Below are positions 1-64,000 of a DNA stretch of 64,000 nt, one piece after another. This stretch comes from Promethearchaeota archaeon (GTDB lineage: Archaea > Asgardarchaeota > Lokiarchaeia > Sigyniarchaeales > SOKP01), in assembly GCA_048937405.1 (NCBI GenBank), contig JBHLNF010000001.1, forward strand, positions 688,785 to 752,784, read 5' to 3'. A program made the position numbers and the translations under genes. How positions within the stretch are numbered: position 1 is the stretch's first letter; each line of letters opens with the position of its first letter. The notes beneath the pieces were generated by a model, which saw only the letters and a list, made by a program, of their open reading frames with translations, was not told where the DNA came from and ran no database searches.

Positions 1-693
1 AGATAAAACTCCAATAACCTTATCAATGTGTAATAAATTCAATTTATATATATTTGAATCGAAACCATACTTATGCATTATAAGATCAGAGGACATAAAC
101 CACAACAGAGAAGCGATAGGAGGCTCTGAATTTTCAAAGAATTTTTTTGGTTTTTTGAAAACTTCAATTAATTTTTGCGCAATAACAGAATTCGATCTAA
201 TTAATCTTCTTTTAACACTTGGGAAATAATTTAATAAAAGGTAAAACATTGCGAGTTTTGTTTTTCTCTCAGGATAAATATAATCTGAACCTCTATTAAT
301 GAACTGCGCAATACTTGCTTTGTTCCCATCTCCTACCATTTCTAGAATTGTCTGACAATTTTTCCCAATATCATTATTAATTTTATAAATTTGTAAATCT
401 TTAGCAGCATATTCTCTTAATATTGGAGGAGATGTATCTCGATCCATCCAATTAAGGAGGGGAACTCCATGGCATAGTTCTTTTTTATAATTACCGGTGT
501 AAGTTCCAGTTAATAACGATACTTGAGTAGGATAGGTAATAGGAGGAAAATCGGTAACACAATTTTCTGAATAAATTCCATTTTCCATCAATATTTTTAG
601 ATTAGGCAGTAACCCCTTTCTAATAAAATCAAAAAAATGTTCAGTCCTAACATCGTCTATGATACAAAGAATAACCCTGTTGATTTTGTTCAT
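1..693 (-). CDS. Alkaline-phosphatase-superfamily / type I phosphodiesterase-nucleotide pyrophosphatase (3' end outside the window; not in the ORF track)
   Basis: Manual translation from ATG at 693: MNKINRVILCIIDDVRTEHF...LPNLKILMENG...TDFPPITYPTQVSLLTG, the typical N-terminal metal-binding Asp and PxxTxP nucleophile motifs. Confidence 0.8.
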   Translation of the reverse strand, partial: MNKINRVILCIIDDVRTEHFFDFIRKGLLPNLKILMENGIYSENCVTDFPPITYPTQVSLLTGTYTGNYKKELCHGVPLLNWMDRDTSPPILREYAAKDLQIYKINNDIGKNCQTILEMVGDGNKASIAQFINRGSDYIYPERKTKLAMFYLLLNYFPSVKRRLIRSNSVIAQKLIEVFKKPKKFFENSEPPIASLLWFMSSDLIMHKYGFDSNIYKLNLLHIDKVIGVLS

Positions 694-805
694 TATTTTT
701 CACGATATGTAATATTTTATTTTCATTTCTGAATAGACAAGGGTAAAGATTTATCAATATTTAGTAAATCAAGATTGAAATAAATAGAAATACAATAAAT
801 AATAA

Positions 806-909
806 TGGAGCCCCCGGTGGGACTTGAACCCACGACCGGCAGATTACAACTGCAGGGCTGTTTGAATAATGAATCACTGTCTGCTGCTCTACCACTAAGC
901 CACGGAGGC
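806..909 (-). tRNA. tRNA-Thr(UGU) with a 29-nt intron at non-canonical position 32/33 (intron 850-878); CCA encoded
   Basis: Acceptor GCCTCCG/CGGGGGC, U73, D-arm GCTT/GAGC, anticodon stem GCAGA/TCTGC, T-arm GTGGG-TTCAAGT-CCCAC; the spliced loop reads C-U-UGU-AA. Confidence 0.9.
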
Positions 910-1067
910 ATTTTTTTTTAACTATCTATTTTATATGTAACTATTATAAATTTTTAATTTTGTGGTTTTAAACGTGGTAAATAACCAATCGTAATAATTA
1001 AAAGGTTATTTATCTTTTTGTTGATTAATTAACATATTAATAATTATAGTGCAAATAAGACTTCTGA

Positions 1068-1415
1068 ATGAATAAAATGTTTACAAAAGAAGAAGTAACA
1101 AAATTGGCTTTTAAAATTTATAAGGAGAACCAAAGTGTAGAAAAAAGTGTCTGGAGACTCGCAGAACTTTGCGTGACAATTAATAATAACATCAAGGATG
1201 GATATGATATTAAACCATTAGAAACAGATAATTTAATTCTATTATTAAGAGATGACGTTAATGGGCAACTAATTCTTCCTTCGGAAGGTGAAATTAAAAA
1301 AGTTGCAGATATAATATATCATGAAAATCCTAGTAGAAGTCAGATAGATTGGTATATCGCTGAAAAACAGCTTCTTTTGGAAGAAATAAAGAATATCGTA
1401 AGTCATAGAAATTAG
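1068..1415 (+). CDS. Hypothetical protein with two DUF2934-like helical repeats
   Basis: Repeats EEVTKLAFKIYKE...VWRLAE and EIKKVADIIYHE...DWYIAEKQL. Confidence 0.55.
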   Translation: MNKMFTKEEVTKLAFKIYKENQSVEKSVWRLAELCVTINNNIKDGYDIKPLETDNLILLLRDDVNGQLILPSEGEIKKVADIIYHENPSRSQIDWYIAEKQLLLEEIKNIVSHRN

Positions 1416-1583
1416 TATCGAATTTTTATATTCATCTAATTACTAGAACTCCACTCTTTGCAGGAGTATCTTTACTTTAGAGTATCAAATTAAATATTAA
1501 AGAATGATTACAGAGTATTATAATAAATACTAGATTAATTATTTATATTAGAAATTAAAATATCATACTTTTATTAGTTTGTA

Positions 1584-4496
1584 ATGCCACCTTCAAAAAA
1601 GAAAAAACAAGATGATAAATCACAAACATCGTTATTTTCATTTGTTGATAACACAGATACAAAGAAGAAAAAGACAACAGAACTAAAAAAGGAATCTAAT
1701 ATTGAGAAAACTGTAGAAAAGAAGCCAACAGATAAGCCGAAAGCAAAAAAAGAAGAGAAGGATAAAGAAAAAACACCCAAATTTGAGGCTAGCTCAGAGG
1801 GGATTCCTTCACACTTATTTTTTCAAGGTAATGATGAAGATTTTGGGTTAAAAGAAGGGAATATCAAATTACCTAATGTTTTACGAGAAAATTTTTCTTC
1901 AAAATATATTCGTTATCTTATTGAAAAAGGAGAAATCATTGAAAATATGGAAAGGGGCATATTACTTGATGTTGATTATGATGGTGGTCAAAATAAAGCT
2001 TATTGTAAATTTTACGATTTAGAAAATGATGAAATAAAAATATGGATTGATACTACAAATCATGAACCGTATTGTATAAGTAAGGAAACGATAGTAGATT
2101 TACAGAATATTATAGAATTAACAGATTATGAAGGTTTTACTAGATTTGAAGAAATAAAGAAAACCGATTTGCTAAAGGACAAAGAAATATCGATGACAAA
2201 AATATATGGAAAAACGCCATCAGATATCGGAGGTTCTGGTACAAATATTAGAAATATTTTAGGTAAGAACAATAAGAAAGCATGGGAAGCAGATATTAGA
2301 TATCATTTAAATTATATTTTCGATAGACAGCTAATTCCAGGATTAATATATTCTATTAAAGATGGTCAAATCAATAAGTTAAGTTTTGAAGAGGATTCAG
2401 AAGAATCTAAAAATATGGCAAATGAATTACGAGATCAGTTTAAAAATGAATCTTCAGAACTTCAAGAATTTTCGGAAAAGTTTTTAGATATTTTTCTTAC
2501 ACCGATTCCAGATGTGAAACGGTTAGCTATGGATATCGAAGTGAATATGGGATCAGAAGATTTTATTATTCCAGATCCTCGCCAAGCAAAACAAGCAATT
2601 ATTAGCATTTCCTTTGTAGCTTCAGATGGATTAAAATTAGTTTATGTTTTAAAAAGGGAAGGATTCCTATTTCATGGACTTCACAAGAAGTTTCCATCAG
2701 ATGCTAAACTTATTTTCTTTAAAAGTGAAAAAAGATTATTAATCGAGACTTTTCGTCTTTTGTGGGAATATCCTATAATTATTACTTTCAACGGAGATAA
2801 TTTTGATCTTAATTACATGTTTCATAGGGCAAATAAATTAAAAATTGATAAAGATTTAAATCCTATCCATATTAAAAGAGGTTTTGGGTTCTTATCAAGA
2901 TCTGATTGTGACTTGAGAAAGGGAATCCATATTGATCTATTTAATTTTTTCTTCAATCGAAGTATTTCTGGATATGCATTTGGAGGCGCTTATGAAAGCA
3001 GTTCATTAAACGCTATTAGTGATGCATTACTGGGGAAAATGAAGTATGAACATGAAGAAGAAATACATGAAATGGAATATGATGTCTTAACGTGGTATAA
3101 TTTAAAAGATTCAATACTTACATTAGAATTGACTCAATTTAACAACTCACTTGTATGGAATTTAATTATATTATTATGTCGAATTACCAAAATGCCTATT
3201 CATGAAACAGTAAGGCGTCAAATATCAACATGGATTCAAAATATTTTTTATTTTGAACATAGAAGAAAAAATTATTTAATACCTCGTAGATCAGAGATAG
3301 CTGAATTAAAAACTGGGGGCTACTCAAAAGCGGTAATTGAAGGAAAAACATTTGCAGGTGCATATGTTGTTCCACCAGTTCCAGGTATTCATTTCGATGT
3401 TGTAGTGATGGATTTTGCTTCACTTTATCCTTCTATTATTAAAGAATATAACCTATCATATGAAACAGTTTTATGTCCGCATAAGGATGATGAAGATAAT
3501 CTTGTAAAAGGAACCCCTTATCATATATGTACTAAAAAAATGGGAATCTTTGCTTATGTAGTAGGATTTTTTAGAGATATCAGAGTTAAATATTTTAAAC
3601 CAAAATCAAGTGATAAAAGTTTAACAGAAAAAAAACGAAGTTATTATCATACGATTCAACAAGCCCTTAAAGTGTTTATTAACGGTTCATATGGTGTATT
3701 TGGCTCTCAGAATTTTCCTCTATTTTGTCTTCCAGTTGCAGAAAGTACAACTTCAATAGGTCAATACTCGATAAAACAAACCATTAAGAAGTCAGAAGAT
3801 ATTGGTGTGAAAGTTCTCTATGGTGATACCGATAGTGTTTTCCTATTAAATCCTACCAGCGATCAAATGAAAATTATATCAGAATGGAGCAAAAGTGAAT
3901 TAGATCTTGATTTAGAAGAGGAAAAAGCATATCAATTTCTTGCACTTTCAGAAAGAAAGAAAAATTATATTGGAATTTATAAAGATACGAAATATGTAGA
4001 TATAAAAGGTCTTGTTGCTAAAAAAAAAAACACACCTGATTTTATTAAAAAGGCATTTAGTGAAATGATCGAAATATTGAAGCAAATCACCAATAATGAC
4101 GAATTTTTAAAAGCTAAAGATAAGATTAAAGAAATTGTAAGGAATAATTTAAAGAAGATTGGAAAACCAGATGCTTTTATATTAGAAGATTATGTGATAA
4201 ATATTGGTTTACAAAAAGATCTTAAGAGTTATACAAAAGTAATTCCCCAACATGTAAGAGCAGCATTAGAATTAAAAGAGGTAACTGGAAAAGAATTTCA
4301 AAAAGGTGAAACCATAAGTTTCATTAAAAGTAAGGGACCTATTGGAGCAAAAGCTATTGAGTTGGCTAAACTCCAAGATATTGATACAAAAAAATATAAG
4401 GATCTTCTAATTTCTGCGTTAGAACAAGTTTTAGATGCTCTAGGTATAACTTATGAAGAGATCAAGGGTATTAAAAAGATGGATGCTTTTTTTTAA
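1584..4496 (+). CDS. polB1: Family B DNA polymerase, PolB1 (Dpo1)-like, with proofreading exonuclease
   Basis: ExoI DIE, ExoII FNGDNFD, ExoIII YNLKD; polymerase motifs DFASLYPSII, KVFINGSYG, YGDTDS; N-terminal LLDVDYDG..KAYCKFYD resembles crenarchaeal PolB1. Confidence 0.92.
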   Translation: MPPSKKKKQDDKSQTSLFSFVDNTDTKKKKTTELKKESNIEKTVEKKPTDKPKAKKEEKDKEKTPKFEASSEGIPSHLFFQGNDEDFGLKEGNIKLPNVLRENFSSKYIRYLIEKGEIIENMERGILLDVDYDGGQNKAYCKFYDLENDEIKIWIDTTNHEPYCISKETIVDLQNIIELTDYEGFTRFEEIKKTDLLKDKEISMTKIYGKTPSDIGGSGTNIRNILGKNNKKAWEADIRYHLNYIFDRQLIPGLIYSIKDGQINKLSFEEDSEESKNMANELRDQFKNESSELQEFSEKFLDIFLTPIPDVKRLAMDIEVNMGSEDFIIPDPRQAKQAIISISFVASDGLKLVYVLKREGFLFHGLHKKFPSDAKLIFFKSEKRLLIETFRLLWEYPIIITFNGDNFDLNYMFHRANKLKIDKDLNPIHIKRGFGFLSRSDCDLRKGIHIDLFNFFFNRSISGYAFGGAYESSSLNAISDALLGKMKYEHEEEIHEMEYDVLTWYNLKDSILTLELTQFNNSLVWNLIILLCRITKMPIHETVRRQISTWIQNIFYFEHRRKNYLIPRRSEIAELKTGGYSKAVIEGKTFAGAYVVPPVPGIHFDVVVMDFASLYPSIIKEYNLSYETVLCPHKDDEDNLVKGTPYHICTKKMGIFAYVVGFFRDIRVKYFKPKSSDKSLTEKKRSYYHTIQQALKVFINGSYGVFGSQNFPLFCLPVAESTTSIGQYSIKQTIKKSEDIGVKVLYGDTDSVFLLNPTSDQMKIISEWSKSELDLDLEEEKAYQFLALSERKKNYIGIYKDTKYVDIKGLVAKKKNTPDFIKKAFSEMIEILKQITNNDEFLKAKDKIKEIVRNNLKKIGKPDAFILEDYVINIGLQKDLKSYTKVIPQHVRAALELKEVTGKEFQKGETISFIKSKGPIGAKAIELAKLQDIDTKKYKDLLISALEQVLDALGITYEEIKGIKKMDAFF

Positions 4497-4564
4497 AAAT
4501 TATTACATATTTTTAATATTCTAAAATTCTAGATTAGAGTTATTCTTAAAAAAAAAAGAATTAT

Positions 4565-5038
4565 TTATATAATTTTGGTTCCACATGCGTCACAAAATTC
4601 TGCCGCTTCCTTCAAAGGTGTCCCACAATTTGGACAAAAATTCTTTTCATCGGTTTGAGTCTTGATGGGATGAATCGGTTCTGGTTCAGGAGATTCATTG
4701 AGATAAACGTCAGTATAAATAGTACTCCAAATTTTTTGAACAGGTAATTTGTCTCCATCCATAGGGCAAGTGCATTTAACTAACATCCAGGGTCCTGACG
4801 GTTTAGCACTTTTCACAGTTGCTTCTCCTCCGCATGTTTGACAACGAAAAATTCCATTACGGAAATGAGACAAATAACGTTCTTTTTGTAATAATGGAAC
4901 CTTAAAAGATCTTTCTTCATGAATTGGACATTTTTGTTTTACTAGAAATTTATCTCCAACAGCTTTTAAAAATGTAATAGCACCTGTTTTTCCACATTTA
5001 GGACAGCTGAACTGTTTACTCTCTTCCATTTGAGACAT
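4565..5038 (-). CDS. Multi-zinc-ribbon protein
   Basis: Two repeats of CxxCG...(K)CP plus a C-terminal double zinc ribbon FCPNCG...FCDACG. Confidence 0.75.
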   Translation of the reverse strand: MSQMEESKQFSCPKCGKTGAITFLKAVGDKFLVKQKCPIHEERSFKVPLLQKERYLSHFRNGIFRCQTCGGEATVKSAKPSGPWMLVKCTCPMDGDKLPVQKIWSTIYTDVYLNESPEPEPIHPIKTQTDEKNFCPNCGTPLKEAAEFCDACGTKII

Positions 5039-5298
5039 AGTATTTCATCTTTACTATACTTTTATTATGAAAGAAAAAAATTCCTACTTAAATTCTTATT
5101 GTATTGAAATGAAAGGAGAAAAAATTTTTTTTTAAATTCGTTATGGATCATTTTTTATATTTATTATTAGTTCTTTTCAAATTTTTGCTCCAAATAAATT
5201 TTCTCTTAAGAAACCTTGACTTAATTTTTAAAAAAGGTTTATTTATATAAACAATGTGACTTCTAGATTATAATAAATCTAACGTTCCTGGGATATAT

Positions 5299-6201
5299 TT
5301 GAAAAAAAACAATTTATTATTCATATTTCTTATTTTTCTTATATTTTTAAGTAATTTCTCGTATCTTCTTTATATCAATGGACTTTTTGTAGATGGTTTT
5401 TTAATAGGAAAAAAAAAAAGAATTAATAATTCTTCTATATGTGGAGGGGGATATCTTATGGATACTGAGGCTATTTATTCATGGATTGAGATTAATGAAA
5501 CAGGAACTATTTTAGAGAAAATTTCTGATACGACTTTCAATTACCAGAGTTTACAATTTCCTTGGGATTTTAGAATATATAATAAAAACTATAACAGTTG
5601 TGTTGTAGTAAGTAGTGGTTATTTGGTATTTCCTAGTGGAAACATATCTTCGATGAGCGTGCATATACCTTCATTATACTATCATATTTCTCCTACTATA
5701 GCTTTATTTGGAGATAACTTAACAACTTCAGAGAGTTTTGGAGGGGGAGGAATAGTATATTATAAATTTTTAACATCACCAAATCGCTTAGTAATTGAAT
5801 ATAAAGATGTATATACCTATAATAACTCAAAACCATCATATGTAGGATCTTTTGAAGTAATTTTATTTTTTCAACCTGGTGTTGGTGATATCAAATTTCA
5901 ATATAAAGATGTGCTTAGTATATCTAGTAATCAAGCGGTAGTAGGCTTAGATTATGGAGATAGCGTGCATTTTAATCTCTACAGTGAATTTAATCAAACT
6001 AATCTACCAATTACAGAAAAAGCTATTAAATTTAAATTTGATAAGATGCTTTCAGTTTGTGGAAATGAAGAAAGATATGGTGAAGATGAAACTCCAGAAA
6101 TACCTGGAATGAATCCTGTCTTTTTGCTGCTAATATTTAGTATTATGATATTGAGTGTTATTTATATTCTTGTTAAAAATAAGCTCTACAAATATTTTTA
6201 A
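5299..6201 (+). CDS. Secreted/surface protein with C-terminal IPG-TM-basic (Loki-CTERM-like) anchor
   Basis: Hydrophobic N-terminus, beta-rich body, C-terminus EIPGMNPVFLLLIFSIMILSVIYILVKNK. Confidence 0.65.
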   Translation: MKKNNLLFIFLIFLIFLSNFSYLLYINGLFVDGFLIGKKKRINNSSICGGGYLMDTEAIYSWIEINETGTILEKISDTTFNYQSLQFPWDFRIYNKNYNSCVVVSSGYLVFPSGNISSMSVHIPSLYYHISPTIALFGDNLTTSESFGGGGIVYYKFLTSPNRLVIEYKDVYTYNNSKPSYVGSFEVILFFQPGVGDIKFQYKDVLSISSNQAVVGLDYGDSVHFNLYSEFNQTNLPITEKAIKFKFDKMLSVCGNEERYGEDETPEIPGMNPVFLLLIFSIMILSVIYILVKNKLYKYF

Positions 6202-6306
6202 AAGAATAAAGAGAGCTAAGAACTGTTCCCATTTTTTTAAAAAAAAATATATTATATACAAGAAAAAAGGATTATTTTAATTACATAAAATCATTTATCT
6301 CTAAAA

Positions 6307-7392
6307 TTAGAATATTAGTGTAATGAACCCCATTGAATATCCACAGAAAATTGGATTTAAAATATTGTCATCTATCTTGAGGTTTAGGATATCTATAGTT
6401 AAAAATATTAATGCTCCAACAAGTCCAATAATAATTATTTGTGTAATATTATAAGATTGATGTTCAAAAAACCACAAGACTAAAACGCTGATACCTAAAG
6501 ATATTAAAAATCCAGAGATGTATCCAACTAATGTTTTATTTGAAGATTTCGGTAAGTGAACCTTACCAAATTTGAGTCCAAATATGGATGCAGCACCATC
6601 ACCTAAAGTAGCAATTAAAGCTGTAGCAGTAAATACGCCAAATGGAAGAAAAAGTGTGGGAATAAGTGATAAAATCAGTGCTACAGGTCTAGTAAATTCA
6701 TAGATCTCATTCTTTTTTAAGGACTTACCTAAAATATTAGAAATGCATGTTGGGAGTAAGCGATAAATATTTCCCTTATTAAAAATATGTGATAATCGAA
6801 CATAATCTAAAGCTGCAAAAATGATAATTGCTGTGTACCCGACTGTAGTTATTAAAAAAATTCCATACTCTTCTCCCGATATCCCCCAGAATTGATCTCC
6901 ATGCCATATATCATCCCAAATATAGACAGCAAATAACCATAAAAAAATAATAATCACAGCGGGTAATAAGTGAAATGCTTTCCTATGCACATCAGTTTTT
7001 AAAGCAGCTTTCCTATTATATAGATTTTTTGTATCCATTAAAGTAAATTGTTTTATAAATCTTTTAATCGTCCGATTTTCTCTTATTTGAGGATCTTTTT
7101 TTAATTTAAATTGAATTTGGTAATATAAAATAAAAAGTATTAGTAGTGGGGCATAAATACATATGATTTGAAGTGCTAATCCTTGAAAAAATCTTGTCTG
7201 ACTTGTATCTCTAATAAAAAACAATGGATACACAACTCCAGCAACAATCCATAATAGTATTATTAAAAAGGAATTAGTAAAATTATGTTCCTTAGAAAAT
7301 TTCTGTTTTAACTTAATAGCATAATATAAATGTGCTAATCCGTTTCCAATATAAAAAACTGTAACTGGTAGAGTGAAAGCATTATAAACCAT
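6307..7392 (-). CDS. Membrane CTP-dependent polyprenol/phytol/dolichol kinase family protein
   Basis: Multi-TM; motifs HRKAFH, GDGAASIFG, KTLVG and DDNILNP. Confidence 0.75.
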   Translation of the reverse strand: MVYNAFTLPVTVFYIGNGLAHLYYAIKLKQKFSKEHNFTNSFLIILLWIVAGVVYPLFFIRDTSQTRFFQGLALQIICIYAPLLILFILYYQIQFKLKKDPQIRENRTIKRFIKQFTLMDTKNLYNRKAALKTDVHRKAFHLLPAVIIIFLWLFAVYIWDDIWHGDQFWGISGEEYGIFLITTVGYTAIIIFAALDYVRLSHIFNKGNIYRLLPTCISNILGKSLKKNEIYEFTRPVALILSLIPTLFLPFGVFTATALIATLGDGAASIFGLKFGKVHLPKSSNKTLVGYISGFLISLGISVLVLWFFEHQSYNITQIIIIGLVGALIFLTIDILNLKIDDNILNPIFCGYSMGFITLIF

Positions 7393-7488
7393 AGTATAAC
7401 TAAACTAAATTATAGTTTAAAAAATAAGTTATGTAAAATTACTAAGTTTATAACAAAATCAAAATTAAAAAGAAAAATAAAATTAAAA

Positions 7489-7776
7489 TTATAATCCTAA
7501 TAAAAGGATCTCATCAATTGCTTTATGAAGTTTTTTTAAATTGTCTTTTCCAAGAGCTTTATCAACTTGGACTTTTAAATCAAAAGCAGTACTTAAAGCT
7601 GTAAAAAAAGAGTTTTGAAGAACATCATTGAACTGCGATTTTTCTTTTTTTATCTCTTTAAATTCATCTACTCTTCTTAGCATAGCCTCTTCATAATCCT
7701 TATTCGTAATTGTTCTTAGCTCTGCTAATTTACGGATTTTCATCCCATCTTTATCTTCGACTAAATCTTCTGGCAT
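7489..7776 (-). CDS. Hypothetical helical protein abutting the radical SAM gene
   Basis: 95-aa ORF whose ATG directly follows the upstream stop codon. Confidence 0.6.
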   Translation of the reverse strand: MPEDLVEDKDGMKIRKLAELRTITNKDYEEAMLRRVDEFKEIKKEKSQFNDVLQNSFFTALSTAFDLKVQVDKALGKDNLKKLHKAIDEILLLGL

Positions 7777-9513
7777 TTATTTATCCTCCTCCTTATTAAT
7801 TCCACCATTACGAGCTACCTCTTGTTGGATTTCTTCTGCAGGTTGGCCAGTTGTAGTATCAAATTCATTCTTTACTTTTGCTGTTAATTTCTTAGCGACT
7901 TGTTTCTCAATATGAGGTCTATGAAGCGTGTTCATAGTGCAAAAGGAACATTCTTTTACACTACCGTCAGGCATTGCAATACCGAAGTGTACAATGCATC
8001 TTTTTGTTCTTTCAATATCCATATTATAAGCATCTTGAAAGTGCATGCTTGAGAGTAAAAGCGCCCCATAACTAAATGAACTCACGCTCTCCCAATCTCC
8101 ACGCATCAAAAGCCTTGAAAACATTTCCATAAGCTTTCCTGGCTTTTTCATATATTGAAGCACTCCTAATAAGAATCTGGCTCTTAATTGAGTCTTATCC
8201 AAAAAGTTTAATCCTTTATCAAGTGTTTTTCCAAAATCTCCAAGTAAATCTTCAAAAACTCTAAGTTCCTTTTTTTCTTTGTGTTTAATTTTAGCCCAAA
8301 AGCGGTTTGCAAAATCAATTACCTTCAATGGATCAAAATAGTCCATAATAGGCATCATTTCACCAGTATCAGGATCTACTACCATATAACTTGCGAAACC
8401 ACAATCGGGATGACAAGTGAATTCAATAGGTTCAACATCAGCAAGATAAGCTATAACTCTGCCAAATTCCACGATAGTTGTTAGAGGATACCAAGCATTT
8501 TCCATGCTTATTTTACCTGCGGTTTGTTCTTCTATAATTTTAAGAACATCCGCATTAGTTATTCTTAAATCTTGTCTTTCTTCAAATGCAATTCGCCCAC
8601 ATAAAGATACGGGTTGAAAAGTTATTCCACGTACTACGTCCACATTATCAATAGCATATTGAATAATATTGCCTACTTCTATGTCTGTAACTCCTTTAGC
8701 AATAGTTGCCACTAATACTATAGAATCAAGTTTTGCTTTACGACAATTTTCTATTACTCTTTGTTTATATGTCATAAGATTTTTGATACCACGAGTTTTT
8801 TCATATGTTGCATCATTAATTCCATCAAATTGAAAATATAATGTATCTAAACCAGCTTCTTTTACCCTTTTTGTCCATTCAAGACCTCCATTCTTCTTCT
8901 GAAATCCATAACCATTTGTAGCCACAATAACTTCCTTAAAACCATTATCTTTTGCCATCTTGCAAATTTCAGGAAAATCTTTCCTAACCGTTGGTTCCCC
9001 ACCTGTAAACATGATAGCAACAGCTGGAATCGGTTTACTTCTAAAATGTTTCATTATTCTGTCAATTTCTTCCAAGGAAGGTTCAATTAAATAACCAGAC
9101 TTTTGTACATTTGCATAACAGAAATTACAATTAAAATTACAGCGATTTGTGAGATCTATCAAGGCTAATGAACAAGTTGAGAGGTGTTGTTCACATAATC
9201 CACAATTATAAGGACATCCTCTTGGATCTTCACCAATACAATCAGGAGGATTAGCATTACCATCTTTATCAAATTTCCATACAATATTTCCGTTTTTATC
9301 TTTTATTGCCCAGTGTGTCCATTTGTAATATTTAGCACTTGAACTAAGTTTATCCTTGAATTGACCATGTTCTTCACATGTCTTTTTCATCCAAATTTCA
9401 TCATTATCTTCATAAACTTCGGCACCGATTGGTTCTAAACATTCTGGACAAATACTCCGTGTTTTTCTATAGTATGGAACGTTTAAATATTCATCATCGT
9501 CTAAATGGTACAT
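7777..9513 (-). CDS. tes: Radical SAM tetraether lipid synthase (Tes / GDGT-MAS family)
   Basis: N-terminal SICPEC...CEEHG, GCPYNCGLC..H cluster, CNFNCNFC SAM motif, FTCHPDC and MHFQDAYNMD...RC...FC C-terminal cluster motifs. Confidence 0.8.
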   Translation of the reverse strand: MYHLDDDEYLNVPYYRKTRSICPECLEPIGAEVYEDNDEIWMKKTCEEHGQFKDKLSSSAKYYKWTHWAIKDKNGNIVWKFDKDGNANPPDCIGEDPRGCPYNCGLCEQHLSTCSLALIDLTNRCNFNCNFCYANVQKSGYLIEPSLEEIDRIMKHFRSKPIPAVAIMFTGGEPTVRKDFPEICKMAKDNGFKEVIVATNGYGFQKKNGGLEWTKRVKEAGLDTLYFQFDGINDATYEKTRGIKNLMTYKQRVIENCRKAKLDSIVLVATIAKGVTDIEVGNIIQYAIDNVDVVRGITFQPVSLCGRIAFEERQDLRITNADVLKIIEEQTAGKISMENAWYPLTTIVEFGRVIAYLADVEPIEFTCHPDCGFASYMVVDPDTGEMMPIMDYFDPLKVIDFANRFWAKIKHKEKKELRVFEDLLGDFGKTLDKGLNFLDKTQLRARFLLGVLQYMKKPGKLMEMFSRLLMRGDWESVSSFSYGALLLSSMHFQDAYNMDIERTKRCIVHFGIAMPDGSVKECSFCTMNTLHRPHIEKQVAKKLTAKVKNEFDTTTGQPAEEIQQEVARNGGINKEEDK

Positions 9514-9754
9514 ATTATCACATTATAAATTTTAGTTAAAAGATCATTTATACAAAAATTAATTTAATGATTTTTAAACATTATTCTACTTTTCCTACTT
9601 TTGATAATATTATTTGTGAATAAACTTAAAAATTAATCTTCCTCCTCTTATACTATTAATTTATTAAGATTTTCATTTCTGATGAAATAAAAATATAATG
9701 TTTATAACCAACAAAATAAACTAATATTTAGAGATAATTTTTAATGAGAAAAAG

Positions 9755-11140
9755 GTGAATAGTATGAATTCTGGTTTTGTAAATGATTTTAATATGATTC
9801 TCGCCACGGATTTTTATCAATTAACTATGGGTGCTGCTTATTATCAATATAATCTCGAGAAGAAAATTGATGAAGAAAATGATATTGCTACATTTGAGTT
9901 ATTTATAAGAAAATTTCCTAAAAATCGCAATTATCTGATTTTTGCGGGTTTAGAACAGGCAATTCAATATTTATTAAATGCTAGATTTACAGAGCGTATA
10001 ATACATTTCCTAAGAGAGAAAGAAGTTTTTAAAAATATTGATTCAAGTTTCTTTGAGGAGTACTTACCAAAGTTTAAATTTAATGTGGATGTATGGGCGA
10101 TGAAAGAAGGAAACTACTTCTTTCCAAACGAACCAATTTTGAGAATGCAAGGACCTATTTTTCATGTTCAGATTGCAGAAACATATTTACTTAATGTTAT
10201 TAATTTTCAAACGCTTGTTGCATCTAAAGCTTCGCGAATTAAAAGCTTAGCTCCTGATAAAGTCTTTCTTGAATTTGGAACAAGAAGGTCTCATAGCCCT
10301 CTTGCGGGAGTATATGCCGCAAGAGCAAGCTACATTGCGGGATTTAATGGTACTAGTAATGTTATTGCAGATTTAGAATTAGAAATTAATTCTACAGGTA
10401 CTATGGCTCATAGTTTTGTGCAAAAATTCGATGATGAGTTAGAAAGTTTTAAATCATATTATAAAATATATGATAAGGATTCAATCCTTCTCATAGATAC
10501 ATATGATACTGAAATTGGAGCGAAAAAATCATGCAAATTTGGAAATAATATTAAAGGAGTTAGAATTGATTCAGGAGATCTTATTGATCATGCAAAGAGA
10601 GTTCGGGAGATATTAGATAAAAATGGATGTGATAAAGTAATAATTGTAGCAAGTTCAGATTTAAATGAATATAAGATTAAAGAAATTATTGATAAAAATG
10701 CCCCTATCGATGCTTTTGGTGTAGGAACGGAATTAGCCACTTCTAGTGATGATCCAACAATCTCTGGCGTATATAAGATAATAGAATATAATAATATCCC
10801 TAAAATAAAGATTAGTGAAGAAAAAATTACATATCCTGGGAAAAAACAAGTGTATAGGATTTATGATAAGAAAGGGCTATTCAAAGAGGATATCCTATCC
10901 CTAGAAAATGAAACAATCCCATCTAATGCTGAACCACTGTTAATTCCAGTTATGAAAAATGGCAAACTTTTATCGAAATTACCGAATATAAATGAAATCC
11001 AAAAATTTTATTTATATAATATTAAGAAACTACCTGATTTCTATAAAAAGTTAGAGAAAATTGAAGTTCCTAAAGTAAAGATTTCTAAAAAATTACAACA
11101 ACTTACAAATACTTTAAAAATGAAATATCTTAAGAAATAG
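9755..11140 (+). CDS. pncB: Nicotinate phosphoribosyltransferase
   Basis: LATDFYQLTM, EFGTRR, GTMAHS, LIDTYD, GVRIDSGD, FGVGT. Confidence 0.95.
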   Translation: MNSMNSGFVNDFNMILATDFYQLTMGAAYYQYNLEKKIDEENDIATFELFIRKFPKNRNYLIFAGLEQAIQYLLNARFTERIIHFLREKEVFKNIDSSFFEEYLPKFKFNVDVWAMKEGNYFFPNEPILRMQGPIFHVQIAETYLLNVINFQTLVASKASRIKSLAPDKVFLEFGTRRSHSPLAGVYAARASYIAGFNGTSNVIADLELEINSTGTMAHSFVQKFDDELESFKSYYKIYDKDSILLIDTYDTEIGAKKSCKFGNNIKGVRIDSGDLIDHAKRVREILDKNGCDKVIIVASSDLNEYKIKEIIDKNAPIDAFGVGTELATSSDDPTISGVYKIIEYNNIPKIKISEEKITYPGKKQVYRIYDKKGLFKEDILSLENETIPSNAEPLLIPVMKNGKLLSKLPNINEIQKFYLYNIKKLPDFYKKLEKIEVPKVKISKKLQQLTNTLKMKYLKK

Positions 11141-11157
11141 TCTTTTATTGATTTAAA

Positions 11158-12039
11158 TTAGTTAATTTTAAGATTTACATTTGTCAATTTAAAACTAACA
11201 TCCCATAACTGTTCTGCTATGTTTTTATCATATGATATTTTAACAGATTTCGCTGTTTTTCTTCTTTTAAAGTATTGACCTGTTATTCCATCAATTTCAG
11301 GATTAGATGCTAAATAAACTGAAGTTTTAGCTCCGCGTTTAGGGCTTTTCATAAATAAACCAATTAATGGGTAAAAATATTTAACAAAAGATCGGAACTT
11401 ACGTACCATATTTGTTTTTATAATTCCCGGATGTAAACAATTCACTGTAACTCCAGTCTCCTTAATTTTTCTCGCAAATTCATATGTAAAGAGAACAATC
11501 GCTAATTTGGATTGCCTGTATGCTTTCATTTGCCTATAATGTCTTTCTCCATTTAAATCCTCAAAATTAATAGATTTAGCTTGATAACTTGATGTTACGT
11601 TTACTATTCTAGCTGGAGCACTATCTTTTAAAATATTAAACAATAAATTGCATAGCATATATTGAGCTAAATAATTTACAGCAAAGGTGGTTTCAATCCC
11701 ATCTATTGTTATTTTCCGTTTGCTAAGATTTACTCCTGCATTATTAATTAGTACGTGTAATTTATTATATCTACTTTTAAATTCTGATACAAGATTATGA
11801 ATCTTCCTTTGAGAAGATAAGTCTGCTAAGATCAAATCAATCAATTCATTCCCAGTTTTCTTTTTTATTTCAGCTATAGCTTTTTCTGCTCGGATTTGAT
11901 TACGACATACTAAAACTAATGTAGCACCTAGATGTGCTAATTCTATAGCTGTTGCTTTACCAATTCCCGAATTAGCTCCCGTAATCATGCAGATCTTTCC
12001 TTTCATGATTTTTGGTATACTTTTCATAGTTTTAGTCAT
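11158..12039 (-). CDS. Short-chain dehydrogenase/reductase (retinol-dehydrogenase-like)
   Basis: TGANSGIG, LINNAG, YRQSK, HPG. Confidence 0.9.
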   Translation of the reverse strand: MTKTMKSIPKIMKGKICMITGANSGIGKATAIELAHLGATLVLVCRNQIRAEKAIAEIKKKTGNELIDLILADLSSQRKIHNLVSEFKSRYNKLHVLINNAGVNLSKRKITIDGIETTFAVNYLAQYMLCNLLFNILKDSAPARIVNVTSSYQAKSINFEDLNGERHYRQMKAYRQSKLAIVLFTYEFARKIKETGVTVNCLHPGIIKTNMVRKFRSFVKYFYPLIGLFMKSPKRGAKTSVYLASNPEIDGITGQYFKRRKTAKSVKISYDKNIAEQLWDVSFKLTNVNLKIN

Positions 12040-12198
12040 TATTCATATCCCCAGTTAAATTTTCAAATCTTATTTCAAAGAAGAGGTCTATATTAGAATA
12101 TAAATTAGTATTAATAAAATCTCCTTCCTAACCCGGATTAATTATTTCATAAAGATAGTAAGTTAATCGTGAAGTGTCTTTGAAAAACTGGTAAGAAA

Positions 12199-13146
12199 CT
12201 ATATCCTTGAAATCTTTCGAACATTCTTTATTATAAATCCCCAATAATTATCTTTTACTAATTTTCCGCTGAAATTAATCAGATCTCCATTTTTAAAGAA
12301 ATATTCACTCTGAAGTCTTTCAGAAATTCTCACTTTTAAGTTTTCAACATTCTTAATATCCATTTCACTAAAATCACTTTTTTTTTTCAATTTTGGACCA
12401 AACTTCACATCTTTTAGCGAAACTATAAAAAATTTCGTAATATTTCCCTGAAATTCAGATTCTCTTTCAATAATCTCTGTGATTTCGCCTTCATACACTG
12501 TTATTGATGTCTCTAAATAACTCATGAGTTTCACACCTGATGATGATTCATCAATTAAAACTACAGCTTTCCTTAGTTTATCTCCTTTTTTCCCCGTATG
12601 ACCTTCAACTAATTTTATTGACTTAATTTTTTCTTCAAAATCATGAGGTAGAGTTGTTAGAGACCAATCTTTTTGTTTAAACCATTTTTGTTTTAATGAA
12701 TAAATAAATCCTACCCAAAAATGACTGCAGAACCCCCTATTTGCCCCTATTCGACAATCACAATCACGTTCAGGATTTTGAATATTTTGCGGAGTAATTG
12801 ATAAATAGGATTGAACTTCCCAATTAAAACCTTTGAAGAGCAATTCTATTTCATGATTATCAGGATTAACGATTTTTATTTCTTCAATAGTTTCTCTATC
12901 TTCCCCATTAATCTTTTTTAAAGCTAAATTAATACCATCAGTTATAATCTCAAGTTCTTTTATTTGTAAAAGATCTTTAAACTCTTCTTCTGCTAATGAA
13001 TCAAGGATAAAATCAATTAGCTCAGATTTCTTGAATTTTGAAAATCCTTTTATTTCAAAATTTCGGCAGATTTGTTTCAATTCATCAACATTTAAGTATT
13101 GTAAAAGAAAATTCAAGTAAGTTCTATCATCAATTTCTCTATTCAT
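12199..13146 (-). CDS. Putative nucleic-acid-binding protein: HeH/Rho_N-like helix pair + SWIM zinc finger + C-terminal OB-like beta domain
   Basis: LNVDELKQICRNFEIKGFSKFKKSELIDFIL; CDC-x8-CSH. Confidence 0.6.
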   Translation of the reverse strand: MNREIDDRTYLNFLLQYLNVDELKQICRNFEIKGFSKFKKSELIDFILDSLAEEEFKDLLQIKELEIITDGINLALKKINGEDRETIEEIKIVNPDNHEIELLFKGFNWEVQSYLSITPQNIQNPERDCDCRIGANRGFCSHFWVGFIYSLKQKWFKQKDWSLTTLPHDFEEKIKSIKLVEGHTGKKGDKLRKAVVLIDESSSGVKLMSYLETSITVYEGEITEIIERESEFQGNITKFFIVSLKDVKFGPKLKKKSDFSEMDIKNVENLKVRISERLQSEYFFKNGDLINFSGKLVKDNYWGFIIKNVRKISRI

Positions 13147-13319
13147 TTAATTTTAAGCCTAAAAATTATAAATTGTGAAATTTCCAAGTATTAATTGAAT
13201 TTATTGCTTATAATTATAACTATTGCATAACAAGTTTTAGAATATTAGGACTCCGATTAAAAAAGTAAAATGTTCAAAATTGTCTATTTTAAATCAAAAG
13301 AAAAAAAGTCTTAAAATAT

Positions 13320-13934
13320 TTAATTTGACATAGTCCCTTTAACAAGAACTTCTGTTAAATTTTTAATAAGTTCTTCTTCTTCAACCTCAAAACCACTCCG
13401 AATCCACCAAATAAAAACTCCAAGTACTGTAGATGTCCAGATTCTTGCCGTTATTTTAGGATTTTGACTACGAGCGCCAAATTCTATCAGTCTTAATATA
13501 AGTTTTTCTACCTCATCTGTAAAATTGTCAAGAATCTCATTTCTTTTATCTCGATATTTCTGATCCATTCCTCCCATTTGCTCAAAAAAAATTAAAAAAC
13601 TCTCTTTTTTTTCTTTAAACATCTTTGCATACCCTCGAAAAAGATTTTTAACAGCAGAAATTGGGGGGAATCTATTTTCCTGAAAATAAATGAATAATTC
13701 TTTAAATTTATTAACCATAAGTTCAGTTAAGCCACTAATTATAACTTCGATAACCTCTTCTTTGCTTTTAAAATAATTATAGAAGTTTCCCACAGATGTT
13801 CCAGCCTTTTTTGTGATGTCTTTTATACGAGTATTGTGAAATCCTTTCTCTTCAAAAACAGAGAGAGACGAGATAATAAACAAATTTCTTTTCTCTTTTT
13901 TAATAATTTCTGCCTTCTTTGCTCTCAACGACAA
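13320..13934 (-). CDS. TetR/AcrR family transcriptional regulator
   Basis: FEEKGFHNTRIKDITKKAGTSVGNFYNYFKSKEE helix-turn-helix. Confidence 0.92.
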   Translation of the reverse strand: MSLRAKKAEIIKKEKRNLFIISSLSVFEEKGFHNTRIKDITKKAGTSVGNFYNYFKSKEEVIEVIISGLTELMVNKFKELFIYFQENRFPPISAVKNLFRGYAKMFKEKKESFLIFFEQMGGMDQKYRDKRNEILDNFTDEVEKLILRLIEFGARSQNPKITARIWTSTVLGVFIWWIRSGFEVEEEELIKNLTEVLVKGTMSN

Positions 13935-14256
13935 TTTTAGTCAACTCAAAAATAATGAATTGTCAATATTATATCAAAATTCGTTTAAATTATTATTACA
14001 TGTAAGAAATTATGTTAAAATTTATTACTTATTAATTTTCAATTTAAAAAGATTTATTAAGCTTCTTAAAGCTCTGGAGTCCATTTCCTTTTATTAATTC
14101 ATAACTACCTATTAGATCTAAGAATAAAAATAAAATAAAAGAAATGGATAAAAATAAATTCTTTTAGAAACTGGTTTCGCGATTGAAATTATTAAATTAA
14201 CATAAATTTCATATCTTTTTTAATTAAATTCTTAAATAATTATGATAATAACTTAA

Positions 14257-14282
14257 TAAATGAACGTTCATTCAGTGAATGA
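14257..14282. promoter_or_regulatory. Overlapping palindromes, candidate TetR operator
   Basis: TAAATGAACGTTCATTCA (perfect 14-bp core AATGAACGTTCATT) overlapping TCATTCA-G-TGAATGA, in the divergent intergenic region upstream of tetR. Confidence 0.5.
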
Positions 14283-14421
14283 GGATTCGGTAAAAACTAC
14301 TAATTTATCTCCATTGCAAGTGTAGGAAAAAATTTATATACTTACCTATCTTTAATAATCGAAATAATTATTTAATTAAAAAAACGTTTGAATAAAACAT
14401 AATAATGGTGACTTTACTAAA

Positions 14422-14634
14422 GTGAGTAAATTTAAACCAGACTTCTTAGTAAAATATTTTGGTGAAATTAAATTCGCTGAACAGAATAGTCTAACTTTAA
14501 ATGATTTCGAACTTGCATTAAAAAAATATCTTTCAGGGAAAGTTAAATTACCCCATGGACACTATAAATTCGGGGAAATTGATAATTCATCTGTAAAGGA
14601 TTTTAAACAATCATTTTTGAACTATTTTGAATAA
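14422..14634 (+). CDS. Small hypothetical protein
   Basis: 70-aa ORF with GTG start and GGTGA SD-like sequence upstream. Confidence 0.55.
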   Translation: MSKFKPDFLVKYFGEIKFAEQNSLTLNDFELALKKYLSGKVKLPHGHYKFGEIDNSSVKDFKQSFLNYFE

Positions 14635-14747
14635 TAAAATTAATGAATTTTTAGATTACATTTTCTAATTATTATCTTATTTTATATTTATCCTTATTTT
14701 AATCCTATTTCATTAAATGTTAAATAATTCTCTACATTTTTGCATCT

Positions 14748-15584
14748 ATGACAAATTTGAATGGAATAGAAGAGAAATATATTGAAACTAATGGGATAAA
14801 ACTTCATACTATAATTGCTGGATTTGGAAAGCCGCTAATCTTATTACATGGATTTCCAGAATTCTGGTATTGTTGGTCAAGAATTATTCCTCTCCTAAAA
14901 GACAACTTTAAATTAATAATCCCTGATATGAGAGGGTATAATTTATCTGATAAACCAGAGGGTACAGAAAATTATAAAATAGAAATTATATTGGAGGATA
15001 TCAAGGGTTTAAGTGAAAAATTGAAATTAGGAAAATTTTCACTAGCAGGACATGATTGGGGAGGTGTAGTGTCTTGGATATTTGCCGAAAAATATCCAAA
15101 ACTTTTAGAAAAATTAATTATACTAAATGCTCCACACAATAAATTATTCGCACAAACTCTAAAAACAAATAAAGAGCAACAAAAACGAAGTTCTTATATT
15201 TTAAGATTTCAACAACAAAATGGTGAGAAGTATTTAATAGAAAATAACTACGAAGCATTAAAAAATATAGTCTTTAATGATAATTTTAGTGAATTAGATA
15301 AGCAGAAATATCTTGAAGCATGGTCTCAACCTGGAGCAATATTAGGTGGGGTGAACTATTATAGGGCAAAAAATAACAATAATGATTGGTCTGGAATAAT
15401 TGAAGTTCCAACCTTAGTTCTTTGGGGTATGAATGATTTGGCATTAACACCACAATTATTAGAAGGCTTATCTGATTATGTCAAGGATTTGCGAATTGAA
15501 AAACATGAAAAATCTACTCATTGGATTACTCATGACGCTCCTGAGTTTGTAGCTTCAAAAATTTTAGAATTCATCCAAAATTAA
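14748..15584 (+). CDS. Alpha/beta hydrolase, epoxide hydrolase-like
   Basis: LLHGFPE, PDMRGYN, GHDWGG, NYYRA, catalytic His in THW. Confidence 0.9.
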   Translation: MTNLNGIEEKYIETNGIKLHTIIAGFGKPLILLHGFPEFWYCWSRIIPLLKDNFKLIIPDMRGYNLSDKPEGTENYKIEIILEDIKGLSEKLKLGKFSLAGHDWGGVVSWIFAEKYPKLLEKLIILNAPHNKLFAQTLKTNKEQQKRSSYILRFQQQNGEKYLIENNYEALKNIVFNDNFSELDKQKYLEAWSQPGAILGGVNYYRAKNNNNDWSGIIEVPTLVLWGMNDLALTPQLLEGLSDYVKDLRIEKHEKSTHWITHDAPEFVASKILEFIQN

Positions 15585-15803
15585 ATTTTCTTATAAGGAT
15601 TTCCTCTATTTTATTATAAATAAATCTCAATTAATTATTTTTAAAATGAGCAAGAAATCTATGAATTACATTATTTCCTGAAAATTATATAATAAAATAA
15701 ATAAATTTATTAGGTTCTATTGTTGGTTACAAAATAGCAGTTTTTAAAAAAAGTTTATTTTATTCAATGCATTTTATCAATTAGCTAAAAAATTGTATTA
15801 AAA

Positions 15804-16271
15804 ATGGAAGAAGACGATAAACAATTCTGTTGGGCTACTAAACTTGATTGGTTAAATATTCTATCAATGCTTAATCTTGAAAGTATTAGTCAGATCCCTG
15901 AATTAAAAAAAGATAGAGCAATTAAAAGAATTACCAAATTCTACAGTACAGAAGAACTTCTGGAATTTGACCCGAGTTATTTGGATAAACTTGTCGTAAA
16001 TGAATTAAGAGAATTAATGAAAAAAGAATTACTTCAAAATGAGAGAGAAAAAGAAAGAATGGAAAAAGCATTTCGTAATAAAGTAATACCAATGAAGAGA
16101 GGGGGTATTATACGTATTGATCCTCGTGATTTTAAAGATCTTAAAGATTTTGAAGGTGACCCTGAGAAAATGATGAAGTACTTTTATAAAAAATTGTTGG
16201 GAAGTGATGATGATGACAAAGATGACGACAAGGATAAATACAAAGAAGATAATACTGGATATTATATATAA
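15804..16271 (+). CDS. Hypothetical protein with acidic/charged C-terminus
   Basis: 155-aa ORF ending DDDDKDDDKDKYKEDNTGYYI. Confidence 0.6.
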   Translation: MEEDDKQFCWATKLDWLNILSMLNLESISQIPELKKDRAIKRITKFYSTEELLEFDPSYLDKLVVNELRELMKKELLQNEREKERMEKAFRNKVIPMKRGGIIRIDPRDFKDLKDFEGDPEKMMKYFYKKLLGSDDDDKDDDKDKYKEDNTGYYI

Positions 16272-16395
16272 ACTCTTTATTTAATTCTAAATTCATTCTT
16301 TCAATAAAAAATGTTTAAAAGAGTTTTATTTTTCAAATAATTATAGAGTTTTAATATCTAATATCATCTGAAAGATTATCATAACAATTGATCAA

Positions 16396-17586
16396 TTAAG
16401 CTAATATATAATTATCCAATGTTCTTAGCGTTTTCTCAAATTTTTGGTAAATATTAACATCTACAATAGGAAAGAGATTACACAATTTTATTCTTAAATC
16501 CTTTTCTTTTATAACACATGACTTTATAGGTTCTTTCCCTCGTAAAATCAAATACAATAATGGTTTTTGAGGAATTGATGAAAGAACTTCGTTACTTAGA
16601 CTTTTTAATGAAAGAGATAATTTATTAATTATAAATTTTTCAAGATCTTTCCTTTTTGTAAATTCATATGTAAGATAAACTGTTTCCCATATATATCTAC
16701 GATTTTTTAAATGGATTATTTTTACGTTTTTTACAAATTTTTCGGACTTTTTTGATATTTCTACTAAAAAGATCCCTCGCTTAAATGAATTATCGATAGA
16801 ACAGGTAGCTTCTGAAGATCCAGGGTTAAATATCCAATTCTCAAGTATAAATTGTTTATGAAAATGTCCCAAAGCTAAATAGTCTATACGATGTCTTAAT
16901 GGCTGAATATCTTTTAAATTGACTCCAGGAACATTATCCATCTGACCCTCGATGCCAAAATGCTGTAATAAAATGTTAAATGTCCCATTATTTTTGGCTA
17001 ACTCTCTTCTTATTTTAGAAAGAAAAGAAATAGGATTTTCACCGAGATATTGTGTACCATAAATCATTATATTCTTAATTTGTATCTTACCACCTTTTCG
17101 TATTTCAAAATTGTAGGGAATAAACATTTCTTTTGGGGATAAGTCAAAGTCAACATCTAGAAGAATAATCAACCCAAGACTATTAAGTAATTTTAACCAT
17201 GACTGACTTCTTTTCTCGAATCTAATTCCTCTGGAAAATTTGCGGATATCATGATTACCTTCTATTGATATTATTGGGATATTACCTTTTGTAAAAATTT
17301 GAAAGTCTCTCAAAATGTTAATTATTTTAGTCAATAATCCAGGAAGCATTTCTAAGGAAGTAAATACATCCCCCCCAAATATTATAAAATCAACATAATG
17401 TTCAATAGTTAGTTCTAAAATTTCTTTAAAAGCATTGAAGAAATCATTTGCTCTATCTTTATTTCGATATTGAGCTGCTCCTAGATGAATATCACTGGCA
17501 TGGATAAATTTAGTTATATCGGGGGTTTTAGTTCTTCGAAATATTGAACTCCTGAATTTTTTATTAAAATGGTTTTCATTTGTCAT
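16396..17586 (-). CDS. Mre11/SbcD-like metallophosphoesterase nuclease
   Basis: SDIHLG, GGDVF, GNHD, QHFG, LGHFH, NPGS. Confidence 0.85.
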   Translation of the reverse strand: MTNENHFNKKFRSSIFRRTKTPDITKFIHASDIHLGAAQYRNKDRANDFFNAFKEILELTIEHYVDFIIFGGDVFTSLEMLPGLLTKIINILRDFQIFTKGNIPIISIEGNHDIRKFSRGIRFEKRSQSWLKLLNSLGLIILLDVDFDLSPKEMFIPYNFEIRKGGKIQIKNIMIYGTQYLGENPISFLSKIRRELAKNNGTFNILLQHFGIEGQMDNVPGVNLKDIQPLRHRIDYLALGHFHKQFILENWIFNPGSSEATCSIDNSFKRGIFLVEISKKSEKFVKNVKIIHLKNRRYIWETVYLTYEFTKRKDLEKFIINKLSLSLKSLSNEVLSSIPQKPLLYLILRGKEPIKSCVIKEKDLRIKLCNLFPIVDVNIYQKFEKTLRTLDNYILA

Positions 17587-17760
17587 TAAAAATAGAATTT
17601 TTATTAATTATAAGCAAATATAATTCTATATCGAAATCAGCTTTTTAAGTATGAGTAGTCATGTAAAAAAGTAATAAAAAATCATAATGATAAAAAATAA
17701 TATTATAATGGTTCTTGAATTATTCAACATACCATAATCTCTATGTGAATTAACTATAAA

Positions 17761-18336
17761 ATGGATAATAAAGAACCTAAATATGATATTGGTGTAATTC
17801 ATGGAAGATTCCAAATATTACATAATGATCACATAAAATATCTCTTAGCTGGAAAAGAATTATGTAATCATCTAATAGTAGGTATTACAAATCCAGATCC
17901 CTTCTTAACAAGAGACACCAAAACAAATCCCCATCGAAGCACTCCAATAGCTAACCCATTAACTTATTATGAACGCTATTTAATAGTGCAAGCTGCATTA
18001 TTAGAACAGGGTTTAAAATATTCTAAATTTTCAATAGTTCCTTTTCCCATTAATATTCCAGAATTGATTAAATATTATGTTCCATTCGATGGAGTCTTCT
18101 TTTTAACTATTTATGATGAGTGGGGTAGAAAAAAAAAACAATTCTTTGAATCTCTAGGATTAAAAATTCATGTTTTATGGGAAGTAAAAATTGAGAATAA
18201 AGGATTAAGCTCAAGTGATATTCGTAAAGCAATGATACGAGATGAAGATTGGGAACAATTTTTACCTCAATCCGTTACCAAACTCTTGAAAAAATGGGAA
18301 ATTCCAATTAGATTAAAAAAAATGAAAACACAATGA
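17761..18336 (+). CDS. Nicotinamide/nicotinate-nucleotide adenylyltransferase-like (cytidyltransferase superfamily)
   Basis: GRFQILHNDH (HxGH-like), NPLTYYER, SSSDIR. Confidence 0.8.
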   Translation: MDNKEPKYDIGVIHGRFQILHNDHIKYLLAGKELCNHLIVGITNPDPFLTRDTKTNPHRSTPIANPLTYYERYLIVQAALLEQGLKYSKFSIVPFPINIPELIKYYVPFDGVFFLTIYDEWGRKKKQFFESLGLKIHVLWEVKIENKGLSSSDIRKAMIRDEDWEQFLPQSVTKLLKKWEIPIRLKKMKTQ

Positions 18337-18559
18337 TAATATTTCTATAATTTACATTTTTATAGAATTTTTTACTCTTTTTCATTTGTTAATATGAACT
18401 GTATAATTGTAATAAGAAAAAATATTTTAAAAAAATCAGAATTTTAAAATCAAAAACAGACTAATTTGTATATAGATAAACTAATAAGAAGATAGTTTTT
18501 TATTCATTAACAACCAATTTTTTTTAAGTAAAAATTAAAATTGTTCTCATTGGTGAACA

Positions 18560-19306
18560 TTAACGTTATTCCAAGCGGAAATAGCACGATTTATACTAAT
18601 TTACATTTTCTTAGGTATTTTAGCAGTTTATTTCTCAATAATTGCCTTTAAAGTCTTAAAGAGAAAAAAACAACGTTTAAATCTAATTATTAGTGGATTT
18701 TATATCAGTCTCTCCACAGGTTTTTATTTAAACATGGTCTATGCCACGATAACTGAACCAATTACTATTTTAATACTTAATTTTTTAACTAATTTCTTTA
18801 TTTTTTTTGGCACAATATTTCTTCTTATCGCAAATTTGATAATACTGGAATCGACTCTTATTTATTCAATAAAAAGACAAAATAAGTTTATTTTATTCTA
18901 TGGAATCTTACTTTTCACAGGTATGTTATTATTAGTAATATTAGGAATATTCTTTGATAATCCAAGTAGTCCGTTTTTAGGAGTCAAAATAATTGGTGTT
19001 GTTCCAAAATGGGGTCCTATTTTTTTTACCTATATAATTTCGATAGTGACTGTTTTTACCCTTATTCCAATAAATTATACGAATTTTAAAATCTTTTTTC
19101 GATTTGAAACTATTGCTTTGAAAAGAAAATGGTTTTATCACTTAGTAGGCTTTTTAGGGATAACAGTGATTTTTTATTTATCGTGCATTTTTAATATTTT
19201 GGATCCTGGACATCCTTTAAAATTGATAATTATATTATTGCATATGTCATTAATAATCTGGGGTTATTTGATGTATTATGGAATTGGAATTAAATTTAAA
19301 GATTGA
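18560..19306 (+). CDS. Multi-pass (about 7TM) membrane protein, paralog of 21288-22007; frame extends about 58 codons upstream of the ATG at 18734
   Basis: Frame is open from 18557; LTLFQAEIARFILIYIFLG...KVLKRKKQRLNLIISGFY aligns with the paralog's MSFYQLSIPRFFTVYIAQG...KILKRDTKRLNLIFTGFY; shared LKxKW and YLMYxG motifs. Confidence 0.7.
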   Translation, partial: LTLFQAEIARFILIYIFLGILAVYFSIIAFKVLKRKKQRLNLIISGFYISLSTGFYLNMVYATITEPITILILNFLTNFFIFFGTIFLLIANLIILESTLIYSIKRQNKFILFYGILLFTGMLLLVILGIFFDNPSSPFLGVKIIGVVPKWGPIFFTYIISIVTVFTLIPINYTNFKIFFRFETIALKRKWFYHLVGFLGITVIFYLSCIFNILDPGHPLKLIIILLHMSLIIWGYLMYYGIGIKFKD

Positions 19307-19466
19307 TATTGAATCCTTATATCTTGAAATAAATATTCATTTTTTTTTTTAGGAATTTTTATGACATAACTTATTTTGTTTTTTTTTTCACGGGAAAAAA
19401 AGGAAAATTTTATATATTCTTTCAAAAAGACTTAATTATCTGAATAAAATTTAATGGGATATTAAG

Positions 19467-20561
19467 ATGGAAACCATTACTAAAAACAAATTAAGAATTC
19501 AAGAAGATGATACTTATTTTCAAAAATTTGTATTTAAAAATGGACGAGAATATGGATTAAGGTTTGCAACTCCAAAAGATGCTGCTGTTATCTTATCCAT
19601 GTTCAAAGAAAGCTATAATTATATATATCCTTATCCACTTGTTTATGATATAGAACTTTTAAAAAAGAATATTGCAAAACCGAATAACTTTTGGGTGTTA
19701 AGCGATTTATTAGAAAGTAAAATAACTGTTGGATGTGCTTTAGTGGAAAGTGAAAGGTATATTGCTCATGCAGGACGTTTAATAGTGAAGAAGAATTTTC
19801 AAAAGCAAGGAATTACAAGAAATTTAGCAGCTGCAGGGCTTATAGCAGTTACAAGGATGCCCCAATTTAAATCTGTTTTAAGACTTAATACTGAAGTTCG
19901 TGCTCCATTAACACAAGTTCAAAATTCCGCTCAGAACGCAGGTGCAATCCCTTATAGTATAATTCCTAGTTATCTTAAATTAGCAGACAACAGATATTTT
20001 GATTTTGATGATAATAACCCATGTATTCCTCAATTTGAAGAATCTGCAGTGCTTTATTCAATGATTTTTAGAAATCTATGGAAAAAAAGAACTAAAAATG
20101 TTTTTCTATTAGATAATGAAGATATAATTTTCCTGTATAAATATGTTAGAAATCAAGCTAAAAGAATGCAAGATGATACATTAATCTTAAAAAATGAGAA
20201 AAACAGTGAATTATATGAACTTTTTGGGGTTTCAAAGGATTTTTACATGGCAAATGTGAATTTATTTGGTTATATAAAAGAAAAATCGCTCAATAACTTA
20301 TTAAAAACCTATAAGAATTGGAGACTTATCATATGGAAAATTCCCACAACGGAACTTGGAATATCTTCAATGTCTCTTGCTCTGAGAAAAGGTTTTAAAG
20401 TGGTGGGTTATGATATTGGATTTAATAATTATAATTGGACATTGTTTGATTCTATTATTCTAGCTTACTATCCTAACAGAAATTATGATTTATCAGATAT
20501 AAAGTGTATAGATTCAATAAAACCACTCTTTGACAGAATAAAGCAACAATTCTTAAATTAA
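19467..20561 (+). CDS. GNAT-fold protein
   Basis: RFATPKD start; GRLIVKKNFQKQGI acetyl-CoA-binding-like motif. Confidence 0.6.
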   Translation: METITKNKLRIQEDDTYFQKFVFKNGREYGLRFATPKDAAVILSMFKESYNYIYPYPLVYDIELLKKNIAKPNNFWVLSDLLESKITVGCALVESERYIAHAGRLIVKKNFQKQGITRNLAAAGLIAVTRMPQFKSVLRLNTEVRAPLTQVQNSAQNAGAIPYSIIPSYLKLADNRYFDFDDNNPCIPQFEESAVLYSMIFRNLWKKRTKNVFLLDNEDIIFLYKYVRNQAKRMQDDTLILKNEKNSELYELFGVSKDFYMANVNLFGYIKEKSLNNLLKTYKNWRLIIWKIPTTELGISSMSLALRKGFKVVGYDIGFNNYNWTLFDSIILAYYPNRNYDLSDIKCIDSIKPLFDRIKQQFLN

Positions 20562-20613
20562 TATTCTAAAAAATGCCTTTTTATATGTTTACTATATTAA
20601 ATAAATACAATAA

Positions 20614-21069
20614 TTAAGCAAGTAAAGATATAACCCTTTCTTCAAAAGTCAACGTACTTACATCAAATAACTTATTAAGTGTAGTTTTAAAACTTTCAAA
20701 TTGATTTGATTTAGTAAAATTGCATCCATTAAATTGAGAAATGAATTTTTTTAATACTTTCTCTAATAAAGGAAAAATTGTTTTTCTCAAAAATTTTTCA
20801 AGTCTTTCATCCCTATCTATAACTATAAAAGCCACGATCTCTTGATCAAATTGGAAACAATCTTTCACTATTCCTTTCTTAAAAATTATTGAGAATTTTT
20901 CACTCTCAAAATATTCTACGGGTTCCATTAAACATTCTGCAAAACTAAGAAGTCCACTCATAAGTCCACTTGAACAAACTAGATTTAAATTATCCTTACT
21001 AGCCCTATGATAACTAGAAAATATAATTGGAATTCCTTGAAAGAGTATACCTGCTTCTCTAATCAACAT
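20614..21069 (-). CDS. Stand-alone longin-like domain protein
   Basis: IREAGILFQGIPII beta hairpin, SGLMSGLLSFAE helix, C-terminal helices LLEKVLKKF and FESFKTTLNKLF. Confidence 0.6.
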   Translation of the reverse strand: MLIREAGILFQGIPIIFSSYHRASKDNLNLVCSSGLMSGLLSFAECLMEPVEYFESEKFSIIFKKGIVKDCFQFDQEIVAFIVIDRDERLEKFLRKTIFPLLEKVLKKFISQFNGCNFTKSNQFESFKTTLNKLFDVSTLTFEERVISLLA

Positions 21070-21287
21070 GGGAAATATTAAGATAAATTAACTAATAAAG
21101 TGATAAAAACATATTCTAAATAGACGACAATAATTTACGACAAAAAAATAGTATTTAAATGTATTCTTTTTTAGTGATATTCCGTCGCAATATCACAAAT
21201 AGTAGTGAATCTAAAAATTAAGGGAATCATTCAATAAAATCGAGTAAGTGTACTCCCCATTACCATTTTTTTATTTGATAAATTTAT

Positions 21288-22007
21288 TCACTCCAATTGA
21301 CGCCCTACACCGATATACATTAAATAAGCCCCAGAAATAATCAGAATCAAATCTGCTATTCCTATTACAGCTCTAAAAATAGGGACATCTAAAAAATTAG
21401 AAATAAATATACTATATCCGCATATATAAAAAGCTCCTAATCCGATTATAAAACATTTCCATTTTTTTTTCAATTGGAAATCTTCAAACTTCTTAAATAT
21501 TTTATATGAGCTGTAAAAGGATGGTACTACTACGTATACAGTTACAATAGACACAAAAAAAAGAAAAAAAGGCAACATCCAATGAGGTGTCCAATTTGGA
21601 GGGCCAATTTCTACACCCCAATTTTCTATTAAGAGGAAAATCCACATAAAAGAAAGAACAACAGCATATCCTACTAATATAGCAAGTTGCTTTTTAGTAT
21701 TAATAACTCTTTCTGGTTTTAGCAACATTAGTTCAAATACTAAAATAAAAATTGGTGAATAAAATGCAAAAAATGTCGTTATTCCATGCATGATAAGGAC
21801 AATATTTACATCTGTTATCGGAGCGTAGATAAAATTTACACCAAATCCGATAACATTACCTAGGTAGAATCCGGTGAATATTAAGTTCAATCGTTTTGTA
21901 TCGCGTTTAAGAATTTTATAGATTAAAAAAATGAAGTAGAAAAACATTACTCCTTGGGCAATATATACTGTAAAAAATCTAGGTATACTCAGTTGATAAA
22001 ACGACAT
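21288..22007 (-). CDS. Multi-pass (about 7TM) membrane protein
   Basis: Seven hydrophobic segments; paralog of 18560-19306. Confidence 0.75.
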   Translation of the reverse strand: MSFYQLSIPRFFTVYIAQGVMFFYFIFLIYKILKRDTKRLNLIFTGFYLGNVIGFGVNFIYAPITDVNIVLIMHGITTFFAFYSPIFILVFELMLLKPERVINTKKQLAILVGYAVVLSFMWIFLLIENWGVEIGPPNWTPHWMLPFFLFFVSIVTVYVVVPSFYSSYKIFKKFEDFQLKKKWKCFIIGLGAFYICGYSIFISNFLDVPIFRAVIGIADLILIISGAYLMYIGVGRQLE

Positions 22008-22313
22008 TTTAAGATACCATCATCATATTACCAATTTTGAAAAAAATTATACTTAATAATACTATTGTCTTTGATGTTCTATTTATTATTGTGGTTTTTA
22101 GTAGTGATCTCTAAACAATCATATAATTTAAAAAATGTATTATAGGATTATAAGTAATCAAAAATTTATCTTAAATTGATATTTGATTACTAACAGATAA
22201 TTTTTCTAATTCTTTCATCTAATTTATTGAATCTTTTTTTCATTTTTTAATTGATAAATACAGAAATACAATTAGAAATATGATATATGAGAATTAATCC
22301 TTCATATCAATAT

Positions 22314-23432
22314 TTATGCTGCAAAAATCTCTTCTATAATGTTTTTTATTGGATAAAATATGGTAAGATCTCCAGTCCAATTATTTAGGATACTACTATA
22401 AACTTCCTCAATCTTTATTATTAATTTCCTAAGATTGTGAATAAAAAATTTCAATTCTTCCTTACAAATTAATACTCCAGTTATATAATCACCAGAAAAA
22501 AGAATCAAAATTTTGTTATATTTTTTTATAATAGAAATTTCACTAGATTTACCTTCAATTAGTTCATTAAGCATTATATTCATTGAAGCCAATGTTCCTG
22601 AGACAAATTGATTTTCTAAAATCTTAGTCTTGCTTGAGAAGGAATAAGCAAATAAACAAATCCCTGTATTGTTTAATATATAAATATCTTCAATTTTATC
22701 TTGCCAGTCAAATTCAAAGAACGGAGGGATTTTTCTGAAAAAAATGAAAATTAGGGCAATGGCTATTAGTTGAAGAGTAATTCCAACAAATCTTATTATG
22801 AGTCCAAAAACTTGAAGAATTAAATCCATCGAAAAAACATATCCAATTAAAATAAGTAATATGATTATTGTCCCTTTTAAGAAACTTTTTGATAAAATTT
22901 CTTGTTTTGCTGATTTTCTACCAAGATCTTTTACATAAAGCAAAAATAAGAAAGTGAATAAAGGCCATGATACAACTGAAAGTGAATGAATAAATAATAA
23001 ATCAATGAAAAATAGAATGGAAAATAAAAATAATAAGATAATAAAAGTTAGTGTGAAAAAATACTTCTTAAAAAAGAATTTTTTATTTTTCTCTATAAAA
23101 TATGAAAACAATAAAATACCTATCATTAGTGAAAAAAAACCAAAATTATAAAAAAGTTGTCTGTAATTCCCCTCTGACCAAATTAAAAAAGGAGAAATTC
23201 TATTATTAGATAAATAGTAGCTAGAAATTATAGATAAAATTTTTAATACTGAAAATCCAAAAAATAATGATGCAAATCCTAAATCTTGTGAGTTTTTAAT
23301 ACTTATCGCTTGTTTTCTATATTTAATTAAAAAGATTATTCCAAGTTCAAGAGCAAAAAAGGCAAAAATCGATTCCATTATTAAAAGTGTAAATCTAAAC
23401 GAGGTTGTTATTGGAAATTCGATATACATCAA
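22314..23432 (-). CDS. 7TM membrane domain fused to C-terminal longin-like domain
   Basis: Seven hydrophobic segments, PPFFEFDW linker, then IEDIYILNNTGICLFAYSF...FVSGTLASMNIMLNEL...WTGDLTIF. Confidence 0.7.
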   Translation of the reverse strand: MMYIEFPITTSFRFTLLIMESIFAFFALELGIIFLIKYRKQAISIKNSQDLGFASLFFGFSVLKILSIISSYYLSNNRISPFLIWSEGNYRQLFYNFGFFSLMIGILLFSYFIEKNKKFFFKKYFFTLTFIILLFLFSILFFIDLLFIHSLSVVSWPLFTFLFLLYVKDLGRKSAKQEILSKSFLKGTIIILLILIGYVFSMDLILQVFGLIIRFVGITLQLIAIALIFIFFRKIPPFFEFDWQDKIEDIYILNNTGICLFAYSFSSKTKILENQFVSGTLASMNIMLNELIEGKSSEISIIKKYNKILILFSGDYITGVLICKEELKFFIHNLRKLIIKIEEVYSSILNNWTGDLTIFYPIKNIIEEIFAA

Positions 23433-23438
23433 CTTTTT

Positions 23439-24587
23439 TTACATCTGTAGTATTTGATTCATAATATTATCAAAACTGCTAAATAATTGTGAATATTCTT
23501 CTGAAAAGTTATTTAAATTTAATAGAATTTCTCTAAAAAATAATTCAAACCTACCTTTTATAGATTTTAAAAGATGAGGAGTGCTAATTAAATGAACTTT
23601 AACAATTAAGACAAATGTTAAGTAGAATGGATATTGACTATCCTCTAGGAAAATATGATAATCACCTTTTTCAATTTCATTTAAACCTTTACCTTTAGTA
23701 TTTGTAATTATTCCTATAATGGATTCAATCCCTAAAATTCCTTTAGAAAATAGATTTTCAAACTGTTTGAGATGATTTTGATTCTGAGCATTTTTATCCT
23801 TAAATTTTTCAATGAAATCATAACTATAAATGCAACTTTTGTTTTGTTGGTTAATTATAAATAATTTAATGAGGTTTTTCCTCCATTCAAATTCATAAAA
23901 AGGAGGAAAATTAATTACGGAAAATGATATAATAATGAATCCAATTATTAACACACAAATACCAGTGTAATAAATTATTTCATTTAAAATTGGGGGTAAA
24001 ACACCTAATCCAACAAAAATAGCGAAGGTTAAAGCAACTAAACTTATTAATGTACCATATAAAAATAATTCGAATTTTTTTTTTATATTTCCTACAACCT
24101 TTCTTATCATAATCATTTGAAATCTTACTAAGTACAAACCATTTAATACAATAAAAATAATACTGCTTATAAATAAGGGTGAGAGTAAATTTGGCACAAT
24201 AAATAAAACCACTACAGGAATAATAGTAAAGATTAGTAAAATTTTAGCGATTTTAATATTTATAACACTTGAAAACTCTTTAGCAATTATGATGGAAGAA
24301 AAACATATTGTTGAAAAAAAACCAAAAAACCAACCTATTCTCGTAATTATTACATGAATTATTTCATTTTCAATAAAATTCCTTGCTATATGTATCAATA
24401 ACGTACCTAATATTAAAAAAAATATAAATGAACCAAATGCTAATAAAATTCTATTTAATGGAAGATTTTTATCTCTTGTTTTTTGATATTGGAAAAATAA
24501 ATAAATTGTTAATTGAAATCCCATCATGATAGGTAACAAAAAAGCTATAAATTGCAGTTCTTTATTAATTTCAATTTGAGAAAGCAT
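23439..24587 (-). CDS. 7TM membrane domain fused to C-terminal longin-like domain (paralog)
   Basis: Seven hydrophobic segments, PPFYEFEW linker, LIKLFIINQQNKSCIYSYDF...LFSKGILGIESII...LLKSIKGRFELFF. Confidence 0.7.
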   Translation of the reverse strand: MLSQIEINKELQFIAFLLPIMMGFQLTIYLFFQYQKTRDKNLPLNRILLAFGSFIFFLILGTLLIHIARNFIENEIIHVIITRIGWFFGFFSTICFSSIIIAKEFSSVINIKIAKILLIFTIIPVVVLFIVPNLLSPLFISSIIFIVLNGLYLVRFQMIMIRKVVGNIKKKFELFLYGTLISLVALTFAIFVGLGVLPPILNEIIYYTGICVLIIGFIIISFSVINFPPFYEFEWRKNLIKLFIINQQNKSCIYSYDFIEKFKDKNAQNQNHLKQFENLFSKGILGIESIIGIITNTKGKGLNEIEKGDYHIFLEDSQYPFYLTFVLIVKVHLISTPHLLKSIKGRFELFFREILLNLNNFSEEYSQLFSSFDNIMNQILQM

Positions 24588-24690
24588 TTTTATATAATAA
24601 AAAAAAATATATAGATTCTGAATTTTCTGATGTTTTTTGCTTTAAATGATTAAATTCAATATTAAATATTTAACTGGAGTATTTAACCAT

Positions 24691-25224
24691 TTATATTATC
24701 ATTTTATCTGTTAAAATTTTTCTCAATAAAGTCTCAAATACTAATTCCACATTTTCCCCAGTTTTGGATGAGCAATCAATATAATCAAATAAATTGTATC
24801 GTTGAGCGATTTTATCTCCCTCTTTCCGCGAAAAATTAATCTGATCTTTAAGATCAGACTTACCTCCAACCAGTAAAACTGGGATATCTATTTTTTCAGT
24901 GGTCTGCTCCTTTCTAAAGGTATCTACCCAAGCTTCTACGTTCTCTAAGGTCTCATATCTGGAAAGATCAAACATAAAAATACCTCCAGAAGATCCTCTT
25001 GAGTATAAAGGCAATAGAAAAGTAAATATACGCTCCCCTCCAAAATCCCACACTTGTAGTACAATTTTTATATCATCAATTTGCATAAATTTAACAAATA
25101 TCTCTGCTCCCATAGTGATCTGAATGTTTTCTTCAAAATATCCTTTGAGAAATCTTCGAGCTAATGTAGTTTTACCTACACAGGTTTCTCCAAAAATACA
25201 AATTTTATAAGCTAACTCTCCCAT
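24691..25224 (-). CDS. Rab-like small GTPase
   Basis: G1 GETCVGKT, G2 ITMG, LQVWDFGGE, YSRGSSG, G4 GKSD, G5 CSSKTG. Confidence 0.92.
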   Translation of the reverse strand: MGELAYKICIFGETCVGKTTLARRFLKGYFEENIQITMGAEIFVKFMQIDDIKIVLQVWDFGGERIFTFLLPLYSRGSSGGIFMFDLSRYETLENVEAWVDTFRKEQTTEKIDIPVLLVGGKSDLKDQINFSRKEGDKIAQRYNLFDYIDCSSKTGENVELVFETLLRKILTDKMII

Positions 25225-25481
25225 AGCATAAACCTTCGCTTTTAGTTCTTATAATTAAAAATATTCTAATTTAAAATAATCTTAGATTTCTTAGATCTAT
25301 AATATCCTCAACCTACAGCAAAATATAAGATCCTTAACTGATACAAATATTGAATATTCTAACCAATATTAATTTCACTTTATATATTTCTAAAACTAGA
25401 TTAATAACTATTTAATTCTTATTTAAAATTAATTTTAATGCAAACTTAAATATCTCAAAAAAAAGAATAAAAATAAATAAT

Positions 25482-26918
25482 TTATTTTTTCTTGCGTTTA
25501 GGTTCAATCTTTTTAATTACTATTGATTCTGCATGAATTTTACAATTCTTTAAGATTACCTTAAAGCCACCAGCTCCACCAACCCCCGGAATTGTCATTC
25601 CAACGGTTCCCATTGGAACCATCGCTCCTTCTTCTTCCCATTCTTCCTCTTCTTCCACTCCTCCTACAGCAGCTTTGTAATCTTCAGTTTCGATAATTGG
25701 ATGTCCCACTTTTTCTAACCATGCTGGTAATTCACTTAAATCAGAAACCTCTTCTTCCGTTGCAATTTTATCCCGTAGATCTTCTGGAAGGAATTCATAA
25801 ACGCGTTCCTTAACGCCTTTACCCATCCATACTATGGTGTAAATTCCTGACTTAAGACCTGCATTAACGCCATCATACTTTTGATATTTGGGTGATACAA
25901 TGTATTGTATGCTTATGCCATTAAACCCGGGCATTTGTTTTCCTCCACCGGTTTGATTGGCCATAGCACTAAAAGGAAGACCATTAATAGCGACACCATC
26001 AAAATTTCGATCAATAATTCCGTGACCAGCGCCAGTTTCTGGAATAAAGAAATCAATTGCTTCAAAACAGCCACAACTAGTATGAGGGAACTCCATTCCA
26101 GAGTAAAGATAAATTCTATCGATTTCCCCCAGTGAACGTTTTTTAATCATTTCGTTGACTCCAGAAAATTCACCGGCTAATTCATTAATTGTTTCACCAG
26201 GAGGTACTTCATAAAGAGGTCCTTTTGGGTCTACGCGTGCGGCGGCTCTGGCATCAAACCATGAAATAGAGCCACATAAACTCATTCGATTTGGTGTAAT
26301 ACAACAAGCATGAGTTGGGGCAAAACTCTGACACAAAACACAACCATAAAACATATCAACGTCCTCATCGTTGATACTTCTTGCTCTTTCGTCTCGTTTC
26401 TCGTAAATCTCCATTGCCATTTTGTAAGGTTCTTCTATTTTTTTCGGATCAGTATAGATTGTGACTTGAGCTTTTTTTATAATTGGTAGTTCAGCTTTAT
26501 ACAATCTAATTAGGACTGTTCCAAGCATCTGAAAGTTATCAAATCCTTTTTCTACAGCATTTTTAGAAATTCGCATCCAATTAGTATATCTTTGGTTTAA
26601 ATGCATTATTCCATTTACAAAGTTGCAAAATTCATGAACTCTTCTTTCAAATACAGCTTCTAAATCTTCTTCTAGTTCAGGTCCGGCAACTTCTACCAAA
26701 ATACCAATAGGATGCCTTGAACCTAATTCCATATCTTTTATATCTGGACCGATAAGAGTTACCTTTCCATCCTCAATTTCCTTATCCTTCTTAACACGTA
26801 CGAGTTCGAAGTGCTTCTCAATTTTAGGTCCGCCAAGTTCAACATACATTTGATTACCCCTAATACGTTCACCTTCGTATACGGGTCCAACATCTACAGG
26901 GATATCACTAAAACTCAT
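25482..26918 (-). CDS. cdhC: Acetyl-CoA decarbonylase/synthase beta subunit
   Basis: PVDVGPVYEGERIR, FYGCVLCQSFAP, PHTSCGCFE, acidic linker. Confidence 0.95.
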   Translation of the reverse strand: MSFSDIPVDVGPVYEGERIRGNQMYVELGGPKIEKHFELVRVKKDKEIEDGKVTLIGPDIKDMELGSRHPIGILVEVAGPELEEDLEAVFERRVHEFCNFVNGIMHLNQRYTNWMRISKNAVEKGFDNFQMLGTVLIRLYKAELPIIKKAQVTIYTDPKKIEEPYKMAMEIYEKRDERARSINDEDVDMFYGCVLCQSFAPTHACCITPNRMSLCGSISWFDARAAARVDPKGPLYEVPPGETINELAGEFSGVNEMIKKRSLGEIDRIYLYSGMEFPHTSCGCFEAIDFFIPETGAGHGIIDRNFDGVAINGLPFSAMANQTGGGKQMPGFNGISIQYIVSPKYQKYDGVNAGLKSGIYTIVWMGKGVKERVYEFLPEDLRDKIATEEEVSDLSELPAWLEKVGHPIIETEDYKAAVGGVEEEEEWEEEGAMVPMGTVGMTIPGVGGAGGFKVILKNCKIHAESIVIKKIEPKRKKK

Positions 26919-26953
26919 ATATTAAATCTCCTCACATTTTTTCCATATTATAT

Positions 26954-27493
26954 TTATAAATTTTTAATCAAATTTTCTAGAAATATCTTCCATTCTTCTT
27001 CGCTTAGATTTGGTAAACTAAATCTAGCGTTTGGATGAGAATATTTATCTAGATCAATTGTTCTTAACCAATTTGTAAAATTTTTAAGCCTAGACAATGT
27101 TTGAGAAACATAAAATACTATATGTCCCCCAAATATAGCCATTGAATACTGTCCTTCTCCATCTAATCCAGCCCAATCTTTATCAGATAAACGGTTTGTA
27201 ATATTTATCAAGGACATATCATACAATTTATTATCGGTGATTTTATCTTTTAAATAACTATATGCATGTCCTGTTGACACTACGTGACAGTCAATTTTAT
27301 TTGCTATTTCTATGAAATAATCCGCAACCTTTTTGCCATCAAGCTCCCAATTTAATGATTCAGCACCAATCACAAAAACAGTCTTCTTAGGGGTTTTAAG
27401 TAAATTAGCCATTACTGTTGGATCTGAAACAGAAGTACCCATCTCAGGACCAGGAATGTTAGCTTTTTGATACGGACGTGCCATTTCACTCAA
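26954..27493 (-). CDS. cdhB: Acetyl-CoA decarbonylase/synthase epsilon subunit
   Basis: PYQKANIPGP, DKDWAGLDGEGQY, HPNARFS; adjacent to cdhC. Confidence 0.9.
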   Translation of the reverse strand: MSEMARPYQKANIPGPEMGTSVSDPTVMANLLKTPKKTVFVIGAESLNWELDGKKVADYFIEIANKIDCHVVSTGHAYSYLKDKITDNKLYDMSLINITNRLSDKDWAGLDGEGQYSMAIFGGHIVFYVSQTLSRLKNFTNWLRTIDLDKYSHPNARFSLPNLSEEEWKIFLENLIKNL

Positions 27494-27637
27494 TTTCCTC
27501 TGTTTTTATTTTTAGCTAGAACTTTTAAAATAGTTGTTATACTTAGAATTATTAAAGACAATTTAAAAAAATTGTTTTTATTAAGTTTAACTCAAAATTA
27601 GTCATTCTATAAATTTTAAAGAAGTGAAAATAGATTT

Positions 27638-27940
27638 ATGTGTGAATTTAAAATAATTAATAAAAGTGATAATTCTCAAATAGCAGAAGAAATTTTAATT
27701 TTATCTTATACAGATACTCATGAATTAATTCTAAAAGATGTATTAGGTATGGGAGAGAAATTAGATTCTGCTTTAATTTTAGATGTAAATACTCTAAATC
27801 AAAAATGTATGATACTGCAACATCCTCTTATCAAAGATTTTTTAGATCTACTTTTTAATATAAGCTCTCAAACTGTAAAACCAACTCAATTTGATGAATT
27901 TATAAGAAAAGTTGAAGAATTAAAAAAAAATTTAAAATAA
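27638..27940 (+). CDS. CooT-family nickel-binding protein
   Basis: N-terminal MCE, LILKDVLG; divergent from cdhB. Confidence 0.65.
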   Translation: MCEFKIINKSDNSQIAEEILILSYTDTHELILKDVLGMGEKLDSALILDVNTLNQKCMILQHPLIKDFLDLLFNISSQTVKPTQFDEFIRKVEELKKNLK

Positions 27941-27946
27941 ATTAGA

Positions 27947-29710
27947 TTAATTATACTTTCTCTTCATTTGAGGATATGCATAATAAATTGAAATAATACC
28001 AATCAAGGATAGTATAATAAATGAAATTATAATGGCATTAAATCCTGGTATTGCACTTGAATCTGTAATTTGTGAAATATTATCTTGAAATGGGAGATAA
28101 CCATTATTACTTGCTGTAAAAACATAATTATTCACTTTTATTTGAGAGAAAGGTATTTCGATCGTTCCATTTTCATTAGTTTTGCCTTTCCAAATGAGAA
28201 TGTTATTCTCAGTATAGGTAATAGTAACATTTTGAACTGGAACATCATCAGCGGTCACCTTAAGGATCATAGTATTTCTAATATCATCAAATGGCTGGTC
28301 AATAGTTACATTAAGTTGTTTAGGAATTGAAAACCAAATCGGGCATTCAGGATCACCCAATAAATTATACTGTTTGAGTGTTTTATTTCCCCATTCAGTA
28401 TATTCATTCTTTTCAGGAGAGACAATTCTATCTGCAATATAATCTGCTTTAGCTAATGCTAAAGCTTTTCCAGGTTGATTATATTTAAATAATTGTTCCA
28501 AAAAGCGAAATCCCAATCCTTCAATAAACCAACCACCCTCTTCACGTTCATACCATTGATCTTCCCCCCAGACTACATAACTTCCGGCAACACAACCAAT
28601 TGCTAAATTTTTTAGAAAATATTCCGCAATACAATCGGAATCATCATCAAAAGTTCCTACAGAGCAACTACCTAAAAAATATAAACCTAATTTATCTTCT
28701 TGCTGCAGATCTGTAAAACTTGTATTGAGAAGGATTTCCCATGATATGTTATCAATTGCTCTGCCACCTAAATAAGGATCTTCAGTATAATCAAGTAGCA
28801 TATCTCCATCTAAGTCTTCAATCCATTTACCAATACTCATACTTTGAGGTCTACCATGAACATAAATAGTACCAATACTACAACCTTGATTAATAGCATC
28901 TTTAAGATGAATATAATCTAAATCAAAATCAGTATAATAATCAGACCCTTTAATACCTTGATTTTGAGCCAGAAAGACACTAGACCAATCATTAGGTAAC
29001 AAAGTATCATTTATATAATTATTAAATCGATTAGCATCACATTCTGCATAATCTAAAAGATTATCATCATTCCAATCTTGATCAAATTGAAGAATAGCAC
29101 CAGCAAATAAAGCATGAGACATCCATGCTCCGATAGGTGGATTTTTCTCATAATTTAATATCCGTTGAACCAAAGATTGCATTTCATTTTTATTATTAGC
29201 TGTTAAGCGTCCTACATAAAGCTCCATTTTATAATCGAAATTAGTTTGAGTCCAATCATTATTTATATCTCCATAATATGAATCACAACATACAACATCC
29301 CCATCATAAGAATATCCGTCATAGCAAGTTATGTATTTAGTTGGAATGTGATTATGATCACCTGCTAAAAGAACCCATTGCGTACAGTTATTACTGTAAT
29401 AGTCTAAAATACAGTTTTTTATTTTATCAGGAAGGTTCGTCCCTTCGTATGTTTGGTCAATATCGCTGACAAGTTCAATTTTAGAAATTATACCTTTCTG
29501 TGTTTTCCAAATCGCCAAAGGCTCAAGGATAGATTCAAAAATCTCGGTAGTAATGATTAAATAATCTACCTCTCCATTTGTGTTAACACTTCCTAACTTA
29601 AAATCTTTTGAAGAGGTATAATTGTAGGTAGTATCATTTAATTCAAAATTGGTAATGCAACTTACTAAAAATAAGGTCGAAATTAATAATATTGGATTTT
29701 TAAATCTCAT
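27947..29710 (-). CDS. Peptidase C25 (gingipain-like) with C-terminal IPG-TM-basic anchor
   Basis: YLIIT...LAIWKTQKG, VLLAGD, DSYYGD, YVGRL, catalytic HG and GSC, YNLLGDP; tail AIPGFN-TM-KRK. Confidence 0.85.
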   Translation of the reverse strand: MRFKNPILLISTLFLVSCITNFELNDTTYNYTSSKDFKLGSVNTNGEVDYLIITTEIFESILEPLAIWKTQKGIISKIELVSDIDQTYEGTNLPDKIKNCILDYYSNNCTQWVLLAGDHNHIPTKYITCYDGYSYDGDVVCCDSYYGDINNDWTQTNFDYKMELYVGRLTANNKNEMQSLVQRILNYEKNPPIGAWMSHALFAGAILQFDQDWNDDNLLDYAECDANRFNNYINDTLLPNDWSSVFLAQNQGIKGSDYYTDFDLDYIHLKDAINQGCSIGTIYVHGRPQSMSIGKWIEDLDGDMLLDYTEDPYLGGRAIDNISWEILLNTSFTDLQQEDKLGLYFLGSCSVGTFDDDSDCIAEYFLKNLAIGCVAGSYVVWGEDQWYEREEGGWFIEGLGFRFLEQLFKYNQPGKALALAKADYIADRIVSPEKNEYTEWGNKTLKQYNLLGDPECPIWFSIPKQLNVTIDQPFDDIRNTMILKVTADDVPVQNVTITYTENNILIWKGKTNENGTIEIPFSQIKVNNYVFTASNNGYLPFQDNISQITDSSAIPGFNAIIISFIILSLIGIISIYYAYPQMKRKYN

Positions 29711-29805
29711 TAAAGTAAAGAGTTCAGTTAACTATTTATATTTTTTACTATGCTTTTAATAAGATTTAATTAGTTAAGATATTATCATACTTCCTATGAA
29801 AAAAT

Positions 29806-30663
29806 ATGAAAGTACAATTTTATGAAGATATTGAAAAATATAATGAAGTTGTTGTTCCATTTCTGATTAAAAAAGAGGCTGAAAATAATCTAATTTTTTC
29901 AGTTCTAAATGCAATTAGAAATAATCCGACTAGATATGGAGATGAGAAACCTTTTCTACTAACAGTAAAACATAATGACGAAATAAAACTTGTATCCTTA
30001 AGAACTCCACCATATAATCAACTTATTTCCTATACAGAAAATTTGAAGTCTATTGATACATTAATCGATATTATGCTTAGAAAAAATATGCAATTACCTG
30101 GTATTACTGGATTCAAAGATGGTGTAAAAAGATTTATTCAATTATGGTGTGAAGATAAAAATTTAAAACCTCAATTAATAAGAAATGAAAGAGTTTATAA
30201 ATTAGAAAAAGTTTCAAAAGGATTTTTAGGAAATAGGGAGTTTTTTGTAGGTACTGAAGGGAATCAATCATTAATATTGAGTTGGGCGAGAGAATTTATT
30301 CTGGAGGCTTTAAATGAGACCGAAGAATCATTTATAACACGATCTCTAGAGGGTGTAAAAAATGATATCAAGGCGAAAAAAATCTTTTTATTGAAAGATG
30401 GACAAGAAATAGTTTCGATGGCAAGAAAAGCGGGAAAAACACCTAATGGCAATTTAGTAAATCTTGTATATACACCACCAAATCTAAGAAGAAAAGGATA
30501 TGCCACTGAGAGTGTGGCAAAGCTTAGTAAACTTATTTTAGAAGAAGGAAATCTGTTCTGTTTCTTATTTACTGATTTGATGAATCCAGTTTCTAATACT
30601 ATTTATCAAAAAATTGGTTACAATCCGGTAATTGATGTTGATGAATTTAAATTTATAACTTAA
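29806..30663 (+). CDS. GNAT acetyltransferase
   Basis: VYTPPNLRRKGYA, FLFTDLMNPVSNTIYQKIGY. Confidence 0.88.
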   Translation: MKVQFYEDIEKYNEVVVPFLIKKEAENNLIFSVLNAIRNNPTRYGDEKPFLLTVKHNDEIKLVSLRTPPYNQLISYTENLKSIDTLIDIMLRKNMQLPGITGFKDGVKRFIQLWCEDKNLKPQLIRNERVYKLEKVSKGFLGNREFFVGTEGNQSLILSWAREFILEALNETEESFITRSLEGVKNDIKAKKIFLLKDGQEIVSMARKAGKTPNGNLVNLVYTPPNLRRKGYATESVAKLSKLILEEGNLFCFLFTDLMNPVSNTIYQKIGYNPVIDVDEFKFIT

Positions 30664-30746
30664 GAATTACTTTTTCAAAAAAATAAAAAAAAAGATGCGA
30701 GAAAGTCTCCTGATTTTCTCCTGTTAAATTTTATTGTTTTCTTACT

Positions 30747-31028
30747 TTATTTCTTTGGTGGAAGAATTTCAATCTCTATTGAAGAGACATTGCTACTTGT
30801 GCCATCGGTATTTGTAATTGTCTCTGTATCAATTTTTATATCGCCATAACTTGACCCAGAAACAAACTTGTTGATTAAAATTTCAGCTACATCCACAGCT
30901 CGAGAAATAGAACGCCCTCGTGCTAATAAAGTAACTGGTTTATCATTCAATACCACCATAGCTGCCATAACATAGCTCATTGATTTCTTTCTACCGATAA
31001 AAACTTTTGAATCATCTCCTTTAGGCAA
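30747..31028 (-). CDS. albA: Alba (Sac10b) DNA/RNA-binding protein
   Basis: VFIGRKKSMSYV, ARGRSISRAVDVAE, VSSIEI; GGTGA SD before TTG start. Confidence 0.93.
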   Translation of the reverse strand: MPKGDDSKVFIGRKKSMSYVMAAMVVLNDKPVTLLARGRSISRAVDVAEILINKFVSGSSYGDIKIDTETITNTDGTSSNVSSIEIEILPPKK

Positions 31029-31358
31029 AAATGATCACCCATTTTTCAGCTTTTTTCACTGTATAGCTTTTTTCTTTTTATAGTTAAATTCTTTTGTGTT
31101 CCTTAATTGCAATTTATCTATGTAAAGTTATCTATAGATAACTATGTGTTATAAACGAAGTTTAGTTTTTAATATTGTGCAATTTTATTTTTCTTTACAG
31201 ATAAAGAATCAATAAACACTTCTAATTATAGATTATTCAAAGATAAAGAAAGCTTTAATTTACAATTAATAAAAAATAATAATAATTTGATTAATCATAG
31301 ATGAATTATGGAGTAGTCTTACTTAATAGAAAGCAAATAAGTATTTGGAAAATAATAA

Positions 31359-33434
31359 ATGCCTATTAAAATCACTGAATTTTTAGAGGAAAAATCCAAT
31401 ATAATAAGAAAAAAGGATTTAAAGAAGACAACCAATTTAAAACAGGTTTTTACGTCAATTAATCAGCATCTCTATGGAAAATTAAAGCATACTGATACTG
31501 ATACTAGAGCTCGTTCTAAACAGATAGTGAATCTCTTACTTTGTAAATTAGTTGATGAAATGTCTAAGAAAGCTGAAGAAGAAGTAGAATTTTGCATAAG
31601 ACTTGGAGAATCTGATCAAGACTTACTCAAAAGAATTGAAATTTTTTTCAATGAGAATGTAAGAGAGAAATTTAACGAGGTTATGAATGAAAACGAGCAA
31701 ATAATGTTGACAAAGGAACTTGTTTATATGGTTGTTCAAGAATTACAAGAGATTTCACTTCTTAATTCATCTAAAGACATTTTGAGTGATGCTTTCGAAA
31801 TTTTTGTTAGTAAAATCTTAAAAGATGAGGGAGGACAGTTTTTTACACCTCCCAATGTCGTGAATTTCATGGTTAATTATTTGAATCCTCAAAATGATTC
31901 AAAAATTTTAGATCCTGCCTGTGGCCACGGTGGTTTTCTTCTTGAAATAAAAGATCTTATATGGTCAAAAATAAAATTGAAGGAAAAAAGAATTAAATCT
32001 ATTTCGAATCTATATGGTATTGATAAGGATCTTTTTTTAGCGAAGATAAGTAAATTATACTTAGAAATATTAAGTAATGGAAAATCAAATATATTTTGTG
32101 AAGATTCATTAGATCCAAAAAGTTATAGATCTCCAGCAAAAAACTTAATAAAAAATGATAGTTTTGATTATATCTTTACTAATCCTCCATTTGGAGTTAA
32201 AATTCCTATAACTTATAAAAATATCTTAAAAGACTACCAATTAGCGCATATTTGGAAAAACCTCGACGACAAGTGGGAAATGCAAAATAAAATATTAAAG
32301 CAACAATCACCTCAAATTTTATTTATTGAAAGATGTGTCCAATTACTCAAGACAGGTGGTAAACTGGGGATTGTCTTACCAGAAGGAATATTTGGAAATG
32401 TAACAGATCGCTATATATGGGAATTTTTAACCTCTCAAGGCAAAATTTTAGGTATCATTTCTTTAGATCAGAACACATTCCAACCATACACATGTAACAA
32501 AGCAAGTATTCTATTCTTTCAAAAATTAAATGAACTTCCAGAAGATTATACAATTGATTTTGCACTTGTAGAAAATGTTGGTCATGATAAAGATGGAAAA
32601 GTCTTATATAAATTGAATAAAAATGGGAGCAAAAAGCTAGATTCTAATGGAAATGAAATCGTCAATGATGATCTTACAGATTTACATTTAAGATTAAATG
32701 AATCTGAAGAGTTTAACTATTTAAAGGAGCAAAAAGTATTTAAAATAAAATTTAGTCAAATTAAAAATAAGATTTTTATCCCTGTTTATTATATTGGTGT
32801 AGAAAAAATATTAAAGAAGCTTGCGGATGATAATAATTTCACTCTTTTTACTATTAAAGATTTGATAAAAAAAAAAATAATTTATTCTAATAAAGGTGGT
32901 TATCTCCCTCGAGGAGACGAGATTGGTTCAAAGCTATATGGATTGGGAGATATTCCTTTTATTCGAACTAGCGAATTAAACAACTGGGAAATAAATTTAT
33001 ATTCTTATAAAAAGACTAGTGAAGAGGTTTATCAACAGTATAAAGATAAGCAAAATATAGAAATTGGAGATATATTATTGGTTAAAGATGGAGGTCCAAA
33101 TTTAATTGGAAAGACGGCTTATATCACAGAATTGGACACTAAAATAATCATTCAAAGTCATATTTTCCAGATTAAGACCATAAAAAACGATGAAAATATT
33201 GATCCTTACCTTTTATTATATCTATTTAATTTAGATGTCGTTCAAAAACAGATTCAAGCAATTACATTCGTTCAAGGTACAATTGCCACTATTGGGAATC
33301 GAATTATGGAAGTTGTTCTGCCAATCCCCGTTGATATTAATAAAAGGAAGGATATTTCAAGCACTATTAAGAAAATCATTGAGCAAAAAACGGAGATAAG
33401 GAAAAAAATAAACAATTTGTCTTTAACCTTGTAA
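31359..33434 (+). CDS. N6-adenine DNA methyltransferase fused to a C-terminal HsdS-like target recognition domain
   Basis: GQFFTP, LDPACGHGGFL, NPPF, GIVLPEG; C-terminal IPFIRTSEL, GDILLVKDG, GKTAYI, LPIP. Confidence 0.85.
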   Translation: MPIKITEFLEEKSNIIRKKDLKKTTNLKQVFTSINQHLYGKLKHTDTDTRARSKQIVNLLLCKLVDEMSKKAEEEVEFCIRLGESDQDLLKRIEIFFNENVREKFNEVMNENEQIMLTKELVYMVVQELQEISLLNSSKDILSDAFEIFVSKILKDEGGQFFTPPNVVNFMVNYLNPQNDSKILDPACGHGGFLLEIKDLIWSKIKLKEKRIKSISNLYGIDKDLFLAKISKLYLEILSNGKSNIFCEDSLDPKSYRSPAKNLIKNDSFDYIFTNPPFGVKIPITYKNILKDYQLAHIWKNLDDKWEMQNKILKQQSPQILFIERCVQLLKTGGKLGIVLPEGIFGNVTDRYIWEFLTSQGKILGIISLDQNTFQPYTCNKASILFFQKLNELPEDYTIDFALVENVGHDKDGKVLYKLNKNGSKKLDSNGNEIVNDDLTDLHLRLNESEEFNYLKEQKVFKIKFSQIKNKIFIPVYYIGVEKILKKLADDNNFTLFTIKDLIKKKIIYSNKGGYLPRGDEIGSKLYGLGDIPFIRTSELNNWEINLYSYKKTSEEVYQQYKDKQNIEIGDILLVKDGGPNLIGKTAYITELDTKIIIQSHIFQIKTIKNDENIDPYLLLYLFNLDVVQKQIQAITFVQGTIATIGNRIMEVVLPIPVDINKRKDISSTIKKIIEQKTEIRKKINNLSLTL

Positions 33435-33521
33435 AAAAATATTTTTTACTTAGAGATATTTTATTAACTTCTCCTAAAAATTAACTTAGAAAATAAGAAT
33501 AAAAAAAAATTAGATTCAAAT

Positions 33522-33743
33522 TTAAACATATCGAACTTTTATTTCCACTGAAGATATATCATCTATTCGTATTATTGAATCATAATAAGATCTATTACCC
33601 TTTTGTTCCAGAATCAAACAAAATTGCCCAACTTCCTTAATAGTTCCCAAATATTCCTTCCCGGAGTTAAGTATAATATATACTTCCTTAGTCTGAAGCT
33701 TTGTTAAGTAATCCTTTATTGTGTAATTTTCATTATATTCCAT
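33522..33743 (-). CDS. Small Sm/LSm/Hfq-fold-like protein
   Basis: Helix followed by KEVYIILNSGKEYLGTIKEVGQFCLIL...IIRIDDISSV; AAGGAG SD. Confidence 0.6.
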   Translation of the reverse strand: MEYNENYTIKDYLTKLQTKEVYIILNSGKEYLGTIKEVGQFCLILEQKGNRSYYDSIIRIDDISSVEIKVRYV

Positions 33744-33801
33744 TTTAAATCTCCTTAATTTCTTTAACTTACACTTATATTATCAAAAGATAAAATTAAA
33801 T

Positions 33802-35991
33802 TTATTGTTGATGATTTCTATTTTCAAGTCTACTGATTCTTTCTCCTAAATTTTCTATTTTTCTAATTATACTGTCAAGTTTTTCATCTAACATAAGACG
33901 AAATCGTTCATATATGTCCGTAATACTCTTTTCACGTTCTTTTTTACCCATTAAATCAATTTCGCGTTTGAAATTTTCAATGTATTTATATACATCCTCA
34001 CACAATGTATCAAAATTTTCAGTATCATATTCCAAGCCTAGTTCTCTTGAAAGATTTCTTTCAGCTAAATCTGACCATTCTACATCTTTCCCTTTTAAAG
34101 GAATCACAGGAATTGAGAATTTATCCGCTAATTGTAATTCATTAGTGCAATCTACAGAATCAAAAACAGATTTGTTTGTTGCAATGAATAATACTAATTG
34201 ACATTTCTGTACTGTATCTAGCATCCATTCATCAATATTGCCCGCGAGATCTTCTTCACAGAAAAAAACTTCAGATATCTCTTTTTGTTTTTCCAGAAAA
34301 TCTACAAGAGTTCCTATCTGATATGGTTCAAAATCGATTACTGCATGAGATATAAAAACTCTTATTGTCGCTTTCTTTCTTAGATATTTTAATATTAGGT
34401 CAGGTACTTTTTGTGAAATCGTTATTTCTTCAGATTCAAATGGATTGTTGGTTAGATTCAATTCAGCAAGTTCTTTTAGAGCCCATAATTCAGTTGGTAT
34501 ATTAGTAAGTTTATTATTACTTAAATTTAGATTTTTGATGGCTGTCAAATTAATAAATGATTCTGGAAGTTCAGTTATTTGGTTATTTGAAAGGCTGACT
34601 TCCTCAAGTTTAGTGCAATTTCCAATTGAGCTTGGCAAAGATGTTATACTATTATCATTTAGGATTAAATGCCTTAAATCTTTCAATAATCCTAAATCCT
34701 CAGGCAATTGGGTTATAAATTGTCCTGTAGCACTAATTCCAATAATTTGATTTTCTTCGACTAATACCCAAAAACCATTTTGATCGGGCATTTCTCCCAT
34801 TCTTATCATAGGTTTTGCTCTTGAGGATATTTGTGGAAGCACTTTAATTAATGATTCTGGTATATCCATTAAATAAAACCAGAACATAGGCGGTAATCCA
34901 GTTATTCTTACTTTATTTGCTCTAATCTTTTTTATTGCATTAAGATTTGCTCTATAAAACTCTAAATCTTTATTTGCATATGTTAAATTCTGAAGAGTTT
35001 TTATTTCAGCTAAGAATTCTGGGATGGGATTGATATCATTACCATCTAAATTCAAATTTCTTAGCTTTTCAACATTTTTTAGTGTTTCTGGTAAAGATTT
35101 TAGGTTATTTTTTGGTAGATATAAACTTTCAAGTTTATTTAGATCTCCAATGATATCTGGTAAGGAACTTATTTGATTTTCATCAAGATATACTTCTTTT
35201 AAATTTTCTAATTTACCAAAACTATTAGGTAGAGTTGTAAGTTTATTTCTCTTTATAATTAATTGAACTAGATTTTTTAAATTACCAATATTCTCAGGTA
35301 AATATAATATTTGATTATTACTCATATCCAACCTTTTAAGATTTTTAAGGTTTCCAAAAGCCTCAGGTACAGATAATAGGGAATTCAAATTTAATTCTAA
35401 GGTTTCTAAATTTTCAAGTGTTCCAAAGTTATCTGGTAAGTATTTTAATTGATTTCTTTTCAATGTTAATCTTTTTAAACTTCTCAAATTCCCAAATGAT
35501 TCTGGCAGAGTTGTTAATTCATTGCCCCAAAGTTCAAGAACAACTAAATTTTCCAAATTTCCAAAACTATTAGGGAGCATATTTAATTTATTATTACTTA
35601 ATGTTGCAAATTTTAAATTTCTTAGATTTCCGAAACTTTCTGGTAAGGTAGCTAATTCTGTGTGCTGTATTACAAGTTCTTCTAAACTGAATAACTCCCC
35701 AAAGCTATCTGGCAAAGATTTTAATTTATAGGCTTCTAATGCAATTATTTCTCTTAGATTTTTCAAATTACCAACACTTTCTGGTAGACTTTCAAAAGCT
35801 GAAGAACTGATATTTAATTTATTTAAGGATTTTAATTCTCCAATAACATATGGAATGCTTGTTTTTTCAATACTTCCTAGATTAAGATCCACAGCATTAC
35901 TGTCATCATACTTAACTCGAGTTTCAAGAGATATACCTAACTCTTCTTCAATTTGTTTAATTATTTCTTTATCATCTGTCACTTTTTTCAA
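33802..35991 (-). CDS. Leucine-rich repeat protein with C-terminal TIR domain and coiled-coil tail
   Basis: Many 23-aa LxxLxLxxNxLxxLPxxFGxL repeats; TIR motifs VFISHA, LVLFIAT..SV.SVDCTNEL, IPVIPL. Confidence 0.88.
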   Translation of the reverse strand: MKKVTDDKEIIKQIEEELGISLETRVKYDDSNAVDLNLGSIEKTSIPYVIGELKSLNKLNISSSAFESLPESVGNLKNLREIIALEAYKLKSLPDSFGELFSLEELVIQHTELATLPESFGNLRNLKFATLSNNKLNMLPNSFGNLENLVVLELWGNELTTLPESFGNLRSLKRLTLKRNQLKYLPDNFGTLENLETLELNLNSLLSVPEAFGNLKNLKRLDMSNNQILYLPENIGNLKNLVQLIIKRNKLTTLPNSFGKLENLKEVYLDENQISSLPDIIGDLNKLESLYLPKNNLKSLPETLKNVEKLRNLNLDGNDINPIPEFLAEIKTLQNLTYANKDLEFYRANLNAIKKIRANKVRITGLPPMFWFYLMDIPESLIKVLPQISSRAKPMIRMGEMPDQNGFWVLVEENQIIGISATGQFITQLPEDLGLLKDLRHLILNDNSITSLPSSIGNCTKLEEVSLSNNQITELPESFINLTAIKNLNLSNNKLTNIPTELWALKELAELNLTNNPFESEEITISQKVPDLILKYLRKKATIRVFISHAVIDFEPYQIGTLVDFLEKQKEISEVFFCEEDLAGNIDEWMLDTVQKCQLVLFIATNKSVFDSVDCTNELQLADKFSIPVIPLKGKDVEWSDLAERNLSRELGLEYDTENFDTLCEDVYKYIENFKREIDLMGKKEREKSITDIYERFRLMLDEKLDSIIRKIENLGERISRLENRNHQQ

Positions 35992-36092
35992 ACCATTTAT
36001 ATTTTTCTAATTTTGAAATAAAAAAAAGATATTTCTTAATCTAAATTATTAATTTTGTTTTTCATTGAAAATAAACTTTAAACATTAATTAT

Positions 36093-37787
36093 TTAACTTT
36101 TTTTTTCGAGGTTTTCGATTCTATCTGTAAGACTTTTCATATTACTAGTTAATCCATCTATTTTTCTGATTACTTCACTCAGTTTCTCATCTAACATAAG
36201 ACGAAACCGTTCATAAATGTCTATTATTCCTAATCGTCGTTCCTCCTTTTCCATTAAATTAATTTCTCGCTTGAAATTTTCAATGTATTTGTATACATCA
36301 GAGCAAAATTGGTCGAAGTTATCAATATTATATTCTAATCCTAATTCCCGAGAAAGGTTTATTTCCGCCAAATCTGGCCAACCTATATCTTTACCCTTTA
36401 TGGGAATGACTGGAATAGAGAACTTATCAGCGAGCTGCAGTTCATTGGCACAATCTACGGAATTAAAAACTGATTTATTAGTCCCAATAAATAAAATTAG
36501 TTGACTCTTTTGCACAGCATTTAGCATCCACTCATCAATATTACCAGCAAGATCTGACTCACAAAAAAATACTTGAGATATTTCTTTTTGTTTTTCCAAG
36601 TATTTTACAAGCTCTTCTATGCGATAAGGCTCAAAATCGATAACTGCGTGAGATATAAAAACTATTATTGTAGCTTTCACTCTAAGGTATTCTCTAATTA
36701 AATCTGGAACTTTTTGTGAAACAACCATCTCTTCAGGATTTAGAGGATTGTTGGATAAATCTAAATCAGTAAGCTCTTTAAGTCCCCATAATTGTGTAGG
36801 GATCTCACTAAATTGGTTATTGTTAAGATTAAGATTATTAATCGACGTTAAATTAACAAAAGATTCTGGCAAAGTAGTCAATTTATTACTAGATAAATCG
36901 AGAATTTCTAAATCCTTTAATTCTCCAAAAGACTCTGGCAACGCTTCGATTTGATTACGCGAAATTATCAATGATTTTAGATTATTAAAAATTCCAAAAT
37001 TCTCTGGTAAGGATTTAATGCCATACCCAACAAATTTCCACTCCGTGACTTTACCATCCTCTACTTTTATTGCTAACCTAGATATCCTACCCTTTTTTTC
37101 ATCTTGAATGGTATCTTTTTCAATTTCACGTATGATCTCAATCTTTTCTTTAGGGAGATCATGCATTGCTTGAAACTGAAGTATAGCTGGTGCGAGTATA
37201 GTACCTCCTCTTTTATAAACACTTTTTAATACATTGAGACTTATATCATTCCATTCAAGATTATTAAATACTACTTTCAAGGTTTTTAGATTATCTAAAT
37301 TTCCTAACCATTCTGGTAAAAAATTCAAATTATTATTCTGCACATTAAGATGAGATAGGTTGTTAAGTTCCTTCATCCAATCAGGTATAGATGCTAACTC
37401 ATTAGTCTCTAGATTAAGACGGTTCAAATTCTTAAGCTCTCTCATCCATTCAGGTAATGACTTTAAATGGTTGTCCGATAAGTTTAATGATTCTAAATCT
37501 TTGAAATTTCTAATAAAATCTGGAACTTTATCAACCACTTTATATTTTAGACTTAAACCTTTTAGAGATTTAAGATTGCTCACAGAGTCATATACTTTTT
37601 GTTGATCTTGCTCAGATAAATCTAAATAATAGAAATTAATACCTATATATATTACATTATCTCCTTTAAGATAATAAAAAAATTCAGCATTATCTAAATT
37701 TTGTTCATAATAATCGTCGTGAATTTTTTTTAATTCCTTTCCTGTAAGTTTTGAGATTTCTTTAATTACTTTTAAATCATCACTCAT
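36093..37787 (-). CDS. Leucine-rich repeat protein with C-terminal TIR domain and coiled-coil tail (paralog)
   Basis: LRRs of LPEW type; VFISHA...SVDCANEL...IPVIPI; C-terminal part highly similar to the neighbour. Confidence 0.88.
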   Translation of the reverse strand: MSDDLKVIKEISKLTGKELKKIHDDYYEQNLDNAEFFYYLKGDNVIYIGINFYYLDLSEQDQQKVYDSVSNLKSLKGLSLKYKVVDKVPDFIRNFKDLESLNLSDNHLKSLPEWMRELKNLNRLNLETNELASIPDWMKELNNLSHLNVQNNNLNFLPEWLGNLDNLKTLKVVFNNLEWNDISLNVLKSVYKRGGTILAPAILQFQAMHDLPKEKIEIIREIEKDTIQDEKKGRISRLAIKVEDGKVTEWKFVGYGIKSLPENFGIFNNLKSLIISRNQIEALPESFGELKDLEILDLSSNKLTTLPESFVNLTSINNLNLNNNQFSEIPTQLWGLKELTDLDLSNNPLNPEEMVVSQKVPDLIREYLRVKATIIVFISHAVIDFEPYRIEELVKYLEKQKEISQVFFCESDLAGNIDEWMLNAVQKSQLILFIGTNKSVFNSVDCANELQLADKFSIPVIPIKGKDIGWPDLAEINLSRELGLEYNIDNFDQFCSDVYKYIENFKREINLMEKEERRLGIIDIYERFRLMLDEKLSEVIRKIDGLTSNMKSLTDRIENLEKKS

Positions 37788-37977
37788 TTATTTCACCAGT
37801 TTTTTTAAAAAAATTGTTATATTGTAAGGTAATTCAAGAAACTAATAAAGGTTGATTTTTTTTTTGGATGATTCTCTTATTTACCAAATATTTTGCGAAA
37901 AACTTTCTTTAAAATGTTTTAAATCATAAATTTAATATGATAAATTAACTGAAAACTAACACCTAACATTATTCAAA

Positions 37978-38415
37978 ATGAAGATTGAAAAATTTACTAT
38001 AGGTTATTATGAGGAAATTGTAGCACTCTGGAGAAAAGCTGGAATCAATGTAGGCTCTTCTGATACATTAGAAGAAATTAATAAAATGCTTCAACGAAAT
38101 CCAAATCTTTTCTTGATAGGTAAGATACAAAGAAAAATTGTTAGTGTTGTAATTGGAGCATTTGATGGGAGAAGAGGTTATGTTCATCATCTTGCGGTAG
38201 ACCCAGATTATCAAAAGCAAGGATATGGGAAATTCATAATGGATGAATTATTAAAAGAGTTTCATAAAATTGGTGTGCATAAAATTCATTTGTTCATTCA
38301 AAAAAATAATAAGAATGTTGTTAAATTTTATCAGAATTTAGGATGGGAAGTCCGAGATGATTTAATAATGATGAGTTATATTCCAGATAAAAATTTATAT
38401 AAAATGACGATTTAA
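37978..38415 (+). CDS. GNAT acetyltransferase (YpeA-like)
   Basis: DGRRGYVHHLAVDPDYQKQGYG, FYQNLGW. Confidence 0.9.
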   Translation: MKIEKFTIGYYEEIVALWRKAGINVGSSDTLEEINKMLQRNPNLFLIGKIQRKIVSVVIGAFDGRRGYVHHLAVDPDYQKQGYGKFIMDELLKEFHKIGVHKIHLFIQKNNKNVVKFYQNLGWEVRDDLIMMSYIPDKNLYKMTI

Positions 38416-38521
38416 GTTCAATTTTCATGTAATTCCCTGATTGAAATAAGGTTATATCTTATACAATTTTTTTTAAATTTAAAATCAAAATTTCTATTTC
38501 TAAAGTGATGAATAAAACAAT

Positions 38522-39544
38522 TTATATAATTTTTGAACATAAATTTTTTAATAACTCCTCCACTTTCTTTGAAAATCCACTTACAATATCATCAACATCA
38601 ATTATGGAATCGATTAATCCACATGTCTGTCCTACTGGTACGGCCCCATTAACTACATCCCCTTTCGTATAAACAATTTCATAAGCACTCAGCTCTTTTA
38701 AGTATTCATTTATATCATAAGCTAATTCTTGGGATATTTTTTCTTCTTTAGTTATAACTTTCCCATGTTCTAAACAAAACTTATTTTTTAATAATCTAAT
38801 TGGACCAAATCCACCAGTAGTAAGCATTGTATCGTGTGCTGAAGCTGGAGCAATAAGATCTTTATATTTTTGATCGAACTCACACTCATTTGAGGCAATA
38901 AAACGAGTTCCCATCGCAACGGCATCAGCACCCATTGCTAATCCTGCAGCAATTCCTTCAGGTGTAGCAAAACCTCCACACGCAATAAGATATTTATCAG
39001 GGTATTTTTGGGCTACTTGTTGAACTAAGACTAATGTGGTTACACCTTCATAACTTTGATGCCCACCACCTTCAGTTCCCGTTGCTACAATCCCATCACA
39101 ACCAGATTCTATAATTTTATCAACTAACCATAATGCTGGACCAACATGAAAATGGTATAAATCTGGAGCTTTCTCCTTCCATATTTTTCCTACCATACGG
39201 GGACTTCCAGCGCTAGTTAAACCGTAAATTAATTGTTCTCTAAGTTTTGGGTTTTCTTTTCGCCACTGTGGAATTTTTCTTATTAAAATTTTGTGATCTG
39301 TTTGGATTCGAGCAACACGTACATTTATACCAAAAGGCTTATCTGTATGTTCAACAACATAATCTAATTGTTTCTTAAAATCTTTAATCGAATTTTTTCC
39401 TTGTAATGTTGCATGACTTACCACCCCTAATCCACCTGCTTCAGAAACGGCAACGGCTAATTTTGTTGTGTAAAATGGCCCCATTGGAGCACTTATTATT
39501 GGATATTTTATTCCAAAATCCTCAGTTATTCTTGTTTTAATCAA
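38522..39544 (-). CDS. Nitronate monooxygenase / FabK-like flavoprotein
   Basis: PIISAPM, AVSEAGGLG, GTEGGGH, IACGG, MGTRF. Confidence 0.88.
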   Translation of the reverse strand: MIKTRITEDFGIKYPIISAPMGPFYTTKLAVAVSEAGGLGVVSHATLQGKNSIKDFKKQLDYVVEHTDKPFGINVRVARIQTDHKILIRKIPQWRKENPKLREQLIYGLTSAGSPRMVGKIWKEKAPDLYHFHVGPALWLVDKIIESGCDGIVATGTEGGGHQSYEGVTTLVLVQQVAQKYPDKYLIACGGFATPEGIAAGLAMGADAVAMGTRFIASNECEFDQKYKDLIAPASAHDTMLTTGGFGPIRLLKNKFCLEHGKVITKEEKISQELAYDINEYLKELSAYEIVYTKGDVVNGAVPVGQTCGLIDSIIDVDDIVSGFSKKVEELLKNLCSKII

Positions 39545-39754
39545 GTTTTATGACACTAGAAAAATTGAATGATCTATAGTTTATTCTTGCTTTTTAGAAA
39601 TAAAAAAGTTAACGATATCAAACAAATGCCAATCAATTCTTGAAACAAATAACAAAAACTTTTTTAGGTTCTTTTCTATAAATAATATAATAAATTGATG
39701 TAAACATAATAAGTCTGTCTTTGATAAAAAGAACTCAATAAATGTGAATCTGGT

Positions 39755-39919
39755 ATGGATTTTAATAGAAAAAATGTTCTTGACCAATATATTTCTATAT
39801 TGAGTTTCTTCATTTTAAATGAATTTAATAACAATTTTGTTATTAAATCGAATGATGTGAGAGTTGATTGCTTAAAAAACATTAATTCATACTTGCATCA
39901 TTGGCTACATCATGAATAA
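39755..39919 (+). CDS. Putative His leader peptide (54 aa from ATG 39755; 20 aa if GTG 39857 is used), ending LHHWLHHE*
   Basis: Manual translation; four CAT codons at 39896-39901 and 39908-39913; stop 81 nt upstream of the first his gene. Confidence 0.65.
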   Translation: MDFNRKNVLDQYISILSFFILNEFNNNFVIKSNDVRVDCLKNINSYLHHWLHHE

Positions 39920-39963
39920 TTCCGATGAATTAGTATAATATTTTATCATTTATTCATCGGAAT
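39919..39963 (+). promoter_or_regulatory. Stem-loop immediately after the His leader (candidate attenuator)
   Basis: Perfect 12-bp inverted repeat ATTCCGATGAAT (39919-39930) / ATTCATCGGAAT (39952-39963). Confidence 0.65.
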
Positions 39964-40000
39964 AAAATCGAACTAAATTATTTTAGTTTGGGGGATAATT

Positions 40001-40909
40001 ATGATAATATTAAAAATTAATATGAAGGATATGGAAACGGTTGGAGGCTTAAAAGAGTTTATAGATGGAGTATTTACAAAACGAAATTGGGATTTGTTTA
40101 TAACTCTTGTTCTTGAAGCTAATAAGGAAAGCCTTATTACACTGATAAAGGATGATATGCTTAAGATGGTTTCTAATAAGGTTAAAATATGGATAAATTC
40201 AGAAAATAATCAAAAAGAATTAATTAATTTAATAACAGAAAAGGGAATGACGATATACAATTCAGAATCTCATAAAAATGATGAGGTTTTAAGTTTGGAT
40301 TCAATAAAAGATTATTCATCAATAGATAATATTTTGTTTAAGATTTTAGATTTTGATAAAGCTAATGGACTGATACCAACAATTGTACAAGACCTTAATG
40401 ACAATGTACTAATGCTTGCATATTCATCAAAAGAGTCCTTGAAGGTTACAATCAAATATAGAAAATCAACTTATTTTAGCAGATCGAGGAATCGCCTATG
40501 GACTAAAGGTGAAGAATCAGGAAATTATCAAATTGTAAAGAGCATTCTTTACGATTGTGATGCGGATACTTTATTATTTAGGGTAAAACAGAAAGGTTTT
40601 GCTTGTCATAAAGGTACTTATTCTTGTTTTCAGGATCGGAAATTTTCTATAGGATATCTCTATGATTTAATAGTTGATAGAATCAAAAATTATAGTGTAA
40701 ATGAATCCTATAGTAAAAGACTTGCTGAGGATAATGAATTATTAATGTCTAAAATTGAGGAAGAGTGTAACGAAGTGATAAATTACACCGATAGGGATAA
40801 CTTAATTTGGGAAATTGCAGATATTGCATATTTTATTCTTGTATTAATGGCTACCAAAAAAATTAAACCTGAAGAAATAATAAATGAATTAAAGAGGAGG
40901 AACAAATGA
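40001..40909 (+). CDS. hisIE: Bifunctional phosphoribosyl-AMP cyclohydrolase / phosphoribosyl-ATP pyrophosphatase with N-terminal extension
   Basis: GLIPTIVQD, SRSRNRLWTKGEESGN, DCDAD, CHKGTYSCF; KIEEE and EIADI. Confidence 0.92.
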   Translation: MIILKINMKDMETVGGLKEFIDGVFTKRNWDLFITLVLEANKESLITLIKDDMLKMVSNKVKIWINSENNQKELINLITEKGMTIYNSESHKNDEVLSLDSIKDYSSIDNILFKILDFDKANGLIPTIVQDLNDNVLMLAYSSKESLKVTIKYRKSTYFSRSRNRLWTKGEESGNYQIVKSILYDCDADTLLFRVKQKGFACHKGTYSCFQDRKFSIGYLYDLIVDRIKNYSVNESYSKRLAEDNELLMSKIEEECNEVINYTDRDNLIWEIADIAYFILVLMATKKIKPEEIINELKRRNK

Positions 40910-41925
40910 AAGAAGATCAACAAAATTTATTTCCAAAATATAGATCTCGTCAAGTGAGATTAGCACTTCCTTCGAAAGGAAGAATGGAAGTTGAAACTCA
41001 AGAATTTTTAAGAAATTGCGGCTTTAATATACAAAGAAATAATAGACAATATATTGGAACAATAAAAGGACCTATAAATCTTCAATTGGTCTATCAACGA
41101 CAAGTAGATATTGTTAGGGGCATATTGAATGGGTCTTTAGAAATGGGTATTGTCGGTTATGATCTAGTACATGAATATTCATCTTTAGATGAACACGAGT
41201 TAATCATTATGCACAATGCATTAAACTTTGGAAAATGCAGCCTTGAAATAGCAATTCCTGAAGGATGGTCAGAAAAATCAATTGAAGAGATTAAACAGAA
41301 GAAGAAGTCAATTCGAGTTGCGACTAAATTTGCAAAACTCACAGATCAATTTCTCAAATCATTTGATATTAACTATGAGTTAATTCAGGGTAATGGTTCT
41401 CTTGAGGTGTATCCTGAATTAGGGTATAGTGATATTATAGTCGATCTTGTATCAACAGGTCAAACTTTAAAGGATAATCGATTAAAAAGGATTAAAGGTG
41501 GGCAAATAATGACTTCTGAGGCGGTACTTATTGGAAATCGAACAGCTTTAAAAAATGAGACTGTTTTAAAAGTTGCTCGTCAGGTGATTGAGTTTATTGA
41601 AGCTACTTTGAGAGCTCAAAATTTTGTTTCAATTTTTGTAAACATGAGAGGAGAAAGCCCAGAGGATATTGCTAATAATATTTTTTCTAAAGAGGGTCTT
41701 GAAGGGCTTCAAGGGCCTACAATCTCACCCGTCTTTACAAAAAGTAGAGAAAAAATGTATGCCAGTCATGTCATTGTTGAGAAAGAGAAATTACAACAAG
41801 CAATAAGAATTTTAAGAGAAATTGGGGGTAGTGGTGTGGTTGTTGCACCTACACTTTATATTTTTGAAGAAGAACCATTAAGGTATATTAAATTATTAAA
41901 AAATTTGGGGATTTATGATGATTAA
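40906..41925 (+). CDS. hisG: ATP phosphoribosyltransferase, long form
   Basis: LALPSKGR, GIVGYD, VATKF, GSLE, DLVSTGQTLKDN, C-terminal regulatory domain. Confidence 0.95.
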   Translation: MKEDQQNLFPKYRSRQVRLALPSKGRMEVETQEFLRNCGFNIQRNNRQYIGTIKGPINLQLVYQRQVDIVRGILNGSLEMGIVGYDLVHEYSSLDEHELIIMHNALNFGKCSLEIAIPEGWSEKSIEEIKQKKKSIRVATKFAKLTDQFLKSFDINYELIQGNGSLEVYPELGYSDIIVDLVSTGQTLKDNRLKRIKGGQIMTSEAVLIGNRTALKNETVLKVARQVIEFIEATLRAQNFVSIFVNMRGESPEDIANNIFSKEGLEGLQGPTISPVFTKSREKMYASHVIVEKEKLQQAIRILREIGGSGVVVAPTLYIFEEEPLRYIKLLKNLGIYDD

Positions 41926-43249
41926 AACTTATACAGTAGATGAGGCAAGAAAATCAATATTAAAAAGAGAACTTAGTTCTTCAAATGGAAATCTCAGAAG
42001 TGAAGGTGTTACTCCAGAGGAAAGTGTAAAGGCTATTGTAAAAGATGTAAAAGAAAGAAAAGATGCTGCACTTAAAGATTGGACATTAAGGTTTGATAAA
42101 GTAGAAATTGATCAATTTGAATTATTAGATGTTGATTTTGAAAAATATCTGAGCTCTATCAATCCTAAGTTAAGAGAAGCTTTAGAAATAGCATGCGACA
42201 GAATTTATAATTTTCATGAATCTCAACCTATCATCTCTTGGATGAATCACAAACTTGGAGGTCAAATAGGTCAAATAATAAAACCTATTGAAACAATAGG
42301 GATATATATTCCGGGAGGAATAGCTCCTCTGTTTTCCTCAATTTTAATGGCAGCCATACCAGCCATTGTAGCAGGTGTTAAAAATATTATATTCAGTTCT
42401 CCTCCCAATAAGCAAGGTAATTTACCAAACATTATCCTCGCAACTTTTGGGTTAATCAAGAAGTATGATATTAATATGAGAATTTTTAGAATAGGTGGAG
42501 CTCAAGCTATTGCAGCTATGGCATTTGGAACGGAACAAGTTCCCAGAGTAGATAAAATCGTAGGACCTGGAAATATCTATGTAAATTTAGCAAAGAAAGA
42601 AGTTTATGGAATAGTAGGAATTGATGGGATATATGGACCTACTGAAGCATTGGTAATTGCTGATGAAACAGCAAATCCCTCATTAGTTGCTTCAGATCTA
42701 TTAGCACAGGCAGAACATGATATTTTAGCCATTCCAATCTTAGTTACTTCTTCTGAAAATCTAATTTCATCTGTGAAAAAAGAGTTGGAAAGGCAAATTA
42801 TAACTCTGAAAGGAAAAGCTATTATTAAAGAATCTATTCAAAGCAATGGTGGTATTATTTTAACAAATTCAATAGAACAATCGATATTAATTTCAAATGA
42901 ATTTGCACCCGAACATTTATCTCTTATGATTAAAGAGCCTATGAAAGTTTTAGACAAAATAGAAAATGCAGGAGGAATTTTTATTGGAGAAAATTCCTTT
43001 GAAGTTTTAGGTGACTATATTGCAGGACCTAGTCATGTGATGCCGACAAATGGCACAGCTCGTTTTTCATCTGCTTTATCAGTTTATGATTTTATTAAAA
43101 GGATTAGTTATGTTTATTTAAATGAAGAAACATCTTTTAACTTATCTAAACATGCTGAAATAATAGCAAATTCTGAAAATTTAACAGGACATGCAAAAGC
43201 AGCGGCTTTAAGAACAACTCTAAATAAAAATACAAAGGAGGGGAGTTAA
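41915..43249 (+). CDS. hisD: Histidinol dehydrogenase
   Basis: YIPGG, GGAQAIAAMAFGT, GPGN, GPTE, QAEHD, APEHL, GPSHVMPT. Confidence 0.96.
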   Translation: MMIKTYTVDEARKSILKRELSSSNGNLRSEGVTPEESVKAIVKDVKERKDAALKDWTLRFDKVEIDQFELLDVDFEKYLSSINPKLREALEIACDRIYNFHESQPIISWMNHKLGGQIGQIIKPIETIGIYIPGGIAPLFSSILMAAIPAIVAGVKNIIFSSPPNKQGNLPNIILATFGLIKKYDINMRIFRIGGAQAIAAMAFGTEQVPRVDKIVGPGNIYVNLAKKEVYGIVGIDGIYGPTEALVIADETANPSLVASDLLAQAEHDILAIPILVTSSENLISSVKKELERQIITLKGKAIIKESIQSNGGIILTNSIEQSILISNEFAPEHLSLMIKEPMKVLDKIENAGGIFIGENSFEVLGDYIAGPSHVMPTNGTARFSSALSVYDFIKRISYVYLNEETSFNLSKHAEIIANSENLTGHAKAAALRTTLNKNTKEGS

Positions 43250-44383
43250 TTGGATAAAAAAAATTATATTATTAAACCATCGAAAATCATTCGGAAGTTC
43301 TTAGATTCACAGAATTATGATTCACTTTCATATTTAGATAAATCAAGTCAGGAAAATGAGATGATTTTTTTAGATAAAAATGAAAGTCCTTTTGTACCGC
43401 CTTTAGGGGATTTAGTTAATTTAAAGTCATTAAATATCTTAAAAAATTATCCAGATTTGAATGCTAATACATTTTTGGATAAACTATCAAAGGATCTTAA
43501 AATTCCTATTTCATATTTTTTAGCAGGAACAGGCTCTAATGAAATAATAGGTCTGATCATTAAGATCTATGCCACTCCTAAAACTAAAATTTTAAGCATT
43601 AATCCAACCTTTTCAATGTATCAATTCTTTGCTAATATAAATGGTGCAAAATATGAATCGTTTCCCTTAAGATTATTAATAAATAAAGCAACGGGAATTG
43701 CGGAATATGATTTAGATCAATCTGGTTTTATGAAAAGGGCTAAATCATCAAATATTATAATCTTAGCGCGACCAAATAATCCAGATGGGATTATAATCTC
43801 TCTTGATTTTATTAAACAACTTCTAAAATTGAAAAAGTTAGTAATTATTGATGAAGCTTATATTGATTTCAGTGATGGTCCGAGTTTAATAGATTTCATC
43901 AAGTCTTATGATAATTTAATTATTTCTCGGTCATTTAGTAAGTCTTACTCTCTTGCAGGATTAAGATTAGGGTATACAATATCAGATCCTTCTATTAATG
44001 AGATATTAATTCGTATAAAAAGCCCCTTCAATGTGAATAATCTAGCTTTGCAGTATGGTTTATTATTACTAGATAAGAAGGATGAGATTTCAGCAAATAT
44101 TAATAAAATTAAATCAATTCGACAAGAATTTTTTAAGGATCTTCTTAGTTTAAGAGAAAAAAATAAAACTTTTTATATACATCCTAGTCAAACGAATTTT
44201 ATTTTATTAAGATTTGAATCTTCTAAAATATCAGATTCAGTTTATCAATACTTATTAAAAAATAAAATTAAAGTAAGAAATTATGGAGAAGAACTTTCAA
44301 ATTGTTTAAGATTTTCAATAGGTACAAGATTACAAATGAAAAAGGTAATAGAAATATTGAAATCATATTTTGAGGAGAATTAA
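43250..44383 (+). CDS. hisC: Histidinol-phosphate aminotransferase
   Basis: NESP, GSNE, PNNP, DEAY, RSFSKSYSLAGLRLG. Confidence 0.92.
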   Translation: MDKKNYIIKPSKIIRKFLDSQNYDSLSYLDKSSQENEMIFLDKNESPFVPPLGDLVNLKSLNILKNYPDLNANTFLDKLSKDLKIPISYFLAGTGSNEIIGLIIKIYATPKTKILSINPTFSMYQFFANINGAKYESFPLRLLINKATGIAEYDLDQSGFMKRAKSSNIIILARPNNPDGIIISLDFIKQLLKLKKLVIIDEAYIDFSDGPSLIDFIKSYDNLIISRSFSKSYSLAGLRLGYTISDPSINEILIRIKSPFNVNNLALQYGLLLLDKKDEISANINKIKSIRQEFFKDLLSLREKNKTFYIHPSQTNFILLRFESSKISDSVYQYLLKNKIKVRNYGEELSNCLRFSIGTRLQMKKVIEILKSYFEEN

Positions 44384-44384
44384 T

Positions 44385-44990
44385 ATGGAAAGAAAAGCAA
44401 AATTAGAAAGAAAAACAAAAGAGACCAGTATTGAAATCGAAATGAATATTGATGGAAGTGGAGATACTAAGATTAATACCTCCATTGGTTTTTTTGATCA
44501 TCTTCTTACCCAGATTGCTGTTCATGGATCATTTGATATGAAAATTCTTGCAGAGGGTGATCTTAATGTTGATAATCATCATTTAATTGAGGATACTTCT
44601 ATTGTTTTAGGTAAAGTTTTCAACAAGGCTTTGGGAAATAAAATTGGCATTACACGAGTTGGACATTGCTTTTTTCCCATGGATGAGAGCCTTGCGTTTG
44701 TTGCTATAGATATTTCTTCAAGACCATTTTTTAAAAAAGAAATTAATTGGACAAATCCATTTTTAGGATCTAAGGAGGATAATTTAATCCCAGTCGATTT
44801 AATAGAGCATTTTTTATATACATTTTCAATTAATGCCCAAATAACACTTCATGTTAGAGTCCTCTATGGTCAAAATAACCATCATATTGCTGAAGCGATA
44901 TTTAAAGCTCTGGGCAAAGCATTGGATTATAGCTCTAGAATTGATTCAAAGGGGAATCGAAAACTTCCTTCAAGTAAAGGAATATTATAA
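44385..44990 (+). CDS. hisB: Imidazoleglycerol-phosphate dehydratase
   Basis: RKTKET, FFDHLL, DNHHLIED, PMDE, NNHHIAEAIFK, PSSKG; start moved to ATG 44385 after GAGGAG. Confidence 0.95.
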   Translation: MERKAKLERKTKETSIEIEMNIDGSGDTKINTSIGFFDHLLTQIAVHGSFDMKILAEGDLNVDNHHLIEDTSIVLGKVFNKALGNKIGITRVGHCFFPMDESLAFVAIDISSRPFFKKEINWTNPFLGSKEDNLIPVDLIEHFLYTFSINAQITLHVRVLYGQNNHHIAEAIFKALGKALDYSSRIDSKGNRKLPSSKGIL

Positions 44991-45003
44991 GTTGGTTTTT
45001 AAC

Positions 45004-45597
45004 ATGATTACTATAATAGATTATGGAAGTGGCAATCTTCGGTCGATTCAAAAAAGTGTCCAAAGATTTTATCCGAAGGTAATTATTTCAAGAGATCTTG
45101 CTTTAATAGAGAAATCTAAAGGTTTAATTCTTCCTGGAGTAGGCGCATTTGGTGATGCTGTTAAAGAACTCGAACAATATGGGTTATTCTACCCATTAAA
45201 AGATATTATTGAAACAGTTCCAACAATGGGAATTTGCTTAGGCATGCAGCTATTATTTTCAAATTCTGAAGAATCTCCAGATGTTAACGGATTAGATATC
45301 ATCCCCGGAAAGGTGACTAAATTAGACTCATATCAATCAATCAGAATCCCTCATACTGGATGGAATAGACTAATTCCATCATCGAAACCATATTTTTATG
45401 GCTATGTATACTTTAATCATTCATATTATTGTGACCCTGATGATAAAAATTATATAATCTCTTATGTAAATCATGGGATTTCAATTCCAGTTATAATCTT
45501 AAAGGATCACATAATTGCTGCTCAATTTCATCCTGAGAAAAGTCAAAATGCTGGTGATAGAATTATCAATTATTTCATTTCCTTAATAAAGAGGTGA
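45004..45597 (+). CDS. hisH: IGP synthase glutamine amidotransferase subunit
   Basis: IIDYGSGN, LPGVG, GICLGMQ, PHTGWN, HSY, QFHPEKS; start moved to ATG 45004. Confidence 0.95.
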   Translation: MITIIDYGSGNLRSIQKSVQRFYPKVIISRDLALIEKSKGLILPGVGAFGDAVKELEQYGLFYPLKDIIETVPTMGICLGMQLLFSNSEESPDVNGLDIIPGKVTKLDSYQSIRIPHTGWNRLIPSSKPYFYGYVYFNHSYYCDPDDKNYIISYVNHGISIPVIILKDHIIAAQFHPEKSQNAGDRIINYFISLIKR

Positions 45598-45604
45598 CTA
45601 TATT

Positions 45605-47107
45605 ATGAAAAAAATAATACCAGCTATGGATCTTTTAGATGGTAACGTGGTTAGGTTATATAAAGGGGATTTTGATAGAATTGATAATTATTATAAAAGA
45701 CCTGTTGAACTTCTTAAGCAATTTTTTAATCAAGGGATTGAGCAAATACACGTTATAAATCTAAATGGAGCAAAATCAGGTGAATTTGAGAATGGACCTA
45801 ATTATGATGTTATTCGATCTTTAATTCAAGAAAGTAAAAAATGGGGTTCTAAAATTCAATTAGGAGGGGGTATTAGAACAGAAAGAACTATTAGAGAATT
45901 ACTTGATCTAGGACTTTATAAGGTTATTATAGGTACTATTACTATTGAAAATCCAACTCTTTTTAGACATTTAATGAAAAAATACAAAGATGATATAATA
46001 GTTGCACTGGATGTTCTTAATGGTAATTTGAGAATAAAGGGTTGGCTCGAAGATTCTAATATCAATTTAGAATCTCATTTTAAAACTTTGGAAGAACAAG
46101 GAGTTTCAAACTTTATAATAACTGATGTTTCACGAGACGGAACGTTAGGAGGTCCTAATTTTCAGATCTACAAGAAAATCTCAAATCTCAGATATCCTGA
46201 CACTAGAATAATCGCTTCTGGAGGTATAAGTAATTTAAATGATATTAACCAAGTTCTAAATTATGCAGATGGTGTAATTATCGGAAAAGCTTATTATAGC
46301 AATAAAATAAGCAATAAAAATCTAAGAGATTTAACAAAGAAGTATGACCCCACTAATTTAGCAAAAAGAATAGTGCCATGCCTTGATATTAAAGATGGAA
46401 GAGTAGTAAAGGGTGTTCAATATATCAACTTACGAGATAGTGGAGATCCTGTAGAACTATCTAGATTCTATAATACAGAAGGCGCGGATGAATTAGTATT
46501 CCTAGACATTTCTGCAACTTTAGAAAAACGATCAATATTGTTTCAAACTTTAAGAAAAGTTTCTGAACAGGTATATATTCCTTTTACAGTAGGAGGTGGT
46601 ATTAGAAATTTGAATGATATAACAAATATCATTAATGCAGGGGCAGAAAAAGTAAGTATTAACACTGCTGCTGTAGATAATCCCAAAGTTATCACTGAAG
46701 GTGCTCAAAAGTTTGGAAGTCAGTCTATTGTGTGTGCAATTGATGTAAAAAAAAAAGGAGATGCTTGGGAAGTATATATAAAGGCGGGTACTGAATCAAC
46801 AGGATTAGATGCAATAGAATGGGCAAAAGAAGTTGTTGAAAGGGGAGCAGGGGAACTACTTGTTACTAGTATGGATCGAGATGGTACTCAAATAGGCTAC
46901 GACTTTAAATTAATTCAAAGTCTCACTAATGTGATATCTGTACCATTAATTGCTTCAGGTGGAGCAGGTAATTATGAACATTTTTATCAAGCTATTAAAG
47001 CTGGGGCAGAGGCGGTCTTAGCAGCATCTTTATTCCATACAAAGACAATAAAAATTAAGGATTTAAAATCTTATCTTCATAAGAGAGATATAAAAGTTAG
47101 ATTTTAG
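45605..47107 (+). CDS. hisA-hisF: HisA-HisF fusion (ProFAR isomerase + IGP synthase cyclase)
   Basis: N-half [30 protein letters not shown]; C-half [36 protein letters not shown], in one uninterrupted frame. Confidence 0.9.
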
Positions 47108-47289
47108 TAAATCTCATACATAGCAGAGTTTTAAATAAATTCTAACTGAAATATAATTTTCTAGTTTTATTTAATAAAAAATCCTAAATTCTAACATTAT
47201 CTCGTATTAGACAAAAAAAATAAAAAAAGAAATTCTTTTTTATATATCTAACATATAGTTGCTATTATATGAGTTTAACTTTAAATAAA

Positions 47290-47943
47290 TTAAAACTTAT
47301 AACCACATTTCTTACATACGTTCACTTTTGCATAGAGAGGACTGTGACCAACGTAACTTAGAACCTTACTTTTATCTTCTTCAACTTTTAGATCCTTTCC
47401 TCTCGCACCACAACTTGGACAAACCAATCGTTCTTCACTTGAATAATCAACTGGTGGTACTGGCTGTAGAACAGATAATTCGGTTTCTACTTTTTCTAAT
47501 CTACTTTTTTGTTCATTAAGTGCATTTTCTTTTTCTGTTAAAGTATCTGTTAATTCCTTAATCTTGGATTCCTTTTCAGCAAGACTTTTATTTAACTCTT
47601 CATTGTTTTTGGTTAATTCTGCAACTTTAGGTTTGGATTCATCCATTTCAGTTTTTAATTTATTGATTTCTTCATCTTTTAAAGTAATTGTTTTCTTTAA
47701 ATCATATACTTCACTATTTAATTGTTCTAGGTTTGCTGATTTACTTTCTAAATCTGTAAGTTTTCCTCGAAATTCCTCTAATTCAGAATTCAAATTCTCT
47801 TTTGCTTTTGCTAAGTTTGCATATTCTTCATCTTTTTTTTCCAATATCTCTTTTAATTCTCTGATCTCTTTTTCATATGAATCTACCTTATTTTGTAAAG
47901 CCTTTACAACTTTATCATCTAGATTCGCTGTGAGATCTTCCAT
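47290..47943 (-). CDS. Coiled-coil protein with C-terminal zinc ribbon
   Basis: Long heptad E/K/L region; CPSCG...CKKCG. Confidence 0.75.
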   Translation of the reverse strand: MEDLTANLDDKVVKALQNKVDSYEKEIRELKEILEKKDEEYANLAKAKENLNSELEEFRGKLTDLESKSANLEQLNSEVYDLKKTITLKDEEINKLKTEMDESKPKVAELTKNNEELNKSLAEKESKIKELTDTLTEKENALNEQKSRLEKVETELSVLQPVPPVDYSSEERLVCPSCGARGKDLKVEEDKSKVLSYVGHSPLYAKVNVCKKCGYKF

Positions 47944-48302
47944 ATCATCTTGAGAAATAAATATTACACCTCTTTCCTTTCTCGTATTATTAAATTAATT
48001 AAATATAAATTCAGAAGTTAGTTAGTTTAAATTCTTTGACAATATATAACGAATTTTTACATCTACTTTATAATAGAAATTATATTTAAGCTTTTTTTTT
48101 ACGAACTTTTTTAACCTAAAAATAGGTGTCCAAAAATAAAGAACAAAATTTTAATAAATATTACATATTGAGAATTGTAAATAGAACTATTGAAAGAAGT
48201 TTGATTCCAATAGAGGCAAAAACTTTAAAGACTCAAAAAAAAAAAATAAAATTATATAATTAAATAGAGATTCGATTATAAACATAAAAAATATTTATAA
48301 TT

Positions 48303-49409
48303 ATGCTAGACGACTTATTTATAATTACCGACACAGGACAATTAATCTTTAGTTGGCACTGGGAGGAAAGTGATAGTGTTAAAGATGATGATCTTATTAG
48401 CGGTTTTCTTACCGCTCTAGATAGTTTTGCTAGTATAGAAAGAGGAGAAGATATAAAATCCTTACAATTAAAAGAAACTCATATAATTTTTGAGAAAAGT
48501 TCTAATCAAGTTCAGAAACTTACCTTTGTTGTCACTACTAAGAATGAAGAATTGATAGAATTATTACACTCAATTGTTCATGATATTATGGATACTTTTA
48601 CTACGACTTTTAAAGAACACCTGAATAGAGAATTTGATGGTGAAATTTCTAAATATAAAATATTTCATGATATCTTAAAAAATATTATTCATTCAAGGGG
48701 ACTAGATACTTTAAACGATTCTGTTAGGCAAATTAATGATGGAGGTGCACTTAAATCGATTGTATTCCTTGAACCAAAAGGAGGAAATATTTTTTTTATT
48801 CATGCAAGGCAATTTGTAAATAAAGATAAATTGAGTTTTCTTATCCCTTTAATTGTCAATTCTGCCCAATTATTATACAAAAATAATCTTGGAGAGAATG
48901 TACATTGGATATTATTAACGACTATTAGAAATGAAAATATCCTTGTAGAAATCAGAAGCAAAATTATTATAGTAAAACAATACCAATTGCCAGAAAACAT
49001 TGAAAAAGATTTCTTAGAATTAGAATTTTTTAAAAGTAAAGAAAAGTATGTTAAGAAACCAAAGAAAGTTATCGAAAAATTTGAAAATTTAATATGGGAT
49101 CCCAGAATTAAACAAATCTTTCTTGTTGATTTAGTTGGTAAAATTCTTTACTCTAAAATAATTGATGATAAATATGATTGTACGGAATATATTCCAGAAA
49201 CAATTAGTGTGCTTACTTCCTCAAAAAAAATAAGTGAAGAGACATATAATCGGATTTTATTCAATACATCTCTCGGTGGAGAGAATATAACTACTATCTG
49301 TATGAATTTTAATAATATAGCTTTAACTATGATAGGTAACATTAGAGATATAAATACATTTCAAACAATACAAGATATCTGCTATAAAATATTTCTTCAA
49401 GTTAAGTAG
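48303..49409 (+). CDS. Multi-longin/roadblock-like protein
   Basis: N-terminal LFIITDTGQLIF...DDLISGFLTALDSFA...FDGEI; two further units starting LKSIVFLEPKGGNIF and IKQIFLVDLVGKILYS. Confidence 0.65.
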   Translation: MLDDLFIITDTGQLIFSWHWEESDSVKDDDLISGFLTALDSFASIERGEDIKSLQLKETHIIFEKSSNQVQKLTFVVTTKNEELIELLHSIVHDIMDTFTTTFKEHLNREFDGEISKYKIFHDILKNIIHSRGLDTLNDSVRQINDGGALKSIVFLEPKGGNIFFIHARQFVNKDKLSFLIPLIVNSAQLLYKNNLGENVHWILLTTIRNENILVEIRSKIIIVKQYQLPENIEKDFLELEFFKSKEKYVKKPKKVIEKFENLIWDPRIKQIFLVDLVGKILYSKIIDDKYDCTEYIPETISVLTSSKKISEETYNRILFNTSLGGENITTICMNFNNIALTMIGNIRDINTFQTIQDICYKIFLQVK

Positions 49410-49527
49410 TTTAACTTTACAATTTAAGCATTAGTTTTAAATACAATAATATTATAAAGGAAATTATTCTAAAATCTTAATTCACAAATCAAAAATAATA
49501 ATCTCAAAAAATTAAGGGGATCTTAAG

Positions 49528-50613
49528 ATGATATTACAAATGACATATGGTCAGATGATCTTTCTAAATCATTTTATGTTGTATCTTTCGACAATTGGTT
49601 TTGGATTAGCTTTAACTAATTGTTTTATTGGACTTTCACATATAAGGAATTTAAAAGAACTAACCTTGTTAGAAGTAAAAGCACATAAAAGGTTTGGATG
49701 GACTGCAGCATTAATTTTTTATTTATTGACAATACTTTGTATTTACTTTGCGGTAATACCGAGGTTAAATCCAAGTGATTTTGAAGAATTTTTTATTAAT
49801 ACTATATTTTGGCATACTTTTTTAGGTGGAATTATAGCATTCGTATTGTTTACAATCAAGTTTATTATTGCTAGATTCAAAAAAGATTTTATATATGATT
49901 ATGGAAAGATTATCGGTCCAATTGGATTTACTGGATGGGCATTAAGTTATTTTACTAGTAATATTGATTTCTATTTTTATGTAAATCCAACAGTTGGACT
50001 TGAAAATCCGTATATAATGCCAAATTATTTAGTATCAATAATTATTTCAATTTTGATTGGTTTATGTCTTTTGATCTTAGTGAAAGCATTTAAATATAAA
50101 ACTTATGGAGAACCCACACAAAGGACAAGCCTTCATGGTGTTGCTATGATTTTACACGGAATAACATTTGGTTATGAAGGAAGTGCAAAAGAACTTGTTG
50201 GAACTCCTGTTTTATATAAATACGTTTTTCCTAAAACTTATGAATTTTTAGAAAGATATTCTAAACAAATTGGACTTGATCTTAACGAATTAAGAAATTA
50301 TAATCTAAATGAAGCATTAGAAATTGCAATGAACAAATTTTCTGAAATTGGTATGGCTGAAAATCTTAAATTAGAGTGGATCTCTGAAAATGAATTTACA
50401 GTGGAATCTATTAATTGTTCCACAGCAATAGTTAGGTCTTATATGAACCCGGAGGAATTAACTAATTCAATTTGTCCTTGGGGAATATTAACAGCAACAA
50501 TTGTAAATGCCTTGACTGGAAAAGATATAGAAATCAGTCCTAGTGAATTCAATAAAATTGGAGCTAAAAGTAAATTAAAAATAATTGGAGATAAAAGAAT
50601 ATCTCAAATTTAA
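49528..50613 (+). CDS. Membrane protein with His-bearing TM helices and C-terminal V4R-like domain
   Basis: About five TMs (AHKRFG, FWHTFLG); C-terminal ESINC...ICPWG. Confidence 0.55.
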   Translation: MILQMTYGQMIFLNHFMLYLSTIGFGLALTNCFIGLSHIRNLKELTLLEVKAHKRFGWTAALIFYLLTILCIYFAVIPRLNPSDFEEFFINTIFWHTFLGGIIAFVLFTIKFIIARFKKDFIYDYGKIIGPIGFTGWALSYFTSNIDFYFYVNPTVGLENPYIMPNYLVSIIISILIGLCLLILVKAFKYKTYGEPTQRTSLHGVAMILHGITFGYEGSAKELVGTPVLYKYVFPKTYEFLERYSKQIGLDLNELRNYNLNEALEIAMNKFSEIGMAENLKLEWISENEFTVESINCSTAIVRSYMNPEELTNSICPWGILTATIVNALTGKDIEISPSEFNKIGAKSKLKIIGDKRISQI

Positions 50614-50788
50614 AGAGTTTTACCTCTTTTATATTTATATAGTAAAAGATATAAAAAATATGTATTATAGTACCTTTTTGGGATTTTAAGAAAATGAGAT
50701 GTGAAGAACTTCAAAGAGAAAAATTACTTAATCTACTCATTGAAGAATCTATTCAGTATATTTTTATTAATAAAAGAGAAGATAATAA

Positions 50789-52123
50789 ATGACTGGAATT
50801 CTAGATGGTATAATTATATTAGATTTTTCTGAATATATTGCTGGTCCATATTGTGGGGGACTTCTTTCCGATTTGGGTGCAGAAGTAATAAAAATCGAAC
50901 CTCCTGATGGATCGGAAGAAAGAAGATGGGGAAATTCCAAAATATTTAAAGGAAGTACTAGATCTGCTTTAACAATGAATAGGAATAAGAAAAGTCTTTG
51001 TCTGGATATTAGAAAGGAAGAAGCCAAGAATATTATTTATCGGCTTGTTGAAAAGGCTGATGTTGTACTTCAAAATTACACCCCTGGAGTCGCTGAAAAA
51101 CTTGGGATTGATTATGACACTCTATCAACCATTAACAAAAAGTTGATTTTCATCTCAAGTACTGCATTTGGAGAAATTGGCCCCTATCAAAATCGTAGAG
51201 GTTTAGATCTTATTGCACATGCGGCTTCTGGCATTATGGCTTATTATGCTGATGAAGATGGTAACCCTAAGGGACCAGGAGGAATCCCATATATTGATAT
51301 CTGTACAGCTATGCTCAACGCTTTTAGTGTTGTGGCTGCTCTTTTTAACAGAATAAAGACTAGAGAGGGTCAAAAAATTGAAACCTCACTTTTTACCACT
51401 GCTTTGGCTTTACAACTTACTAGTGTTACAAACATCGAGAAATTGGAGAAGGAAAGATATAAAGAAGAATTGGATCTTTTAAGCAATGCTTTTCAAGAGG
51501 GAAAATCTCATACAGAGATTATCGATGAATTAATGTACTTGAAACGACGATATGATCGACCTGAAGCAACTAGAATAATTGATGTTCCAGATTGTAATCA
51601 TAGGCCAGCAGACAGATATTTTTTCCCTTATTATAGGATTTATGAAACAGCAAATGGTTTTATCAGTATTGCTGCGATAACCAGTCGACAGAGAAAAATT
51701 GTATGTGATGTGATAGATATTTACGATAAGGGAGCTGAGGTTGAATTTGGTGATATAACTGATGAGGTTATCAATCATCAACAAGAATTGACACATCAGA
51801 TTGAAAAGCGATTTCGTGAAAAGACAAAGGAAGAATGGATCGAAGCTCTGGAAAATGCTGGGATTCCATGTGGACAAGTAAATTATAGTGTGGATCTATT
51901 CTATGATCCTCAAGTGAAGGCTATGAATATGATATGGGATCTTGAAAATAGTGAACATGGTGCTTATAAAATGATCGGGCATCCAATTAAATTCTCAAAA
52001 ACTCCAGTTAAACCTAGAAAAGGCGCCCCAACTTTAGGCGAGGACTCGGTTTCTGTTCTGGAACAGTTTGGTTTCACTAAAAAAGAGATCACAGAGTTTA
52101 AAAAACAGTCTATTATAAAATGA
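50789..52123 (+). CDS. Family III CoA-transferase (CaiB/BaiF)
   Basis: AGPYCG..LSDLGAEVIKIEPP, NRNKKSL, GLD, APTLGE. Confidence 0.92.
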   Translation: MTGILDGIIILDFSEYIAGPYCGGLLSDLGAEVIKIEPPDGSEERRWGNSKIFKGSTRSALTMNRNKKSLCLDIRKEEAKNIIYRLVEKADVVLQNYTPGVAEKLGIDYDTLSTINKKLIFISSTAFGEIGPYQNRRGLDLIAHAASGIMAYYADEDGNPKGPGGIPYIDICTAMLNAFSVVAALFNRIKTREGQKIETSLFTTALALQLTSVTNIEKLEKERYKEELDLLSNAFQEGKSHTEIIDELMYLKRRYDRPEATRIIDVPDCNHRPADRYFFPYYRIYETANGFISIAAITSRQRKIVCDVIDIYDKGAEVEFGDITDEVINHQQELTHQIEKRFREKTKEEWIEALENAGIPCGQVNYSVDLFYDPQVKAMNMIWDLENSEHGAYKMIGHPIKFSKTPVKPRKGAPTLGEDSVSVLEQFGFTKKEITEFKKQSIIK

Positions 52124-52286
52124 CTGAATAGAAAAGCTTTTCTAATTTTTGTTAATATTTTGAAATGTTTTTTTATCGTTTTATCAAGTCTTTTTCAAAC
52201 TTAAAAAATTTTTTCTGAAACAAGATTGAGTGTTAGTATTGGTTTTTTTAATAAATTAGTATGATTTTAATGATAATTTAAAAAAA

Positions 52287-52625
52287 CTAACCGGGGTAAT
52301 CATTTTTTGATCCCATTAGAGTAGTTGTTTCTTCGATCCATTGAGATAAATCTTTATCAATTCTACAGAATGTAACAATTTTATCTAAATCTCTTAGTCT
52401 ACTAAATGAGCATTCTACCATAACATCCCATCCTCCATAAACAGGAGTAGCATATGTTATGTTCCAATCTTCTTTTGGATCTGTTGATTTTAAGCCCCTG
52501 AGTTTATCAACAACTTTCCATTCAGAACCAATTACTTTTAAGCGAATTAGTATATACCCTCTATAATACAATTTATGTGCATTGTTATTATTTTTGACAA
52601 CTTTATTATTCTTTTTTAGTTTCAT
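52287..52625 (-). CDS. Stand-alone Lrp/AsnC C-terminal (RAM-like) domain protein
   Basis: GYILI...V.GGWDVMV...IEETTTL pattern, no HTH; start overlaps argG stop. Confidence 0.55.
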   Translation of the reverse strand: MKLKKNNKVVKNNNNAHKLYYRGYILIRLKVIGSEWKVVDKLRGLKSTDPKEDWNITYATPVYGGWDVMVECSFSRLRDLDKIVTFCRIDKDLSQWIEETTTLMGSKNDYPG

Positions 52626-53907
52626 ATTTTATTACCTCCTCTATTTGATCTTTATTTGAATATCCTGTTATTGATTTAGCAATATTTCTTACTTGAAAAC
52701 CAATCTCACTTTGTAGTCCCCATATTGGAATGAATCCATAACTCAATTTTTGATTGAACGTACTCTTGGTATCATATGTAGCTAAATTTATATCATAAAG
52801 CCCATAAGGAGATTCTCTTGAAACCACGCTAGCGTTCCCCTTGAAAAGTTTCACTTTTACTTCTCCTGTAACCTTTTCATTTACAACATTAATAAATGCT
52901 TCTAAGGCGTCTCTTAACGGATCCACCCACAATCCTTCATAAATTAATTCTGTCCAACGTTGGTCTACTATCGTTTTAAATGAATTCTCATGTTTAGTAC
53001 AGACAAATTTTTCAAGATCTTTATGTGCCTTAATTAATATTAAAGCTGTTGGAACTTCATATACCTCCCTTGATTTTAATCCAATCGCTCGATCTTCCAT
53101 ATGATTTACTCTTCCAATTCCGTGTTTACAACCAATTTTATGTAATTCTCCAATTAAATCAACACCATTAATCTTTCTACCATTTAAACAGACTGGTATT
53201 CCTTTTTCAAAAGATATTTGGAGATATTTTGGTGTATCAGGCGCAGTTTCGGGTGAAGTTGTCCAAGAGAAACAATCTTCTGGGGGTTCAATTTCTGGGT
53301 TTTCTAAGACATCACATTCTGCACTTCTCCCGAAAAGATTCTCATCAACACTATATTTTTTATATTGTTGTTGAATAGGAATTCCATGGAGTTGAGCATA
53401 TTTAATTTCTTCATCTCTACCCATATTCCATTCTATTAAAGGTTGTAATATTTCAATATTAGGAGCATAAGCTCTCATTGTCACATTAAACCGTATTTGA
53501 TCATTTCCTTTTCCTGTACAACCATGAGCTATTGCCTCAATATTCTCTTGTTGTGCAATGTTTATAGCTTCAATAGCTATCAATGGTCTTCCTACTGCCG
53601 TGCTTAGGGGGTAAACTCCTTGATACAAACCGTTTGCTTTAATGGTAGGAAATAAATAATTATTTACAAACTTCTCTTTTAAATCTACGGTGTAGTGCTT
53701 AATCACCCCTAAATTATATGCCTTTTCCTCAATTTCCTTAAATCTGGATGGATCTGCGAATTCCTGACCGAGATCTGCTGTAAAAGTATAAATTTCAGAA
53801 CTATATTTATCTTGTAACCATTTTATCATGCAAGAAGTATCCAGACCACCAGAATACATCAATAAAATTTTATTATATTTATTTTTTTTAGGTCCTAACT
53901 GATTCAT
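52606..53907 (-). CDS. argG: Argininosuccinate synthase
   Basis: YSGGLDTS, HGCTGKGNDQIRF, SVDENLFG, KSREVYE. Confidence 0.96.
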   Translation of the reverse strand: MNQLGPKKNKYNKILLMYSGGLDTSCMIKWLQDKYSSEIYTFTADLGQEFADPSRFKEIEEKAYNLGVIKHYTVDLKEKFVNNYLFPTIKANGLYQGVYPLSTAVGRPLIAIEAINIAQQENIEAIAHGCTGKGNDQIRFNVTMRAYAPNIEILQPLIEWNMGRDEEIKYAQLHGIPIQQQYKKYSVDENLFGRSAECDVLENPEIEPPEDCFSWTTSPETAPDTPKYLQISFEKGIPVCLNGRKINGVDLIGELHKIGCKHGIGRVNHMEDRAIGLKSREVYEVPTALILIKAHKDLEKFVCTKHENSFKTIVDQRWTELIYEGLWVDPLRDALEAFINVVNEKVTGEVKVKLFKGNASVVSRESPYGLYDINLATYDTKSTFNQKLSYGFIPIWGLQSEIGFQVRNIAKSITGYSNKDQIEEVIKYETKKE

Positions 53908-53955
53908 TAATCACTCACTTTCTTTTATTAATATCTATTATTTTATTATAATTTT

Positions 53956-55002
53956 TTATATAGGGAACATAGGAATTGATTTTAAACCTATATTCTCTTT
54001 TAAATTAAACATTAAATTCATATTTTGAACAGCTTGTCCTGCTCCACCCTTGACTAGATTATCAATTGCTCCAATTATAATTATTCTATTAGCTTTTTCA
54101 TCTAAACAAAATCCAATATCGCAATAATTTGATCCTTTAACCCATTTCGTTTCAGGGAATTCGTTTTTACCCATTAACCGAATAAAAAATTCATTACTAT
54201 AATTTTTTTCATATATTTTTTTGATATCTTCATAATTATATGACTTTTTGAGAATTCCATAGCAGGTACATAATATTCCTCTATTCATAGGGAGGAGATG
54301 CGGAGTAAAAATTACTGAAATTTCATTTCCTTTTAATTCACCTAATTCTTGTTCGATTTCTGGAGTATGTCGGTGAGATAATACTTTATATGCCTTAGTT
54401 GATTCATTACATTCTGAAAAATGGGTTCCAAGATTTAAAGATCTTCCAGCTCCTGATACTCCTGATTTTGCATCAATAATTATATTCCTTTCGTCCAAAA
54501 TCCCTTCTTTTATAAGAGGTAATAAACATAATAACGCACAAGTAGGATAGCAACCAGGATTAGCTACTAATTTTGAACTCTTTATTTGGTCTCTTTTCCA
54601 TTCTGAAAGACCGTAGACGGCTTTATTCAACAGACTAGCATTATTATGTTTAATACTATACCATAACTCGTATTCATCTACATTCTTTAATCGAAAATCT
54701 GCACTTAGATCAATAACTTTTACATTTTTTAAAATATCATCTGTTAATATCTCTGAAGTAACTCCATGAGGTAATGATAGAAATATGATATCAAGTTGGT
54801 TTATTGCAGAATTAAGATCATCCTCATCACAGATCATCTCACATATTTTATTGAAGTTTGAATAAACAGAATTATAACTTTGATTTTTATGATTTTTAGA
54901 TGTTAATAATTTTAATTCTACTTCAGGATGATTATATAAAATTCTGACTAATTCTGATCCTATATATCCAGTTGCTCCTATTATACCCGCTCTAATCATC
55001 AT
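53956..55002 (-). CDS. argC: N-acetyl-gamma-glutamyl-phosphate reductase
   Basis: GATGYIG, DLSADFR, ANPGCYPT, SGVSGAGR, HRHTPEI, DNLVKGGAGQAVQN. Confidence 0.96.
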   Translation of the reverse strand: MMIRAGIIGATGYIGSELVRILYNHPEVELKLLTSKNHKNQSYNSVYSNFNKICEMICDEDDLNSAINQLDIIFLSLPHGVTSEILTDDILKNVKVIDLSADFRLKNVDEYELWYSIKHNNASLLNKAVYGLSEWKRDQIKSSKLVANPGCYPTCALLCLLPLIKEGILDERNIIIDAKSGVSGAGRSLNLGTHFSECNESTKAYKVLSHRHTPEIEQELGELKGNEISVIFTPHLLPMNRGILCTCYGILKKSYNYEDIKKIYEKNYSNEFFIRLMGKNEFPETKWVKGSNYCDIGFCLDEKANRIIIIGAIDNLVKGGAGQAVQNMNLMFNLKENIGLKSIPMFPI

Positions 55003-56204
55003 TATAAGCCTTTATTATTTTTATTCTGTTGTAAAACATCATCAAGGATAGATATTCCTTCATCAATTTCATTTTTGCTAATAATCAGTGGTGGAACAAA
55101 TCTTATTACATTTTCTCCAGCACCTAATATAAGTAAACCTTGTTCCATAGATTTTTCTACTATATCCTTAACAGGAGTATTTAGTTCCAAACCAAGTATC
55201 AAACCATAACCTCTAACATCCTTAATCATAGCATATTTTTCCTTTAAAGTTGCTAGTTTCTCTTTTAGATATTCCCCTTGTTTTCGTACATTTTCAAGGA
55301 TTCCACCGTTTAACAATTTATTCAGTACTACTTTACCTGCTGTACATGCTAAATGATTACCTCCAAACGTTGATGCATGATCACCTGGTTGAAAAGCATC
55401 TGCTTTACTTTGAATTGCCAACATTGCTCCTATGGGAATACCTCCACCTAAACCTTTTGCTAATGAAACTACATCAGGTTTTACATCAAATATTTGATAT
55501 GCAAATAATTCACCAGTTCTTCCAATGCCACATTGAACTTCATCAAATACAAGTACAATATCTTTTTCATCACACAGAGCTCTTACTTTTTTTAAGTAAG
55601 ATTTCTCAGCAGGATGAATTCCTCCTTCACCTTGTATAGGCTCTATTATTATAGCACATGTGTCTTCATTAACTGCTCCTTTTAACTCATTAAAGTTATT
55701 TAATTCAACATAGGAAAATCCAGGCATTAGTGGATCAAATCCTTTTTGATATTTAGTCTGACCTGTAGCAGTGACAGTGGCCATTGTTCTTCCGTGAAAC
55801 GATCTCTTCATTGTGATAATTTTATGACAATTATCTCCATGGACTTTCTTTCCATATTTTTTACATAATTTTATTGCGGCTTCTACCGCCTCAGCTCCAC
55901 TATTACAATAAAAAATTTTATCGAAACAGCTATTTTTAATTAAAATCTCTCCTAACTCAATTGAGGGCATCATCCAGTACAAATTTGAACAATGTTGCAT
56001 TTTTTTTAATTGTGCAATAATTTCTTGGATATAATCAGGATCATTATAGCCTAAAGCATTTACAGCTATCCCAGCAACAAAATCTACATACTTTTTTCCA
56101 TCACTATCCCAGAGATAGATTCCATTTCCTTTTTCTAATACAATGGGAAACTGTTTATAAGTATTCATTATAACCTTAGTTCCCCTTTCAATCCAATCAC
56201 TCAT
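55002..56204 (-). CDS. argD: Acetylornithine aminotransferase
   Basis: NSGAEA, SFHGRT, EPIQGEGG, FDEVQCG, AKGLGGG; start set at ATG 56204 behind GAGAGGA. Confidence 0.93.
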   Translation of the reverse strand: MSDWIERGTKVIMNTYKQFPIVLEKGNGIYLWDSDGKKYVDFVAGIAVNALGYNDPDYIQEIIAQLKKMQHCSNLYWMMPSIELGEILIKNSCFDKIFYCNSGAEAVEAAIKLCKKYGKKVHGDNCHKIITMKRSFHGRTMATVTATGQTKYQKGFDPLMPGFSYVELNNFNELKGAVNEDTCAIIIEPIQGEGGIHPAEKSYLKKVRALCDEKDIVLVFDEVQCGIGRTGELFAYQIFDVKPDVVSLAKGLGGGIPIGAMLAIQSKADAFQPGDHASTFGGNHLACTAGKVVLNKLLNGGILENVRKQGEYLKEKLATLKEKYAMIKDVRGYGLILGLELNTPVKDIVEKSMEQGLLILGAGENVIRFVPPLIISKNEIDEGISILDDVLQQNKNNKGL

Positions 56205-56247
56205 AATTAAATTCCTCTCTTTCATTTTTATATTTTTTTTTATAATA

Positions 56248-57108
56248 TTACTTTTTAAACATTGTACCAATCCCTTGAGGGGTAAAAATTTCAAGTAAAA
56301 GACTATGTTCAATTCTTCCATCAATAATATGAACTGCTTTTACATCATTATTTATTGCTTCTATACAACTTCTTACTTTTGGAATCATCCCTTCTGTAAT
56401 TTTACCTTCTCTAATATAAGATAAAGCTTGTTCAGTCTTCAATTCTGATATTAGTGAATTGTTATCATTTACATCTAGAAGTACTCCTAAAACGTCAGTT
56501 ATATAGATTAACTTTTCTACATTTAATGCTTTTGAAATAGCTAGTGCTACTTCATCAGCATTAATATTATATGTATTTCCTAAATTATCTGAGCCTATTG
56601 GTGCAATAACTGGAATTAAAGCATTTTTAAGTATCCCTTTCAAAAATTGAGTATTCACTTCAGTAACCTCTCCAACAAAACCTAAATCTTCTCCGTCAAC
56701 CATTTTTTTCTTTACTTTCAATAAATTACTATCTTTCCCACTCAGTCCTAATGCATTACTTCCTTGAGTCTGAATATCATTTACAATTCCTTTATTTATT
56801 TTTCCAGCTAATACCATTTCGACAACATCCATTGTTTCTTCATCAGTAATTCTAAGTCCATTAAAAAATTTTGACTCGATCTTTAATTTTCTTAATAAAA
56901 TATTAATTGAAGCTCCGCCCCCATGCACAACTATTATATTAATTCCTACGAAATCGAGGAAAACAAGATCTTCAATAAAACCCTTTTTAAGCTCAGGTTT
57001 TACCATTGCGCTACCACCATATTTTATAACAAAAGTTTTTCCATAAAATGCTCTAATGTATTTTATTGCTTCTATCAAAATTCTTGCTTTTCCAATATTT
57101 TCAATCAT
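56248..57108 (-). CDS. argB: Acetylglutamate kinase
   Basis: VIKYGG, VHGGG, GLRITD, NINAD, GMIPKV; probable start ATG 57108 behind AGGTGG. Confidence 0.93.
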   Translation of the reverse strand: MIENIGKARILIEAIKYIRAFYGKTFVIKYGGSAMVKPELKKGFIEDLVFLDFVGINIIVVHGGGASINILLRKLKIESKFFNGLRITDEETMDVVEMVLAGKINKGIVNDIQTQGSNALGLSGKDSNLLKVKKKMVDGEDLGFVGEVTEVNTQFLKGILKNALIPVIAPIGSDNLGNTYNINADEVALAISKALNVEKLIYITDVLGVLLDVNDNNSLISELKTEQALSYIREGKITEGMIPKVRSCIEAINNDVKAVHIIDGRIEHSLLLEIFTPQGIGTMFKK

Positions 57109-57121
57109 TTTTTCCACCTTT

Positions 57122-58363
57122 TCAGGTTCTATAAGATCCATTAATTCGAACATAATCATAACTTAAATCACATCCCCATGCGATTGCTTCACTTTCTCCA
57201 TCCTTTAAAAGCAATTCTACAATAATTTCATTTTCTTTTAATATTTTTAGTGCTAAATCTTCATCAAATTGTAAAGCACTTCCATCTTTCATAACCTCGA
57301 TTGAATTAACATCATTCAAAAATTTTATTGATACTTTTAATGGATCAAATTTTGCTCCAGAGTAGCCCATTGCAGCAATAATCCTACCCCAATTTGCGTC
57401 TTCTCCAAAAAAGGCTGTCTTTACTAAATTTGAGGTTATTACGGATTTACTTAAGATTTTTGCATCTTGTTTTGATGCAGCTCCTTTGACGTGAACTGCA
57501 ATAAATTTGCTAGCTCCTTCTCCATCTCTTACAATCTCTTGAGCTAAATATAAATTTACATAGTGAAGTGCGTTTTTAAAAATAAAATATTCTTCACTTT
57601 CATCAAAAATTTCTGAGTTATTACCCATTCCATTAGCCAAAAGAATTACTGAATCACTGGTACTTGTATCACCATCTACAGAGATCATATTATATGATTC
57701 TTCAATACTTTCTCTAAACGCTTTTTCTAATAATTCTTTTGAAATATTAATATCAGTTGAAATAAATGAAAGCATAGTAGCCATATTTGGATGAATCATT
57801 CCAGAACCCTTCGCCATCCCTCCTATTCTAATTTTCTTATTATCAATAATAAATTCAACCGAGATCTCTTTAGGATGTGTATCTGTCGTCATAACTGCTT
57901 CAGCAGCTAATCTTGCATCTTTATCTCTACTCCCTATGTTTTTATACGTATTTTTAATACCCTCAATTATAATTTCAATTGGAAGAGGCTTTCCAATAAC
58001 TCCTGTAGAAGCAACAATTACTTGATTTTTCTTTATTCCTAAACAAGAGGCTAACTCAGCTGCCATCATTTCATTATGTTTAATTCCCATTTCTCCTGTA
58101 CAAACATTCGCATTTCCACTATTAACGACTATGCCTTGTATCAAATTGTGATTTTGAATAAGATTTTGATTCCATAATACAGAAGGAGCTTTTACAATAT
58201 TTGTAGTAAAAACCCCTACTGCTTTAGCCGGAACTTCACTATATACTATAGCTAGGTCTTTCTTGCATTCTTTAATCCCTATATGGCAACCAGTAGCATG
58301 AAATCCTTTTGGACTTGTAATTCCTCCTTTTAATTTTGTTATATCAATATTTTTTTTTTCCAT
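57122..58363 (-). CDS. argJ: Ornithine acetyltransferase / N-acetylglutamate synthase
   Basis: NSGNAN, STGVIG, MTTDT, KGSGMIHPNMATML, DGDTST, DGEGA, NWGR. Confidence 0.96.
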   Translation of the reverse strand: MEKKNIDITKLKGGITSPKGFHATGCHIGIKECKKDLAIVYSEVPAKAVGVFTTNIVKAPSVLWNQNLIQNHNLIQGIVVNSGNANVCTGEMGIKHNEMMAAELASCLGIKKNQVIVASTGVIGKPLPIEIIIEGIKNTYKNIGSRDKDARLAAEAVMTTDTHPKEISVEFIIDNKKIRIGGMAKGSGMIHPNMATMLSFISTDINISKELLEKAFRESIEESYNMISVDGDTSTSDSVILLANGMGNNSEIFDESEEYFIFKNALHYVNLYLAQEIVRDGEGASKFIAVHVKGAASKQDAKILSKSVITSNLVKTAFFGEDANWGRIIAAMGYSGAKFDPLKVSIKFLNDVNSIEVMKDGSALQFDEDLALKILKENEIIVELLLKDGESEAIAWGCDLSYDYVRINGSYRT

Positions 58364-58440
58364 ATCTTAAAACATACCTTTTATTTCCATTTCTTGAACC
58401 TATTAAAATTTATATCTTGATTATTTTGTTTGAAAAATTA

Positions 58441-58494
58441 ATAAAAATAAAAAATTAGAAGAAGTGGAGAAAGAAGAATGACACTTCATTTCTT
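58441..58494 (-). promoter_or_regulatory. Alternative hairpins plus U/C-rich tract between the Arg leader and argJ (candidate attenuator)
   Basis: mRNA AAGAAAUGA-AGUG-UCAUUCUU hairpin competes with GAAGUG/CACUUC pairing; followed by UUCUUCUAAUUUUUUAUUUUU. Confidence 0.45.
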
Positions 58495-58509
58495 ACTTTT
58501 ATTAATAAA

Positions 58510-58584
58510 TTAAAGACGGCGACGTGCCGAGTATAGATTGCGTAGTGCTTTTTGAAATTGTTTTCCTACAATTTCGTTATTCAT
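58510..58584 (-). CDS. Putative Arg leader peptide MNNEIVGKQFQKALRNLYSARRRL*
   Basis: Manual translation; terminal CGT CGC CGT run plus one CGC; co-oriented with argJ and ending 146 nt upstream of it. Confidence 0.75.
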   Translation of the reverse strand: MNNEIVGKQFQKALRNLYSARRRL

Positions 58585-58702
58585 ATAAGAATCAAATAAA
58601 ATCATACTTCAAACACCAACACAATATTAACAATAATTTAAAATAGGAACCTAACTATAAAAATTTACCGTTTCTTCTTGATTATTTTTCAATAATCTGT
58701 TT

Positions 58703-60187
58703 TTATGAGATTAATTTCTCAATAAGTTCGTCTCTTTGAAGTTCAGCGTTTCTTATTTTTTCTATTCTGTTTAAAAACGATGTGTACAATGAATCTTTTC
58801 TTGTACTTAAATTATTAATATTAAGTTTGATCTCTTTTCCAGATGGAGAACCTTGACTAATTCTTCTTTCTAAACAAAGATCTAAATTCTTTAATGTTTG
58901 AATTATTTTATCTGATATATTTACTTCCTTCTTTATCACATCAAAAATCGATTTCTCAATTTTTTCTCTATTTAGCATATCTTCTGGCTTTTCTATATTA
59001 TTTACTAAACGAGCAACAACTTCATGTGATTGTCTAAAAGGAATTTTATAATCTTGTACTAACAGTTCTGCTAAATCCAATGCTAGAATATAACTCTCAC
59101 CAATAGCACTTCTCATTTTCTCTTTATTAATCGATATTGTTGAAAATATACCTTTAAACATAGTAATTACGGAAAGTATCGTATTAATCGAACTTATTAA
59201 TTTTTTCTTTATATCCTGAAAATCCATAAAATAGCCTGTTGGAATTGCTTTAATAATCATTGCTGCATTAAACAGGTTTGAAACAACTTTTGTACTTCTA
59301 CTTCTTATTAATTCTACAGTATCTGGATTTTTTTTTTGCGGCATAACACTTGAAACAGAACAATATTCATCTGCTAATTCTATAAAGTTAAATTCTTTAG
59401 TTGCCCATATTATTAAATCTTCGGCAATTCTCGAAAATTGAATAGCCAGTAAAGATAGTCCCATTAATGTTTCATAAAGATAATCTTTTGAACTAATCGC
59501 ATCAATAGAATTATAAATTATTCCATCAAAACCTAATAATTCTGCCGTTCTTTCTCTATTAATATTAATACTTGTTCCACCTATAGCACATGCTCCTAAG
59601 GGATTTTTATTAATTCTATTATAAATCTCTTCTAATCTTTCTAGAGATCTTAAAATTTGTGCAATGTAATTATTTATATAATGAGAAAAAGTCCCTAATT
59701 GACCTCTCTGTAAATGAGTATATAATGGCATATATGAATTTATGTTATTTTTAGAAATATTTAGCAAAATATCAACAAGAGCGAATAATTCTTCGGAAAT
59801 CTTGTTTAATTCTTTCCTGATTTTTAATCTTAAATCAAGTGATACTTGATCATTTCTAGATCTGCCAGTATGAATTTTACCCCCTATTTCAATCCCAATT
59901 GCATCTATAACACTTTTTTCTATAAATGGATGTATATCTTCAAAACTCTCATCAATTTCAATCTGATTATTCTTTAACTTTTTCATTATATCTTCAAGGA
60001 CAATTAAGATTTTCCTTATTTCACTTTCGTCAAGGATTTTTTGTTCAAATAGCATAATAGTATGAACTTGAGTACCAATAATATCTTCTTCAGCAATCCA
60101 AAAGTCTTCCTTTAAAGATGAGATAAACTTAAGTGCATTGTCGTTAAGAGGGATATCCAATCCTGTCCTATATAAATTTTTTCTCAT
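58703..60187 (-). CDS. argH: Argininosuccinate lyase
   Basis: EDIH, HTGRSRNDQ, YTHLQ, SSVMPQKKNPD, PFRQSH. Confidence 0.95.
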   Translation of the reverse strand: MRKNLYRTGLDIPLNDNALKFISSLKEDFWIAEEDIIGTQVHTIMLFEQKILDESEIRKILIVLEDIMKKLKNNQIEIDESFEDIHPFIEKSVIDAIGIEIGGKIHTGRSRNDQVSLDLRLKIRKELNKISEELFALVDILLNISKNNINSYMPLYTHLQRGQLGTFSHYINNYIAQILRSLERLEEIYNRINKNPLGACAIGGTSININRERTAELLGFDGIIYNSIDAISSKDYLYETLMGLSLLAIQFSRIAEDLIIWATKEFNFIELADEYCSVSSVMPQKKNPDTVELIRSRSTKVVSNLFNAAMIIKAIPTGYFMDFQDIKKKLISSINTILSVITMFKGIFSTISINKEKMRSAIGESYILALDLAELLVQDYKIPFRQSHEVVARLVNNIEKPEDMLNREKIEKSIFDVIKKEVNISDKIIQTLKNLDLCLERRISQGSPSGKEIKLNINNLSTRKDSLYTSFLNRIEKIRNAELQRDELIEKLIS

Positions 60188-60347
60188 TTTAGATCTCTAA
60201 AATTTTATATTAAATTATTAAAATACGGTTAGATGTTAAAATTTTTTCCCTAAAAAAGATAAATGATACATTCAATTAAAATAAAAAATTCTATAACATG
60301 ATACCTAACATATCTTAAACTTATCATTTGAAATAAATTTCTTAATT

Positions 60348-61187
60348 ATGAAGACAAAAGTATATATACTTAAAAAAAAATCCGAAGAAACCACTCAGGT
60401 GGCAGTGGTACGTATCCTTAAAATGATTCCTTTAAAAAGAATCATCTCATCCTCAGAAACAAAAATCTTAATAAATCCCAATTGGGTAATTTCTGATCAT
60501 TACAATACAGGAAATATAACATCTACAGAAACGTTAGAAGGGATTGTTATATATCTCATTCAAGAAGTAAAAATAAGTCCTGAAAAAATTATTGTTGCTG
60601 ATGGAGGATCGTTCGGTTTAACTGAGAAATTTTTCAAATTAAATGATATTTTTCATTTAAAAAATTATGGAATTGAAATTATGAATTTAAATGATGATGA
60701 AATTGTGAAAGAAGTTAAAGTACCTAACTCATTGTCATTAAAAACTGTAAATCTAGCAAAAACAGCGTTAGAATCAAGTTGCATAATCTCTGTTCCTTCT
60801 TTAAAAACACATAATTTAGCAACAACAACATTAAGTATGAAGAATATGATGGGAACAATTATGCCTAAAAGTATTATGCATTCAAATATCCATAAAAAAA
60901 TTGCAGATTTAACTTCTGTATTGCGATCCAAAATGAAATTTCAAATTATTGATGGCATAGTTGGTTCAAATGGATCAGAATTAGGAGGCAAGCCCATTCA
61001 AATGGACGTGATTATTGCTGGAGAAGACCCCGTAGCCGTTGATAGGGTTGGAAGTGCAGTCATAGGATTTGGGCTAGATAAAGTAAAATATTTGAAATTT
61101 GGAGAACAAAAAGGACTTGGCACAGCAAACCTAAATGAAATTGAAATAGTAGGTAATTCAATAAACGAAGTATTTCACAAATTTTAA
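60348..61187 (+). CDS. DUF362-family protein
   Basis: LINPN, SVPSLKTH, TLSMKNMMG, IIDG, DPVAVD. Confidence 0.85.
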   Translation: MKTKVYILKKKSEETTQVAVVRILKMIPLKRIISSSETKILINPNWVISDHYNTGNITSTETLEGIVIYLIQEVKISPEKIIVADGGSFGLTEKFFKLNDIFHLKNYGIEIMNLNDDEIVKEVKVPNSLSLKTVNLAKTALESSCIISVPSLKTHNLATTTLSMKNMMGTIMPKSIMHSNIHKKIADLTSVLRSKMKFQIIDGIVGSNGSELGGKPIQMDVIIAGEDPVAVDRVGSAVIGFGLDKVKYLKFGEQKGLGTANLNEIEIVGNSINEVFHKF

Positions 61188-61277
61188 ATTAATTTTAACC
61201 TGACCTTCTAGTTCTTATATGATATTATTTTAGTTTTATGAAATATTATAGAAATTTAGTTAATTATTAGAATAATC

Positions 61278-62333
61278 TTGATAAAATTGAGGATTGTAGA
61301 TTTACGTTCTGATACTGTTACAAAACCATCTCCTGAAATGTGGGAAGCATTACGATCACTTAATAATTCAAATTTAGGAGATGATGTTGAAGGAGAAGAT
61401 CCAACTGTAAATGAATTAGAAAAAAAAGCTGCTAAAATAATAGGAAAGGAAGCCGCATTATTAGTAACTTCCGGTACTCAAGGAAATCTTATTTCCTTGT
61501 TATCTCAGACTCAACCAGGAGATCAAATTATGGTGGAAGAACTTAGCCATATTTTTGGACATGAAGTTGGAAGTGCCGCTAGAATTGGAGGACTTCTTGT
61601 TTATGCTTTTCCTTCTAACAAGGGTATACCAGATTTAGTTAAACTCCAAGAAATGGTCACTAATCGAGAAGATATCCATGAAGCTCCTACAAGGTTACTC
61701 TGTGCTGAAAACACTCATAATTTTCATGGTGGTGTTATAATTTATCCAGATGAATTACTTAAAATGAGGGAGTTTGCTATTAAAAATGATTTAAAAATTC
61801 ATCTTGACGGTGCTAGAATTTTTAATGCTTCTGTAGGTGCTAATAAACCAGTTACAAGTTTCACTAAACATGTCGATAGTGTTATGTTTTGTTTATCAAA
61901 AGGTCTTTCATGTCCTATTGGCTCCATTGTTGCTGGTTCTTATGACTTTATTAGAAAAGCTAGAAAATTTCGTAAAATTTTAGGAGGTGCTATGCGACAA
62001 GCTGGAATTATTGCATCATTTGGCTTGGTCGCTCTAGAAACAAAGTGGATAAATCGTTTAGTCGAAGATCATAAAAATGCTAAAATGCTGGCAGAAGGAA
62101 TGAAAGGATATAATTTACCTATTGAAGTTCAAATTCCAGAGACAAATATTTTTTGGGTTAAGTTCCCAGAAAACGCTCCTATGGAAAAACTTATGGATAA
62201 TCTTTATGAAAATGGAATTAAAGTATTCAGTTTTAACTTTAAAATTCGATTTGTTACACATTATGGAATAAATGAGGATGATATTCAATTTAGTATAGAC
62301 ATTATTGAAAAAGTATTAAAGAAGTATTTATAG
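61278..62333 (+). CDS. ltaE: Low-specificity L-threonine aldolase
   Basis: DLRSDTVTKP, GDD..GEDPTV, SGTQGN, ENTHN, HLDGARIFNA, CLSKGL. Confidence 0.92.
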   Translation: MIKLRIVDLRSDTVTKPSPEMWEALRSLNNSNLGDDVEGEDPTVNELEKKAAKIIGKEAALLVTSGTQGNLISLLSQTQPGDQIMVEELSHIFGHEVGSAARIGGLLVYAFPSNKGIPDLVKLQEMVTNREDIHEAPTRLLCAENTHNFHGGVIIYPDELLKMREFAIKNDLKIHLDGARIFNASVGANKPVTSFTKHVDSVMFCLSKGLSCPIGSIVAGSYDFIRKARKFRKILGGAMRQAGIIASFGLVALETKWINRLVEDHKNAKMLAEGMKGYNLPIEVQIPETNIFWVKFPENAPMEKLMDNLYENGIKVFSFNFKIRFVTHYGINEDDIQFSIDIIEKVLKKYL

Positions 62334-62370
62334 CTCCTACTCTAAAAAAAAAATTAAAAAAAATATTCTA

Positions 62371-62901
62371 TTAATCTTTACGTGACTTTAGATCACTTGC
62401 ATCATTTTCAATCAAATCATAATATTCAATATCATTTAAATTTCCACTAAGATTTTCATTCCAATGAACCTTTACAGGCATACCAATATATGTATCTTTA
62501 AATTCAACATCAGGATTTAATTCAATCATGAATGTAGTATCTGCTCCATCTTGACGGATTAGAACCATTGGTTTTTCTTTTACTTCATCTGTTTCAGGAT
62601 CTTTTAAATAAGCTATAGCAAAGGTAGAGACTTCTCCAGTCTCTCTTAAATCAACCCATTGATCAGGTTTCATTAAACATTTGCCACAAATAGATTTAGG
62701 TGGAAAAAATACTCTATTACATCCTGAACATTTTAAACCTACTAATTTCTTTTCTTTTAATTTATTCAAAAATGGTTGTAAGTGTGTAATATCAAACTTA
62801 AATTTATAATTTGATATATACCAACTACCTGGCATTCTTCTCGTCTCGACATAATCTTTTTTAATATAATCCAAAGATTTTCTTTGTGTTCGTTTTGACA
62901 T
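62371..62901 (-). CDS. Zn-ribbon/OB-fold protein (DUF35/ChsH2-like thiolase partner)
   Basis: KCSGC...FPP...CGKC, GEVSTF, IGMPV; directly downstream of the thiolase-family gene. Confidence 0.85.
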   Translation of the reverse strand: MSKRTQRKSLDYIKKDYVETRRMPGSWYISNYKFKFDITHLQPFLNKLKEKKLVGLKCSGCNRVFFPPKSICGKCLMKPDQWVDLRETGEVSTFAIAYLKDPETDEVKEKPMVLIRQDGADTTFMIELNPDVEFKDTYIGMPVKVHWNENLSGNLNDIEYYDLIENDASDLKSRKD

Positions 62902-62907
62902 TTCAAC

Positions 62908-64000
62908 TCACCTCCATTTCCTTTGCGGTTCATCTGACATAACAAACATTGTACATAAATTAAGAATTCCACCCCATCCATGACCAATTGCTGTATGAAC
63001 TGTTTTTGGAACTTGGTTACTTGCTTTACCCATTATTTGGAGTGCTGCTTCAGCAGGTCTTTCTAAAGCGGAGGCGCCTATCGCATTTGTTGAATTTACT
63101 CCTCCAGAACAACAAATTGGCAATTCACCATTTAATGAGGTCACACCATTCTCATACATTTCTGGTGCTGTAGTTTCTTCAAATAAACCTAATTTTTCAA
63201 CCCACATGAGTTCTTGGTTAGGAAATGGAGAATAAACTTCTGCGTAATCAATTTCTTTCCTTGGAAAAGAAATTCCTGCTTGGTTATATGCTAATTCAGA
63301 TGATTTCATTGCTTCAAATTGTTCAGAAGGATCTATTTGACCTGAACCACCACCAGAAATCCCTAAAATCGCTGTTTCATGTGCTATACTAGCTACACCA
63401 TTTACATATACTGGAATATCACACAATTCTTTAGCTTCTTCTTCAGTAGTAAACAAAACAGCACATGCACCATCTGATGCTGGACATACCATGCCATATC
63501 GTAAAGGATATGAAATGTAAGGTGTATCTAAGACTTCCTCAATTGTAAGATCAGGCATCTTAAGGTGTGCCCACCATGTTTTTGCAGCATTTCTTCTATT
63601 TTGTACAACCACTCTTGCTAAATCTTCTTCTGTTATTTTAGATTTATTCATATAATTGGTTGCTTGATATGAAGCCACTCCAATTGCAGCTCCTGCTGAT
63701 AGAATACGGCTTATTCGTTCATATGGCATACCCAATGAGTTAATACAAGTAATTTCACCATATGCTACACTAGCTAATCCTGTAGCAGTATCACCTTGAC
63801 TTTGTTGTTCAAAGCCTATAGCGAGAACCATATCCATACCTGGAAGACCCGCAGCTACAGAATAATAACCTGCAATTCCAACAGTACCACCTGTTGTACC
63901 ACCTGTAGTAACACGTATTAATGGTTTATGTTTAGCACCTAACCAATCTGTCATCCAAAGCTCAGGAATGTTTGCCCCCTCGAAAGCAGGCATATTACCT
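62908..64000 (-). CDS. Thiolase-superfamily protein (SCP2/Ltp2-type; 5' end probably outside the window)
   Basis: CPASDGACA, AEVYSPF, GELPICCSGG, HGWGG. Confidence 0.85.
   Translation of the reverse strand, partial: GNMPAFEGANIPELWMTDWLGAKHKPLIRVTTGGTTGGTVGIAGYYSVAAGLPGMDMVLAIGFEQQSQGDTATGLASVAYGEITCINSLGMPYERISRILSAGAAIGVASYQATNYMNKSKITEEDLARVVVQNRRNAAKTWWAHLKMPDLTIEEVLDTPYISYPLRYGMVCPASDGACAVLFTTEEEAKELCDIPVYVNGVASIAHETAILGISGGGSGQIDPSEQFEAMKSSELAYNQAGISFPRKEIDYAEVYSPFPNQELMWVEKLGLFEETTAPEMYENGVTSLNGELPICCSGGVNSTNAIGASALERPAEAALQIMGKASNQVPKTVHTAIGHGWGGILNLCTMFVMSDEPQRKWR

Follow-up and report, generated by a model that had tools for sequence, protein, structure and literature searches.

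Does a run of genes from a Promethearchaeota archaeon bring a small GTPase together with the membrane proteins that control it, and which of the genes belong to such a unit? Small GTPases and longin or roadblock proteins number in the dozens in Asgard genomes, and to our knowledge the pairings between them mostly have yet to be worked out. The longin fold is used by eukaryotes to control Rab GTPases, and longin and roadblock domains commonly pair. Prokaryotic precedents exist in MglA-MglB and in the Streptomyces conservon, which combines a membrane sensor kinase with a roadblock protein and a Ras-like GTPase. In both, the gene of a Ras-superfamily GTPase adjoins that of a regulator from the roadblock/longin superfamily, and the conservon cluster includes a membrane sensor as well. 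Passages of Tran et al. (2024, PMC10933270) place the GTPase genes of MK-D1 generally outside operons with such longin/roadblock regulators, which makes it hard to match a GTPase to its regulator, and text from Zhu et al. (2025, PMC11914678) presents the native regulators of Asgard Arf GTPases as still to be identified.

The window (the whole 64,000-nucleotide stretch of DNA analysed here) carries five minus-strand genes that a first-pass annotation had proposed as a single module: a Rab-like GTPase, two fusions of a seven-helix (7TM) membrane domain to a longin, hereafter F1 and F2, a further 7TM protein and a free longin. All five ORFs were found as described (Table 1), as was the 6-nt gap between F1 and F2. 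The five-gene module itself did not hold, as the gene for the 239-aa membrane protein is broken or missing in relatives and that for the 151-aa protein has a conserved neighbourhood of its own; the conserved cassette comprises three genes, GTPase, F1 and F2, with the F1-F2 tandem as its core. A T9 run and an AT-rich, TATA-like stretch lie in the GTPase-F1 spacer, close ahead of the F1 start codon; they suggest separate transcripts, so that the GTPase may be transcribed apart from F1-F2.

Table 1. Features of the locus, with positions counted from the first nucleotide of the window.
Feature	Positions	Strand	Length, basis or remark
Rab-like GTPase	24691-25224	-	177 aa; Pfam Ras 9.5e-37
GTPase-F1 spacer	24588-24690	-	103 nt; read directly from the sequence
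F1, whole ORF	23439-24587	-	382 aa
F1 seven-helix membrane domain, residues 1-225	23913-24587	-	Hydropathy; jackhmmer homology to the F2 family
F1 linker NFPPFYEFEW and predicted cytoplasmic longin domain, residues 226-382	23442-23912	-	hhalign to the F2 tail
F2, whole ORF	22314-23432	-	372 aa
F2 seven-helix membrane domain, residues 1-233, N-terminus predicted outside	22734-23432	-	AF2 model; K/R-rich loops
F2 linker KIPPFFEFDW and predicted cytoplasmic longin domain, residues 234-372	22317-22733	-	
239-aa polytopic membrane protein	21288-22007	-	Neighbour, outside the conserved unit
151-aa probably longin-like protein	20614-21069	-	Highly conserved neighbour, outside the conserved unit

By closest sequence similarity the GTPase is Rab-like: besides its Pfam Ras match, its best PDB matches are the Thorarchaeota Rab 7ezb (1e-30), followed by Rab6/Ypt6, Rab18 and Rab2. 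In agreement with the non-prenylated protein first proposed, its C-terminus (...TDKMII) lacks a Cys prenylation motif, and a terminal Cys motif is found in none of the 16 neighbouring GTPases that were aligned. Motifs read from the alignment show Glu in place of the catalytic Gln of switch II (WDFGGE), as well as GKSD (GGKSD) standing for NKxD in G4, with Gly for Asn; both substitutions are common to the closest orthologues (L045 and L046), and together they suggest that the nucleotide cycle may be atypical. An apparent truncation of the GTPase in two relatives (L001 and L044, 140 aa called) was rejected, as the P-loop reads through upstream and a canonical start codon alone is missing.

F1 and F2 are paralogues (26% identity, E 5e-8), and F1 is homologous over its full length to the F2 family in jackhmmer searches. 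The seven hydrophobic helices proposed for each are borne out by the AF2 model of F2 residues 1-234, which folds into seven helices (pLDDT 89, pTM 0.85), and by seven hydropathy peaks in F1. K/R-rich segments of F2 fall in loops 1-2, 3-4 and 5-6 and after TM7, a positive-inside pattern by which the N-terminus is predicted to lie outside and the tails in the cytoplasm, as had been expected for the C-terminus. Neither protein matches any Pfam or NCBIfam family, Pfam 7TM families included, and Foldseek searches with the F2 7TM model retrieved nothing at E ≤0.001. TM-scores of 0.62-0.67 over some 200 residues liken the F2 7TM domain in shape to bacterial 7TM sensor modules whose outputs are HisKA, GGDEF, cyclase or SpoIIE domains. 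As in prokaryotic 7TM sensors, the seven helices come first and the cytoplasmic signalling domain after them; F2 differs from those sensors in its longin output instead of an enzyme, in having no sequence similarity to Pfam 7TM families and in its conserved tandem pairing. The output appears fixed, with a longin tail on 108 of the 108 full-length representatives among the best 150 library matches of the 7TM module and no other output on any of them. F2 also has the seven TM helices and the N-out/C-in topology of the GPCR superfamily (from AF2 helices and the positive-inside rule), a likeness that does not show homology, as structural scores against GPCRs are within helical-bundle noise and Foldseek E-values are at least 0.014. 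As a separate observation, the Atlas shapes nearest to the F2 7TM domain are stand-alone Promethearchaeota clusters of about 242 aa.

The two membrane domains lead into their tails through the shared PPF(F/Y)EF(D/E)W linker that had been noted at the outset, of which E and W are invariant over 34 F2 homologues. The AF2 model of the F2 tail (pLDDT 78) shows a beta-beta-alpha-beta-beta-beta-alpha-alpha order (DSSP: E14-21, E26-31, H41-58, E66-71, E74-80, E84-90, H95-117, H129-138) and superposes on solved longin domains far better than on other folds, so that in this model the tail has a longin fold. The tail of F1 is assigned the same fold by homology, its hhalign probability against the F2 tail being 99.6% (E 1e-23), and the longin-like C-terminal domains proposed earlier are thus upheld for both proteins. 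The roadblock topology, alpha-beta-beta-alpha-beta-beta-beta(-alpha) with a full N-terminal helix, does not describe the F2 tail, where just a 7-residue linker helix is found ahead of the first strand, and roadblock structural matches are shorter and score lower than longin ones; the COG-type label 'Roadblock/LC7/MglB' borne by a single JGI homologue reflects the superfamily that roadblock and longin share. At the sequence level the tails stand apart from the curated longin families (Sybindin, Sedlin_N, Longin, Fuz_longin), with no Pfam or NCBIfam match at threshold and, in a profile search of PDB sequences, just Trs23 at E 0.097 over 29 residues. A further PDB profile match, to 8yqg, was likewise weak (E 0.22).

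The first-pass annotation had called for a complex model of the longin pair with the GTPase. Such a model, built with the F1 and F2 longin tails, reaches an ipSAE of 0.86 against 0.49 for the best control; the mark was attained by 58 of 80 solved complexes and by 2 of the 110 mismatched pairs. Three runs share no less than 92% of their contacts, with a partner pLDDT of 83 or more. The contacts join GTPase residues 27-44, 55-59 and 66-78, which cover the switch regions, to alpha1 of both longins, with residues 50-68 of the F1 longin alpha1 touching the GTPase. When F1 is replaced by an unrelated protein the complex still scores 0.49, conservation at the predicted interface does not exceed that elsewhere in each domain, and the high score may reflect likeness to solved longin/roadblock-GTPase complexes memorised by the predictor. 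We put the chance that F1 and F2 bind or recruit the GTPase at even or marginally better.

Binding of this kind could also be passive, the pair acting as a Ragulator-like anchor or scaffold for a non-lipidated GTPase or for other longin/roadblock partners, with the nucleotide state unchanged and the 7TM domain a mere anchor. The missing lipid-anchor Cys of the GTPases would fit such a role, as would further fusions in this genome that join this type of longin to 11-TM MFS-like and 10-TM polytopic domains, a pattern that suggests a general membrane-tethering use. However, an anchor would not need seven helices that are all conserved, an outer loop under strong conservation (P81, F82, W85 and G88 invariant) or conserved polar residues within the TM helices, and the modelled contacts reach both switch regions; we regard a purely passive role as quite unlikely. 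Ragulator/SLC38A9-Rag does offer a parallel, in that a roadblock/longin platform holds non-lipidated GTPases at the membrane beside a polytopic sensor, although here a fusion would make the anchoring covalent, the GTPase resembles Rabs and not Rags, and a LAMTOR1-like wrapper is missing.

Gene order among relatives ties the two fusion proteins firmly to each other and more loosely to GTPases. In nearly all loci sampled within the class, F1 immediately precedes F2 on a shared strand; the two genes range from overlapping slightly to lying about 125 nt apart, mostly under 60 nt with few exceptions, and more distant families are single copies. Of 37 sampled F1-F2 pairs, 14 have a small GTPase gene no more than 500 nt away, and adjacency persists when relatives are collapsed, in 9 of 28 F2 clusters at 55% identity and 9 of 20 at 45%; relative to random 2.3-kb segments of this genome (1.1-2.3% by chance), this amounts to 15-30 times the background, with relatives collapsed too. 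As the GTPase neighbour recurs in several families, the adjacency is not unique to this genome; uniqueness was the outcome that the earlier reading had named as counting against it. Nevertheless, the 7TM-longin pair might operate independently of small GTPases, for instance as a sensor or transporter regulator with other longin partners, its GTPase neighbours reflecting the very high density at which GTPase genes occur in Asgard genomes. This genome indeed encodes 58-104 GTPase-like ORFs, about 60% of sampled pairs have no GTPase within 8 kb, and none lies within 8 kb of any sampled single-copy distant homologue. The adjoining GTPases are polyphyletic, falling into at least four clades, so that no single ancestral partner exists and one orthologous partner GTPase was rejected; longins also serve GTPase-unrelated roles in SNAREs and coat subunits, which are among the structural matches of the F2 tail. 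Against such independence stand the enrichment over background after collapsing, the same co-directional GTPase-F1-F2 order in three families (f1, f4 and f7) and a docking model that passes its controls, and we consider it unlikely.

We favour, by a narrow preference over its negation, a GTPase-F1-F2 cassette that acts as a working unit. Its architecture, topology, longin fold, conserved F1-F2 pairing, enriched GTPase adjacency and controlled docking are in-silico results, whereas we infer that the tails form a heterodimer, which way regulation runs and that anything is sensed. F1 and F2 would be paralogous N-out/C-in seven-helix proteins whose cytoplasmic longin tails pair as a heterodimer, so placing two alpha1 helices and the beta1-beta2 hairpins as a platform at the inner membrane face. 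Switch I, the interswitch and switch II of the GTPase would make the contact with this platform, and docking would bring the GTPase to the membrane, where its nucleotide state would be controlled. The favoured activity is nucleotide exchange, by analogy to the eukaryotic longin-heterodimer Rab GEFs, namely the TRAPP core Bet5/Trs23, Mon1-Ccz1, Fuzzy-Inturned (CPLANE) and BLOC-3, though a GEF function in particular is doubtful. In contrast to those systems, each protein here holds a single longin fused to its own seven-helix domain, tri-longin architecture and TRAPP accessory subunits are absent, as is family membership at the sequence level, and GEF activity is putative. Regulation in the opposite direction, with the longin pair as a GAP or GAP co-factor that turns a membrane-proximal GTPase off in the style of MglB on MglA, seems very unlikely to us; compared with MglA-MglB and the conservon, the present tails have longin rather than roadblock topology, sensor and platform would form one polypeptide, and no kinase is present.

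Within the favoured cassette, the shape shared with prokaryotic sensor modules of diverse cytoplasmic outputs suggests that the 7TM domains may gate the platform on a membrane or extracellular cue. Signal-gated control by F1 and F2 is improbable on present evidence, and the full receptor-GEF scheme, in which a cue shifts the geometry of the longin pair and GTP is loaded onto a dedicated non-lipidated Rab-like GTPase, slightly more so. The proposed exchange surface would be the longin pair and not a helical-bundle cavity, and the partner a small GTPase, in contrast to GPCRs and heterotrimeric G proteins. Were this scheme true, it would constitute an archaeal 7TM-to-small-GTPase pathway independent of, yet functionally parallel to, GPCR-G protein coupling, and a possible forerunner of the membrane-localised longin GEF and Ragulator-type systems of eukaryotes; should the 7TM part sense anything at all, it would represent a new type of receptor output. 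More immediately, the cassette provides a matched candidate trio, one Rab-like GTPase and two membrane-embedded longin proteins, that is directly testable, and it suggests a route to the membrane for a GTPase without a lipid anchor in an organelle-free cell. In the text retrieved by a term-based full-text literature search, we met no description of 7TM-longin fusions, and an excerpt of a 2026 preprint merely names '7TM proteins' among Asgard ESP families.

The two remaining genes of the proposed module have histories of their own, and neither of their products matches Pfam or NCBIfam. The 239-aa protein is a paralogue of the product of a gene at 18734-19306 (33%, 3e-21); its gene is intact solely in the window and in one relative (L045), split over three frames in another (L084) and absent from two more (L044 and L001). 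Its membership in the module is accordingly withdrawn, the gene being a lineage-specific extra copy of a family normally paired with a GNAT-like gene. Sequence kinship of this TM family with the F2 7TM domain was considered and rejected (hhalign probability 0.9%). Homologues of the 151-aa protein at 65-85% identity occur in more than 100 clusters from metagenomes and MAGs, a part of which bear Thor-, Hod- or Hermodarchaeota labels. Its gene sits in a conserved neighbourhood (CdhC, 151-aa gene, GNAT-like, TM protein, NMNAT-like) that persists where the trio is absent from the site (L085 and L086), which places it outside the cassette. The free longin suggested earlier thus survives as a protein but not as a module member: it is probably longin-like, on a weaker case than the F1 and F2 tails, with an hhalign probability of 70% (E 4e-5) against the F2 tail and, in the Atlas, a cluster of neighbours of which 34% have Fuz_longin_1.

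The five consecutive minus-strand genes described in the first-pass annotation are borne out by the ORF listing (table below), with gaps of 103, 6, 306 and 218 nt from the GTPase gene to the 151-aa gene, in a window of about 29% G+C from a 4.47-Mb genome of the Asgard phylum in 29 contigs. That annotation had joined all five into one module; its observation and its longin call stand, as does a GTPase-F1-F2 trio (F1 and F2 being the two 7TM-longin fusion proteins), which is the functional unit with the F1-F2 pair as its constant core, whereas the 239-aa and 151-aa genes prove, by the gene orders of relatives, to be neighbours only.

Genes of the GTPase-F1-F2 locus, its flank and a further longin candidate in the window
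Feature	Position	Strand	Basis
GTPase, 177 aa	24691-25224	-	ORF listing
F1, 382 aa	23439-24587	-	ORF listing
F2, 372 aa	22314-23432	-	ORF listing; 6 nt downstream of F1
Hydrophobic protein, 239 aa	21288-22007	-	ORF listing
Soluble protein, 151 aa	20614-21069	-	ORF listing
CdhC and 179-aa gene	25482-27493	-	
Soluble protein, 368 aa	48303-49409	+	

F1 and F2 are paralogues (26% identity across 232 residues, E 5e-8, BLASTP; C-terminal parts matched at 99.6%, E 1e-23, by hhalign), and both carry the shared linker noticed at first reading (NFPPFYEFEW in F1, KIPPFFEFDW in F2), in which Glu and Trp never vary among 34 F2 homologues and hardly vary among 31 F1 homologues; homologues are labelled Promethearchaeota or Lokiarchaeota. 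The seven helices claimed for each fusion are recovered in F2 by an AlphaFold2 model of residues 1-234 built on 41 sequences (pLDDT 89, pTM 0.85, seven long helices) and in F1 as seven hydropathy peaks. Over 35 F2 homologues, mean Lys/Arg counts are 3.2, 4.2, 2.6 and 2.2 in loops 1-2, 3-4, 5-6 and after helix 7, and these residues are scarce in the N-terminus and loops 2-3, 4-5 and 6-7 (0.7, 1.3, 0.1 and 0.1), a pattern that fits the positive-inside rule and so places the F2 N-terminus outside and its tail in the cytoplasm, as the original reading expected. The nearest shapes to the F2 7TM domain in the ESM Atlas are Promethearchaeota 7TM clusters of about 242 aa (TM-score 0.73-0.76), followed by bacterial proteins (0.62-0.67 across about 200 residues) in which an N-terminal seven-helix module precedes HisKA/HATPase, GGDEF, guanylate cyclase, LuxR or SpoIIE, the same architecture as that of prokaryotic 7TM sensors with cytoplasmic output. 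An F2 7TM profile run against 1.84 billion representatives matched 286 clusters at E <=0.001; among the best 150 of these a longin tail is present on 108 of 108 proteins of at least 330 aa, and within this reach of HMMER the F2-type membrane module appears solely with longin output.

The F2 tail (residues 234-372; 226-382 in F1) was modelled with pLDDT 78 and pTM 0.73, a linker helix of 7 residues preceding a fold ordered strand, strand, helix, three strands, two helices. Its structural matches are TRAPP Bet5/Trs23 (13.2), VAMP7 (12.6), Fuzzy (12.2), the Lokiarchaeal longin 8yqg (11.8), Mon1-Ccz1 (10.5) and MglB (9.9, across just 103 residues); by model topology and these matches the longin-like assignment was right, and the F2 tail is, as modelled, a longin domain. 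By sequence it lies outside every curated family, with no match in Pfam or NCBIfam, and the best that a profile search of PDB sequences gave was E 0.097, to Trs23 at the first hairpin. The GP motif and the arginine finger that PMC12290439 defines for longin GAPs were seen in neither the F1 nor the F2 hairpin.

The same longin type is carried by about 21 ORFs of the window's genome, including a second 7TM pair on contig 17 and a 1563-aa protein, and polytopic membrane proteins with longin tails are thus a recurrent design there. At G000:C13:284002-287518 (loci L007 and L009 of this genome), tandem 556- and 553-aa proteins of about 11 TM bear the same C-terminal longin type and so join transporter-like membrane domains to longin tails, paired like F1-F2; one has a weak MFS_1 match under cut-off (E 7e-5). 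G000:C28:298820-301039 encodes a 739-aa protein with 10 TM and a longin domain. In the window, the 368-aa soluble protein resembles Pfam Fuz_longin_1 at its N-terminus (E 2e-5, 25.2 bits, cut-off 26.1), with further weak F2-longin-profile matches at residues 258-295 and 348-365, and may be a multi-longin, Mon1/Fuzzy/HPS1-like protein; it has no PDB sequence match, and the 361-aa gene downstream shows no relation to it by BLASTP.

An F2 profile search of 399 genomes of the phylum found 125 with a match at E <=1e-20, across many families, and about 17 kb was fetched around 40 F2 matches, all ORFs being typed with profiles seeded by window genes. In almost all loci of the class F1 and F2 share a strand, F1 being the gene directly upstream; the gap between them ranges from a slight overlap up to about 125 nt and is <60 nt almost everywhere. 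The 7TM-longin genes are single-copy in more distant families (f8, f19, f20, f30 and most of f31). Some pairs occur in arrays, as in L058 (G128:C5:1278464-1298400, a genome of another family of the class), where six 7TM-longin genes (F1-F2, F1-F2, F2-F2) are followed by two small GTPase genes on the opposite strand, a local expansion of the cassette. Of 37 F1-F2 pairs, 14 have a small GTPase no more than 500 nt away, frequently reading the same way as F1 and sitting just upstream of it (the window, L044, L045, L046, L053, L057, L061-L063, and also L084); random 2.3-kb segments of the window's genome have one equally near in 1.1% of cases (2.3% for all GTPase-like ORFs). After collapsing F2 sequences, 9 of 28 clusters at 55% identity and 9 of 20 at 45% retain a GTPase-adjacent member; the adjacency is therefore neither a density effect nor unique to this genome, uniqueness being the outcome that had been set as refuting. 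It is nonetheless far from universal among F1-F2 pairs, and the neighbouring GTPases, when placed in a tree together with the small GTPases of the window's genome, separate into at least 4 clades, a distribution suggesting that association arose repeatedly or turns over rapidly, and not that a single ancestral partner existed.

The window GTPase matches Pfam Ras (9.5e-37), and its closest solved relatives are the Thorarchaeota Rab 7ezb (1e-30), then Ypt6/Rab6, Rab18, Rab2, Rab5 and Rab11, so that "Rab-like" is a fair name. Unlike canonical Rabs it has Glu for the switch II Gln (WDFGGE) and Gly for the NKxD Asn (GGKSD), both common to its closest orthologues, and lacks a C-terminal Cys; none of 16 aligned neighbouring GTPases has a terminal Cys motif either. 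An orthologous GTPase at L044:10404-10943 (-), equivalent to L001 4300-4722, retains an intact P-loop coding region and has no ATG, GTG or TTG where the start is expected (...PIIGELAYK...), and was consequently called as a 140-aa ORF; either an uncommon start codon or an error in the sequence may account for this.

For complex prediction, the F1 tail, F2 tail and GTPase were given separate alignments, with the GTPase as scored partner. This model, a check of the kind suggested with the original reading, yielded predicted contacts of the GTPase with both tails at an ipSAE of 0.86 (best control 0.49), with contact agreement of at least 92% across three runs and partner pLDDT of at least 83; in calibration, 58 of 80 solved complexes passed the mark, as did 2 of 110 mismatched pairs, counts that are only rough for this model because own alignments and three chains were used. 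The pass is a modelled likeness and not binding, and may echo complexes of this kind that have already been solved. Predicted contacts involve GTPase residues 1-7, 27-44 (switch I), 55-59 (interswitch) and 66-78 (switch II), alpha1 of F1 (50-68), and alpha1 (39-57), the beta1-beta2 hairpin (22-26) and residues 120-124 of F2; this face is the one used by TRAPP, Mon1-Ccz1 and MglB in established structures. With F1 replaced the score was still 0.49, and F2 therefore carries most of the predicted interface, whose positions show conservation no higher than elsewhere in each domain.

Genomic and modelling evidence thus supports F1-F2 as a putative membrane-embedded longin platform for a Rab-like GTPase; any sensing by the pair, and the direction of regulation, we infer. 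According to Tran et al. 2024 (PMC10933270), the small GTPase genes of MK-D1 generally lie outside operons with roadblock, longin or TRAPPC3 genes, which makes GTPase partners hard to predict. The main text of the Liu et al. preprint (10.1101/2020.10.19.343400) reports two-component domains fused to longins, as well as a LAMTOR1-like/Rab-like/DENN operon, and contains no 7TM-longin fusion; no description of this architecture was found in the literature searched.

The 239-aa protein is paralogous to the gene at 18734-19306 (33%, E 3e-21); its family shows no similarity to the F2 7TM domain by profile, and in relatives sits beside a 365-aa GNAT-like gene matching 19467-20561. Only the window and L045 have an unbroken copy between F2 and the 151-aa gene, and L001/L044 have none; at L084:3506-4253 (+) the orthologue is broken into three reading frames, either a pseudogene or an assembly error. 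Conservation of the 151-aa protein is far above that of F1 or F2 (65-85% identity, constant 151 aa, >100 clusters, some labelled Thor-, Hod- or Hermodarchaeota), and by hhalign (70%, E 4e-5) and weak leads it is probably longin-like. L085 and L086 have the order CdhC, 151-aa gene, GNAT-like, TM gene, NMNAT-like, metallophosphatase without GTPase-F1-F2, which makes the trio, in the window's lineage, an insertion that separates cdhC from the 151-aa gene. The conserved neighbourhood comprises a polytopic membrane protein of about 190-255 aa and the 365-aa GNAT-like protein (18734-20561, plus strand), with the 151-aa gene convergent to them; the TM/GNAT-like pair is present twice in L001/L044, and the block with the 151-aa gene adjoins cdhC and the NMNAT-like gene in L085 and L086. 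On its other side the cassette is flanked by ordinary Wood-Ljungdahl genes, CdhC being the CO dehydrogenase/acetyl-CoA synthase beta subunit (Pfam 1e-70) and the 179-aa gene having an L001 orthologue with Pfam CO_dh.

Follow-up and report, generated by a model that had tools for sequence, protein, structure and literature searches.

No immune module is shared more widely among bacteria, plants and animals than the TIR domain, yet to our knowledge archaeal TIR proteins are essentially unstudied. Our literature search on TIR proteins of Asgard archaea and Lokiarchaeota returned nothing specific, and the LRR-TIR proteins of Asgard archaea go untreated in the literature found. Plant TIR-NLRs and bacterial TIR-STAND proteins (Avs-like, TIR-NLR), which join a TIR to a repeat sensor in one cytosolic receptor as do the proteins described below, offer a model of oligomerisation-dependent TIR activity. 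The TIR of prokaryotic AbTir also bears a coiled-coil segment (bioRxiv 10.64898/2026.10.06.757174). The Trp of the WxxxE motif is required for the NADase activity of AbTir, is dispensable in TcpC, and is strongly conserved among cADPR-forming TIRs (PMC11374754).

In the window, that is, the whole 64,000-nt stretch of a Promethearchaeota archaeon contig analysed here, two adjacent genes on the minus strand combine LRRs with a TIR. Gene A (P0002, 36093..37787) encodes a soluble 564-aa LRR-TIR protein with a helical tail, and gene B (P0001, 33802..35991) a 729-aa paralogue whose start is either TTG 35991 or GTG 35982, the latter being the position at which the L023 orthologue starts. In DNA of ~28% GC, chance does not account for open reading frames as long as 564 and 729 codons; dN/dS values further place both genes under purifying selection. 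Each product has an LRR part of the Roco/SHOC2 type in two capped blocks, followed by the TIR and by an amphipathic heptad helix of ~50 aa, and the full-length AF2 model of gene A reached a pLDDT of 89.2 and a pTM of 0.71. The original prediction of two neighbouring LRR-TIR genes with heptad tails is borne out by these minus-strand reading frames, Pfam and AF2, and so is the soluble nature that it proposed. Indeed, neither protein has a signal peptide or transmembrane (TM) segment (the highest Kyte-Doolittle 19-residue means are 0.99 and 1.35) or a Walker A motif (P-loop), and the Pfam scan returned no NTPase or GTPase family.

In gene A, the N-terminal cap and LRR block 1 (residues 1-180; 37248..37787, minus strand), delineated by Pfam LRR_14/LRR_8 matches, repeat listing and the strand/helix periodicity of the AF2 model, hold ~5 repeats of 23 aa with the pattern LxxLxLxxNxLxxLP. 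A helical linker and second LRR cap follow (residues 181-262; 37002..37247, minus strand; AF2 helix 181-231 and strand 240-251), and then LRR block 2, with four repeats and connecting helices (residues 263-372; 36672..37001, minus strand; Pfam, repeat listing and AF2). The region of block 2 is the part of the LRRs most conserved between the two paralogues, and block 1 of gene B is expanded to ~11-13 repeats. In both genes, LRR_8 and LRR_14 matched with E values of 1e-24 to 1e-52, and full-length Foldseek searches returned Roco and SHOC2 proteins as the best structural matches of the LRR part (E 1e-13 to 1e-11); NCBIfam yielded nothing beyond generic LRR effector-like matches that fell far short of the cut-off.

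The TIR was not listed in the Pfam scan of the whole proteins, and TIR_2 emerged only when the isolated C-terminal 146-205 residues of genes A and B were scanned, with borderline scores of 28.1-30.5 bits (cut-off 28). The domain covers residues 373-511 of gene A (36255..36671, minus strand; 29.5-30.5 bits) and, by the TIR_2 profile and the paralogue alignment, residues 542-680 of gene B (33952-34368, minus strand), so that the predicted starts at 36668 and 34365 were close to those found (~36671 and 34368). More distant TIR paralogues of the same genome scored 44-58 bits, and a joint profile of 16 paralogues reached solved TIR structures in a search of PDB sequences; the only PDB sequences retrieved with a 110-sequence profile were that of Cat1 (E 0.44) and those of designed helical bundles, which matched the tail. 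AF2 modelled residues 366-564 of gene A with a pLDDT of 93.3, and Foldseek placed the SARM1, RPS4 and SPARTA TIRs as best matches of the TIR model. Alignment with VIA-align yielded a Z of 15.3 for the SPARTA TIR (rmsd 2.4 A over 127 residues), Z of 14-15 for RPV1, RUN1, RPS4, SARM1 and TIR-1, and a lower Z of 13.5 for DNPH1/NDT-like relatives. The model thereby shows the five-stranded, flavodoxin-like beta/alpha fold of TIR domains, and the family alignment displays a conserved FISHA box 1 (VFISHA in gene A) and a conserved BB-loop segment, CExDLxGNID. Judged from profile and predicted fold together, the C-terminal domain is a genuine TIR (TIR_2, STIR clan), as originally proposed.

Both genes retain the conserved alpha-C Glu, namely Glu449 of gene A (codon 36441-36443) within SVDCANEL and Glu618 of gene B (34138-34140). 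Of 110 family members, at least 90% keep it, and the close clade does so without exception; in profile alignment it shares a column with the catalytic glutamates of C. elegans TIR-1 (VHKEL) and Cat1 (CWDEL). The proposed equivalence of this segment to SxWCxxEL therefore stands for the Glu but not for the Trp, since the WxxxE Trp position is an invariant Asp (D445 in gene A; 22/22 and 35/35 sequences). One TIR paralogue elsewhere in the genome has lost the Glu, which argues that the residue is functionally maintained where it is kept. By itself, however, the Glu is not diagnostic of catalysis; we know of no NADase activity for the TIRs of animal Toll-like receptors, which keep the same residue.

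The heptad tail that had been predicted was recovered in both proteins. In gene A, it spans residues 512-564 (36096..36254, minus strand) and is modelled by AF2 as one long helix (H514-563, that is, residues 149-198 of the TIR-tail construct); that of gene B (33805-33951, minus strand) is the same by heptad score and paralogue alignment. Heptad a/d positions are L, I, V or M in 50-67% of cases versus 17-18% elsewhere, and at the start of the tail the alignment of relatives shows an invariant Y525-E526 and a near-invariant F528 (gene A numbering). NCBIfam searches with the tail gave only weak GpsB/DivIVA coiled-coil noise, and a two-copy complex prediction of the TIR-tail construct, run without controls, scored 0.02, a value that speaks neither for nor against self-association.

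The pair lies between a plus-strand N6-adenine DNA methyltransferase fused to a specificity (TRD) domain (31359..33434; Pfam N6_Mtase) and a plus-strand GNAT acetyltransferase (37978..38415; Pfam), which form the two borders of an insertion site. Around 10 syntenic loci, the closest on Promethearchaeota MAG contigs, carry gene A between these borders, whereas methylase and GNAT directly adjoin each other in four genomes of the same genus that are 95-100% complete and lack an LRR-TIR gene. Gene A is thus accessory: it has a single fixed position in the chromosome, which it occupies in some genomes and not in others. Further neighbours at the locus include GNATs, NMO and his genes. The methylase matched the PADLOC models MTase_II/mad2 and Specificity_I (NCBIfam MAD2 far below cut-off), and no nuclease partner was seen at the locus. 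A reading of the locus as a defence island on account of the methylase was set aside, given that this gene is a conserved orphan, syntenic in genomes both with and without the LRR-TIR gene.

Of the two genes, gene A is the one that is widely conserved and syntenic, with single-copy orthologues in ~27 related loci; these are 525-564 aa long, except for 586 and 609 aa in L041 and L044. Gene B-type genes were found only in close relatives (L023, L110 and two Logan contigs), and the gene B TIR-tail nests within the gene A orthologue clade. Gene B is thus, on the tree, a recently added copy with a longer LRR block, which speaks against an ancient two-gene system; a sensor/helper pair as the general case was likewise rejected, because most genomes carry gene A alone. 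The closest syntenic contigs confirm that the organism is Asgard, and the distribution check suggested by the original prediction showed that the LRR-TIR subfamily does not extend beyond a single Asgard class (101 of 399 genomes), apart from 1 match outside it among the 399. A homologue occurs in Promethearchaeum syntrophicum MK-D1, a cultured relative.

We tentatively favour, at slightly less than even chances, the reading that genes A and B encode cytoplasmic, single-chain accessory proteins, with LRR sensor and TIR effector, which belong to a TIR family limited to the Loki-type Asgard archaea. The LRR blocks would bind a protein or another macromolecular ligand, and binding would relieve auto-inhibition or cluster the molecules, with the C-terminal helix possibly aiding self-association. 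Once assembled, the TIRs might build composite active sites for NAD+ cleavage; given the Asp at the WxxxE Trp position, simple hydrolysis or a non-canonical product would be likelier than cyclisation of the 2'cADPR type. In a conflict with a virus, a mobile element or other non-self, the result would be the loss of NAD+ or the production of a signal. The sensor-effector part of the original prediction fits the strong constraint on the TIR (dN/dS 0.05-0.14; column entropy 0.63 bits) and the several-fold faster evolution of the LRRs (dN/dS 0.19-0.37; 1.8-2.1 bits at non-core positions); no defence-island setting was found. All parts of gene A stay below a dN/dS of 0.4, and selection on the LRRs, taken overall, is purifying and not positive; concave LRR positions have slightly higher entropy than convex ones (p 0.04), in sequences that are not independent. 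The genome carries 16 C-terminal TIR domains behind LRR, WD40, beta-helix and solute-binding heads, and such variation of the head is as expected of a receptor family. The empty or occupied state of the fixed site, and the change in copy number with LRR expansion in gene B, also count in favour of this reading.

This same set of 16 TIR proteins, five of which combine a signal peptide, an ectodomain, one TM segment and a cytoplasmic TIR, would also suit a non-enzymatic TIR serving assembly, with A and B as nodes of a TIR-TIR network that joins the membrane and soluble receptors of the genome to an output, as TLR/MyD88 do. The missing Trp, the Glu-less TIR partner gene elsewhere in the genome, the weak defence context and the scaffold type of the SHOC2/Roco-like LRRs all point that way. 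Nevertheless, S443, D445, C446 and E449 are invariant across the clade, beyond what packing needs, and the closest structures include the enzymatic TIRs of SPARTA, RUN1, SARM1 and AbTir, and we regard such an adaptor role as rather unlikely. The Roco and SHOC2 matches also accord with cellular regulators unrelated to conflict, whose LRRs would scaffold GTPase, cytoskeleton or membrane-remodelling factors and whose TIR would serve NAD+- or nucleotide-linked regulation. The GTPases and WD40 proteins seen among the neighbours of family members, the synteny wherever the gene is present and the purifying selection throughout count in favour of this. But the site is empty in many near-complete genomes of the same genus, and close relatives differ in the number of copies and in the length of the LRRs; such variability is atypical of core regulators and renders this explanation the least probable of those weighed here.

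Downstream of gene B, a 73-aa gene for a putative Sm-like (LSM/Hfq-like) barrel protein (33522..33743) lies 58 nt away on the same minus strand. It could form a two-component unit with gene B, in which the barrel protein would act as ligand, regulator or RNA-binding output, or as an effector/antitoxin-like partner. In favour of this, the gene sits at the identical position, ~60 nt downstream on the same strand, in 5/5 gene B contexts found, although these five come from near relatives and are not independent; it is constrained (dN/dS 0.14-0.24), and diverged homologues (42-45% identity) adjoin two other LRR-TIR genes, L041 and L044. However, ~27 loci of the gene A type have no Sm-like gene within 6 kb, and the LSM match itself falls just under the Pfam cut-off (22.9 against 23.4 bits), so that a dedicated unit of this kind seems distinctly unlikely. 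We consider doubtful, too, the more far-reaching proposal that Loki-type Asgard archaea possess a lineage-specific TIR receptor system, in which one TIR module would be served by interchangeable soluble (LRR, WD40) and single-TM surface heads. In such a system the locus would capture the turnover of an innate-immune or non-self network that follows the logic of TLRs and TNLs independently of them, with insertion or deletion of a gene at a hot spot, its duplication, a lengthening of its LRRs and the Sm-like gene drawn in as a partner.

Two broader claims of the original prediction are left without backing. An immune role found no echo in PADLOC, which matched neither the whole proteins nor their parts. 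In 41 loci, the 128 genes closest to family members included only a handful that matched defence models, mostly generic ones, the rest being largely housekeeping genes or other repeat proteins. The proposed tie to how eukaryotic LRR/TIR immunity arose is unsupported: the TIR has no special affinity to eukaryotic TIRs, and the family, which does not range beyond one Asgard class save for the single outside match, resembles a prokaryotic TIR_2 type that has expanded within its own lineage. What it informs is how immune architectures converge, and not the direct ancestry of the eukaryotic system. If A and B were ligand-activated, NAD+-cleaving sensors, they would represent a minimal LRR-to-TIR receptor devoid of an NTPase switch, and the MK-D1 homologue makes experiments feasible.

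Compared with known systems, A and B share with the prokaryotic TIR_2 TIRs of AbTir, TcpC, BtpA, PdTIR, SPARTA (TIR-APAZ) and ThsB the TIR_2 family, the box-1 FISH(A), the alpha-C Glu and the fold (structural Z 13.6-15.3), and with AbTir also a coiled-coil segment joined to the TIR. They differ from them in a helix that is C-terminal instead of N-terminal, the Asp in place of the WxxxE Trp, an N-terminal LRR sensor, the lack of an Ago, ThsA or other partner gene, and an archaeal distribution within one Asgard class. Thoeris does not describe the locus, as PADLOC returned no ThsB match, the genome's SIR2_2 genes are either >370 kb distant or on different contigs, and neither gene neighbourhood nor Pfam disclosed a ThsA-like or other signal-receiving effector near the pair. 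Unlike plant TIR-NLRs and bacterial TIR-STAND proteins, A and B have no NB-ARC/STAND NTPase or Walker A motif, and their order is reversed, with the TIR C-terminal. The likeness to Toll-like receptors that had been drawn holds for the order, LRR then TIR in one chain, and not for the rest, since A and B have no signal peptide or membrane anchor, carry LRRs of the cytosolic Roco/SHOC2 class and end in an extra helix; our comparison yielded no evidence of common descent of the two architectures. With Roco and SHOC2 proteins they share the 23-aa LRR with its LP motif and N-terminal cap, a likeness confined to the LRR part, as a TIR replaces the Roc GTPase and COR of Roco proteins. The other TIR genes of the genome belong to the same TIR subfamily or its sister group and likewise couple a variable head to a constant TIR; A and B stand apart from these as a pair that both keep the Glu, that a recent duplication produced within an insertion hot spot, and that have an Sm-like gene beside one copy.

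Genes A (36093-37787, minus strand; 564 aa from an ATG) and B (33802-35991, minus strand; 729 aa) are arranged head-to-tail, with 101 AT-rich bases between them. For gene B, the start codon is TTG 35991 or, more probably, GTG 35982, the position at which its orthologue in the related locus L023 begins. At the ~28% GC of the window, both frames are too long to be chance ORFs. Identity between the two proteins is 50% over 510 residues and rises to ~80% in the last 200. Pfam scans returned strong LRR matches in both (E 1e-24 to 1e-52), built on a 23-residue unit (LxxLxLxxNxLxxLP) repeated ~5 + 4 times in A and ~11-13 + 4 times in B. In the AF2 model of the complete gene A protein (pLDDT 89.2, pTM 0.71), a cap and LRR block 1 are joined by a helical linker to a second cap and LRR block 2; two helices then lead to an alpha/beta domain and a single terminal helix formed by the last 50 residues. 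In this tail, L/I/V/M occupy 50-67% of the heptad a/d positions versus 17-18% of the others. At its start, Y525-E526 are invariant within the close clade and F528 nearly so; the helical tail of other clades is longer (~90 residues). Neither protein contains a hydrophobic segment or a Walker A motif, as anticipated for chains devoid of TM segments and P-loops. Together with the TIR fold described below, these features confirm the original prediction of two adjacent LRR-TIR genes.

TIR_2 was not listed when the whole proteins were scanned with Pfam, and reached 28.1-30.5 bits, for a cut-off of 28, once the C-terminus was scanned by itself. An AF2 model of gene A residues 366-564, built on a 110-sequence alignment (pLDDT 93.3), retrieved TIR domains as first Foldseek matches, with SARM1 and RPS4 at E 3e-5. 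VIA-align related it to SPARTA TIR-APAZ (Z 15.3, 2.4 Å, 127 residues), to RPV1, RUN1, RPS4, SARM1, TIR-1 and Hydra TRR-2 (Z 14-15), and to AbTir (Z 13.6). ESM-Atlas neighbours were TIR_2 clusters throughout, the closest being from Promethearchaeota. Profile and model thus bear out the proposed TIR identity. Some family members (P0008, P0011) carry two or three tandem TIRs of the LRR-TIR subfamily within one chain.

The family keeps box 1 (VFISHA), the BB-loop segment CExDLxGNID and SxxxSxDCxxEL. A profile built from all 16 TIR domains in the window's genome, those of genes A and B included, matched 9m0n (E 4e-7), TIR-1 (2e-4), Cat1 (2.5e-4), RPS4 (5e-3) and SPARTA (5e-3). It aligned the conserved Glu (E449 in A, E618 in B) with that of C. 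elegans TIR-1 (VHKEL) and Cat1 (CWDEL), so that the postulated equivalence to the catalytic Glu holds. At the Trp position of WxxxE, the family has an invariant Asp. W204A abolishes the NADase activity of AbTir, TcpC remains active upon the equivalent change, and this Trp is most conserved among cADPR-forming TIRs (PMC11374754). Given this substitution and these mutants, catalysis is plausible but does not follow; should the domain be active, its chemistry would more likely be non-cyclising or non-canonical.

Single-copy gene A orthologues of 525-564 aa (586 aa in L041, 609 aa in L044) occur at ~27 loci; at 10 or more of these, they lie between the same GNAT acetyltransferase gene (37978-38415, plus strand) and the same methylase gene (31359-33434, plus strand). 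Four same-genus genomes of 95-100% completeness yielded no subfamily match, and in them the methylase lies directly beside the GNAT gene (20-110 bp gap); this junction is the empty site. Between GNAT and NMO, the empty-site genomes carry an AMP-binding (acyl-CoA synthetase-like) gene (L106:6585-8384; L107:6454-8238; L108:4909-6702; L109:5308-7092) that is missing from the window, which marks the GNAT-NMO stretch as a small variable hot spot. Outside the window, gene B was seen in L023, L110 and two Logan contigs only, and its TIR-tail branches within the gene-A clade. Gene B is therefore no ancient partner gene but a copy added recently, whose first LRR block has expanded. A 73-aa Sm-like (LSM/Hfq-like) gene (33522-33743, minus strand; top match LSM, 22.9 bits versus a cut-off of 23.4), single-copy in the window's genome, follows every gene B found: 72-73-aa versions always lie ~60 nt downstream of the gene-B type (724-729 aa; L023:4237-4458, L110:2556-2777). 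The Sm-like gene is under purifying selection (dN/dS 0.14-0.24), and two other LRR-TIR genes have homologues of it beside them, at 42-45% identity (L044:6882-7094; L041:4545-4757).

Pairwise NG86 dN/dS was 0.05-0.14 in the TIR, 0.05-0.28 in the tail and 0.19-0.37 in the LRR part, where it reached 0.54 between genes A and B, with dS saturated. Column entropy within the clade was 0.63 bits in the TIR and 1.24 in the tail. Entropy at LRR x-positions was 2.11 bits on the concave versus 1.80 on the convex face (p 0.04), a weak difference given that the sequences are related. The effector is thus constrained and the sensor drifts faster; no overall positive selection was observed. In the tail (36096-36254), dS between gene A and its L024/L025 orthologues is ~1.2 versus 0.11 in the LRR part, a ten-fold excess that hints at gene conversion or recombination near the gene A 3' end.

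The locus neighbours are CODH/ACS, C25 peptidase, GNATs, the methylase-TRD fusion, NMO and the his operon. The methylase is an orphan, in which an N6-adenine DNA methyltransferase is joined to a type-I-like specificity domain. Its resemblance to type I/II MTases and to MAD2 lies far under the equivalog cut-off. No nuclease was seen near it, and related genomes keep it at 67-88% identity with or without the LRR-TIR gene. Among 128 nearest neighbours across 41 diverse family loci, PADLOC, which is biased towards bacterial systems, matched few (MTase 1-3, Csa3 2, radical-SAM/pVip-like 2, TnpB/Cas12f 1, cyclase 1), so that guilt by association gives no pointer to defence; WD40, LRR, GTPases, V-ATPase and Mut7-C were the recurring Pfam families.

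The 16 TIR domains of this genome (G000) are all C-terminal and include five close LRR-TIR-tail paralogues, an LRR-TIR with a PCI-like linker and a WD40-TIR. Five further proteins (C13:247457-250828, C28:304170-308897, C13:195642-200558, C17:157313-160399, C9:22470-25691; loci L015, L017-L019, L021) combine a signal-peptide-like N-terminus, a large ectodomain (SBP_bac_5, Peripla_BP_6, NosD/beta-helix or WD40), one strong TM and a cytoplasmic TIR (TIR_2 44-56 bits), a predicted Toll-like-receptor-like topology. Seven SIR2_2 (PF13289) domains, a type associated with NAD+ cleavage in defence proteins, form a second expanded family in large proteins of 715-1891 aa (C19:188247, C7:317424, C7:272876, C11:31714, C13:288620, C11:16507, C25:184115); none of these genes adjoins the LRR-TIR locus.

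We favour a mechanism in which the LRR blocks would bind a ligand, the C-terminal helix would assist assembly, and the assembled TIRs would form composite active sites cleaving NAD+. The grounds for it are the domain architecture, the conservation of the Glu, the pattern of selection, and the behaviour of the genes as accessory elements at a hot spot. The missing Trp and the missing defence context weaken this predicted scheme, whose main rival takes the TIR as a non-enzymatic scaffold.

Scanned exhaustively with HMMER, a set of 1.84 billion representatives yielded 394 relatives at E<=1e-3, of which 228 reached E<=1e-10. Among GTDB species genomes, nearly all matches were MAGs of Promethearchaeota, the Loki-type phylum within the Asgard kingdom, plus Promethearchaeum syntrophicum MK-D1. 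A few records are labelled Odin-, Hermod-, Hod-, Thorarchaeota or bacterial, and several of these labels are suspect. L023 (JBHLQA010000077.1), which comes from an 'Odinarchaeota' MAG by its label, shares synteny and 93-97% identity with the window's Loki-type locus; the Asgard gene in L043 (DATKTW010000024.1) and L079 (JAAKFN010000113.1), whose bins bear the labels 'Nanopelagicaceae' and 'Anoxychlamydiales', is probably due to bin contamination. TIR_2 in general occurs in 159 of the 399 genomes of the phylum, in multiple copies chiefly in the window's class. The LRR-TIR subfamily is present in 101 of the 399. It occurs in 85 of 133 genomes of the window's own family, in 14 of 20 among genomes showing any match in other families of the class, and in one outside it. 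Among these genomes it is essentially confined to one class, and neither this distribution nor the similarity data support the suggested bearing on how eukaryotic LRR/TIR immunity originated. Top PDB matches of the full-length gene A model were the Chlorobium Roco LRR, SHOC2 and Leptospira LRR proteins; its LRRs belong to the cytosolic protein-binding class of Roco and SHOC2, unlike the ectodomains of TLRs. The architecture is most readily interpreted as an independent variation, specific to the Loki class, on the prokaryotic repeat-plus-TIR theme.

Follow-up and report, generated by a model that had tools for sequence, protein, structure and literature searches.

A conserved leader ORF with a His-codon tail lies within a structured RNA upstream of a his operon in Asgard archaea and is a candidate sensor of charged tRNA-His

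The window (the whole 64,000-nt stretch of DNA that was analysed) belongs to a genome of 4.47 Mb with 28.9% G+C, and it carries a his operon preceded by a short leader ORF (uORF). The uORF started with ATG, comprised 54 codons and encoded a C-terminus of HHWLHHE. All four of its His codons were CAT and fell inside the last seven codons, and a gap of 81 nt separated its stop codon from the hisIE ATG at 40001. These properties had been claimed in the original prediction, made from the sequence alone, and they held in full. The features of the locus are listed below.

39743-39748, plus strand: Shine-Dalgarno (SD) sequence of the uORF, TGTGAA, 6 nt before the ATG; its position is conserved in the alignment and in relative G142
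39755-39919, plus strand: uORF, with the stop codon TAA at 39917-39919
39896-39901 and 39908-39913, plus strand: putative regulatory His codons, CAT CAT, separated by TGG CTA from a second CAT CAT
39990-39996, plus strand: SD sequence of hisIE, a G-run conserved in the alignments
40001-47107, plus strand: his operon (typed with Pfam and NCBIfam), in the order hisIE (40001-40909), hisG, hisD, an aminotransferase gene, an IGPD gene (hisB), an ORF (44851-45597) and a gene for a double His_biosynth protein (hisA/F)

HisIE combined the PRA-CH and PRA-PH domains and matched the NCBIfam HisIE model above its cut-off. HisG was present with its C-terminal domain, and the aminotransferase was assigned to class I/II by Pfam and NCBIfam. 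As the downstream genes were typed as his genes, the uORF heads a his operon. The N-terminal extension of HisIE, about 110 aa long (window 40001-40330), was not assigned to any Pfam family (best E 0.055). Because this extension was full-length in relatives, position 40001 is the real start of hisIE. The upstream neighbour was a divergent gene of the nitronate-monooxygenase family, and tRNA genes with introns were present on the 1-Mb contig. The operon ended with a 500-aa protein (window 45605-47107) that contained two His_biosynth domains and is an apparent HisA-HisF fusion.

A first alternative is that the uORF arose by chance in an AT-rich spacer, with its small size as the sole support. His made up 1.6% of the proteome, and CAT accounted for 84% of the His codons. 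Among the 254,288 stop-to-stop frames in this genome with 10 or more codons, 56 (2.2e-4) carried at least four His residues in the last eight codons. Ten other His-tailed frames were inspected; none of them (0/10) preceded a his gene, and 7/10 lay inside genes of the opposite strand. The chance reading is refuted by conservation, and the rarity of His tails, the open frame and the covariation of the RNA helices, both described below, also speak against it. We therefore regard it as all but excluded.

BLAST, followed by a covariance model (R1) built from 11 copies, detected the uORF leader in 13 of the 134 family genomes, with one copy in each; these 13 belonged to two genera. A pattern scan filtered with R1 gave 16 further copies, with 14 distinct peptides, on metagenome contigs. 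The 302-aa HisIE was matched over its full length in exactly these 13 leader-bearing genomes, and the leader preceded this type of his operon in every sampled relative that had it (13/13). In all copies the ORF was 36-54 codons long and its tail contained 4-6 CAT codons; the His codons fell within the last 6-11 codons, and 0-2 codons separated the last of them from the stop. The tails varied in wording (HHWLHH, HHLHH, HLHHHQHH, HHHLHY, HHWHYH, HHCQHH), so the feature that was kept is His richness adjoining the stop codon and not a fixed word. The spacing from the stop codon to the hisIE ATG stayed between 81 and 87 nt. A search for His-codon uORFs before related his operons had been proposed as a check of the original prediction; it was run and was positive in 13 genomes and 16 contigs. 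A lack of conservation of the His codons was one part of a refuting condition set for that prediction, and no copy showed it. As the relatives are kin, the copy counts overstate the number of independent observations.

Other relatives encoded either a HisIE fusion, about 400 aa long and different in its N-terminal part, or a stand-alone HisI, the latter adjoining an Lrp/AsnC-like gene. No His-tailed uORF was present at the two fusion-type and nine stand-alone HisI loci that were inspected, and R1 matched none of the genomes with the fusion of about 400 aa or the stand-alone HisI. R1 was also run against six other families of the class (24 genomes) and gave no match. The leader and its HisIE were carried by just 6/53 and 7/42 genomes of the two genera. 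They were sometimes more alike between the genera than within one genus, as in the pairs L023 (G018, genus g1) with L021 (G134, genus g22) and L024 (G001, g1) with L025 (G138, g22). It is possible that the operon and its leader are transferred laterally or lost often.

The alignment behaved as a series of codons. Frame 0 had no internal stop in 11/11 copies checked, and each of the other five frames had 1-13 stops. The gap runs inside the uORF were 12, 6, 9 and 42 nt, every one a multiple of three, whereas the gaps just 5' of the start were not multiples of three. The start codon was aligned among the copies and was ATG in most and TTG in three. Among the copies, an SD-like word (GGTGA, AGTGA or TGTGA) was placed 6-9 nt before the start; these words were among those enriched before genes in this genome, in which the SD consensus is GGAGGTGA-like. 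The uORF is thus a short open ORF with translation signals in the 5' leader of the operon; its translation itself was not measured. The three TTG starts and a length unusual for a leader peptide are points against the leader-peptide reading.

The leader also contained five RNA helices, named P1, P2, PH, P3 and P4, which were supported by covariation (RNAalifold and our own counts). This conserved RNA encloses the ORF and had been missed in the original prediction.

39731-39741 with 39797-39807, plus strand: helix P1; 93% of alignment cells paired, 2 pairs with double changes
39823-39832 with 39839-39848, plus strand: helix P2, a hairpin within the uORF; 95% paired, 3 pairs with double changes
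39851-39861 with 39892-39902, plus strand: helix PH; 86-87% paired, 3-4 pairs with double changes
39917-39930 with 39952-39965, plus strand: helix P3, 14 bp; 95% paired, 3-4 pairs with double changes
39970-39977 with 39982-39989, plus strand: helix P4, 8 bp; 100% paired in 22 distinct sequences

The loop of P1 held the SD and start codon of the uORF, and its 3' arm corresponded to uORF codons 15-18. The middle of the peptide was conserved because P2 sits there. In PH a GATGATG-type segment paired with the first two His codons, which form part of the 3' arm. The 5' arm of P3 began at the uORF stop codon, and its stem was rewritten in two relatives, G142 and G109. P4 showed an A-U to G-C double change and ended directly at the hisIE SD. 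Over 11 sequences, 94% of the cells paired, with 12 double-change pairs; none of 500 shuffled alignments (0/500) matched this result, and slid controls reached only 27-44%. For PH, P3 and P4 in 22 distinct sequences, the pairing was 93.6%, compared with 29-46% in slid controls. The z-score was −5.4 for P3 and P4 together and −4.6 for the whole leader, and the helices, PH included, were also seen in minimum-free-energy folds of single sequences.

The most divergent copy, that of G142, was detected by R1 and had been left out of the building of R1. It had neither P1 nor P2 and no similarity in the body of the peptide; it kept the SD, the start, an open frame of 48 codons, the His tail, P3 with its rewritten stem, P4 and the hisIE SD. 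This pattern fits a leader peptide and not a functional small protein. In G109 the peptide body was barely conserved. From these comparisons we infer that the His-codon cluster directly before the stop is likely to be the only coding feature of the uORF under selection.

It could be argued that the uORF encodes a functional small His-rich protein, e.g., a metal-binding peptide, that is merely co-transcribed with the his operon. The products, at 36-54 aa, are longer than classical leader peptides and have a His-rich C-terminus, which supports this explanation. Against it, the peptide matched no Pfam family, its body was lost in G142 and nearly so in G109, the conserved stretches coincided with RNA helices, and the link to one type of his operon was strict. 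We consider this explanation very unlikely.

A stronger objection is that regulation rests on the RNA itself: the leader would be a cis-regulatory structure binding a protein, a tRNA or a metabolite in the manner of a riboswitch or T-box, with the ORF as a by-product of the helices. Three results favour this explanation: the five covarying helices with the conserved middle of the peptide coinciding with P2, the pairing of CAT codons with the GATGATG segment in PH, and the failure to model a switch driven by ribosome position (see below). As CAU is the complement of AUG and GAUG, some of the CAT conservation could serve the pairing in PH and not decoding. It is also a point against the sensor reading that P1, P2 and PH are more elaborate than a simple sensor requires. 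However, the frame was open in all copies while the other frames were rich in stops, and all indels were in frame. The SD and start codon were conserved, and G142 retained the ORF and the His tail in the absence of P1 and P2. The copies of the g22 type held more CAT codons than PH can pair, and ORFs with cognate codons were found before other operons of the genome. A cmscan search of positions 39500-40100 against Rfam, with E values up to 10, gave only four chance-level matches to unrelated families, and neither His_leader (RF00514) nor the T-box riboswitch (RF00230) was matched at this threshold. On balance a purely RNA-based element is unlikely.

Covariation in P1 argues that the transcription start site lies upstream of 39731. 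Two promoter candidates were observed in this region.

39657-39667, plus strand: motif with the core TTTTTTAG, found in 11/12 copies inspected; the remaining copy has TTTTTTAA
39677-39684, plus strand: TATA-like word TATAAATA, an alternative TATA box, partly conserved; no transcription start site data exist

The TTTTTTAG motif was located 64-95 nt 5' of the uORF start, was invariant in two alignments and was present in the divergent copies; it is possibly a TATA box or a transcription-factor site. The relatives showed a CATAAA/TATAAA-type word 8-12 nt after the TTTTTTAG-core word, and the TATA-like words of this genome peaked 25-100 nt upstream of gene starts. Since the TTTTTTAG word does not serve as a promoter word across the genome, a transcription factor may add a further level of regulation. 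CTTTTTTAG was considered as a general promoter word and was rejected, having no positional enrichment in the genome.

The comparisons establish a conserved ORF with a His tail, the helices, and their association with the operon. We prefer, and consider likely, the reading that a ribosome on the uORF gauges charged tRNA-His on behalf of the hisIE-G-D-C-B-(H)-AF operon; translation, stalling and tRNA sensing are inferred, and no expression data are available. Under this reading the transcript would start upstream of P1, and a ribosome would load at the SD in the P1 loop and unwind P1, P2 and PH as it advances. When charged His-tRNA is scarce, the ribosome would dwell on the two His-His pairs. 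The His codons form the 3' arm of PH and lie 5-10 nt before P3, and therefore the position of the ribosome would decide whether PH and P3 are open or closed. A ribosome footprint extends about 13 nt 3' of the A site. From this geometry, a ribosome at the first His pair would open PH and leave P3 closed, and P3 would melt, mostly or completely, only once the ribosome has reached the last His codon or the stop. Both PH and P3 are less than one ribosome footprint away from the His codons and the stop. The conformational difference would then be passed on to hisIE expression, with translation initiation, factor-dependent termination and mRNA stability as possible levels of output; both the direction and the level of control are inferred.

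The sensing half of this scheme is well supported, given that the His codons are placed so that a paused ribosome must clash with PH and P3. The output step was not resolved by modelling. No terminator-like site (0) was detected in 39540-40100 when an intrinsic terminator was searched for. A conserved T-run of the kind expected for an archaeal terminator was also sought in the loops of P3 and P4 and in the spacer; none was conserved, and P4 was followed by only 3-4 U. In ribosome-mask folding of 11 copies, which relies on thermodynamic models only, the exposure of the hisIE SD and AUG showed no consistent change. The mean unpaired probability of the hisIE SD was about 0.56 in the free leader; placing a ribosome on the last His codon or the stop gave 0.48-0.54. 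This SD lies 3' of P4 and was mostly unpaired in the models, so sequestration of the erm/cat type was not observed. A systematic search for competing helices found only two conserved ones, each of 5 bp, between the His codons and the 5' arm of P3 and between the 3' arms of P3 and P4; these stem from the GAUGA/UCAUY pattern that recurs in PH and P3. The original prediction that charged tRNA-His is sensed through the uORF is thus supported by comparative evidence, with sensing inferred and not measured, while its analogy with attenuation did not hold to the same extent: transcription attenuation is not shown, as there is no terminator and no clear antiterminator. Neither tRNA-His nor the 16S 3' end was located in the assembly, in which ARAGORN found only 14 tRNA genes, most of them with introns. 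Long-range pairing between the last His codons and the hisIE start was also considered; it appeared in the minimum-free-energy folds of only 4-5 copies and was rejected as not conserved.

These results leave room for another explanation, that the uORF is translated without sensing His and acts constitutively, e.g., by keeping the leader unfolded or by increasing hisIE translation through coupling or re-initiation across the compact fold of P3 and P4. In its favour, once P3 and P4 are folded, no more than about 10 unpaired nt separate the uORF stop from the hisIE SD, and the spacing from stop to ATG is held within the narrow range given above. For bacteria it has been proposed that re-initiation after a leader gene increases translation of the gene that follows (PMC4833913), which also favours this explanation. 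However, it accounts neither for the His codons beside the stop in all copies, where the remainder of the peptide varies, nor for the presence before leu, trp, ile and arg genes of leaders enriched in the cognate amino acid (described next). We judge it unlikely and retain the sensor reading.

The sister leaders came from an unbiased scan of this genome, in which 6970 small ORFs upstream of crude gene calls were searched for tails enriched in one amino acid. The top ranks included the following ORFs, along with that before HisIE (His 4/12).

G000:C7:562232-562333, minus strand: Leu 10/12, before 2-isopropylmalate synthase (leuA)
C7:23743-23793, minus strand: Trp 4/12, before a TrpB-like enzyme (trpB2)
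C20:77277-77348, plus strand: Ile 9/12, before citramalate synthase (cimA)
C11:2400-2501, minus strand: Trp 3/12, before TrpD (trpD)

An Arg leader of 24 codons was located in the window between argH and argJBDCG, on the minus strand from 58584 to 58510. Its tail consisted of three CGN Arg codons plus Leu, and it was kept in relative G075 (L073) with four CGN codons; CGT and CGC represented 12% and 3%, respectively, of the Arg codons in this genome. The original prediction had cited a matching Arg leader at 58510-58584, and this leader exists, but on the minus strand. Each sister leader had a stable hairpin at or near its stop codon, and they shared neither sequence nor a common downstream element. 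The hairpin of the Arg leader was followed by long T-runs, which the His leader lacks, and the His leader was the longest and most structured among the leaders of this genome. In the same genome we also observed a 1123-aa protein (G000:C13:247457-250828, minus strand, L057) that joins an extracellular solute-binding domain (SBP_bac_5) to a C-terminal TIR domain.

A bolder reading is that Asgard archaea of this family use a regulon-wide, ribosome-read sensing of amino acids, with His, Leu, Trp, Ile and Arg leaders, and an output without an intrinsic terminator; where the ribosome stands at the uORF end would set the fold of a hairpin beginning in the stop codon, and this fold would govern either factor-dependent (aCPSF1/FttA-like) termination or (re-)initiation at the next cistron. 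On present evidence we lean slightly against it. If true, these archaea would have a mechanism intermediate between the attenuation of bacteria and the uORF control of eukaryotes.

The candidate sensor sits in Asgard archaea, which are the closest known prokaryotic relatives of eukaryotes. Leader-peptide sensing is a textbook bacterial mechanism that needs coupled transcription and translation together with hairpin terminators. In the full-text literature searched, no report of amino-acid sensing by leader peptides in archaea or Asgard archaea was found; this is an absence in that literature and not proof, and it is consistent with the original statement that such leaders are little documented in archaea. 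If confirmed, the His leader would show ribosomes serving as metabolite gauges in archaea, would offer a compact and well-delimited RNA of about 280 nt in which to study archaeal transcription-translation coupling or uORF control, and would improve the annotation of apparently empty spacers before Asgard biosynthetic operons.

Compared with hisL, the his attenuator of enterobacteria, the Asgard leader is similar in having a short ORF with His codons upstream of the his operon, successive leader hairpins of which one involves the His codons, and a ribosome that presumably reports on the charging of His-tRNA. It differs in its ORF, which has 36-54 codons and 4-6 His residues in two end clusters, whereas hisL has 16 codons and 7 consecutive His. 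It also lacks a hairpin-plus-U terminator, a clear antiterminator and a match to the Rfam His_leader family RF00514. The RNA polymerase of its Asgard host is not known to use bacterial intrinsic terminators.

Other known leaders act without such terminators. In ermC and cat, a paused ribosome in the leader ORF remodels the downstream RNA and controls the next cistron with no need for termination, which resembles the scheme proposed here. In mycobacteria, leaderless Cys-rich sORFs place cognate Cys codons before Cys genes (bioRxiv 10.1101/834739). In both of these systems the paused ribosome frees a sequestered SD, whereas the hisIE SD lies outside P4. In tnaC, and in mgtL with Rho, a ribosome at or near the leader stop controls the access of a termination factor without an intrinsic terminator; the Asgard leader is similar in that its ORF ends next to the regulatory RNA. 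Rho is not known to occur in archaea, and a factor of the aCPSF1/FttA type would need to take that role. By analogy, the element would be closest in spirit to these terminator-independent leaders, that is, to erm/cat, the mycobacterial Cys leaders and the Rho-dependent tnaC and mgtL.

Follow-up and report, generated by a model that had tools for sequence, protein, structure and literature searches.

In the arginine biosynthesis cluster of an archaeon of the phylum Promethearchaeota, a short ORF ending in a run of arginine codons lies in the spacer between argH and argJ. The question raised by this locus is whether the ORF encodes a leader peptide whose translation could report the arginine supply to the genes downstream. 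Promethearchaeota are placed in the kingdom Promethearchaeati, which is the formal name of the Asgard archaea, the sister lineage of eukaryotes. The host genome comprises 4.47 Mb and has a GC content of 28.9%. The window, i.e., the whole stretch of DNA that was analysed, covers 64,000 nucleotides of this genome; positions given below are those of the window, and all of the features of the arg locus are on its minus strand (-). The same contig encodes ribosomal protein L39e, which a control search found in archaea only. No tRNA genes were found within the 64-kb window, and ARAGORN called 7 to 14 tRNAs in the host genome, which are too few for a usable tRNA-Arg inventory.

The leader ORF and its arginine codons

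The arg cluster has the gene order argH, a 339-nt spacer, argJ, argB, argD, argC, and argG. All six genes were identified as NCBIfam equivalogs, every one of them above the curated cut-off: argH (58703-60187), which is the upstream neighbour of the leader; argJ (57122-58363), the first gene of the putatively controlled operon (52606..58363); argB (56248-57159); argD (55002-56324); argC (53956-55002); and argG (52606-53907).

An earlier note on this DNA had described a 24-codon ORF in the spacer, and this ORF is indeed present (58510..58584; MNNEIVGKQFQKALRNLYSARRRL*). However, it starts from an internal ATG, and the full leader is probably an ORF of 31 codons followed by TAA (58510..58605; MILFDSYMNNEIVGKQFQKALRNLYSARRRL*), because the ATG at 58605 is located 8 nt past a Shine-Dalgarno (SD)-like GGTG and matches, in the alignment, the conserved start codon (TTG or ATG) found in the relatives, in which the frame and the stop are also kept. 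The peptide predicted for the host genome ends in SARRRL*. Four Arg codons fall within the final 10 codons of the leader, three of them in tandem as CGT CGC CGT at codons -4 to -2 (58516..58524); the fourth is a CGC at 58540-58542. No family in Pfam or NCBIfam matched the leader peptides, and a second copy was not found when the host genome was searched by nhmmer with the leader alignment. The spacer also contains a mini-ORF of 7 codons (MEIKGMF*; 58367..58390), which coincides with an alignment gap unique to the host genome. This mini-ORF duplicates 26 nt of the ancestral argJ start, and 3 nt separate its end from the present argJ ATG.

All four Arg codons of the 24-codon ORF are CGY codons (CGC; CGT CGC CGT), as the earlier note had read them. 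The same note had judged by eye that the surrounding genes favour AGA, and the computed codon usage agrees with this. Among the Arg codons of 2082 long ORFs genome-wide, AGA accounts for 54%, CGA for 15%, AGG for 12%, CGT for 12%, CGG for 3.3%, and CGC for 3.2%, and in the six arg genes AGA makes up 57 of the 74 Arg codons (77%) and CGY only 2 of the 74. The description of the run as a GC-rich spot in an AT-rich spacer was equally accurate: the GC content of intergenic DNA is 21%, and the sequence CGNCGNCGN is present at only 2 loci in 674 kb of intergenic DNA, the arg spacer being one of them. A simple base-composition estimate gives ~1 such locus expected genome-wide, so the rarity of CGNCGNCGN counts only jointly with its position in the arg spacer. 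At least three CGN Arg codons within the final 8 codons were found in 4 of 6189 intergenic ATG-ORFs; among the other three of these, one encodes ribosomal protein L39e and one is located at a contig end. Since very many windows were scanned, codon odds of this kind are insufficient alone, and the decision falls to conservation.

Conservation and RNA elements of the spacer

No argJ gene was detected in an initial set of 24 congeners, and the scan was then extended to species genomes, to metagenomes, and to 399 genomes belonging to the phylum. In total, 16 distinct archaeal loci with ArgJ proteins 72% to 77% identical were recovered, which represent two genera within a single Promethearchaeota (Asgard) family. 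The order argH-leader-argJ is kept at all 16 archaeal loci; gene order differs in the relative G026. The reading put forward in the earlier note demanded that the Arg run be conserved, and not only as DNA read in other frames, and neither of the two refuting outcomes was seen. The same reading frame was found at 16/16 loci and the same stop position at 15 of them; at the remaining locus, a 1-nt insertion at the old stop codon makes the ORF three codons longer than the aligned stop. This insertion is the single indel in the ORF whose length is not a multiple of 3, the others being of 12 and 15 nt. Moreover, the leader frame is the sole frame that is open throughout 12/12 sequences tested. Variability per codon position is 0.20, 0.14, and 0.24 for the first, second, and third positions, respectively (3 > 1 > 2), and the dN/dS ratio of the leader is ~0.5 in frame versus 0.63 and 0.94 out of frame.

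Across the 16 loci, each leader has 2 to 8 Arg codons among its final 10 codons. All of those in the terminal clusters are CGN codons (16 CGT, 15 CGG, and 11 CGC), whereas an upstream Arg residue outside the terminal cluster is written AGA. An Arg residue occupies position -4 in every aligned relative, and its codon alternates synonymously between CGT, CGG, and CGC. The leader peptides of the archaeal loci, exemplified by LISLDPHLNNEIVSIQFPKAPHNPRPARHRL*, have endings such as ...ARLRL*, ...ARRRI*, ...SRRGF*, ...RRSRRRRL*, ...SARRRR*, ...ARRRRLLIY*, and ...PRRSFF*. A strict triple-Arg run is not universal, as the endings ARHRL, ARLRL, and SRRGF occur; in genus g22, the middle position of the run is His or Leu, and two of the archaeal loci have two Arg codons only. 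An Arg leader was not found at argF or argS, and no Arg-run ORF stood out in the region upstream of argH, which was inspected visually only. In addition, a short ORF in an order-level relative (G035; argJ 62% identical; 563-nt spacer) was unrelated and was rejected as a conserved Arg leader, because one of its Arg codons is a Trp codon in a near-identical metagenome copy.

Sequence identity is 71% to 79% from the SD-like site through a T-tract downstream of the ORF, compared with 37% to 44% in the flanking spacer. The dS of argJ between the host and the relatives is 0.9 to 1.5, i.e., near saturation; the dS of the leader is 0.42. From an identity this high despite such divergence of argJ, we infer that purifying selection acts on the region from the SD-like site to the T-tract, on the coding sequence and probably on the RNA as well.

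Upstream of the leader, a BRE/TATA-like block (cggtaaatttttatag; 58655..58670), which we regard as a putative promoter, aligns with a near-invariant CGTTTAATTTATATAG of the relatives, located ~45 to 50 nt upstream of the leader start. The all-pairs identity is 0.77 in the block versus 0.47 in the DNA upstream of it, and the alignment supports the placement of the ORF between a TATA-like box and argJ, as originally proposed from the host sequence. A positional k-mer search for a promoter consensus yielded no sharp signal. The SD-like GGTG (58614..58617) is invariant in 12/12 sequences and is separated by 8 to 9 nt from the start codon, which is ATG in the host genome and TTG in most relatives. 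In the host genome, GGTG is strongly enriched at positions -9 to -14 relative to gene starts.

Four helices were predicted in the leader transcript. In helix H1, the GGUG of the SD-like site pairs with GCACC of codons 20 and 21. Helix H2 forms a hairpin within the ORF (GAAAUUGU / ACAAUUUC; 58554..58575), with the arms GAAAUUGUA / UACAAUUUC and with 95% of the cells paired, compared with ~50% in slid controls. At the end of the ORF, the stop segment CUUUAAUUC can pair with the purine-rich GAAUUGAAG located ~20 nt downstream (10 bp; 94% paired). In the host genome, the putative antiterminator strand predicted by RNAalifold is CUUUAAUUU, which comprises the last codon, the stop, and 3 nt (58507..58515). 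The purine-rich GAAUUGAAG can alternatively serve as a 5' arm and pair with UCACUUCUUCU to form a hairpin, and a terminator-like hairpin, AAGAAAUGAAGUG ... CACUUCUUCU (58457..58494), is 84% paired versus 49% to 75% in slid controls and spans the A-tract to the U-tract in the minimum-energy fold. The antiterminator-like pairing amounts to -6 to -8 kcal/mol in most relatives, to -1.6 kcal/mol in the host genome, and is weak in two relatives too. Overall, the helices are 84% to 98% paired compared with ~50% in slid controls. Compensatory changes were seen in none of the four helices, the sequences being too similar to one another, and without such changes the helices are compatible with the data yet unproven.

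The T-tract (T6 A T5 A TT AA T5; 58433..58454), which corresponds to a near-invariant TTTATTATTTTTTT in the relatives, is a candidate termination signal. Genome-wide, runs of T6 or longer are enriched 2- to 3-fold in the first 30 nt past stop codons, which fits oligo-T as a local termination signal. In the relatives, the T-tract ends ~40 nt upstream of argJ, and it could alternatively be the TATA box of argJ. A consensus promoter/terminator scan called no terminator, since its rule does not accommodate so long a loop and so AU-rich a stem. The region from 57000 to 60500 had only chance matches in Rfam 15 at E <= 10, and none of these was in the spacer.

Predicted attenuation and alternative explanations

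Several sequence features by which an attenuator is recognised are found at this locus: an ORF on the operon strand, a start codon with an SD-like site, clustered cognate codons, and conservation in relatives; the terminator and the antiterminator are candidates. Together with the sister leaders and the bacterial Arg leaders described below, these features make it fairly probable that the ORF encodes a leader peptide through which argJBDCG is subject to ribosome-mediated attenuation in response to arginine. In such an attenuator, the mRNA would start at the TATA-like promoter, and the 31-codon leader would be its first cistron, translated from the GGTG site. With arginyl-tRNA plentiful, the ribosome would reach the stop codon and mask the CUUUAAUU(U/C) segment. 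The downstream purine-rich arm would then pair with the pyrimidine-rich arm, and the resulting hairpin together with the oligo-U would end transcription before argJ. With CGN arginyl-tRNA scarce, the ribosome would stall at the first CGN codon (12 nt upstream of the stop) or at an Arg codon preceding it, so that the free stop-codon segment would capture the 5' arm of the hairpin, no terminator would form, and the polymerase would enter argJ. Only stalls at codon -4 or earlier fit this scheme, because a ribosome on the last Arg codons would cover part of the proposed antiterminator strand. By relying exclusively on rare CGN codons, the device would gain in sensitivity, and rare Leu codons have likewise been reported in leuL. 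In addition, helix H1 may restrict the leader to a single translation round. According to the general view, archaeal RNA polymerase needs no hairpin to terminate at oligo-T, and for this reason hairpin-dependent switching is not assured.

The earlier note had also proposed that the Arg ORF, with a His leader, belongs to a general system of cognate leaders controlling amino acid biosynthesis in Asgard archaea. We ranked the intergenic ATG-ORFs of the host genome located <=400 nt upstream of a same-strand gene by the enrichment of any one residue in the final 8 codons, i.e., without bias towards a pathway. The first rank was taken by a poly-Asp tail, and cognate leaders occupied five of the next nine ranks: (i) a Trp leader upstream of trpB2, ending in WQWPWRWR*; (ii) a Leu leader upstream of leuA, ending in LLLLLLL*; (iii) an Ile leader upstream of the citramalate synthase gene (cimA), ending in IIIIGIII*; (iv) a His leader upstream of hisIE-hisG, ending in HHWLHHE*; and (v) a second Trp leader upstream of trpD, ending in RWHWFWRA*. 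According to a rough estimate, based on a few genes per pathway and ~3600 genes, five cognate matches among ten have a probability of <1e-10. The generality of the system gains from the leaders at trpB2, leuA, cimA, hisIE, and trpD, whereas the inclusion of the arg device in a system of Asgard origin is weakened, as this device may be imported (see below).

In the sister leaders, the cognate codons are within 0 to 2 codons of the stop, and a hairpin starts at or just past the stop. The His leader and two hairpins downstream of it are retained in 2 congeners; in the host genome, the first hairpin is not followed by a U-run, and the second abuts the SD of hisIE. The Leu leader, with 4 to 7 terminal Leu codons located 87 to 98 nt upstream of leuA, is present at 16/16 family loci, and the remainder of its peptide diverges widely. 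RNAalifold predicted no structure from a quick alignment of the Leu leaders, and pairings changed on both sides were visible by eye.

Instead of controlling transcription, a translated Arg sensor might act on translation, either through hairpins that expose or hide the ribosome-binding region of argJ or through termination-reinitiation. The arms of the hairpins look like SD (GAAGUGA, GAGGAGA) and anti-SD (UCACUUCUUCU) motifs, such a mode of action would suit the His leader, which lacks a U-run and has a hairpin at the hisIE SD, and mycobacterial polycysteine ORFs provide a bacterial precedent (bioRxiv 10.1101/834739). However, the accessibility of the argJ start computed for 12 sequences shows no consistent change with ribosome position, and control at translation leaves the near-invariant T7 tract unexplained. 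We regard this alternative as rather unlikely.

It is also unlikely that the locus contains no sensor at all, the ORF being a small basic protein gene, an incidental ORF in a structured RNA, or the decaying relic of an imported attenuator, with the T-tract serving as the TATA box of argJ. A relic of this kind would be in line with the nesting of ArgJ among bacterial sequences and with the Arg leaders of bacterial relatives, and the helices without covariation, the promoter-like distance of the T-tract from argJ, and the synonymous sites of the leader, which are more conserved than those of argJ, are all compatible with the absence of a sensor. However, a relic would be expected to lose its frame, stop, SD-like site, and CGN Arg codons across two genera at an argJ dS of ~1. 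In addition, neither an Rfam entry nor a protein family matched, and the genome-wide set of cognate leaders argues for a function.

A sensor of free arginine, comparable to the fungal arginine attenuator peptide (AAP) or to TnaC, appears improbable. In this case, the nascent peptide would arrest the ribosome at the stop codon at high arginine levels, the stop segment would be masked, and the terminator would form, which is the correct regulatory logic given the pairing predicted by RNAalifold. The non-Arg residues of the leader are fairly conserved (NNEIV.IQF.KAP.N...AR.RL), and the dN/dS of ~0.5 could reflect selection on the peptide. However, the C-terminal third of the peptide is variable, and the last 13 residues of the host leader deviate from the consensus of the relatives at 6 positions. 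Furthermore, the conservation largely coincides with helices H1 and H2, and the dS of the leader is lower than that of argJ, both of which indicate a constraint at the RNA level. The number of Arg codons fluctuates between 2 and 8, as predicted for the sensing of hungry codons, and the sister leaders consist simply of runs of cognate codons. That the ORF arose by chance in an AT-rich spacer is the least credible explanation and is effectively refuted by the 16 conserved loci, the mostly frame-preserving indels, and the synonymous changes in the Arg codons, even though coincidences at the level of 1e-3 to 1e-4 are expected when ~250,000 windows are scanned.

Possible origin of the putative arginine device and comparison with known systems

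If the ORF is the leader of a ribosome-mediated attenuator, its origin may be bacterial. The sequences most similar to ArgJ after those of the archaeal group are bacterial. In a FastTree phylogeny of 156 ArgJ sequences, the archaeal clade had a support value of 99 (97 with G035 added), and the archaeal sequences together with G035 were placed inside a Melainabacteria-like clade (support, 93), itself within Clostridia. The tree was rooted at the midpoint only and the sequences were sampled by similarity, so any direction of transfer is one that we infer. Arg-codon leaders were identified in seven bacterial members of this clade (L036-L038, L087, L127, L128, and L130), e.g., ...SRRNSRRRLLRSGFIWLC*. 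When L038, L087, L127, and L128 were folded, a GC-rich stem with a U-rich tail was observed downstream of the leader; L127 and L128 additionally have the 3' arm of the terminator copied within the leader ORF. The nearest bacterial loci (Gastranaerophilales) and G035 have no leader. In two Firmicutes loci, T-box leaders (RF00230) are found ~1.1 kb upstream of argJ. Short ORFs with the ending ...RR[YC]RI* were also seen upstream of argJ at many bacterial loci but were rejected as leaders, being inside the upstream gene in the loci checked; presumably, they are an out-of-frame reading of the ArgC C-terminal motif GQAVQNMN.

The bacterial-looking arg cluster and the Arg leaders of bacterial relatives suggest that the arg device was possibly imported. 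A bacterial attenuator that arrived with the operon may be the ancestor of the archaeal leader, or the resemblance may be convergent; the archaeal and bacterial leader peptides are not alignable. We are evenly divided on a more comprehensive proposal, according to which the Asgard family would run a set of cognate leaders (Arg, His, Leu, Ile, two Trp, and possibly Phe and ileS) by means of ribosome-controlled termination, with the Arg device imported together with its operon from Melainabacteria-like bacteria and retuned to oligo-T termination under the AT-rich composition of the archaeal genome.

Leader-peptide attenuation is a textbook bacterial mechanism in which the ribosome must follow RNA polymerase closely. 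A full-text literature search yielded no report of leader-peptide attenuation in archaea, including Asgard archaea, or of an Arg-codon leader. If the arg leader functions as proposed, it would represent ribosome-mediated attenuation and hence regulatory coupling of transcription and translation in Archaea, neither of which we found reported for this domain. Asgard archaea are the prokaryotes most closely related to eukaryotes, and a conserved set of these leaders would reveal regulation by coupled transcription and translation in this lineage. The system would also offer a handle on archaeal termination, e.g., on whether an RNA hairpin modulates termination at oligo-U or the action of FttA, and it would extend the amino acids sensed through hungry codons to arginine. 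Furthermore, it would exemplify a cis-regulatory device that crosses domains together with a metabolic operon, and it would provide an annotation rule for unannotated regulatory mini-genes in Asgard genomes.

Among known systems, T-box leaders and ArgR control the same pathway, but they do so by a tRNA-binding RNA and a protein repressor, respectively. The fungal arginine attenuator peptide (the CPA1 / arg-2 uORF) is likewise encoded by an upstream ORF through which arginine regulates its own biosynthesis, and it is of interest here owing to the sister relationship of Asgard archaea and eukaryotes. It differs from the archaeal leader in that the nascent chain senses free arginine, there is no run of Arg codons, and scanning ribosomes are blocked; to our knowledge, no sequence similarity has been recognised between the two.

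In mycobacteria, leaderless short ORFs with polycysteine runs control several operons of one pathway, a "ribulon," and they act on translation by unmasking a downstream ribosome-binding site (Canestrari et al., bioRxiv 10.1101/834739). This is the closest published analogue with multiple operons. In the genome analysed here, several pathways would be involved, each with a cognate ORF of its own, and, in contrast to the leaderless mycobacterial ORFs, the arg ORF is preceded by an SD-like site and followed by a T-tract.

The Arg leaders of the Melainabacteria-like clade resemble the archaeal one in their ArgJ clade, in their position before argJ, in their CGN Arg codons, and in a predicted antiterminator in which the terminator's 5' arm is paired with the 3' end of the leader. 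Unlike in the archaeal leaders (e.g., ...PRPARHRL*), the Arg cluster of the bacterial leaders (...SRRNSRRRLLRSGFIWLC*) is located 8 to 10 codons upstream of the stop, and the bacterial terminators have the canonical form of a GC-rich stem followed by U8.

Finally, the overall layout of the archaeal locus is that of the enterobacterial attenuators trpL, hisL, leuL, thrL, pheL, and ilvL. In both cases, a short 5' ORF with its own (here, putative) ribosome-binding site precedes a biosynthetic operon, cognate codons are located near the end of the ORF and are followed by a hairpin and a U-tract, and a competing pairing (here, predicted) involves the end of the ORF. In contrast to these systems, the archaeal locus belongs to an Asgard archaeon, whose RNA polymerase and termination machinery are archaeal; the amino acid concerned is arginine; the predicted stems are AU-rich and without covariation; and the cognate codons extend up to one codon from the stop.

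Leader ORFs upstream of his, trp, leu, and ile genes

A 54-codon His leader ORF ending in ...YLHHWLHHE* was identified upstream of hisIE (which starts at 40001) at window positions 39755 to 39919 on the plus strand. A perfect hairpin of 11 to 12 bp begins 3 nt past its stop codon, and a second hairpin adjoins the Shine-Dalgarno sequence of hisIE, GGGGGAU. The leader ORF, its His codons, and both hairpins are retained in two congeners, G018 and G001.

Comparable ORFs were found elsewhere in the source genome, G000: Trp leaders upstream of trpB2 (contig C7, 23743 to 23793, minus strand) and trpD (contig C11, 2400 to 2453, minus strand), a Leu leader upstream of leuA (C7, 562232 to 562333, minus strand), and an Ile leader upstream of cimA (contig C20, 77277 to 77348, plus strand). 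In both Trp leaders, the stop codon lies inside the loop of a GC hairpin. The Leu leader is kept in all 16 loci from the Promethearchaeota family of G000, and visual inspection of an outer helix 3' of its stop codon suggests covariation (CCCU/AGGG, CCUUCUU/AAGAAGG, and CCUCUUC/GGGGAGG).

The argH-argJ spacer and the tRNA genes

The Shine-Dalgarno-like sequence of the arg leader, GUUGGUG (58614 to 58620, minus strand), can form 7 bp with AAGCACC inside the ORF (58541 to 58550, minus strand), and this helix is 98% paired across the 12 aligned leader sequences. Such pairing might limit translation of the leader to the first, cotranscriptional ribosome. Closer to argJ, the start of the gene is duplicated over 26 nt in G000 but in none of the aligned relatives. 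The duplication creates a 7-codon mini-ORF, MEIKGMF* (58367 to 58390, minus strand), the stop of which is 3 nt upstream of the present argJ ATG, and termination-reinitiation coupling between the two is possible.

The sole other intergenic occurrence of CGNCGNCGN in G000 (C7, 241654 to 241662; CGGCGCCGG, palindromic) is flanked by a 96-amino-acid ORF and a convergent gene. ARAGORN reported just 7 to 14 tRNA genes in this genome, which is rated 100% complete; most of its tRNA genes are probably split or contain unusual introns, and therefore the tRNA-Arg set is not readable from the ARAGORN output.

Origin of argJ and leaders in bacteria

The distribution of arginine and histidine biosynthesis is patchy within the genus of G000: argJ was not detected in any of the initial 24 congeners, and a full-length hisIE was detected in just a few congeners. 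In the ArgJ tree, the archaeal clade is nested among bacterial sequences, which suggests that archaeal ArgJ was acquired by horizontal transfer.

Seven Melainabacteria-like loci (L036, L037, L038, L087, L127, L128, and L130) share the ArgJ clade with the archaeal sequences and have Arg-codon leader ORFs as well (e.g., ...NSRRFPRRRMRSGIIWLC*). In all four of the loci folded (L038, L087, L127, and L128), the leader is followed by a stem (e.g., AAUCCCCGAG...CUCGGGGAU) and a U-rich tail, and in L127 and L128 the 3' arm of the terminator is duplicated within the leader ORF. Our literature search found no publication on Arg-codon leaders of this bacterial type.

Short ORFs ending in ...RR[YC]RI* also recur upstream of bacterial argJ (L056, L067, L083, L089, L093, L096, L147, L149, L176, and L180). 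These were rejected as leaders, being most likely out-of-frame readings of GQAVQNMN, which we take to be a conserved C-terminal motif of ArgC, and they represent a pitfall in scans for leader peptides. T-box leaders (RF00230, 107 bits) were identified in two Firmicutes loci (L089, 1157 to 1384, and L096, 1166 to 1390), ~1.1 kb 5' of argJ, where they probably precede the gene upstream of it.
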